Positions 1-28,167 of a stretch of 28,167 bases of DNA are shown here, in pieces. Source of the DNA: an uncultured virus (IMG/VR IMGVR_UViG_3300029922_000037) (taxonomy: Duplodnaviria > Heunggongvirae > Uroviricota > Caudoviricetes); the IMG/VR virus record IMGVR_UViG_3300029922_000037. One strand, given 5' to 3'. Numbering within the stretch: the first letter of the stretch is position 1; each line of letters starts with the position of its first letter. The translations under genes were made by a program, and so were the position numbers. The notes under the pieces were generated by a model that saw only the letters and a program-made list of their open reading frames with translations, was not told where the DNA came from and did no database searches.

Positions 1-1113
1 AGCCAGAGTCCACAGCAACCTGCTATTTTCTTCCCGTTTTCAACCGTATACACGATCGTGATCGCTGGTATTTATCGGATATCTGCGCTTGGCGCTGGCG
101 GCGCTGGTGGCATGGCATATACCAGCACTGGGACAGCGCAAGCCGCTGCGGGTGGTGGCGGCGGCGGCTTCTCTGAAATCGATGTCTTCCTACCATCTGG
201 TACGGCTATCACTATTTCACCTGGAGTGGGTGGCGCCGGGGTTACGGCGACAAATGGTACTGCGGTAATTGGCAACGCCGGAACATCCACGACGGTGACT
301 GCAACCGGGCTGTCGTTAACGGCAACCGGCGGCGGCGGTGGCGGCGCCAGTATTGTCTCTGGCACTCAGGTATACGGTGGCAGCGCAGGCACTGCATCGG
401 GCGGCTCGAACAACCAAAGCGGGGGCAATGGCGGGGCTGCTCAAGCCACATCGACAAGTACCGGCGTAGCCCAAGCTGCGGCAGGCGGCGGCGCGGCGGC
501 TACGCCTTTGGGCACGGGTGGCGCGGGCGGCGCGGCGCTGACATCAATCACGGGAACGTCGACATATTCAGCCAGCGGCGGCGGCGGCGGCGTGGGCGGT
601 TTCGCTGGCGGTATGGCGACCGCAACTAGCGCGAGTTCTGCAACGGGCGGCGCGGGTACGGGAGGGGCGTCGGTGAACGCTACAAATGCTGTTGGTCTTG
701 GTGGCGTCCCACGTTTGGGGTCATTCGGTGCGAGCACAAGCACCGTTGGCGCGGATGGTATTAGCCGTACCGTTACGCTCAGTGCTCAAAATTTAACAAT
801 AGCTAGTGTGGGTTTTGAATCGTTGTTCGATCCGTGGCGCTCATTCACTGGCGGCGGCGGCAGCGGCGGAGCGAACCTCGGAACGAATGGAGGGCTTGGT
901 GCTGGTGGGGGCGGCAGTGGGACTGGTTACTTTGGCGCTTGCGGCGGGACATGTGGCGGCGGCGGCGGTGGTTCGGGAGGCGGTGGGATTTCGGGAGGCG
1001 GTGGCGTTGGAGGTCTGGGCGGCTTTGGTGCTGGCGGCGGCGGCATGGCTGGAAACGGCGTCAAGAGCGGAGCCGGCGGCAACGGCATTGTTACGATCGA
1101 ACGAATCGGGTAA
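1..1113 (+). CDS. Glycine-rich (polyglycine) adhesin-like protein, 5'-truncated by the window edge
   Basis: Frame 1 is open from base 1 (SQSPQQPAIFFPFSTVYTIVIAGIYRIS...), so the real start lies upstream. Many GGxGG runs. Shares the blocks QPAIFFP, GGGGGGFxExD, GFxSLFxPWR and VTxERI with the gene at 2700-3833. Confidence 0.8.
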   Translation, partial: SQSPQQPAIFFPFSTVYTIVIAGIYRISALGAGGAGGMAYTSTGTAQAAAGGGGGGFSEIDVFLPSGTAITISPGVGGAGVTATNGTAVIGNAGTSTTVTATGLSLTATGGGGGGASIVSGTQVYGGSAGTASGGSNNQSGGNGGAAQATSTSTGVAQAAAGGGAAATPLGTGGAGGAALTSITGTSTYSASGGGGGVGGFAGGMATATSASSATGGAGTGGASVNATNAVGLGGVPRLGSFGASTSTVGADGISRTVTLSAQNLTIASVGFESLFDPWRSFTGGGGSGGANLGTNGGLGAGGGGSGTGYFGACGGTCGGGGGGSGGGGISGGGGVGGLGGFGAGGGGMAGNGVKSGAGGNGIVTIERIG

Positions 1114-1122
1114 GGGGGCATC

Positions 1123-2700
1123 TTGAAAAAAATCATTATTTCAATTTTTCTGCTGATCGCATCGATCACTGCAGGAGCCGTTGGGTCAAGCGTTAACCCT
1201 TCTGAACCAGCTTTCAAAGAAAATCTGTCATCCGGCCCGATACGCTCAAATTTTGCTGCTGCTTATAGCGACATCAATAATATTTTTGGGCAATTCAATT
1301 CTGCGACAGCACCGGCCTCTCCATCAATCGGTAATCTCTGGCTAAACACTGCCGGAACTCCATATTCATTGGATGAATACGACGGCACGAGTTGGGTAAA
1401 TTTACTCGGAATCAATGCGTCGACGCATTTGCCTTTATTCCCAATTGCTGGCTTTCCTCTCGGGGCATCGGTCGGCAATCCCGGTACCGGCAAGATCGAA
1501 GCGCTATTGCCGCCATCGACTGTCACGCAGAGCAACTACGCCTTCGGCACCGCCGACCTGTTCAAAAAGACACGGCGCAGCAATGGCGGCACGGCGATGA
1601 CCGACACGCTGCCGGCAGCGGGCGCAACCGGATTGGCGAATGGGACGCAGATCAATATCGCTAACGTGGATGCAAGCGCAACCGACACCGTGACCGCTGG
1701 CAGCGGGACAACGATCGACGGAAGTTCGACGCTTGTGATTCAGCCAGGGCGCGATATCTGGCTGATTTACGATCTGGCGAACGCAGAATGGCGTGGAGCG
1801 GGGAATTCGAGGACGGCGGTTTTGTTTTCCGGCACGCCGCCTACCGCTTCGCAGCTTTGGGGTGGGTCGGCTACGCCTGGGAGTGGGGCGGCGGTTGCAG
1901 TCGGGAGTTGCCTGACGCTTTCCGGGGGCGTTCTTTCCAATAGCTGCGGCAGCACGTTTACCGGGCCAGGGTCGTCTACAAATGGATATCTCCCGCAATG
2001 GAATGGCGCAACAGGAAATATATTGGCGGCAGGCCTTCCGGTTGGCACAACTGGAAACAACACCGTTGTTGAAACTAATGGAAGTGGGCTGATTGCAGCA
2101 TCGATCATCCCCGCACCAACGGCAACGACACTCGGAGGAATTGAAAGCATTACGAGTTCAGCAAGCAATTGGATTGACTCAATCAGCACCAGCGGCGTTC
2201 CGCATAAATCACAACCTGCATTCTCCGATATTTCAGGGTCTCTAGCAGCCTCTCAAGAACCTGCATTTACCGGAGATATAACGACAAGTGCAGGGTCTAC
2301 CGCGACAACGCTTGCGAATACCGCCGTCACCCCAGGAAGTTATACATCAGCGAATATTACGGTAGACGCAAAAGGTCGTTTGACGGCGGCGGCAAATGGA
2401 TCGGGAGGTGGGGCAAATAATTACATCACAAAAACGACAACTTACACCGCCGCTAATAGCGATAATATCTTTGCAGATACCAGTGGCGGTGCGTTCGCAA
2501 TCACATTGCCACCCACGCCAAGTCAGTACAATCAAGTATGTGTTTCAGACGCAGCAGGAACATTCAGCACGAACACATTGACCATTTCTCGCAACGGTTC
2601 AAATATTATGGGGTCCGCCGCAGACATGACAGTGACAACAAATTATGCATCATTTTGCTTGATGTATTACACGACAACACCTGGCTGGAGAATAAAATAA
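1123..2700 (+). CDS. Tail-fibre-like protein with an N-terminal signal-peptide-like segment
   Basis: TTG start after AAGGGGG. Thr/Ser/Gly-rich; fibre-type motif VTPGSYTSANITVDAKGRLTAA; beta-rich modules (..DTSGGAFAITLP..GWRI). N-terminus MKKIIISIFLLIASITAGA. Confidence 0.75.
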   Translation: MKKIIISIFLLIASITAGAVGSSVNPSEPAFKENLSSGPIRSNFAAAYSDINNIFGQFNSATAPASPSIGNLWLNTAGTPYSLDEYDGTSWVNLLGINASTHLPLFPIAGFPLGASVGNPGTGKIEALLPPSTVTQSNYAFGTADLFKKTRRSNGGTAMTDTLPAAGATGLANGTQINIANVDASATDTVTAGSGTTIDGSSTLVIQPGRDIWLIYDLANAEWRGAGNSRTAVLFSGTPPTASQLWGGSATPGSGAAVAVGSCLTLSGGVLSNSCGSTFTGPGSSTNGYLPQWNGATGNILAAGLPVGTTGNNTVVETNGSGLIAASIIPAPTATTLGGIESITSSASNWIDSISTSGVPHKSQPAFSDISGSLAASQEPAFTGDITTSAGSTATTLANTAVTPGSYTSANITVDAKGRLTAAANGSGGGANNYITKTTTYTAANSDNIFADTSGGAFAITLPPTPSQYNQVCVSDAAGTFSTNTLTISRNGSNIMGSAADMTVTTNYASFCLMYYTTTPGWRIK

Positions 2701-3833
2701 TGCGAAATTTCATCAATCGGGCAATCCTTTCAGCAGTTTTATTGTGCTTTTATGCGACCTCTTTCGCGAGCGATTTCAGTCAATTCGCTGGCGGCGGGTC
2801 TGCACTACAACCGGCAATATTTTTTCCCACATCAACAACTTATACAATTCCCGTAACGGGAACCTATCGAGTATCTGTCGAAGGTGGTGGCGGTTCCGGC
2901 GCGGCGTGCTTAAATTCGCCTTGTGCTTCGTCTGGAGGTGGTGGTGGTGGATTCGCGGAGGTTGATCAGTCGTTTATTTCCGGCACGGTTCTGACAATCA
3001 CGGTGGGCGCTGGTGGCGCTGGAATTGCTGAATCGACAGGATCAACTTGCGCGAACGGAAATGCCGGGGGAACTACTAGCGTCACCGCGTCAGGGTTCAC
3101 TACCATTCAAGCGACTGGCGGCAGCGGGGGGACTTGTAGCAAAACAATAAGCGTTACGGGAGGTGCCGGCGGGGTCGGGTCAGGTGGCTCCAACAATCAA
3201 ACAGGCGGCGCGGGCGGCAATGTCACATGGTCTGCATCCGGGATTATCTCGGGCGGAGGCGGCGCGGGCGGATGGCCAAACGGAACTAGCGGCGCGGGCG
3301 GTGCCGGCACTACTCAAAACGGCGCGGGCGGCGGAGGCGGAGTCGGCGGCGCGGGCGGTTCCAGCGGTTCTGGCGGATGTGGCGGAGGCGGCGGTTCTGG
3401 CGGAGTCGGCGGCGTCAGCGTTGGGAGTGCTTGTCCTGGCGGAAGTGCCGGCGTCAATGGACTCCACTTTGCGTCAGCGGCAAGCACGGACGGAGCTTAC
3501 CGCACGGGGGCTGCTTCTGGCTCTGCGACAAACGCGATATCCTTCGGGTTTGATTCTCTGTTCGAACCGTGGCGGGCTATCACGGGCGGGGGTTCACAAG
3601 GAAACGAGCCATCCGTATCCCCTGGGACCGGCGGGGGAAGTGGCGGCAGCACCGCCGGTTTCGCTAGCGGGAATACCGGAATTTTGGGCGGTACTGGTGG
3701 ATGTACAGGAACCTCCTGTATCACGGGCAATTCATCTATTGGTGGTGGTACTGGTGGTGCTGCCTCGTCATCCACGAGTGCAACATCTGGCACGGCGGGC
3801 AGCGGTTTAGTTACCGTTGAAAGGATAAAATAA
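2700..3833 (+). CDS. Glycine-rich adhesin-like protein, paralogue of 1-1113
   Basis: ATG at 2700 overlaps the upstream TAA (TAATG), preferred over the track's 2538 start. N-terminus MRNFINRAILSAVLLCFYATSFA is signal-peptide-like; polyglycine runs; several cysteines. Confidence 0.8.
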   Translation: MRNFINRAILSAVLLCFYATSFASDFSQFAGGGSALQPAIFFPTSTTYTIPVTGTYRVSVEGGGGSGAACLNSPCASSGGGGGGFAEVDQSFISGTVLTITVGAGGAGIAESTGSTCANGNAGGTTSVTASGFTTIQATGGSGGTCSKTISVTGGAGGVGSGGSNNQTGGAGGNVTWSASGIISGGGGAGGWPNGTSGAGGAGTTQNGAGGGGGVGGAGGSSGSGGCGGGGGSGGVGGVSVGSACPGGSAGVNGLHFASAASTDGAYRTGAASGSATNAISFGFDSLFEPWRAITGGGSQGNEPSVSPGTGGGSGGSTAGFASGNTGILGGTGGCTGTSCITGNSSIGGGTGGAASSSTSATSGTAGSGLVTVERIK

Positions 3834-3880
3834 TTCTTGACATGGTTGAATTCAAAACTCTTTAAACCTGAAAGCCGCAA

Positions 3881-4570
3881 ATGAAAAAAATACTCGCCGC
3901 ATTGGTCGTAATGGCCTCGTCTATTTGGCTAAATGCCAATGCGGTCGAGTTGAAACTTGATTTAGATCTGACGCAATATCAGCCGGCACCTGTCGGAAAT
4001 TGGTATCAGCGCGACATGCCGAACACGATTCGTTGTCGCGCTGTGTCAGGTGCCATTGGGATTTATACCGATCAGTTTTACGATGGTTGGCAAATTGGTT
4101 TAGGTGTCGGCAATGCCGGCCGCTGCACGTCAGATGCGATGATTCATAACGTCGACGATTGCTCAGTAGGTTGTGGACCAATCAGTCACATGCAAGGCCA
4201 AGGAACTATGCCATTCGGCTATCTGATGGCACGCAAGACATGGGGAAGCTGGTTCGCTGAAGGTGGATTGTATGTGACTCGGCCAAACTATGAAAATACG
4301 AATTTTAATTGGTATGGACCGCCGCCGACATATCAGGTCGGTCCGCTTGTTAGCCATATCGATCACGCAGTGAAGAACACGCCAGGATTTGGTGCTGCTG
4401 TCGGTTATACTTTCGCAAAAAACTGGTCGGCAATTCTAAAAATCATCCCGACTAAATCGACCAACACGCAACCAGATCCAAACGGTTCCAGTGGACAAAC
4501 CTACTATCGCCCAATTTATTCCGGTGCGCTTGGTTATGCTGCATCAATCGGGGTCCAATTCAGTTATTGA
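3881..4570 (+). CDS. Exported protein, probable small outer-membrane beta-barrel
   Basis: Sec-type N-terminus MKKILAALVVMASSIWLNANA; amphipathic strands (WQIGLGV, WFAEGGLY, FGAAVGYTF); aromatic C-terminal strand ASIGVQFSY. Confidence 0.6.
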   Translation: MKKILAALVVMASSIWLNANAVELKLDLDLTQYQPAPVGNWYQRDMPNTIRCRAVSGAIGIYTDQFYDGWQIGLGVGNAGRCTSDAMIHNVDDCSVGCGPISHMQGQGTMPFGYLMARKTWGSWFAEGGLYVTRPNYENTNFNWYGPPPTYQVGPLVSHIDHAVKNTPGFGAAVGYTFAKNWSAILKIIPTKSTNTQPDPNGSSGQTYYRPIYSGALGYAASIGVQFSY

Positions 4571-4610
4571 AATTTGAGTAAATTCGTGACATTAAAATAG
4601 GTGCAATGAG

Positions 4611-5075
4611 ATGGGGACACAAGCCATGCCAGAAAGCGAATTAAGGGATTCACTGCACCCGATAGATCGCCGGATGAATGAATCTTCTCGGAGAGATTAT
4701 GTAATGGAGAGCCTTGAAGAAGGGCGAAAGCAATTCGCGGCTATTCATGAAAGTCTGAATAAACTTACCGAGACCGTCGGTACGATGAGCGTAAAGCTTG
4801 AAGAAAATACGGTTTTGACAAATAGGGCAGTTGAATTGGCCACCAAGACGGCCGACGGAACCGCCGATCTGGTAAGGATTTCTGAGTTCGGTACAAAGAT
4901 CACAAAATTTGGTCGATTCGTTGCGAGCACAGTCGCGGTATGCACCAACGCATTGAGCGCATTGTCGAAGGTTCTCGTGCCAATTCTTATCCTATACGCG
5001 ATCGGCGTCACGCTATGGCATGGCGACAAGTTGAACTGGAAAGATATTCTTGATTGGGTGAAGCAAATATTATGA
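4611..5075 (+). CDS. Coiled-coil protein with a C-terminal transmembrane segment (holin/antiholin-like lysis-region protein)
   Basis: Heptad-like N-terminal half; hydrophobic VLVPILILYAIGVTLW; ATGA-coupled to the lysozyme gene. Confidence 0.55.
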   Translation: MGTQAMPESELRDSLHPIDRRMNESSRRDYVMESLEEGRKQFAAIHESLNKLTETVGTMSVKLEENTVLTNRAVELATKTADGTADLVRISEFGTKITKFGRFVASTVAVCTNALSALSKVLVPILILYAIGVTLWHGDKLNWKDILDWVKQIL

Positions 5076-5569
5076 CTCGTTCCACAAAAGATCAACTCGG
5101 CGGACAGAATGTAGCGGCATTTTTGGACATGCTGGCTGCATCTGAAATTGGTCCGGCATTACTGTCAGAATCTGATGACGGATACAACGTGCTCGTTGGA
5201 TCGACGCCATCGCATCCGCTTCTATTCACCGACTACTCGCACCATCCGAATGTGTTCAATCAAGCGTGCGACAGCACGGCAGCCGGCCGCTATCAACTAC
5301 TGCACAGATACGCCATAGCATACATTGCATCGCTTAATCTGCCAGATTTCTCGCCGATTAGCCAGGATGCCATTGCGGTTCGCCAGATCAAAGAGCGCGG
5401 TGCGCTCCCACACATTATCGCCGGCAATTTCGCTGTTGCAGTGCAGTTGTGCAGCAATATCTGGGCAAGCCTTCCTGGAAACAATTATGGGCAGCACGCC
5501 AATTCGTTGACGATGTTGCAGGCCGCATATGTCGCCGCCGGCGGCACTCTATCTGAGGGATCGACATGA
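5072..5569 (+). CDS. Endolysin, lambda-R-like lytic transglycosylase
   Basis: Motifs AFLDMLAASE, GYNVLVG, STAAGRYQ, DFSPISQD and IWASLPG are typical of lambda-R lysozymes. ATG at 5072 overlaps the previous stop. Confidence 0.92.
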   Translation: MTRSTKDQLGGQNVAAFLDMLAASEIGPALLSESDDGYNVLVGSTPSHPLLFTDYSHHPNVFNQACDSTAAGRYQLLHRYAIAYIASLNLPDFSPISQDAIAVRQIKERGALPHIIAGNFAVAVQLCSNIWASLPGNNYGQHANSLTMLQAAYVAAGGTLSEGST

Positions 5570-6327
5570 AATACGGACGTCGGCCAGCGCGCCATACACT
5601 CAAGACAATGCGTTCTGCTATCGTGATGCATCGGCATTTGACTGCACTCGGTCACGCGCCTGCAGTTGGTAACGATTATGTGTCGGCGGTTACGGTTCCA
5701 TGGGGCATGTATTTGAACGATTCCATTGGGGATTGTGTCTGCGCTGACACAGCGCATGCATTGATGCTGCGCACCGCCAATTCGTCTGGCATCGTTATCC
5801 CTACCGATGCCGATGTCCTTGCATTGTATGAAACCGTTGGCGGCTACAATCCCACCGATCCGTCGACCGACCAGGGCTGTGATGAAACAGCCATGTGCCA
5901 ATACCTCGAATCGACAGGATTTCTCGGGCACAAAAGCAATGCAACTGGCATGATCGATCCCAGCAACATCGACCACATCAAATGGGCCGCGCATTTGTTC
6001 GGGTCAGTACGGCTTGGCTTCAATATGCCAGTATCTGCAATGGCGCAGTTCGATAACGGGCGCCCTTGGGATATCGATCCCGCTGCCGACAATTCTCTCG
6101 ATGGCGGTCACGATGTGCCGTTGGTTGCATACGACAGCGATTTCTTTCATGTCATCACATGGGGGCGTATCCAAGCCGTCACACCGGCATTCTTCGCGAA
6201 GTATTGCGATGAAGCGCATGCGGAAGTGTTCTTGGACTGGATTCGTGCAACTGGTGTGGCGCCATCTGGATTCAATGCCAACCAACTGGTCGCCGACCTG
6301 GCTGGACTCGTTAGTGGTGCGCCATGA
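5566..6327 (+). CDS. Papain-like cysteine peptidase
   Basis: NDSIGDCVCA (catalytic Cys region), GGHDVPLVAYD (catalytic His), ITWG motif. Confidence 0.7.
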   Translation: MKYGRRPARHTLKTMRSAIVMHRHLTALGHAPAVGNDYVSAVTVPWGMYLNDSIGDCVCADTAHALMLRTANSSGIVIPTDADVLALYETVGGYNPTDPSTDQGCDETAMCQYLESTGFLGHKSNATGMIDPSNIDHIKWAAHLFGSVRLGFNMPVSAMAQFDNGRPWDIDPAADNSLDGGHDVPLVAYDSDFFHVITWGRIQAVTPAFFAKYCDEAHAEVFLDWIRATGVAPSGFNANQLVADLAGLVSGAP

Positions 6328-6590
6328 AGACAAAACTTGAAATCTTGATCGCTTATCTGGCGGCGCGCGGCCGCGAAACAGGGACATGGAAATGTCTCGG
6401 GACGATCCTGGTATATATTGGATCTCGCTATGGGATTACTCTCACGCCAGAAGAGTGCATGTTTTATTCTGGCATTGTCTACGTAGCAGTTGGTGTGCTT
6501 GCACCAGATGCAAAGGCGAAGGCCGATGTCATTATTCAACAGACACATTCTGAAGTGCAATCTGCTTTGGCAGGGAAGGATGCATCTTGA
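6324..6590 (+). CDS. Small two-TM holin-like protein
   Basis: 88 aa, two hydrophobic segments after a RETGTW motif resembling the REPSTW start of small phage holins; lysis-region context. Confidence 0.6.
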   Translation: MKTKLEILIAYLAARGRETGTWKCLGTILVYIGSRYGITLTPEECMFYSGIVYVAVGVLAPDAKAKADVIIQQTHSEVQSALAGKDAS

Positions 6591-6763
6591 CGGATGAAGA
6601 AGTCAAACAAGCGATGACGCGGATCGTCGCGGCATATCAGGCTAAATATGGACAGCCGCCGAACGAATGGTTCATGAATCAATTCGATTTCGCACTGTCG
6701 ATGGAAAACCAGACCGAAGCGCAGGTTATGGACGATATCAATTCTGGGAGGACTGCGCCATGA
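6587..6763 (+). CDS. Hypothetical protein, 58 aa (absent from the ORF track)
   Basis: TTG start overlaps the previous stop (TTGA) after AAGGA. MTDEEVKQAMTRIVAAYQAKYGQPPNEWF...; its stop overlaps the next ATG. Confidence 0.65.
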   Translation: MTDEEVKQAMTRIVAAYQAKYGQPPNEWFMNQFDFALSMENQTEAQVMDDINSGRTAP

Positions 6764-7182
6764 AGAGGACATTTTTGATGATCATGGTCATGTCCTTGGT
6801 GATGTCTGTTCATGCCTCACCGCTTGAGACCGAGGTGATGGTTGACAACTTCGCCGAAGCATACAGAAGCCATCCGTATGTGGCACCAAAGCCGCTATTA
6901 ACGTGGTGTGCCGTGGTGCTGTCAAGCGATAAAGTTATCTACGGCGGTCGTTTCACTGCACCTAACGCGGACTCCGCAACAGCGCGAGCCTTGAAAGAGA
7001 TCAGGTCCTGGACAGATGGCCTGAACGGCCCTATGTCGAACTGGTTCGCGGGAACCATCAATGACTTGCAGCCAGATCTGCAGGAGGAATACGGAAAGCA
7101 CCCTAACGTAGATATCAATGGACATCTGTTCAACAACGGCAATGAGAAGCCGCATTTCAATATCTGGCGGTGCGACAAATAA
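6760..7182 (+). CDS. Exported hypothetical protein
   Basis: ATG at 6760 after GGAGG; signal-peptide-like MKRTFLMIMVMSLVMSVHA. Confidence 0.7.
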   Translation: MKRTFLMIMVMSLVMSVHASPLETEVMVDNFAEAYRSHPYVAPKPLLTWCAVVLSSDKVIYGGRFTAPNADSATARALKEIRSWTDGLNGPMSNWFAGTINDLQPDLQEEYGKHPNVDINGHLFNNGNEKPHFNIWRCDK

Positions 7183-7298
7183 TTTTTATCATGTTGGCCT
7201 TGACCGCGTGCCAACGCATTGATGACAATAAAACGCGGCAGTATTGCAATACGCTTCCGGTGCAATGTATTGATCCAGTTCACAAATAGGAATTCACC

Positions 7299-7613
7299 AT
7301 GAAAAAAACACTTCTCATTGCATCATTACTTGCCATCGCGCTGGCTGGATGCCAAACGATCAACGCTGCGAACACGACCATCGACAAGGTAATTGGTGAT
7401 GGTTGTAAGGCCGATACCGCAGAAGCCACAAAGATCGCTGGAACGCTCGACCCAGCTGGCGCCAAGTGTGCTGCTGCTTATGGCGAAGCCTGCGTTATCT
7501 TGACGGCAACGCCATGCTCTGGCGGACCGCTGTGCGCGATCGAGAAGCTTCGCGTCGGCCGCATCGAGCAGAACGCCGTGAATGCGGCCTGTGTCGGCGT
7601 GACGGTGCCGTAA
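7299..7613 (+). CDS. Cysteine-rich lipoprotein
   Basis: MKKTLLIASLLAIALAG-C lipobox; AGGA RBS; six more Cys in the mature part. Confidence 0.8.
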   Translation: MKKTLLIASLLAIALAGCQTINAANTTIDKVIGDGCKADTAEATKIAGTLDPAGAKCAAAYGEACVILTATPCSGGPLCAIEKLRVGRIEQNAVNAACVGVTVP

Positions 7614-8269
7614 TGAGCGAGATCGTGTTCGCCGCTCAGATGGCGACCCATGATGTCTACGCACCAGTCACCGAAGGCGTATTCGACAACGTTATCGTCA
7701 TCAACGAGGATACTGTTGCTACCAAGCGCGTTCCAGACGCGTTCTGGATCGTTCCAGCCGGTACTGAAAACATCGATGGCTGGATCAACGACATCGACAT
7801 CCTCACGACAGATTTGAATGGTGTTGGTGCCGTCCATTCTGGTTTCTATCAAAACGTGCCGGCGTTCGTGTACAAGATCGTACCAATGCTTCGGCTTGGC
7901 GACAAGATCAAAATCGCATGCCATTCGCGCGGATGCCCGATCGGTGCACTCATCGCGGCCGCATTGGTTATGCGCGGATATGAAGTCGTCCAGATGTACC
8001 TATTCGAGAGCCCAAACTTTTGCTTTCAACAGGGGGTCGACTGGTTTGCAAAAAACATACCGAATACATTCACGACGCGCTGCGTGGCGGCATGGGCAAA
8101 ATGGTTTGGAGATCCTGTTACGAAGGTGCCAGAACCGAACCCATGGCAACAATGGCGTCCTCTCGCCGGCCTGAAGCTTATTTTCGGGTCACCAAAGGGA
8201 CTGAAAAGACTTTCGATGATCGAATATCACATGGGTGAAACGGTTCGCGGCGCCGTGGCGGGGATGTGA
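7613..8269 (+). CDS. Class-3 lipase-like alpha/beta hydrolase
   Basis: TAATG coupling at 7613. Motifs in the expected order: AGT..DGWINDID, VHSGFY, nucleophile elbow CHSRG (GHSxG variant), FESP, DPVTKVP and a C-terminal His. Confidence 0.8.
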   Translation: MSEIVFAAQMATHDVYAPVTEGVFDNVIVINEDTVATKRVPDAFWIVPAGTENIDGWINDIDILTTDLNGVGAVHSGFYQNVPAFVYKIVPMLRLGDKIKIACHSRGCPIGALIAAALVMRGYEVVQMYLFESPNFCFQQGVDWFAKNIPNTFTTRCVAAWAKWFGDPVTKVPEPNPWQQWRPLAGLKLIFGSPKGLKRLSMIEYHMGETVRGAVAGM

Positions 8270-8364
8270 TGGCATTCGTCTTGATATGGTATTGGCCGTG
8301 GTTCATCCTGGCCGAATTGTCCAAGTCGCCCCGACGCCGCCCGGTGTTGAAACTGGTGAAATAG
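8269..8364 (+). CDS. 31-aa Trp-rich, cationic membrane peptide (absent from the ORF track)
   Basis: ATG overlaps the lipase stop (TGATG); MAFVLIWYWPWFILAELSKSPRRRPVLKLVK. Confidence 0.45.
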   Translation: MAFVLIWYWPWFILAELSKSPRRRPVLKLVK

Positions 8365-8373
8365 CCGTTCTGA

Positions 8374-8397
8374 CTTGGCGCGCAAAAACGCGTCAAG
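8374..8397. terminator. Hairpin at the convergence of the lysis and recombination arms
   Basis: CTTGGCGCG-CAAAAA-CGCGTCAAG stem (one G-U pair on +); no clear U tract. Confidence 0.3.
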
Positions 8398-8420
8398 GTC
8401 TGTGATTTCTTCCAAGCACG

Positions 8421-8645
8421 TCAATGTCGTTTCCTGTCTTCCAATAATTGTTGGCATGAGGTGCAAAGGTGGCGTCCGAGCGCACGCCGGAATTCCGGCA
8501 TCTGGTCTCCACACTCTTCAGCCTGGCATGTTGACGGCCCATATTCACTGTCGGTTGGTTTCCATGTGGGCATCGTATTTCGGAACTGGTTGACACGCTC
8601 CCATTGCGCGAGTTCGACATCCTGTGCTACGTCTTCGATCGACAT
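8421..8645 (-). CDS. TraR/DksA-like C4 zinc-finger protein
   Basis: 74 aa from MSIEDVAQ (GGAG upstream); CQAEECG..MPEFRR....LCTSCQ zinc-finger pattern. Confidence 0.85.
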   Translation of the reverse strand: MSIEDVAQDVELAQWERVNQFRNTMPTWKPTDSEYGPSTCQAEECGDQMPEFRRALGRHLCTSCQQLLEDRKRH

Positions 8646-8708
8646 GTTTTTTTCTCCCTGTAAGTTCGCGCCCATTCTTCGGCGTTGTCTGGTGTTCCAA
8701 GTAGATGT

Positions 8709-8855
8709 TCAACTCGGTGCAGGCGGTGCCTGATGCCAACGACGTGCGACGCCGATCGCTTTTGCCATCGCATGCAATTCCGCGTCGGTATCCGCGATCA
8801 AGTGGCACATCACCATGCGACCGTATTTGGCGCGCATATCGTCGACGTAGACCAT
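8709..8855 (-). CDS. DUF4031-like protein, apparently C-terminally truncated (absent from the ORF track)
   Basis: MVYVDDMRAKYGRMVMCHLIADTDAELHAMAKAIGVARRWHQ matches the DUF4031 pattern; GAGGA RBS; stops after 48 aa without the usual HYD segment. Confidence 0.7.
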   Translation of the reverse strand: MVYVDDMRAKYGRMVMCHLIADTDAELHAMAKAIGVARRWHQAPPAPS

Positions 8856-8862
8856 AAGTTCC

Positions 8863-9951
8863 TCAAATAACAATGGTTATGCGCTCGGCGGCGCGGGTGA
8901 TTGCGGTGTAGAGATGGTTGATACGATTCTCGCGGAACATGCCGCTCTCGTCGAACAGCATAAGCGTGTCCCATTGTGAACCTTGACTTTTATGAACGGT
9001 AATAACTCTTCCGTATGTGAACTCATCCGATGTCCGTTTCTGACGCCAATCGAGCTTGTCCTCGGTACCGAGAAAGAACTCGTTGAGCACGCTCAAGCGC
9101 CCTGGGTCTGCGAGTCCATCCAGCGACGTCACATCCAGCCCCACGCGGCCATTCTTGTGCTCGACGACATCGCATGTCCACATACTACCGTTCAGGAGCC
9201 CGCGATCACGATTATTTTTCAGGCATATCAGGCGATCACCATGCTCTGGCAGCGGCGACGTGAAGCCTTTCAGCGTGCGGATGCGGGTATTGAATACCTT
9301 GCGGGTCTTGTTCATGCCCACCAGCACCTGGTCGGCCCCAAGAACGTCGGCTTGATCGAGGTCACTGCGGTGGATGATCTTGCTCTCGCCATAGCGCCCG
9401 TATGCGAGTGGTTTTCCGTTTCTGACATCGGTGGCGATCTGGATGATTGGGTTGTCGGCGGCTTGGCGATGGATCTCGGTCAACAACACGTCCGGCTTGT
9501 CGCGCGTGAAATAGCCATCGCCTTCTACCGGCGGTAACTGCATGGGGTCGCCAAGGACAAGGATTTTCACGCCGAATGATTCGAGGTCTCGGCCAAGTTC
9601 TTCATTGACCATCGACACTTCGTCGATGATAATCAACTTGGCCAGCGTGGCCTCGCTGTCTGGATTGCGCTCGTACTCAATCTCCTGGGCGTCGGGGTCG
9701 ACTACCTTGTAGATCAGGCTGTGGATGGTGCGGGCGCCGGCGCAGCCTTTGGACTTGAGCACGAGCGCGGCTTTACCTGTAAATGTCGCGAAAACGACGA
9801 GTCCGTCGACACTGCCAGCGATCTCGCGCGCGAGCGTTGTCTTGCCGACGCCAGCGTACCCGAACAGCCGGAATACCTGCTTGCCGCGTTTATCTCTAAG
9901 CCAATGGCGCACCGATTGCAGCGCGGAGCTCTGTTGTGTCGACCAGTGCAT
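8863..9951 (-). CDS. SF1B helicase, RecD/Dda-like
   Basis: GYAGVGKTT, TFTGKAA, TIHSLIY, IIDEVSMV, LGDPMQLPPV, HRQA, TVHKSQGSQW, YTAITRA. Confidence 0.92.
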   Translation of the reverse strand: MHWSTQQSSALQSVRHWLRDKRGKQVFRLFGYAGVGKTTLAREIAGSVDGLVVFATFTGKAALVLKSKGCAGARTIHSLIYKVVDPDAQEIEYERNPDSEATLAKLIIIDEVSMVNEELGRDLESFGVKILVLGDPMQLPPVEGDGYFTRDKPDVLLTEIHRQAADNPIIQIATDVRNGKPLAYGRYGESKIIHRSDLDQADVLGADQVLVGMNKTRKVFNTRIRTLKGFTSPLPEHGDRLICLKNNRDRGLLNGSMWTCDVVEHKNGRVGLDVTSLDGLADPGRLSVLNEFFLGTEDKLDWRQKRTSDEFTYGRVITVHKSQGSQWDTLMLFDESGMFRENRINHLYTAITRAAERITIVI

Positions 9952-10142
9952 CAGGCAAAGTGCTTTCGATAAATATCTTCGACGCGATCAACCTGCTTGT
10001 CGGTCAGGTTGGTTGTAACCTTGCCATTCTGGCTGACCTCGACGATATTCTGGACGAACTCGTTCTCCCATGCTGATAGGTCGTTGGTTCCGACCATGCC
10101 CCCGATGGACTTGATCATGGTACCGATGCTGATGGTTCTCAT
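9951..10142 (-). CDS. Hypothetical phage protein (63 aa)
   Basis: Overlap-coupled to both neighbours; LSAWENEFV..LTDKQ motif. Confidence 0.75.
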   Translation of the reverse strand: MRTISIGTMIKSIGGMVGTNDLSAWENEFVQNIVEVSQNGKVTTNLTDKQVDRVEDIYRKHFA

Positions 10143-10423
10143 GGCTTGCCCGCCAGTCCGCAGTAACCGTAGGCTGATGGTACGTCAATATGCGTCCCAC
10201 TGATATTTTTACCAGGATAGGCAATCCAGCGCCACATAGCGCACTTATCCGCAATGCAGCGGCAGCTTGCAGGAATGCGAGTTCCACCGAGCATGTCTGT
10301 GTTGCAGCCACCGACGATAGTATGAACTGGCTTACTATCTCCACCAGTGGAATAGGTTTCATGGCGCGCACCGCGCACCATCGGGCACCACTTTCCAGTG
10401 GCTTCTTTTACGGTCATAGTCAT
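10139..10423 (-). CDS. Cys-rich hypothetical phage protein
   Basis: Start MTMTVKEA at 10423 overlaps the upstream stop (ATGA); KWCPM..CIADKCAMWRW..GYCGLAG. Confidence 0.75.
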   Translation of the reverse strand: MTMTVKEATGKWCPMVRGARHETYSTGGDSKPVHTIVGGCNTDMLGGTRIPASCRCIADKCAMWRWIAYPGKNISGTHIDVPSAYGYCGLAGKP

Positions 10424-10650
10424 AGCAGTTCCTTCCAAGCCATAAATGGCTCGCGGATGAGTTTGTGGAAGCGCTGGGCGGCGGCTGTGTTGGTGTCCAA
10501 TTTCACTCGCGAATCGATCTCGCACGTATCCAGAATGAACTGCTTTGCCTCTTCGGCGGTCTGGCAGGCACCGCACTGCGTATGCGCCCAGTATTGGAAG
10601 TCGGCGTCACGGCAAAACGTGCAAGCAATGATGCAGAGGTCGCGACTCAT
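10420..10650 (-). CDS. Hypothetical phage protein (76 aa); start codon abuts the IS left end
   Basis: MSRDLCIIACTFCRDADFQYW...CEIDSRVKLD...IREPF; stop coupled to the next gene. Confidence 0.8.
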   Translation of the reverse strand: MSRDLCIIACTFCRDADFQYWAHTQCGACQTAEEAKQFILDTCEIDSRVKLDTNTAAAQRFHKLIREPFMAWKELL

Positions 10651-10752
10651 CAGATTTGCTCCGAGAAACCTCGGCCTTCAGGCCGAGGAGTGAAAGGAGC
10701 CGACTGCGAAGCAGTCGTTGCCTTTCGGTTGAAATACTGGTAACGTGTGCAT

Positions 10753-10884
10753 ATGAAGCGTACAAACACATTCTTACCAGAGCCAATGCTTGCTGAACTG
10801 CGAGCGTTGTCCAATAAGCTCGACGTACCTGTCTCCGAGCTGATCCGTCGCGCTATTGCTGAGTTCTTGAAAACCCAAAAATGA
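10753..10884 (+). CDS. Ribbon-helix-helix (CopG-like) protein, 43 aa (absent from the ORF track)
   Basis: MKRTNTFLPEPMLAELRALSNKLDVPVSELIRRAIAEFLKTQK: strand-helix-helix with SELIRRAI motif; ATGA-coupled to tnpB. Confidence 0.85.
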   Translation: MKRTNTFLPEPMLAELRALSNKLDVPVSELIRRAIAEFLKTQK

Positions 10885-11933
10885 TCCTCGTCTATAGATA
10901 CCGGGTGAAGTCGCTGAACGGATTGCTGAACAAGCAGGCCAGGGCGTGCAACTTCGTCTGGAATTTCTGCAACGACAGGCAGAAGGATGCGCTGCGATTT
11001 CACCGCCGCTGGCATACCGGGTTCGACTTGAACAAGCTCACGCAAGGCAGCAGCAAAGAACTTGGTCTTCACTCCGGCACGGTGAACGCCGTGTGCGAGC
11101 AGTACGCCAAGTCGCGCGCGCAGAAGAAGCGCCCGTACTTGCGCTATCGGGGCAAGAAGAACCTCGGGTGGGTTCCGCTCAAGGGCCGCGAATTGAAGCG
11201 CGAAGGCAGCGCCTTCCGGTTCGCTGGCAATACCTTTCGCGTATTCGACAGTCGCCCGCTCCCTGAGGGGAAAATCAAGGACGGAACGAACTTCTCCAAA
11301 GACTCTCGCGGCAACTGGTTCCTGAACATCGTGATCGACGTTGCCGTTGCTCCTGCCGACGCTCGCAGTCCTGGCCGTGGCGTCGGCATCGACCTTGGCC
11401 TGAAAGACTTTGCCACGCTGTCCACTGGCGAAAAGATCGAGGCGCAGCATATCTACCGAGGCACGGAGCAAGCGCTTGCCGTTGCCCAGCGCGCCGGGAA
11501 GAAACGTCGCGTGAGTGCCATTCACGCAAAGATTTCGAACCGTCGCAACGATTTTCACCACAAACTCTCGACGCGCATCGTTCAAGAGTTTGACTATATC
11601 GCGGTTGGCAACGTGAACGCCGCAGGACTCGCCAAAACCAGCATGGCGAAGTCCGTTTTGGATGCCGGTTGGTCTTCCTTCCGTAGCAAACTTGCGTACA
11701 AGGCTGTTAAGCATGGCGCGTGGTTCGAGGAAGTGAACGAACGTTTTACATCCCAAATCTGTTCGGATTGCGGCTGTTTGCCCGATTCGAGGCCGAAAGG
11801 TATCGCAGACCTTGGAATAAGAGAGTGGCAATGCAGTGACTGTGGTTGCGTACATGATCGTGACACCAATGCTGCGTTAAACATTCTCCGTCGCGGACGT
11901 GCGACGCTAGCTGTAGGAATCCCCGTCCTTTAG
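10881..11933 (+). CDS. tnpB: RNA-guided endonuclease TnpB (350 aa) with rearranged RuvC-II
   Basis: YRYRV..CNFVWN N-terminus; GIDLG (D171); AVGN with Gly243 in place of the canonical Glu; VNERFTS (E287); two CSDC zinc pairs; HDRDTNAA (D328). Confidence 0.95.
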   Translation: MILVYRYRVKSLNGLLNKQARACNFVWNFCNDRQKDALRFHRRWHTGFDLNKLTQGSSKELGLHSGTVNAVCEQYAKSRAQKKRPYLRYRGKKNLGWVPLKGRELKREGSAFRFAGNTFRVFDSRPLPEGKIKDGTNFSKDSRGNWFLNIVIDVAVAPADARSPGRGVGIDLGLKDFATLSTGEKIEAQHIYRGTEQALAVAQRAGKKRRVSAIHAKISNRRNDFHHKLSTRIVQEFDYIAVGNVNAAGLAKTSMAKSVLDAGWSSFRSKLAYKAVKHGAWFEEVNERFTSQICSDCGCLPDSRPKGIADLGIREWQCSDCGCVHDRDTNAALNILRRGRATLAVGIPVL

Positions 11934-11966
11934 GGCGGCGAGGACGTCAAATGGATTCCTTATCGG
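11790..11966 (+). ncRNA. Predicted omega/reRNA of TnpB: scaffold over the tnpB 3' end and right end, guide from the flank ATGGATTCCTTATCGG
   Basis: Inferred from the known architecture of IS200/IS605 TnpB loci. The scaffold/guide boundary at TCAA 11950 is visible; the 5' boundary and guide length are approximate. Confidence 0.55.
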
Positions 11967-11991
11967 CTGGTCGCCCAGCCTGCTGGGTTGA

Positions 11992-13035
11992 TCAGAATAC
12001 TTCGTCGCTGTCGCCGCCCTGGGCATCGCCTTGGTCGTCTGCTGGAGGCGGTTCTGGTTGTTGGTCAGGTTCCGGTTCTGGGGTCGGCGCTGGCGCGGTC
12101 TTCTTCACGACAGCAGCCTTTTTAGGTGTTGGTGCAGAGGCAGTTGTCGACACTGCATCGCCAGCAGATTCCGGTTGCCCAGTAGGGGTGCCAGCGGTTT
12201 TGGCAATCGCAGCCGCAATGGCAGTCTTGGCCGGACTATCTTTCTTTTCGCCGTCTTCCTCGTTGTTGAAATAGGTCGATGCCTTGGCACCATCCTTGAT
12301 CGCGTTGTAAATTCCTGTCAGGTCAACCAGTTCATCGGCTGTGGTATCGTCGACTTGATGCCCAAGGAATTTTGCCAGCATCGCCGCAGAGACGCCCTGC
12401 TTCTTGAACGCATTCGACATTGCCAACAGCCGGTCACTGAGCGGCTTCTCGTTGTCGCCGGCAAGTGTGCGCTTGCATTCGGCGATACCGATCGCGACAA
12501 GATGTTTTGGCATCAGCGCCAGGATGCGTCCGCGCATGATGCGCGCAGCAACGTTCCCGATCCGGTTGTCGATATCGTTTTGGCTCGTGATCGCGCGCGG
12601 GCCTTCCTTTGTGTCCAGGATATGCATGATAGCGATCTGGCGCCGACTGTGATTGTTCTTTTCCATGTCCCATGCGAACACCTCGACTTCGCTTTTGCCA
12701 GCACTACGGCTCAGTTCACGATGCCCATACTGCATATTTCCGTAGCAGCGTGCTGCTTCCTCGGCAAAACGAATCGAGGGACCGCTACCGCGGTTTGATA
12801 CGGCATAGAATGCCACGGCGGCAAAGTCCGGTGACCGGCACGATTCCTTGAATTCTTCGATGGCTGCCACGACGCTGCGCGGAAATCGCTTGGCCAGCGT
12901 CATCTGCCCCTGCGCTTCTGCGATGGCGCGTTCGGATTCGATTGCAACTGCACCGGCGTTGATGCTGGTCGGCACCATGTTGCGGTTGAACGGACTGTCT
13001 CTATTCTGATCGGTTGTTACGACTTCGTTTGCCAT
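11992..13035 (-). CDS. Putative ssDNA-annealing/recombination protein
   Basis: Start MANEV after GGAG. Motifs AKRFPR, GPSIRFAE and AWDMEKN; acidic Pro-rich tail ending DEVF; same operon as the ExoVIII-like nuclease. Function inferred from context. Confidence 0.55.
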   Translation of the reverse strand: MANEVVTTDQNRDSPFNRNMVPTSINAGAVAIESERAIAEAQGQMTLAKRFPRSVVAAIEEFKESCRSPDFAAVAFYAVSNRGSGPSIRFAEEAARCYGNMQYGHRELSRSAGKSEVEVFAWDMEKNNHSRRQIAIMHILDTKEGPRAITSQNDIDNRIGNVAARIMRGRILALMPKHLVAIGIAECKRTLAGDNEKPLSDRLLAMSNAFKKQGVSAAMLAKFLGHQVDDTTADELVDLTGIYNAIKDGAKASTYFNNEEDGEKKDSPAKTAIAAAIAKTAGTPTGQPESAGDAVSTTASAPTPKKAAVVKKTAPAPTPEPEPDQQPEPPPADDQGDAQGGDSDEVF

Positions 13036-13090
13036 GTGGATCTCCAAAATAAATCCCGCTCGGTGCGGGTGTGAAATTGATTATAATTGA

Positions 13091-14419
13091 TTAATCTTCG
13101 CTCGTCACGGAAAATTCGCCATCGGTCACGCGCGATACGAACAATTGCAAACTGGTCTTCGCCATGGCGCGCTTGAACTCGGCGAACGTGGCGGCATCTA
13201 GGCTTTCAATGCGGTCGACGCATACAGCCCCAAGCGTCCCCGCTCGCAACTTGGCGACTTCGACGGCGATGCCGACCTGGGCGGCGGTATTTAGCCGGTC
13301 CAGCGGGACGCCGTCTTTGTAGATTTCGCCTTCGCGGACTTCGATATCAGGAATTGGCAAGTTTTCCAACAATTCCGTTTTGTAGGCATCTATGGCTGCC
13401 AACGCGGCGGTCTGCTTGTCGGCGTCTGCTTGCAGGTCGGTCAATTCCGTTTGCATTGCCGCGATGGTATCTAGCGCCTGCTCGCGCTTTGCGGCCGCCA
13501 TACGATTTTGCTTGATGTTGGATAATGCTATCTTGAGCGGTTCCTGCGCGGCATTGCAAGATGTTGCAGCATTTGTGCGCGCTGTCTCGGCTTTGGCGGC
13601 GTTGGTACCTGTATCGAGTTTGATAGCGTCTTTTTCCATAGTCGCGGTGGCGCGCAATGCTTCGATATCATCCTGAAGTTTTTCGTCGATTTCGGCGATG
13701 CGCTTCGCAGCGGCTTCGCGTATTCCTGTCATCTTTGCGTCGATCTTGCGCATTGTCGTAGCGAGCTTATCGCGCTCGACGGCGATAGCTGTTTCAAGCC
13801 CGTCTTCGTCATCGCCCATGACGCCGCCAACACTATCAGGCATCGCTAACTGGATCTGGTTGATCGTGCCTTCCTTTTCCTTGACGGCGCGGTTTGTGCT
13901 CGTCCGGTCTTCGTAGACGCGCTGGCGCACGGTGTCGATAACGTGGAGCGCATGTAGACCTGGTGCAGCCTTAACCGGAACGCCAGCCAACTTGGATAAT
14001 TTATCCACATCGAGTTCGAGCGGCATCGCCTCCAGTAGAACTTTCACGCGGTCTTGCTTGCGTGCGGTCAGGAATTCGACCGGGTTTACCGACAACATGT
14101 CGGCCAAGCGTGCAATTGCTTCGGCAGGTCGCGCAACCTTCTTGCCATCTGCCCCACGCACGTCCGTACTGGTGGTTGCGCCACTGACGCGGCGCTGGAT
14201 GCTGCTGCCATCCTCCAGCACAAACACGATCTCGCCAGCGGCGGCACCGTTACGCAGCAGCGTGGCGTCGTGGCCTGGGCGTAGTGCGGCCTTGATGGCT
14301 TCGAGAACACTGGTCTTTCCGCAACCGTTCGTGCCCTCGATGACGGTGAACGCACCGGCATCGAATTCGAGTTCTTCGATGCCGAGGATGTTGCTGATTT
14401 TGATGTGGTTGATTTTCAT
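13091..14419 (-). CDS. Rad50/SbcC-like coiled-coil ABC ATPase
   Basis: MKINHIKISNILGI start, Walker A GTNGCGKTS, long coiled coil, degenerate signature LNTAAQ, Walker B VCVDRIESLD. Confidence 0.85.
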   Translation of the reverse strand: MKINHIKISNILGIEELEFDAGAFTVIEGTNGCGKTSVLEAIKAALRPGHDATLLRNGAAAGEIVFVLEDGSSIQRRVSGATTSTDVRGADGKKVARPAEAIARLADMLSVNPVEFLTARKQDRVKVLLEAMPLELDVDKLSKLAGVPVKAAPGLHALHVIDTVRQRVYEDRTSTNRAVKEKEGTINQIQLAMPDSVGGVMGDDEDGLETAIAVERDKLATTMRKIDAKMTGIREAAAKRIAEIDEKLQDDIEALRATATMEKDAIKLDTGTNAAKAETARTNAATSCNAAQEPLKIALSNIKQNRMAAAKREQALDTIAAMQTELTDLQADADKQTAALAAIDAYKTELLENLPIPDIEVREGEIYKDGVPLDRLNTAAQVGIAVEVAKLRAGTLGAVCVDRIESLDAATFAEFKRAMAKTSLQLFVSRVTDGEFSVTSED

Positions 14420-15036
14420 TTTTTCTGTCCAATGGCTATTTTTATCAGGTTGTAGGTATTCGGTGCTTGCGACCCAGGTTTCGGATTGAGGATGTTCTTG
14501 CACTCGATCAGGAACGCAGCAGAAATTTTGGACCAGTCACGAACCAACCCAGCCCATTCAGTGGAAACCGTCGCCATTTTTGGCAACTGGTCTCTTAATT
14601 CTGGGACTTGTTCCAGCAAAAGCAGGCAACGCCGAAAATCAGCAGGGTCCCATGGGAAGTGATCACCACCGCCGGCGTCGACTCCAGTCAGATGCGTGAA
14701 CATTGTATCGCTGCTAGCGCCACGCTCGCCACTAGCAAGCCATCGACATGCTGCGTCGGAAAGCGTGGATGAATATTTAGCGATCATGCCAGCATCAGCA
14801 AGCGGCTTTATTTTAGCCAACAATGCGTCAACACATGTTTTCGTCCCGAATGCGAAGTTGGCACCGAGCATGCGAGCAATATCCGGCGACAAAATCGCAT
14901 CGTCGCCCGCAAGTTTTAGGACATTTGGCATTGCCCGCAAAGAAACCGTGCCGAATATAATGAAACATTCATCACGTTCTTCGACTGTGAATTTATTTGT
15001 CTCGTTTCTGTTTGTTTCCAATGTCACATTTTCCAT
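14416..15036 (-). CDS. Hypothetical phage protein
   Basis: WLASGERGASS..PWDPADFRRCLLLLEQVPE motif; ATGA-coupled to the ATPase gene. Confidence 0.75.
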   Translation of the reverse strand: MENVTLETNRNETNKFTVEERDECFIIFGTVSLRAMPNVLKLAGDDAILSPDIARMLGANFAFGTKTCVDALLAKIKPLADAGMIAKYSSTLSDAACRWLASGERGASSDTMFTHLTGVDAGGGDHFPWDPADFRRCLLLLEQVPELRDQLPKMATVSTEWAGLVRDWSKISAAFLIECKNILNPKPGSQAPNTYNLIKIAIGQKK

Positions 15037-15062
15037 TTGAATTTTCTCTGTGTGAGTGAAAG

Positions 15063-15908
15063 TTACCGACGCATCCATCCCGGCAACTCCAGTTGTTGAA
15101 TCTCAAACCCGTAGTCGGGAAAGTGGTTGGCGCGCTTGGCGGCGACAATGCGCAGGAAATCCCTGCGTGCGGCGGCATAAGCGCGCGCGATCTGTTCTGG
15201 CGTGGCGTAATAGATGCCGATCGCGTAAGGCCATTCTTTTTCAAACGCCAGGAATACCCACGACTCTGGGTGCTCGCCATAGAGTTGATCGAACACGTCA
15301 AAGTACCAGCTTACCTGGATATCGTACCTATAGTTTGCCGCCGACTTGCCGAATCCAACCGGCGATGCGTCATCGGTACTCTTCAGATCCACGATCATGC
15401 CCCCACCATTCTGCATGAAGTCGGTCCGGCACTTGATCAGTTCCCCGGTTTCGCTGTCATTGACAAAAAACGATTGCTCGACAACGCCATCGCGCAACAA
15501 CGCCGATGCCATCGGATGCCGGTAGACGGCATCGCGCAACCGCAGCATATCGGAATACTGCTCGCTGGGTACGATGATCTTGTCTGCGTGTTCGGCCTCG
15601 AATGCCGCCCATTCTTCCTTGTCGGCGTTGCTACGGCGTGCGATTTCAAGACCGCAGACCACGTTGGACGCCACGCTGTCAGGCTCCAAGATGGCGATGT
15701 GGCACGCCTGCCCGAACAGTTGCGCCGGCGTGGACGGTTTGATATCGCGATCCGGGTCCAGATACTTCGCCCAGTAGTGCAACTCCGATTGCGTGGCGAT
15801 GCAGTCCAGGTGCGTCTTGGAGACACCGGGAGCGCCGTGGTATTCATCGTTAGTCATCTGGACAAGCCCATGCAACGGCACTGTCTTGACCACATTTTCA
15901 ATTTGCAT
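15063..15908 (-). CDS. RecE/exonuclease VIII-like PD-(D/E)XK nuclease
   Basis: EYHGAPGVSKT, FGQACHIAILEP, EQSFF, KCRTD, IVDLKST, YDIQVSWY, FLAFEK. Confidence 0.9.
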   Translation of the reverse strand: MQIENVVKTVPLHGLVQMTNDEYHGAPGVSKTHLDCIATQSELHYWAKYLDPDRDIKPSTPAQLFGQACHIAILEPDSVASNVVCGLEIARRSNADKEEWAAFEAEHADKIIVPSEQYSDMLRLRDAVYRHPMASALLRDGVVEQSFFVNDSETGELIKCRTDFMQNGGGMIVDLKSTDDASPVGFGKSAANYRYDIQVSWYFDVFDQLYGEHPESWVFLAFEKEWPYAIGIYYATPEQIARAYAAARRDFLRIVAAKRANHFPDYGFEIQQLELPGWMRR

Positions 15909-16034
15909 ATTCCATCCGCGTGACGTTAAAGTGACTTCACTGTATATCAAATTTGAGTAATTCGCAAGTATTCTTAATCAAATTTTGCTATTCACGATGA
16001 AATATAGTACACTTCAACAAAATAAGGAGTTTGT
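15909..16034. promoter_or_regulatory. Divergent control region with an inverted repeat (candidate operator)
   Basis: AT-rich gap between divergent operons; AAATTTGAGTAA (15949-15960) and TTAATCAAATTT (15974-15985) form 12-bp arms with one mismatch; TAAGGAG RBS for the rightward gene. Confidence 0.6.
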
Positions 16035-16298
16035 GTGGAGCAACCAAAAAAGAAGTTTTCGATGGTTTTTACTGAAGCGCTAGATGCAATTATCGCTGAC
16101 GGCGTGACTGTCGGCGTGACGTTGACATCGATCTGTCGCCAGACTGGCATTAGCCGCGCCACGCCGGATCGCTGGCGCAAGACACCGCCGAAAACGATCA
16201 GACTCCTTGATGAGATGCAGGATATGATCGACGCCAAGCGGAAGCAGGATGCCGAGGACAATGCCGTGCGGGCTCGGGTGGCGGCTTCGAAAAAATAA
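16035..16298 (+). CDS. Cro-like HTH regulator
   Basis: GTG start after TAAGGAG; TLTSICRQTGISRATPDRW helix-turn-helix; first gene of the rightward operon. Confidence 0.75.
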   Translation: MEQPKKKFSMVFTEALDAIIADGVTVGVTLTSICRQTGISRATPDRWRKTPPKTIRLLDEMQDMIDAKRKQDAEDNAVRARVAASKK

Positions 16299-16349
16299 AC
16301 TGAAATTGTTTTGTGCGGAATAGAATTTTGTGCCGCGCAGGGAGATATT

Positions 16350-18851
16350 ATGGCAGCAATTGTGTTGCGGGATTATCAGGATGTGGCAGTGACAGATATT
16401 CGTGCCGCGTTCAAGTCGAAGTTGCAACCGGTATTGTTTCAGATGCCGACCGGGGCAGGGAAGTGCTTGGGGCGTGGGACGCCTGTTTTGCTATACGATG
16501 GAACGGTCAAACCAGTCGAGAATATTGTTGTTGGCGACCTACTCATTGGTCCAGATAGCAAGGCGCGTACCGTTCAATCGCTTGCGCGTGGCCGCGAGAA
16601 TCTTTACCGTGTGACACCAGTAAAAGGTGATCCATACATCGTCAATGAAAGCCATATTCTAAGTCTAAAAATCAGTGGTGGAAGCCCGGTAACTGCTGGT
16701 GATGGGTTGATGTATGGCGGCGATGAAGTTTGCAACATCTCAGTTCTTGATTATCTAAAATCTTCAAAAACATTCAAGCATGTCGCCAAAGGATGGCGTA
16801 CCGGAATTGAATTTCAACCACGTGATGTTCATGAGCATTTACCACCATATATGCTCGGCCTTTGGCTTGGAGATGGGACAAATAAATTTCCACATATCAG
16901 CACTGCTGATTTTGAAGTTGTTGACGCAATTTGCGAATATGCAATTTCACACAAAATGCGTGTGGAAACTGAGTTTACAAAATCTTGTCCAACTTATCGA
17001 ATAGTTTCTTATCCAGAAGATGGCCGTGGCCGTGGTAATCATCCAAACAGAATGGCTAATGCGCTTGATTTTTATCATTTGCGTGGAAACAAACATGTTC
17101 CAGACGATTACAAATGTAATTCTCGCGAAGTAAGACTTGAAATATTGGCTGGCATCGTTGATACCGATGGATATCTTTCGAATGGTACCTATGATTTGAT
17201 TTTCAAAGAGCGACGTCTTGCCGATGATGTTGCATATTTGGCGCGATCGCTTGGTTTATCATCCTATGTTATGCAATGTGAAAAAGGCATAAAAAGCACT
17301 GGATTTTCTGGTACTTATTATCGTTTAAATATCAATGGCGATGTCGATATAATTCCGTGTAGAGTAGCACGCCGTATTGCATCGCCACGCCAGCAAAAGA
17401 AAAGTGTTCTTGTCACTGGCATCAATGTTGAACCAATCGGTGAAGGCGACTACTACGGCTTCGAGATCGATGGTGATCACCTTTTCATGCTCGGCGATTT
17501 CACGGTCACGCACAACACCTACACGTTCAGCTACATCGCCGCCAACGCATCCGCCAAGGGCAACTCAACAATCATCATTGTTCACCGCAACGAATTGCTG
17601 ATGCAGGCCAGCCGCGCGCTGCACAACCTCGGCATTCAGCACGGCATGATCAGTCCGCACTTCACGCCGAATCCGCACCATAAGATTCAGGTCGCGAGCG
17701 TAGATACGTTGCTGATCCGGCTCAAGAAAACGCCAGGTAAATTCAAATTCGACCTGGTCGTGTTCGATGAAGCCCACCATGTCACAAAAAACAATAAGTG
17801 GGGGAAGGTCTTTGCGCTGTTGGCGGCAAAAAACACGCTGGGCGTGACCGCCACGCCGGCGCGCGGTGACGGTATTGGTATGGGCGTCGATCATGGCGGT
17901 ATCTTCAAATCATTGGTGACTGGTCCACCGGTGTCGTTGCTGATCGAGCGGGGAATGCTGATCAATCCCGTTGTGTACGCCGGCAAGGTCATTCCCGACT
18001 TCTCCAAGCTAAAACCGAACAAAGACGGTGAACTCAATGTCGACGAGGTTGCGGCATTAGTGGATAAGCGTGTCATTACAGGTGACGCTGTTGAGCACTA
18101 TACTGCGATCTGCCCTGGAGTTCGCGCTGTCGTGTTCTGCGCACGCATAGATCACGCTGAACACGTCGTTGAACAGTTCTGCCAGGCCGGATACAAATTC
18201 AAGTTGCTTGTCGGCGCGCCGCGCATGAAGGAGGCTGAACGCGATCAGGTTGTGCGTGAGATCACATCTGGAGTGATACAGGGTATTTGTGTGGTCGACC
18301 TTGTGTCGGAGGGATTTGACGTGCCAGCACTCAAATGCTGCATCATGCTCAGGCACGTAGGAACGCTGACGATGTTTCTGCAGATGATCGGGCGCATTAT
18401 GCGACCAGATGGAACTGATAGCCCAGCGTTCGCGCTGGATCACGTTGGCAATGTCGGCACTATCCTAGAAGGAAAATTCGTGCCAAAGCACGGACTTCCC
18501 TGCACCGACCGCGAATGGACACTCGAAGGCCGCAAGAAGGGAAAAAAGAAACAAGCAACCAACGAAATCAAGTTGTCGCAGTGCCCTAACTGCTACTACG
18601 TCTTCGAACCAGAACCATGCTGTCCCGCATGCGGCCACGAGATGCCTGTCGCTGGCCGCAAAGAGGCAGAAGTGGTCGACGGCACGCTTGGGCAGATCAC
18701 CGACGACATGGTCAAGCTGGCGCAGATCTCGCGCAGGCGCGAGATCGCACAGGCGCGGACACTTGAGCAGCTTCAGGCATACGCTGCGCAAAAAGGATAT
18801 TCATCGGGTTGGGCTTGGCACACTTTTAATTCACGCAAACAGAGGGCATAA
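16350..18851 (+). CDS. SF2 (DEAH-type) helicase with a C-terminal zinc ribbon, interrupted by an intein
   Basis: LRDYQ, MPTGAGK|T, FDEAHH, GVTATPARGDG, SEGFDVP, QMIGRIMR, CPNC..CPACG; ATG at 16350 after GGAG. Confidence 0.92.
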   Translation: MAAIVLRDYQDVAVTDIRAAFKSKLQPVLFQMPTGAGKCLGRGTPVLLYDGTVKPVENIVVGDLLIGPDSKARTVQSLARGRENLYRVTPVKGDPYIVNESHILSLKISGGSPVTAGDGLMYGGDEVCNISVLDYLKSSKTFKHVAKGWRTGIEFQPRDVHEHLPPYMLGLWLGDGTNKFPHISTADFEVVDAICEYAISHKMRVETEFTKSCPTYRIVSYPEDGRGRGNHPNRMANALDFYHLRGNKHVPDDYKCNSREVRLEILAGIVDTDGYLSNGTYDLIFKERRLADDVAYLARSLGLSSYVMQCEKGIKSTGFSGTYYRLNINGDVDIIPCRVARRIASPRQQKKSVLVTGINVEPIGEGDYYGFEIDGDHLFMLGDFTVTHNTYTFSYIAANASAKGNSTIIIVHRNELLMQASRALHNLGIQHGMISPHFTPNPHHKIQVASVDTLLIRLKKTPGKFKFDLVVFDEAHHVTKNNKWGKVFALLAAKNTLGVTATPARGDGIGMGVDHGGIFKSLVTGPPVSLLIERGMLINPVVYAGKVIPDFSKLKPNKDGELNVDEVAALVDKRVITGDAVEHYTAICPGVRAVVFCARIDHAEHVVEQFCQAGYKFKLLVGAPRMKEAERDQVVREITSGVIQGICVVDLVSEGFDVPALKCCIMLRHVGTLTMFLQMIGRIMRPDGTDSPAFALDHVGNVGTILEGKFVPKHGLPCTDREWTLEGRKKGKKKQATNEIKLSQCPNCYYVFEPEPCCPACGHEMPVAGRKEAEVVDGTLGQITDDMVKLAQISRRREIAQARTLEQLQAYAAQKGYSSGWAWHTFNSRKQRA
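16464..17516 (+). mobile_element. Intein (351 aa) with LAGLIDADG homing endonuclease
   Basis: Begins CLGRGTPV directly after the Walker A Lys; block B NESHILSL; LAGLIDADG motifs LGLWLGDG and LAGIVDTDG; ends TVTHN followed by Thr; visibly more AT-rich than the exteins. Confidence 0.95.
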
Positions 18852-19258
18852 TGGCATCACTCAATAAAATGCAGGTAATCGGTACACTCGGTCGCGATCC
18901 CGATATGAAGACAATGCCGAATGGCGATTCCATTACAGTTGCCAGCGTGGCGACAACTGAGTCGTGGAAGGATAAGGGGTCTGGTGAGAAGAAGTCCAAG
19001 ACAGAATGGCATCGCATCATCTTCAAAGGGAAACTTGCTGAAATTGCTGGGCAATACCTGAAGAAAGGTGGACAGATATACGTCGAGGGACGGCTTGAGA
19101 CGCGCAAGTACATCAAAAACGAAATCGAGTATTCGATTACCGAGATCATGGCGGACAACATGCAGATGCTTGGCGGGAAGCCTGCTGATGCAACGCAAAC
19201 AGCGCATACCGCTGCGCCAGCACAGGCACCAGCAGCTAAGTCGGATGCGCCGTTTTGA
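18851..19258 (+). CDS. ssb: Single-stranded DNA-binding protein
   Basis: MASLNK..IGTLGRDP, TEWHRI, YLKKG..IYVEGRLETR, C-terminal DAPF. Confidence 0.95.
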   Translation: MASLNKMQVIGTLGRDPDMKTMPNGDSITVASVATTESWKDKGSGEKKSKTEWHRIIFKGKLAEIAGQYLKKGGQIYVEGRLETRKYIKNEIEYSITEIMADNMQMLGGKPADATQTAHTAAPAQAPAAKSDAPF

Positions 19259-19259
19259 T

Positions 19260-19805
19260 ATGGCGGCCATGAACTCGGCGTGGATCATGCGCTACCTGGT
19301 CCAGCACACATTCCAGCGCAAGGGCTTGCTGATCGTTCCCGAGACATACTGGGCAGGAAGCGAATGCGATCTTCTACTCGTTACCGAGAACCTGCGAATC
19401 ATCGACATCGAGATCAAAGTCAGCCGCGCCGATTTCAGGCGCGATCAGTTCAAGGACAAATGGTATCACTCGTGGGATTATGGAGTTGATGGGCCTTGGC
19501 GTTCAGATGCAAGCCATGAACTCCGCCGCAAGCGCGAGTTCCCGCGCAAGGTCTGGAAGCACTATTTTGCGATGCCTGCCAGCATCTGGAAGCCAGAAAT
19601 GGTTGCCGATTTGCCGTCGCCAGCATGCGGAGTCATTCTTTTGCACAAAGACTGTGATCGCGAGTGGTGTACCGTCGAGCGCAAGTCGAAGCCAAACAAA
19701 GACGCTGAAAAAATTAGTGCAGAATCTGCGATCGACCTCGCGCGGTTGGCGAGTTTGCGGATGTGGGATGCGCTGGTTCGACTTGAGTCAATGAGTGCAG
19801 CATGA
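19260..19805 (+). CDS. PD-(D/E)XK nuclease-like protein (MmcB-like)
   Basis: E..ECDLL..IEIKVSRADF..D..KW and HYFAMP motifs; start placed just after the ssb stop. Confidence 0.7.
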   Translation: MAAMNSAWIMRYLVQHTFQRKGLLIVPETYWAGSECDLLLVTENLRIIDIEIKVSRADFRRDQFKDKWYHSWDYGVDGPWRSDASHELRRKREFPRKVWKHYFAMPASIWKPEMVADLPSPACGVILLHKDCDREWCTVERKSKPNKDAEKISAESAIDLARLASLRMWDALVRLESMSAA

Positions 19806-20908
19806 TGGGTATCATCCACGTCGTCTCATGTTCAACTGGCAAGGATAGCGTTGCAACCCTGCTGCTGGCCGTCGAGCGCTTTGGCGCATCAAGGGTGCGC
19901 GGCATCCTATGCGATACCGGCAACGAGCATGAACTTGTGTTTCAGCACCGCCTCTATCTGGAGAAAGCAACTGGGGTGAGGATCGTCGTCCTGAAAGCCA
20001 ATTTCGACGCGGAGATTGCGGCAAAGCGCTTTTTCATCGCGCGCGACAAGCGCACCCGGCGCGAATATGACACCAAGCCGGTTTTCGAGGCGGACGGAAC
20101 GACGCCGGTTCCAAAACGCGATGGACGCGGAAATATCGTCACCAAGAAGGCGAAGCACGATGGTGTCGATGTCCTTGTGCCGGTGCAAAAGATGGTCAAA
20201 GTTGGCGGGGGCCGGCGTGTGCGCTGGTCCAACAAGGCGAAGAGAAGGGCGCTGGCAGCGCTACACCCGACCGGTATTCCATTTCTCGATCTGTGCATGT
20301 GGAAAGGACGCTTCCCAAGCCGCAAGGCGCAGTTCTGCACTGAACACTTGAAGCGCGACATGGCGGTTTCCTACCAGTTGGACTTGATCGCGCAGGGTCA
20401 TACGGTCGTGAGTTGGCAAGGCGTGCGCCGCGACGAGTCGTTGAATCGGGCAAATGCCAAGAAATTCGAGCGCCTTGACGATCACATGTACGTGTTTCGG
20501 CCGATTGTCGAATGGACTGCCGAAGACACCTTCACTTACGCGGATTCCAAGGGGATCGATCCGAACCCCTTGTACAAGTGCGGCATGGGCCGCGTCGGGT
20601 GCATGCCGTGCATCAATGCCAGCAAGGGCGAGATTAAGGAAATTGCACTGCGATTTCCCGATCACATCGAGAAGGTCAATGAATGGGAACAAAAGGTTGC
20701 GGCTTGCAGCAAGCGCCAAGCCGCAACCTTCTTCCCGGCCCCAAGTCGTGGCGAAGTAGTCAATGACGAGAAAGCCTATGCCGCAGACCACAACATCTAT
20801 TCGATTGTCAAGTGGTCGAAAACAACGCGCGGCGGCAAGCAGTTTTCACTTTTGACAGAATTGCATGAACCAAATAAATGCTCTTCCTCCTATGGGTTAT
20901 GTGAATGA
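19802..20908 (+). CDS. PAPS-reductase-family (PP-loop) protein
   Basis: SCSTGKDS PP-loop, DTGNEH, FCTEHLK, GVRRDES..RA, RPIVEWT, NPLY..GMGRVGCMPC, C-terminal CSSSYGLCE. Confidence 0.88.
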   Translation: MMGIIHVVSCSTGKDSVATLLLAVERFGASRVRGILCDTGNEHELVFQHRLYLEKATGVRIVVLKANFDAEIAAKRFFIARDKRTRREYDTKPVFEADGTTPVPKRDGRGNIVTKKAKHDGVDVLVPVQKMVKVGGGRRVRWSNKAKRRALAALHPTGIPFLDLCMWKGRFPSRKAQFCTEHLKRDMAVSYQLDLIAQGHTVVSWQGVRRDESLNRANAKKFERLDDHMYVFRPIVEWTAEDTFTYADSKGIDPNPLYKCGMGRVGCMPCINASKGEIKEIALRFPDHIEKVNEWEQKVAACSKRQAATFFPAPSRGEVVNDEKAYAADHNIYSIVKWSKTTRGGKQFSLLTELHEPNKCSSSYGLCE

Positions 20909-21336
20909 CACGCGAAACCCCAATCCTCCGCACGATCTGGCTCGCCGTCGCCCGCACGACCACGCTGTTCCGCCTCAACACCGGCATGGCGTGGGCGAGC
21001 GGCGGCGGCAAGGTCACTAAGCGCAGCGACGGCGCGGCCATTGTCCCGTTCGGGCGCCCGATCGCGCTCGGGTTCAGCAAGCCCGACAACACGCCGTTGG
21101 CAGGCTCCAGTGATCTCATCGGATGGCACTCCATCACAATCACACCCGAGATGGTCGGCGCGCGCATCGCAGTCTTCACCGCAGTCGAAGTCAAGCGCAC
21201 TGGCGGCGGACGGCGCCGACCCGAGCAAATCACATTCATTGACAACGTCCGCGCGGCCGGCGGCATCGCTGGCTTCGCATCCTCACCCGATGACGCAATA
21301 AAAATAATCAGCGACTGGTTTCCACCAATCAATTAA
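20905..21336 (+). CDS. VRR-NUC nuclease (putative junction resolvase)
   Basis: FRLNTG, GSSDLIG, FTAVEVK, EQITFI..VRAAGGIAG. Confidence 0.85.
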   Translation: MTRETPILRTIWLAVARTTTLFRLNTGMAWASGGGKVTKRSDGAAIVPFGRPIALGFSKPDNTPLAGSSDLIGWHSITITPEMVGARIAVFTAVEVKRTGGGRRRPEQITFIDNVRAAGGIAGFASSPDDAIKIISDWFPPIN

Positions 21337-21382
21337 TTTTTGGGAATTATATAGATGACTACCTCAAAGAAGGATTGAGCGA

Positions 21383-21862
21383 ATGAGTTTCACGACACGG
21401 ACAGAAGCCACCCGCGACGATTGGCAGACGCCTTTGGCGCTGGTCTCGGCGCTCGGCACCTTTGACTTGGACCCCTGCGCGAACTGTGACGCGCCGATGC
21501 GACTGGCGACACGAGGGTTCACGCTTGCGGACGACGGCTTATCGCAGGAATGGGCGGGGAGAGTTTGGATTAATCCGCCATACGGCGCGGTCGCCCGCGT
21601 GTGGATTGCGCGCCTAGCGCAACATGGCAACGGCATTGCCCTAATCCCGCCGCGCCTTGGCGCGAAGTGGTTCCATGAGGCTGTTCTGGACACCTTCGAC
21701 GGCATTTTATTCCACAAGGGGCGCATCGCTTTCCTCGACCCCGGAACCGGGCTTCCTGTCAAGGGCAATAATGCTGACAGCATCTTCATCGCATACGGCG
21801 CGACGAACGTGGCCGCGCTAGAAACCTCGGGCCTTCCCGGTAAGATGTGGAAAGCGCGGTGA
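21383..21862 (+). CDS. Phage DNA N6-adenine methyltransferase
   Basis: DDWQTP, FDLDPCA, DDGLSQEW, VWINPPYG, KGRIAF. Confidence 0.85.
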   Translation: MSFTTRTEATRDDWQTPLALVSALGTFDLDPCANCDAPMRLATRGFTLADDGLSQEWAGRVWINPPYGAVARVWIARLAQHGNGIALIPPRLGAKWFHEAVLDTFDGILFHKGRIAFLDPGTGLPVKGNNADSIFIAYGATNVAALETSGLPGKMWKAR

Positions 21863-22020
21863 AAGGGAGTCATCTATATAATTCCCTAATTTTTTTGTCA
21901 ATACTGTGTGCGTTTGCGCACAGACAAGCAAAAAATTACTCAAAAATATACACGTCCAACAACAATTCGCGAGTAAAATTCTATCCGTTAATGTTGCCAT
22001 TCGTTTCCGACAACATGGCG

Positions 22021-22085
22021 AGGGGAGACTAGGCTTGCAATCGAAAAGTGTCGACTGCCGACACCTGTCCCCCCCCTGTTTTTTT
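22021..22085 (+). promoter_or_regulatory. Candidate structured RNA leader/attenuator upstream of the primase gene
   Basis: Outer stem GGGGAGAC(T)AGG / CCTGTCCCCCC encloses GAAAAG and an inner hairpin TGTCG-ACTGC-CGACA; followed by T7. Confidence 0.4.
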
Positions 22086-22131
22086 GCAGCCACTAGCCAC
22101 CGCAGAGGGTCGTGCATGACAAAAAATAATA

Positions 22132-24918
22132 ATGGTGCCACACATGGCATCTGAACAAGACATCATCGCTCAGTTCAGGACCGCGATGGCGGAAGCAGAC
22201 ATCCTCGTTGATGACGACATCATCGCAGACGGAAAAATTCACAGGTACCACGTCCAGGATGACCGCAAGGGAAGCAAAAACGCTTGGGCAATTCTCTTCA
22301 TCGACTCCACGCCTGCCGGCTCGTTTGGGTGCAATAAGCGATTCGGTGAAAAGGTCAAGTTCAAGTGGAGCCTGCAGGAAGACCGGGCGCCGCTGACGAC
22401 AGAAGAACGCCGCGCCTTCGCCGCCAAGATGGCAGAGACGCGGGCGCGCAAAGCCGCAGAAGAGGCCCAGCGTCACGCCAATTCCTGTGTCCGTGCCGTA
22501 GCACTTATCGACGCGTCAAAACCAGCTGCAGAGCATCCATATCTTGCGCGCAAGGCCGTCAAGGCGCATGGCATACGCATTGGGGCGTGGCCGGTCACCA
22601 ATCCCGACACCGGCGAAGTCACCATCGTCTCCGAGACCGCGCTCCTGATACCGCTGCGCGACATCGACAAGAAGGTCTGGAGCGTGCAAGCTGTTTTCGC
22701 TGACAAATCAAATATCCTTGGCCGTGACAAGGATTTCCTGTCCGGCGGCCGCAAGCAGGGGCTATTCTTCACGATCGGGAAGCCCGTCGACAAGACGTTC
22801 GTACTCGGGGAGGGTTACGCGACTTGCGCGACAATCCACGAGGCAACAGGGCATGCCGTGGTAGTCTGCTTTGACCGTGGCAATCTCATCCACGTCGCAC
22901 GGATCCTGCGCGCCAAGTTCCCAGGCCATCGCATTATCGTCGCCGCCGACAACGATCAATGGACCACGGCGCCGGTCGATAACCCTGGCCTCACTGATGC
23001 CAGGGCGGCGGCGATCGCCGTCGAGGGCCTGCTCGCGGTCCCGCCGTTCGTCGAAGCCGACTGCACAGCCGACTTCAAACCTACCGATTTCAATGACCTC
23101 GCGGCTCTGCGCGGCGCCGACGCCGTGCGCGCCGAATTCGCGGCACCGTTTGATCCCGCCGTGAAGGAACCGGACGCGGCGCCACATCTACACTTAGTCG
23201 GGCTGGAAGATATCGCCGGCGCACCAGAGAACGCGCCGCTGCCAGTCGACGACGACGGCATCCCGCCGACAGTGCGCGCAAACATGTTTTTTTCGATGTT
23301 GGGCTATGACCATGAGCGATATTTCATTTTCAACCACAAAAAGCGCCAGATCGTCATCTACACCAAGGGTGATTTCAGCGATGGCGGGTTGATCGAACTC
23401 GCGCCGCTGCTGTGGTGGGAGTCGCATTTCAGCGGTGGTGCCAAGGGCGGCATCGACAAGCGGTCCGCCATGGACGTGCTGGTGCGGTTGGCGCATCAGC
23501 GTGGCATCTACGATATCTCGCGTATTCGCGGGCGTGGGGCGTGGACAGACAGGGGCCGGATCGTGTACCACCACGGCGGACACCTCACTGTCGATGGCGT
23601 GGATACGGACATCACTGAACTCGATTCGAAATACGTCTATGAGCTCAACAAGTCGTTGCCGGACATGGCGACGACGCCGATGACTGACGCCGACGGCAAG
23701 CGCGTGCTCGAACTCGCCAGCATCTTCCGGTGGACGCGACCGGGGTCGGCGGTTTTGCTCGCGGGATGGCTGGCACTCGCCCCCGTTTGCGGAGGCATCA
23801 AGTGGCGTCCGCATATCTGGCTGTCGGGGTCCGCCGGGTGTGGGAAATCGAGCGTGCTGAACGAATACGTGCATTGGTTTATGAACGGATGCGATTTATT
23901 CTGTGTCGGGTCAAGCACAGAGGCCGGTATCCGCCAGGAACTCAAGGGCGATGCGCTGCCGGTTCTGTTCGATGAGTCCGAGTCGAATAACGACCGCGAG
24001 GCTCTGCGTATCCAATCCATCCTCGCGCTCGCCCGTCAGTCATCGTCAGAGATGCAGGCAAAGACGTATAAAGGCACCGCCGGCGGCGACGCCCTCTCAT
24101 TTCATATCCGGTCGATGTTCTGCATGGCGTCAATCCAGGTCGGGATCAAGTACCAGGCAGACATCGAGCGCGTGGTCGTGCTGTCGCTGCTGCCAAAGGG
24201 CCGCGATGACCCCGACCCCGCTGCTACCTGGCAAACGATGTCGGCGCGTATCAGAGACGTGCAAGCCGATGATGACCTCCCCGGGCGTCTATTTAGGAGA
24301 GCGTTGACGCTCCTGCCGACAACGCTGAAAAACATCAAGGTCTTCGCTGAGGTCGCGGCGACTAAATTCGGTAGCCAGCGCGACGGCGACCAATACGGGA
24401 CACTGCTCGCCGGCGCGTGGTCGCTGATCAGCACCGAACTGGCCACATACCAGGACGCCGCAAATCTCATCGAGAAATACGACTGGTCAGAGCACCGCGA
24501 GTCAAACGAGGTCGATGAAGGCCAACGCGCGATATCGGCGCTGATGGAGGCGCACATCCGCGTATCAGGTGCAGACGTGACCGTGAACGAACTCATCCGC
24601 ACTGCCAAGGGCTATGAAGTCCTTGGTATGAATATGGCAAACGATGCCGCGCACGCTATCCTGGCGCGCTATGGCATGCGCATTGACGGCATGCGGTTGA
24701 TGCTGTCAAATAATTCAGGCGAGCTCAAGAAGTTGATGGCGGGGACGCCGTTTGAAGCTGATTTGAGGGGCGTTCTCTTGCGGACAAAAGGGTGTCTGCG
24801 CGTCGATCGCCCGGTAAAATTTTCCGGCGTGGTTGCGCGCTGTATCTCGATCCCGCTCGATGACCTGATCAGCGATGACGTCGAATATGCGGGTACTGAC
24901 ACCGTGGTGAGGTTCTGA
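22132..24918 (+). CDS. TOPRIM primase fused to a P-loop helicase domain
   Basis: HPYLARK, GEGYAT, IVAADND and TDFNDL (TOPRIM); GSAGCGKS Walker A and VLFDESE Walker B. Start could be 22144. Confidence 0.9.
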   Translation: MVPHMASEQDIIAQFRTAMAEADILVDDDIIADGKIHRYHVQDDRKGSKNAWAILFIDSTPAGSFGCNKRFGEKVKFKWSLQEDRAPLTTEERRAFAAKMAETRARKAAEEAQRHANSCVRAVALIDASKPAAEHPYLARKAVKAHGIRIGAWPVTNPDTGEVTIVSETALLIPLRDIDKKVWSVQAVFADKSNILGRDKDFLSGGRKQGLFFTIGKPVDKTFVLGEGYATCATIHEATGHAVVVCFDRGNLIHVARILRAKFPGHRIIVAADNDQWTTAPVDNPGLTDARAAAIAVEGLLAVPPFVEADCTADFKPTDFNDLAALRGADAVRAEFAAPFDPAVKEPDAAPHLHLVGLEDIAGAPENAPLPVDDDGIPPTVRANMFFSMLGYDHERYFIFNHKKRQIVIYTKGDFSDGGLIELAPLLWWESHFSGGAKGGIDKRSAMDVLVRLAHQRGIYDISRIRGRGAWTDRGRIVYHHGGHLTVDGVDTDITELDSKYVYELNKSLPDMATTPMTDADGKRVLELASIFRWTRPGSAVLLAGWLALAPVCGGIKWRPHIWLSGSAGCGKSSVLNEYVHWFMNGCDLFCVGSSTEAGIRQELKGDALPVLFDESESNNDREALRIQSILALARQSSSEMQAKTYKGTAGGDALSFHIRSMFCMASIQVGIKYQADIERVVVLSLLPKGRDDPDPAATWQTMSARIRDVQADDDLPGRLFRRALTLLPTTLKNIKVFAEVAATKFGSQRDGDQYGTLLAGAWSLISTELATYQDAANLIEKYDWSEHRESNEVDEGQRAISALMEAHIRVSGADVTVNELIRTAKGYEVLGMNMANDAAHAILARYGMRIDGMRLMLSNNSGELKKLMAGTPFEADLRGVLLRTKGCLRVDRPVKFSGVVARCISIPLDDLISDDVEYAGTDTVVRF

Positions 24919-25265
24919 TGTCTGATATCGTGGTTCCGAAGTCGTTTGTGGATGACTTCAATTTTGTGATGGCGCACTATGGCGTCATCGGGTGCGATAG
25001 CGACGACATCCGCAAGAGCGTACGCGCGCATTTCAATACTGACTCGGTGTGGGTCACTGAGACTGCTGCATTACTGCGGTGGATGACTGCGACCTGGCGC
25101 GGCATGCCGACGCCAGACCTGTGCCGTGGCTACATGGCTGCGTGCCGGCATTGGCCGGCGGATGATACTGTGTTTCAGCGCTGGGGGATATTGCTGCTGG
25201 TGCGCGAATGCTGGCGGTTACGGGATCGGTATCAGGTGGCCGACTCGGTTGAGGCGTCCGCCTGA
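24918..25265 (+). CDS. Hypothetical protein
   Basis: TGATG-coupled to the primase gene; last gene of the rightward operon. Confidence 0.65.
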   Translation: MSDIVVPKSFVDDFNFVMAHYGVIGCDSDDIRKSVRAHFNTDSVWVTETAALLRWMTATWRGMPTPDLCRGYMAACRHWPADDTVFQRWGILLLVRECWRLRDRYQVADSVEASA

Positions 25266-25269
25266 GTTA

Positions 25270-25306
25270 TTTGCATAGGATGCAAAAATTTTGGATCCTA
25301 TGCAAA
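25270..25306. repeat. 37-bp near-perfect palindrome between convergent operons
   Basis: TTTGCATAGGATGCAAAA-A-TTTTGGATCCTATGCAAA: 18-bp arms with one mismatch. Confidence 0.85.
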
Positions 25307-25339
25307 CCATTTTTTGCGCTATCTGGAGCGCGAGGGAAT

Positions 25340-25651
25340 TTATTCATCATTGCACCCGCAAGTATGGCCCCAATCACCACATCGAATGCACCAACCATTT
25401 TCTAGCAAGTGCATGCGGAGTTCGTGATGCAGGGAAGTAAATTTCTTAAAAGATTCTTCTTGATCGTCTTTCCAATACGGACGAACTTTGAAATCCAGCA
25501 GGGTATCAATGTCTTTAAATAATTCCGTATCGCGATCATGCCTGCTTTGTGCTGATTTCGTGCTGGACGCCAGCAAAGCAGCATTATCCTTTTGCAGACT
25601 ATCAATCTTCGATTGCTGCTCTGCGATGACTCGCTCTAGTGCTTCGCTCAT
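25340..25651 (-). CDS. Hypothetical coiled-coil protein with a C-terminal Cys cluster
   Basis: AAGGA RBS; N-terminal heptads; WCIRCGDWGHTCGC. Confidence 0.7.
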   Translation of the reverse strand: MSEALERVIAEQQSKIDSLQKDNAALLASSTKSAQSRHDRDTELFKDIDTLLDFKVRPYWKDDQEESFKKFTSLHHELRMHLLENGWCIRCGDWGHTCGCNDE

Positions 25652-25857
25652 TTAAATCCTTTCAGTTTTATCTTCGGCTTAACATCGACTTGTACAAGGC
25701 ATTGATGATTGAGCGTTCCCTCGGCTCGGTTATCGCCTTTAACGATGATGCGCATCCTGTTTCTATCGAAATTTCTACGAACCAACTTAAACCATTCGCC
25801 AGTACGCAGCAATTTAAAACGAGCGCCATCGGAAACTAGTCTTAGTTCGCAGATCAT
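25648..25857 (-). CDS. Small basic hypothetical protein
   Basis: Likely start MICELRL at 25857, just after the upstream stop; overlaps the next gene. Confidence 0.55.
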   Translation of the reverse strand: MICELRLVSDGARFKLLRTGEWFKLVRRNFDRNRMRIIVKGDNRAEGTLNHQCLVQVDVKPKIKLKGFK

Positions 25858-25858
25858 T

Positions 25859-26119
25859 TCAAATATTCCCCATCGCGCTCTGTCCAGACGCATCTTGCCC
25901 GACGATATTGCCGCGTTGCGGGCCGGGTGCGCGAGTATTCCATTGCTCAATAGCCCCAGCAGTATTCACAGAGTGCCCGGCAGGCAGCGAGCTATTGGTC
26001 TTTGCAACCTCGAATTTAATCCCGCAATGGCAGGAAACATTCATCCAGCGATGCGTATCGCCTTCGGAAAAGTAAATTTCCTCGCCGCGGCACATCGGGC
26101 ATTCACGCGGTTCACTCAT
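25859..26119 (-). CDS. Lar-like (restriction alleviation) zinc-finger protein
   Basis: MSEPRECPMCRG..VSCHCG..AIEQWNTRA; AAGG RBS. Confidence 0.7.
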   Translation of the reverse strand: MSEPRECPMCRGEEIYFSEGDTHRWMNVSCHCGIKFEVAKTNSSLPAGHSVNTAGAIEQWNTRAPGPQRGNIVGQDASGQSAMGNI

Positions 26120-26537
26120 GATTGCCTTTCTGCTGTGCGATTGCGGCATCGATTGCTTCTCGCAATGTCAACCCATCGCCAAAATCGTCATCAAAATCGA
26201 AGTAATCATTATCAATTCCGCAACCAGAAAAACTAGATACCCAAACCAAATGTTTGCAAACCGTATCCACTAGCTTTGACCCTGCGTACAGAGCTATACC
26301 TACTTCTACGTTATCAGATCGCAGTATGGCAGACAGCCAATCCAGCCTATCCTTATCCTTCTCGCGCTCGGCTTTGAGCGCGTCAAACTCTATTTCTTTT
26401 TCGGCAAGAAGTGTTTCAAGTCTGCGGAGCATTTCAAAGTACTCATTACGCTCGTCAATGATTTTCTTCACCACAAACATATTGTGTTGCTCGGCTTTGA
26501 GGTCGGCAACAATATCATCAAGATTAAGGGGCGTCAT
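26112..26537 (-). CDS. Hypothetical phage protein
   Basis: DKDRLDWL and TLREAIDAAI motifs common in small phage proteins; coiled-coil N-terminus. Confidence 0.75.
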   Translation of the reverse strand: MTPLNLDDIVADLKAEQHNMFVVKKIIDERNEYFEMLRRLETLLAEKEIEFDALKAEREKDKDRLDWLSAILRSDNVEVGIALYAGSKLVDTVCKHLVWVSSFSGCGIDNDYFDFDDDFGDGLTLREAIDAAIAQQKGNHE

Positions 26538-27558
26538 AAATGCCGCCCTTCAATTTTTTAAGTCCTAATTCCGCTGCCGTCAAAGCGCAATATTCCTCGG
26601 ACAATTCAACGCCAATAGCACTGCGCTCTAGGTTGCGGGAAACGCGCATCGTTGTACCAGACCCCGAAAACGGATCAAGCACCATATCGCCAGGCTTAGT
26701 AAATAACTTAATAAACCATTCCGGCAAACTTTCAGGGAAAGCCGCGCTGTGTTTTTTGTTTCCGCACTCTGTCGCCAGGTGCAATACGTTCGCCGGGTAA
26801 GCCATTTCCCGACCTATCCAGTTTTCAATTTTCTTTCCAAAGCCGCTGCCAACTTTTGATTCATCGCGCACGCGGTCGGTTTCGCTTAATGCCTTGAGCC
26901 GTGAATTCTTCCAATCGCCCATTGGAACCATTACAGCGTCTTGATACATAGCGAACTGCTTTTGCTTTGTGAAATGAATGCATCGCTCCCAAGCGTCACG
27001 AAAGCGGTTAGGCCATTTCCCAGGGTAACAATTTCGCTTGTGCCAAATATATTCTTCCGTCCACAGCCAGCCACGTTTACGCATTTCAATGATTAGTTCC
27101 ATCACGTAGGTGTGGCGTTCGCCATCAACGACCCGTTCCTTGATATTCAAAATGAAAGAGCCTGTTGGCTTCAAAACGCGCTGCAATTCGTCCGCTATTG
27201 GCATGAACCACTCTACATAGTGATCGGCATGAACCCCGCCATAAGTGCTTTTACGTTGGTCCGCATATGGTGGCGATGTTACGATCAAGTCCACGCTTTC
27301 GGCGGGAACCGTCCGCAGCACTTTGGCGCTGTCACCTTTGATAAGGAGCAACGCGGGATGCAAAATTTCAGCACAATCTCTTCCGCCTTCGCAATCCAAA
27401 CAGTCGATATTTGAAATATGAGATCCACATCCATTGCACATTACAAAATCTGATAGTGAGTCTCCGTAATTGTGCGGCGACTTGTAAAAATCAACGCGAA
27501 CTACTTCTGCGCCTCCGCAAAACGGGCAAGGTTTCAACTCACTCATGACTGCACTCAT
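26524..27558 (-). CDS. Beta-class amino-DNA methyltransferase (probably m4C) with an N-terminal Lar-like zinc finger
   Basis: N-terminal LKPCPFCGG..CNGCG; then GDS..VL, SVDLIVTSPPY, RVLKPTGS, HSAAFP, VLDPFSGSGTT, IGVEL (motif IV before motif I). Confidence 0.9.
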   Translation of the reverse strand: MSAVMSELKPCPFCGGAEVVRVDFYKSPHNYGDSLSDFVMCNGCGSHISNIDCLDCEGGRDCAEILHPALLLIKGDSAKVLRTVPAESVDLIVTSPPYADQRKSTYGGVHADHYVEWFMPIADELQRVLKPTGSFILNIKERVVDGERHTYVMELIIEMRKRGWLWTEEYIWHKRNCYPGKWPNRFRDAWERCIHFTKQKQFAMYQDAVMVPMGDWKNSRLKALSETDRVRDESKVGSGFGKKIENWIGREMAYPANVLHLATECGNKKHSAAFPESLPEWFIKLFTKPGDMVLDPFSGSGTTMRVSRNLERSAIGVELSEEYCALTAAELGLKKLKGGIYDAP

Positions 27559-27730
27559 GATCTATTCCTTTGGTGGATTGGATTGTAGAGCCGAAGACGC
27601 GAGGAAAAGGAGGGCGAAGAAGGTTAGGCATGAGGAGCCTCCTCCTGCTGCACGATAGCGGCATCAATAGCGGAACGGGCAGAATTGCCGTAATCTCGGA
27701 ATGGTCAGGGCCATCTGGGAAATTACTCAT
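27539..27730 (-). CDS. Possible small hypothetical protein
   Basis: ATGA-coupled to the upstream ORF and fills the gap before the MTase; no recognisable motif. Confidence 0.3.
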   Translation of the reverse strand: MSNFPDGPDHSEITAILPVPLLMPLSCSRRRLLMPNLLRPPFPRVFGSTIQSTKGIDHECSHE

Positions 27731-27906
27731 TTCGCAGCCTTAATCGACCGCACGTTTTTAACCGGAGATGGTGCCGCAACTGGCGCTGCCGCACGCAAAC
27801 GCGCGCGCTCGAATTCGATACTGATGCGGATGTCAGTATGGTCTTTATCGCGCCACTCGATTTTGTGCCCCAGTACAGGATGTTTCAGGTCATGGATTTT
27901 GTTCAA
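27727..27906 (-). CDS. Hypothetical protein, 59 aa (absent from the ORF track)
   Basis: GGAGG then TTG; MNKIHDLKHPVLGHKIEWRDKDHTDIRISIEFERARLRAAAP... Confidence 0.65.
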   Translation of the reverse strand: MNKIHDLKHPVLGHKIEWRDKDHTDIRISIEFERARLRAAAPVAAPSPVKNVRSIKAAK

Positions 27907-27994
27907 GATATCCTCCCAATAGAATTAATGCAGCGATGATGATCAGAACCAGAGTCTGGTGGCGGTCTGCCCAGCGGTAGAGGCTATTGAACAT
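27890..27994 (-). CDS. Small single-TM protein (34 aa) whose in-frame ATG lies within the second IS right end
   Basis: MFNSLYRWADRHQTLVLIIIAALILLGGYLEQNP; ATGTTCAA comes from the element end. It may be the 3' remnant of an interrupted gene. Confidence 0.45.
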   Translation of the reverse strand: MFNSLYRWADRHQTLVLIIIAALILLGGYLEQNP

Positions 27995-28167
27995 CCCCAC
28001 GGATAAATCCGGGGGATTCCGGTCGGAGTTATGCGACATGGCGTAACTCCTGATTCGCGGCACATCCCATGCCGGACAAGAGGGTGTTTACGGCAGCATT
28101 TACGTCTCTGTCGTGGCGGACTCCACATCCACATTCCCAATGTCTTACTGATAGTCCTGCCCATCCT
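27987..28167 (-). mobile_element. Right end of a second IS200/IS605-family tnpB element (truncated by the window)
   Basis: The minus strand reads GGAAT-CCCCCGGAT-TT-ATCCGTGGGG-ATGTTCAA: GAAT guide, hairpin (27995-28015) and terminal TCAA (27987-27990), downstream of a tnpB C-terminus. Confidence 0.88.
28029..28167 (-). CDS. tnpB: TnpB C-terminus (partial; frame not shown in the ORF track)
   Basis: Frame from 28166: GWAGLSVRHWECGCGVRHDRDVNAAVNTLLSGMGCAANQELRHVA*, matching the zinc-finger/RuvC-III end of TnpB. Confidence 0.9.
   Translation of the reverse strand, partial: GWAGLSVRHWECGCGVRHDRDVNAAVNTLLSGMGCAANQELRHVA

What the first reader, a model, noticed from the sequence alone, without database searches (positions are those of the whole stretch)
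10647..11962. tnpB element inserted exactly between an RBS and its start codon, carrying a replacement RBS in its left end
Seen: the element lies between TCAT (10647-10650) and ATGGATTCCTTA (11951-11962). Deleting it gives TAAGGA-ATCCAT-ATG-AGT on the minus strand, a strong Shine-Dalgarno 6 nt from the start of gene 10420-10650. With the element in place, its left end reads GGAG-CAAATCTG-ATG on the minus strand, a new SD at 8 nt spacing. Established: in IS608, TnpA selects the target by pairing it with a tetranucleotide at the hairpin foot (AAAG/TTAC, GAAT/TCAA). By the same rule GAAA at 10665-10668 specifies TCAT. Inference: TCAT is the reverse complement of ATGA, so this lineage may often land just before antisense start codons and rescue the downstream gene's translation. 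That would be a harm-avoidance strategy suited to gene-dense phage genomes.
Basis: partly seen in the sequence, partly recalled or inferred. Interest (0 to 1): 0.85.

Follow-up and report, generated by a model that had tools for sequence, protein, structure and literature searches.

The report
TnpB transposon splitting a ribosome-binding site
A small transposon of a known family sits exactly between a phage gene's ribosome-binding site and its start codon, brings a look-alike ribosome-binding site of its own, and its relatives sit in the same kind of place, which may explain how such elements persist in tightly packed phage genomes.

Summary
Bases 10651-11950 are a transposase-less IS200/IS605 element with IS608-like ends. 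It carries a small ribbon-helix-helix (RHH) gene and tnpB. It lies 3' of TCAT (10647-10650), and that CAT is the antisense start codon of a conserved 76-aa phage gene. The native AAGGA lies in the right flank. The left end reads GGAG 8 nt before the ATG on the minus strand.

The boundaries are supported four ways:
- The IS608 guide/cleavage rule fits.
- Guide and target co-vary in relatives.
- Other copies in peat metagenomes diverge exactly after 11950.
- For a relative with 84-86% TnpB identity, 6 empty alleles join the two flanks exactly, beside 4 occupied ones.

No empty allele of the window's own site was found.

In 36 related insertions with both ends defined, 16 sit at the first start codon of an ORF of at least 50 codons, against 94 of 946 control TCAT sites. 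Antisense Shine-Dalgarno (SD) tetramers occur in 55 of 117 left-end spacers, against about 16 in shuffles, mostly 5-7 nt from the junction.

Three results weaken the adaptive reading:
- CTCC is one arm of a conserved left-end helix that other lineages build from other sequences.
- Left ends without an SD sit at start codons just as often.
- Loss of gene-disrupting insertions alone predicts roughly 30% at starts.

Function is untested.

The parts
10420..10650 (-). 76-aa phage gene whose ATG (10648-10650) abuts the left end of the element
   Evidence: ORF. Homologues of 77-78% identity have the same length and the same MSRDLCI N-terminus. 12 of 12 related loci have no TnpB match within the fetched flanks of up to 2.5 kb.
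10647..10650 (+). TCAT: the target tetranucleotide (left cleavage site, inferred TnpB TAM). On the minus strand it reads ATGA.
   Evidence: 174 of 211 left-end pattern matches have TCAT 8-23 nt 5' of the guide.
10651..10664 (+). Left-end spacer. CTCC at 10659-10662 reads GGAG on the minus strand, 8 nt before the ATG.
   Evidence: Family-wide SD enrichment in this spacer. The spacer's 3' part pairs with the segment after the hairpin in relatives.
10665..10668 (+). Left guide tetranucleotide GAAA
   Evidence: It lies directly 5' of the hairpin foot. The IS608 rule (PMC5934647) predicts TCAT. Guide and target co-vary in L032/L033 and L034.
10669..10688 (+). Left subterminal hairpin (8 bp, loop TTCA)
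10696..10700 (+). GGAGC, complementary to GCTCC of the spacer (10658-10662): the 3' arm of the family's outer left-end helix
   Evidence: The pairing is not in the minimum-energy fold of the window's own sequence.
10701..10727 (+). Second hairpin with a T-rich tail, terminator-like on the tnpB strand
10747..10884 (+). Ribbon-helix-helix gene (probable ATG at 10753). Its stop overlaps the tnpB start (ATGA).
   Evidence: Pfam RHH_3 2e-8, RHH_1 3e-7
10881..11933 (+). tnpB, 350 aa, with glycine at the position of the canonical RuvC-II glutamate
   Evidence: Pfam. Alignment to ISDra2 TnpB chains 8BF8/8EXA.
11917..11950 (+). Right end: guide GAAT (11917-11920), hairpin (11921-11940), cleavage site TCAA (11947-11950, ending 10 nt 3' of the foot)
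   Evidence: Contigs of other copies diverge exactly after 11950.
11951..11970 (+). Right flank. Its minus strand carries the native SD (AAGGA, 11955-11959, within TAAGGA at 11955-11960). It is also the inferred target of the element's guide RNA.
   Evidence: The guide-RNA role is inferred from TnpB biology (passages of the Meers et al. 2023 preprint).
11992..13047 (-). Upstream gene of the same minus-strand operon. Its stop lies 41 nt before the native start of the 76-aa gene.
   Evidence: A relative with 64% identity is in L003.

Best explanation
Bases 10651-11950 are a non-autonomous IS200/IS605 element with IS608-type ends.

How it got there. A Y1 TnpA supplied in trans inserted it as single-stranded DNA 3' of TCAT. 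The left-end guide GAAA selects that tetranucleotide by base pairing.

Why start codons. TCAT is the complement of ATGA. In a genome that is about 92% coding, most TCAT sites that can be hit without destroying a gene are therefore antisense start codons. The lineage accumulates just upstream of start codons, antisense to the gene.

Why it is tolerated. An insertion there separates the native SD from the ATG. In this lineage the pyrimidine arm of the outer left-end helix reads GGAG on the other strand, 5-8 nt from the junction. This probably serves as a substitute ribosome-binding site on read-through transcripts.

Persistence (inferred). TnpB, guided by the right flank with TCAT as its TAM, would cut empty alleles and favour retention or homing of the element.

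Shown: the anatomy, the boundaries, the target rule, the start-codon bias and the SD enrichment.
Inferred: that the SD is used, that transcription reads through the element, and that TnpB is active.
For: Anatomy. The ends match IS608: a guide 5' of each hairpin foot, TCAA ending 10 nt 3' of the right foot, and the left cleavage site 18 nt 5' of the left foot.

Guide and target. GAAA goes with TCAT in 8 independent contexts, AAAA with TTAT, and GAAG with TCAC.

Empty alleles. For the relative L006-L009, 6 contigs join the flanks exactly at TCAT, and 4 are occupied.

Autonomous relatives. L022 carries Y1_Tnp (7.7e-39), transcribed towards the left end.

Start-codon bias. 16 of 36 insertions against 94 of 946 control TCAT sites, odds ratio 7.3, p = 2e-7. 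On the left flank alone, 97 of 141 against 560 of 1658 open an ORF of at least 60 codons.

Close lineage (TnpB at least 65% identical, both ends seen). 6 of 10 are clear starts: the window, L005, L009, L022 (= L074), L027 and L168.

SD in the left end.
- 55 of 117 spacers carry an antisense SD tetramer, against 15.7 +/- 3.4 in shuffles (maximum 27 in 1000). Only 3 carry one on the sense strand.
- Of the 54 spacers with GGAG or GAGG, 46 have it 5-7 nt from the junction.
- 47 of 91 sequence clusters are of the SD type. Viral contigs have 37 of 55 and genome contigs 30 of 76, p = 0.0025.
- At the strict start sites the left-end SD is at or below -5 kcal/mol in 12 of 16, and the native SD in 7 of 16.

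Persistence. The insertion is present in all 3 metagenome contigs that hold the left flank and on contigs of all 4 peat runs laid.
Against: - Left ends without an SD precede long antisense ORFs as often as left ends with one (46 of 69 against 51 of 72, p = 0.72). The SD is therefore not needed for residence at a start codon.
- CTCC is one arm of a co-varying helix. It could be kept for the transposase or for a terminator on the tnpB strand.
- The window's own GGAG is no stronger than 11.7% of random 20-mers.
- Two of the three close relatives that lack it (L010, L029) sit where the junction ATG opens only 36 and 7 codons. The third (L168) sits at a 469-codon ORF.
- No outward-facing sigma-70 promoter was found. 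Read-through must cross 1.3 kb against the element's own transcription.
- The crude survivorship estimate (11 of 36 non-intragenic TCAT sites at starts) is not clearly below the observed 16 of 36.
- The related sequences are not independent of one another.
- ORF-based start calls are rough in G+C-rich DNA: 10% of control sites pass the strict test.
Confidence: 0.5

Rival explanations
1. The same element and the same target rule, but the GGAG has no role in translation. It is simply the complement of the pyrimidine arm of a left-end helix that serves transposase binding or blocks incoming transcription. Insertions at start codons are just the survivors among TCAT sites. The 76-aa gene is dispensable, is expressed poorly, or is translated without a good SD.
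For: - The helix co-varies with many arm sequences.
- In several relatives the 3' arm is followed by GGTTTT, as in a terminator (sequences printed).
- Left ends without an SD are at start codons equally often.
- About 30% of tolerated TCAT sites in this window are starts.
- The window's SD score is unremarkable.
Against: - Strand asymmetry: 55 spacers with SD tetramers on the antisense strand against 3 on the sense strand. A helix alone would allow either polarity.
- 3.5-fold excess over composition-matched shuffles.
- Enrichment on viral contigs.
- SD-type arms recur in 47 of 91 clusters, in records titled Streptomyces, Kitasatospora, Serratia, Gluconacetobacter, Bordetella and Polaromonas, among others.
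Confidence: 0.35
2. Active targeting. Purine-rich segments of the single-stranded transposon (AGGAA next to both hairpins, GGAG after the left hairpin) pair with the pyrimidine-rich complement of an SD that lies 3' of TCAT in the target strand. Sites between an SD and an ATG would then be preferred at the integration step, not only retained afterwards.
For: - In the window, AGGAATCC of the right end (11915-11922) is complementary to GGATTCCT of the right flank (11953-11960) and pairs with it in the DNA fold.
- Extended transposon-target pairing can redirect IS608 in vitro (PMC5934647, passages).
- The native right flank reaches an SD score of -5 kcal/mol or better in 19 of 36 events, against 18% of random 20-mers.
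Against: - An SD in the right flank is expected anyway at a start codon, so the data cannot separate cause from consequence.
- In IS608 the engineered pairing was with target DNA 5' of the cleavage site, not 3' of it.
- The 8-nt match in the window is a single case, and the fold is not better than shuffles (z = -0.66).
- 9 of the 16 strict start sites have a weak native SD.
Confidence: 0.1
3. The element is kept for a host or phage function. TnpB with its guide RNA, or the RHH protein, would bind at the junction and regulate the downstream early genes. The position at the ribosome-binding site would then reflect regulation, not harm avoidance.
For: - The inferred guide covers the native SD region.
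- An RHH DNA-binding gene travels with tnpB here and in 5 relatives.
- TnpB-derived transcription regulators have been described (title and abstract of PMC10705468 in the listing).
Against: - Both RuvC aspartates are kept, and the glycine variant is read in the literature as a rearranged, probably active site (PMC10691335).
- In the occupied state the guide's match is preceded by TCAA, not by the TAM.
- The same element type sits at unrelated genes in other phages.
- Empty alleles of a relative coexist with occupied ones.
Confidence: 0.05

Closest known systems
IS608 of Helicobacter pylori (IS200/IS605 family)
   Same: Subterminal hairpins at both ends. A 4-nt guide 5' of each hairpin foot pairs with the cleavage site. 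The right guide GAAT and right cleavage site TCAA are identical to IS608, and TCAA ends 10 nt 3' of the foot. Insertion is 3' of a tetranucleotide with no target duplication. There is a second small hairpin after the left one (PMC3201880, PMC5934647, passages).
   Different: The left guide is GAAA with target TCAT, instead of AAAG with TTAC. The left cleavage site is 16-18 nt from the foot instead of 19. This copy has no tnpA. It carries an RHH gene. Its TnpB has glycine at the RuvC-II glutamate position.
ISGst5 of Geobacillus stearothermophilus (IscB element with TAM TTCAT) and the flanking-transcription orientation bias reported for IscB elements
   Same: The target/TAM is TTCAT. The elements are oriented so that outside transcription runs through them (Meers et al. 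2023 preprint, passages). IscB-type cargo also occurs on the left-end family sampled here (L143, L161, L188, L201).
   Different: That work explains the bias by guide-RNA biogenesis and reports no such bias for TnpB. In the passages I read, residence at start codons and a left-end SD are not mentioned.
IStrons (IS605-type elements fused to a group I intron)
   Same: Selfish IS200/IS605-type elements that limit harm to the interrupted gene (abstracts of PMC4227781 and PMC10690162 in the listing).
   Different: IStrons repair the mRNA by splicing. Here the proposal is replacement of the ribosome-binding site, with no ribozyme.
IS200 of Salmonella (left-end terminator hairpin and a structure that hides the tnpA ribosome-binding site)
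   Same: A left-end stem-loop that stops incoming transcription, and RNA structure around an SD. This is recalled knowledge. Only titles and abstracts of related papers were seen (PMC4513863).
   Different: In IS200 the SD in question serves the element's own tnpA on the sense strand. Here the SD-like sequence faces outward on the opposite strand.
TnpB clade RIIr-5 (Altae-Tran et al. 2023, PMC10691335)
   Same: Glycine replaces the RuvC-II glutamate. The DRDxN motif in RuvC-III is kept.
   Different: That paper links an RHH/MazE-like partner to another clade (RIIIr-4, histidine in RuvC-III). Here an RHH gene accompanies a TnpB with aspartate in RuvC-III. Clade placement by tree was not done.

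Membership tests
IS200/IS605 family, IS608-like ends | Subterminal imperfect hairpins at both ends, no terminal inverted repeats | tested here: met
   Hairpins at 10669-10688 and 11921-11940. The same architecture is seen in relatives.
IS200/IS605 family, IS608-like ends | The tetranucleotide guide 5' of each hairpin foot matches the cleavage site by the IS608 pairing rule (guide base 1 with cleavage base 2, 2 with 1, 4 with 4) | tested here: met
   GAAA with TCAT and GAAT with TCAA in the window. AAAA with TTAT and GAAG with TCAC in relatives. The rule was read in PMC5934647.
IS200/IS605 family, IS608-like ends | Insertion 3' of the target tetranucleotide without target-site duplication; excision restores the site | tested here: met
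   Shown for the homologous element L006-L009: 6 empty alleles join the flanks exactly. No empty allele of the window's own site was found.
IS200/IS605 family, IS608-like ends | Y1 (HUH) transposase TnpA | tested here: not met
   No tnpA lies between the ends in the window, so this copy is non-autonomous. Relative L022 has Y1_Tnp at 7.7e-39. L026 has a similar antisense ORF (seen, not scanned).
IS200/IS605 family, IS608-like ends | TnpB with a RuvC-like domain and a zinc finger, and a guide RNA overlapping its 3' end and the right end | tested here: inconclusive
   The protein domains are met. For the RNA there is only a sub-threshold Rfam match to HgcC at 11842-11963 (18.1 bits against a cutoff of 50, E = 0.23). 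No RNA data were available.
TnpB clade RIIr-5 | Catalytic glutamate of RuvC-II replaced by glycine, with a compensating glutamate elsewhere | tested here: inconclusive
   Glycine aligns with the glutamate of the ISDra2 segment GTEHL, which I recall as E278; the call prints no residue numbers. The compensating glutamate and the tree position were not tested.
   Present and well spaced in the window, and in 9 of 12 distinct left ends of the close lineage. Enriched across the family. It is part of a co-varying helix. Need for translation cannot be tested with these tools.

The most novel reading that the evidence does not exclude
A large, cross-phylum group of IS200/IS605 elements with the TCAT/TTCAT target has an end architecture that makes it a start-codon squatter. 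The group carries TnpB, IscB, TnpA alone, or nothing at all (46-51-nt mini-elements). The target is the complement of ATGA. The outer left-end helix is placed so that its pyrimidine arm becomes an outward-facing Shine-Dalgarno sequence 5-7 nt from the junction. Insertion then exchanges the downstream gene's ribosome-binding site instead of destroying it. This would be selected most strongly in phage genomes. It would also leave behind portable hairpin-plus-SD modules in operons.
Probability: 0.35. Interest if true: 0.75.

Novelty: new variant of a known kind. Interest (0 to 1): 0.62.

Why it matters
IS200/IS605 elements and their TnpB and IscB nucleases are abundant and are the ancestors of Cas12 and Cas9. 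How they persist in genomes with almost no spare DNA, such as phages, is only partly understood. The described routes are RNA-guided homing and, for IStrons, self-splicing.

If the left end really supplies a ribosome-binding site, this would be a third, purely sequence-encoded way of limiting harm. Four things would follow:
- It would explain an orientation and position bias.
- It would predict where such elements can be found, and where TnpB guides point: at conserved junctions between an SD and a start codon.
- It would identify 47-nt mini-elements as natural portable translation-initiation modules.
- It is directly testable with reporter fusions.

If it does not, the finding still documents with empty alleles that a TCAT-targeting lineage accumulates at start codons.

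Tried and rejected
- Empty allele of the window's own site: not found. Exact-match scans with the left flank (metagenome contigs) and the right flank (viral contigs) returned only occupied copies.
- Protein-based scans with the flanking genes gave only distant relatives with other gene orders.
- Laying contigs of 4 peat runs showed no joint across the element. Contigs drop rare variants, so this says nothing about absence.
- No listed sequencing run is on record as RNA, so expression could not be examined.
- Megablast of 5 kb against GenBank phages gave one short, irrelevant match.
- Ralstonia phages with TnpBs of 48-49% identity have tnpB in the same direction as their neighbours and belong to another subgroup. 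I did not pursue them.
- A greedy ORF gene model was too crude to classify the insertion sites: 17 of 36 were called intragenic because of over-long start calls, and it missed the 76-aa gene itself. I used it only for a rough survivorship estimate.
- I tested whether left ends without an SD instead have an antisense ORF ending near the junction, which would allow translational coupling. The result was not significant (10 of 49 against 13 of 45, p = 0.47) and was polluted by spurious ORFs.
- The spacer/post-hairpin pairing is not in the minimum-energy fold of the window's own sequence.
- Scan for an outward-facing promoter: none found.
- A second empty-allele scan, for L005, found only the occupied contig itself.
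- Literature. Three searches (IS200 + IS605 + TCAT + target + TnpA; TnpB + TCAT + TAM; IS200 + 'between the ribosome binding' + start codon + insertion sequence), and one on TnpB, bacteriophage and ribosome binding site, found no description of start-codon targeting or of a left-end SD. Subscription papers and supplements were not seen.
Full report
**What is there**

The window is part of a 67-kb IMG/VR virus record, and the element is present once in it. Bases 10651-11950 carry, on the + strand:
- a 45-codon ribbon-helix-helix (RHH) ORF at 10747-10884 (Pfam RHH_3, 2e-8);
- a 350-aa TnpB at 10881-11933 (Cas12f1-like_TNB 4e-23, OrfB_IS605 1.5e-15).

The surrounding genes all run on the minus strand. 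They are a 351-aa gene (11992-13047), the 76-aa gene 10420-10650, small ORFs, and a RecD/PIF1-like helicase at 8863-9951. The element therefore lies antisense inside a phage early operon.

**Ends**

The left end has TCAT (10647-10650, flank), an 18-nt stretch, and an 8-bp hairpin (10669-10688). The last four bases of the 18-nt stretch are GAAA (10665-10668).

The right end has GAAT (11917-11920), a hairpin (11921-11940), six bases, and TCAA (11947-11950).

This is the anatomy of IS608. Passages of PMC3201880 and PMC5934647 give these points:
- the left cleavage site is TTAC, 19 nt 5' of the left hairpin foot;
- the right cleavage site is TCAA, 10 nt 3' of the right foot;
- the guides AAAG and GAAT lie directly 5' of the feet;
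- the pairs are A+16:T-3 and A+17:T-4.

From these I derive a rule: guide base 1 pairs with cleavage base 2, base 2 with base 1, and base 4 with base 4. Under that rule GAAT specifies TCAA, exactly as in IS608, and GAAA specifies TCAT.

**Boundaries tested with relatives**

A protein-based scan of viral contigs gave 31 loci with TnpB relatives of 53-100% identity.
- 14 have a recognisable left hairpin. TCAT goes with GAAA (or GAGA in L026) in L005, L006-L009 (one event), L010, L022, L026, L027 and L029. TTAT goes with AAAA in L032/L033. TCAC goes with GAAG in L034.
- 17 have an intact right end but no left hairpin.

A pattern scan for the guide plus hairpin gave 211 oriented matches in viral and genome contigs. 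It left out the spacer, so it does not bias the SD question. Of the 211, 174 have TCAT 8-23 nt 5' of the guide.

Contigs from four peat runs contain other family copies. These match the window only up to 11950 and then diverge. One further copy matches only from 10661 onwards and has TTCAT before its own left end.

Most directly, the left flank of the L006-L009 element (TnpB 84-86% identical to the window's) occurs on 10 viral contigs. Four carry the element. Six read the left flank ending in TCAT, followed at once by the sequence that follows TCAA in the occupied contigs. This shows precise insertion 3' of TCAT with no duplication for this lineage.

No empty allele of the window's own site was found.

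**The split ribosome-binding site**

On the minus strand the right flank ends TAAGGAATCCAT and the left flank begins ATGAGT. The TAA is in frame, so the ATG at 10650 is the first possible start.

The gene is real:
- Two homologues of 77-78% identity are also 76 aa long and start MSRDLCI.
- Eleven more distant relatives in other viral contigs, plus L036, have no TnpB match within the fetched flanks of up to 2.5 kb (0 of 12).
- Several of them start ATGAGC with an SD directly upstream.

With the element in place, the minus strand reads GGAG, eight bases, then the ATG.

**Do relatives do the same?**

Yes, often. For 36 distinct insertions with both ends defined, I rebuilt the empty site inside a script.
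- 29 have a junction ATG that opens at least 50 codons.
- In 16 of these it is also the first start after an in-frame stop.
- In the other 13 there are alternative upstream starts or no upstream stop.
- In 7 the ORF is shorter than 50 codons.

The strict criterion is met by 94 of 946 other TCAT sites in the same sequences (odds ratio 7.3, Fisher p = 2e-7).

Using left flanks only, 97 of 141 junction ATGs open at least 60 codons, against 560 of 1658 control sites.

In the close lineage (TnpB at least 65% identical, both ends seen):
- 6 of 10 are clear starts: the window, L005, L009, L022, L027 and L168;
- 2 are ambiguous: L010 (a 36-codon ORF behind a strong native SD) and L181;
- 2 are not starts: L029 (7 codons) and L199 (in frame inside a long ORF).

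**How much of this is mere survival?**

With the element removed, a crude gene map of the window is 92% coding. Of 218 TCAT sites on both strands, 182 are intragenic, 25 are intergenic and 11 are at predicted antisense starts. If every non-disruptive site were equally tolerated, about 30% of surviving insertions would be at start codons. The map is rough and missed the 76-aa gene itself.

The observed 44% (strict) to roughly two thirds (lenient) is therefore not clearly above what target specificity plus purifying selection would give.

What the data do show is that insertions between an SD and an ATG are tolerated about as well as other intergenic ones.

**The left-end SD**

Results in favour:
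- Among 117 distinct spacers, 55 carry GGAG, GAGG or AGGA on the antisense strand. Composition-matched shuffles give 15.7 +/- 3.4 (maximum 27 in 1000). Only 3 spacers carry these tetramers on the sense strand.
- Of the 54 spacers with GGAG or GAGG, 46 have it 5-7 nt from the junction.
- Clustering by the 60 nt after the hairpin gives 47 SD-type clusters of 91. SD types make up 37 of 55 viral and 30 of 76 genome events (p = 0.0025).
- At the 16 strict start sites, the left-end SD reaches -5 kcal/mol or better in 12 and the native SD in 7. Among random 20-mers, 18% reach that value.
- In the close lineage, 9 of 12 distinct left ends have the motif.

Results against:
- The spacer's 3' part is complementary to the bases that follow AGGAA(A) after the hairpin, with many compensatory pairs: GCCTCC/GGAGGC, CGTCTCC/GGAGACG, TGCGCGT/ACGCGCA, GCGGCGT/ACGCCGC, ACAGCAT/ATGCTGT and CCAAGT/ACTTGG. 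The mean longest complement is 4.76. It is 4.31 +/- 0.07 against other elements' post-hairpin segments and 4.17 +/- 0.08 with shuffled spacers. In each control, 0 of 200 trials reached the observed value.
- Left ends without an SD precede long ORFs as often as left ends with one (46 of 69 against 51 of 72, p = 0.72).
- The window's own GGAG scores -5.8 kcal/mol, which 11.7% of random 20-mers reach.

The strong strand polarity, the excess over shuffles and the viral enrichment keep the adaptive reading alive. The helix and the lack of association keep the by-product reading alive.

**How it most likely works**

1. Shown. This is an IS608-type, transposase-less element. Autonomous relatives exist: L022 carries Y1_Tnp (7.7e-39), transcribed towards the left end and ending 64 nt before the junction.
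2. Shown for the family. It inserts 3' of TCAT, which the left guide selects.
3. Inferred, well supported. Because TCAT is the complement of ATGA, the surviving copies pile up just before antisense start codons.
4. Inferred, about even odds. The left end's outward-facing GGAG substitutes for the displaced SD on read-through transcripts.
5. Inferred from published TnpB biology (passages of the Meers et al. 2023 preprint). TnpB, with a guide copied from the right flank and TCAT as its TAM, cuts empty alleles and favours retention or homing.

On the nuclease: both RuvC aspartates are kept. Glycine stands at the position of the ISDra2 RuvC-II glutamate, which I recall as E278. PMC10691335 describes this pattern for clade RIIr-5 and reads it as a rearranged, probably active site.

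No outward promoter was seen. The downstream genes, including the helicase, must therefore depend on transcription across the element. The insertion is present in every copy of this phage that I could see.

**Comparison with what is known**

The element is a member of IS200/IS605, and its ends work like those of IS608. A TTCAT TAM is published for the IscB element ISGst5, together with an orientation bias of IscB elements towards flanking transcription, which the authors attribute to guide-RNA biogenesis. IStrons are the known harm-limiting IS605 derivatives, and they work by splicing (listing).

Four searches found no description of start-codon residence or of a left-end SD. Subscription literature and supplements were not seen.

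This is a parallel case on other DNA, and I did not check it.

**Verdict**

This is a new variant of a known kind, of moderate to good interest, and it can be tested cheaply at the bench.

Noticed in passing
window 10747-10884; loci L005, L018, L027, L028, L029: An RHH gene sits directly before tnpB, with its stop overlapping the tnpB start. It is present in the window and in 5 relatives, and absent in others of similar TnpB identity (L006-L010). A -10-like box lies 6-8 nt before the first ATG in all of them, which suggests a leaderless or near-leaderless mRNA. PMC10691335 links an RHH/MazE-like partner to a different TnpB clade (RIIIr-4).
   Followed up: partly
L049, L111, L120, L186, L071, L087 (left-end pattern at about 2501 in each): Elements only 46-51 nt long: TCAT, then spacer, guide, a single hairpin, 5-6 nt and TCAA. 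L049 and L111 sit before 114- and 410-codon ORFs. On the gene's strand they contribute a hairpin followed by GGAGGC 6 nt before the ATG.
   Followed up: partly
L031 (upstream of tnpB at 2501 and after the right end at 3562), L011, L030: Some relatives without a left hairpin repeat the first 8-10 nt of the right flank directly after the left junction (L031 10 nt, L011 and L030 8 nt). In L031 this keeps the native SD next to the start codon. This could be a trace of imprecise repair or homing. The other 9 of 12 such loci show no such repeat.
   Followed up: partly
L266, L269, L270, L273, L274 compared with L275 and L009: Five of the six empty alleles of the L006-L009 site differ from the occupied right flank at base 11 after TCAT (A to G), and L270 also at base 8. 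These positions fall inside the stretch a TnpB guide would match. This could be escape from cleavage or plain divergence.
   Followed up: no
window 11915-11922 and 11953-11960: AGGAATCC of the right end, which includes the guide GAAT, is the exact complement of GGATTCCT in the right flank (the native SD region). The two pair in the DNA fold, although the fold is no better than shuffles.
   Followed up: no
L143, L161, L188, L201: The same left-end hairpin family with TCAT also carries IscB-like genes (N-terminal ...ALMPC.EKRARLLL...). These lie on the opposite strand and end 22-55 nt from the junction. Their spacers are of the GCGCG type, without an SD. I named them IscB from recalled motifs and did not scan them.
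   Followed up: no
L012, L013, L019 (about 80-230 nt upstream of tnpB): A 49-aa gene that looks helix-turn-helix-like lies divergent from tnpB, with an inverted repeat between them.
   Followed up: no
window 11842-11963 (+): Sub-threshold Rfam match to HgcC (18.1 bits, cutoff 50, E = 0.23). It covers the tnpB 3' end, the right end and 13 nt of flank, which is where a TnpB guide RNA is expected.
   Followed up: no
window 11965-11980: A GGCTGG/CCAGCC hairpin lies in the 41-nt spacer between the stop of gene 11992-13047 and the native SD.
   Followed up: no
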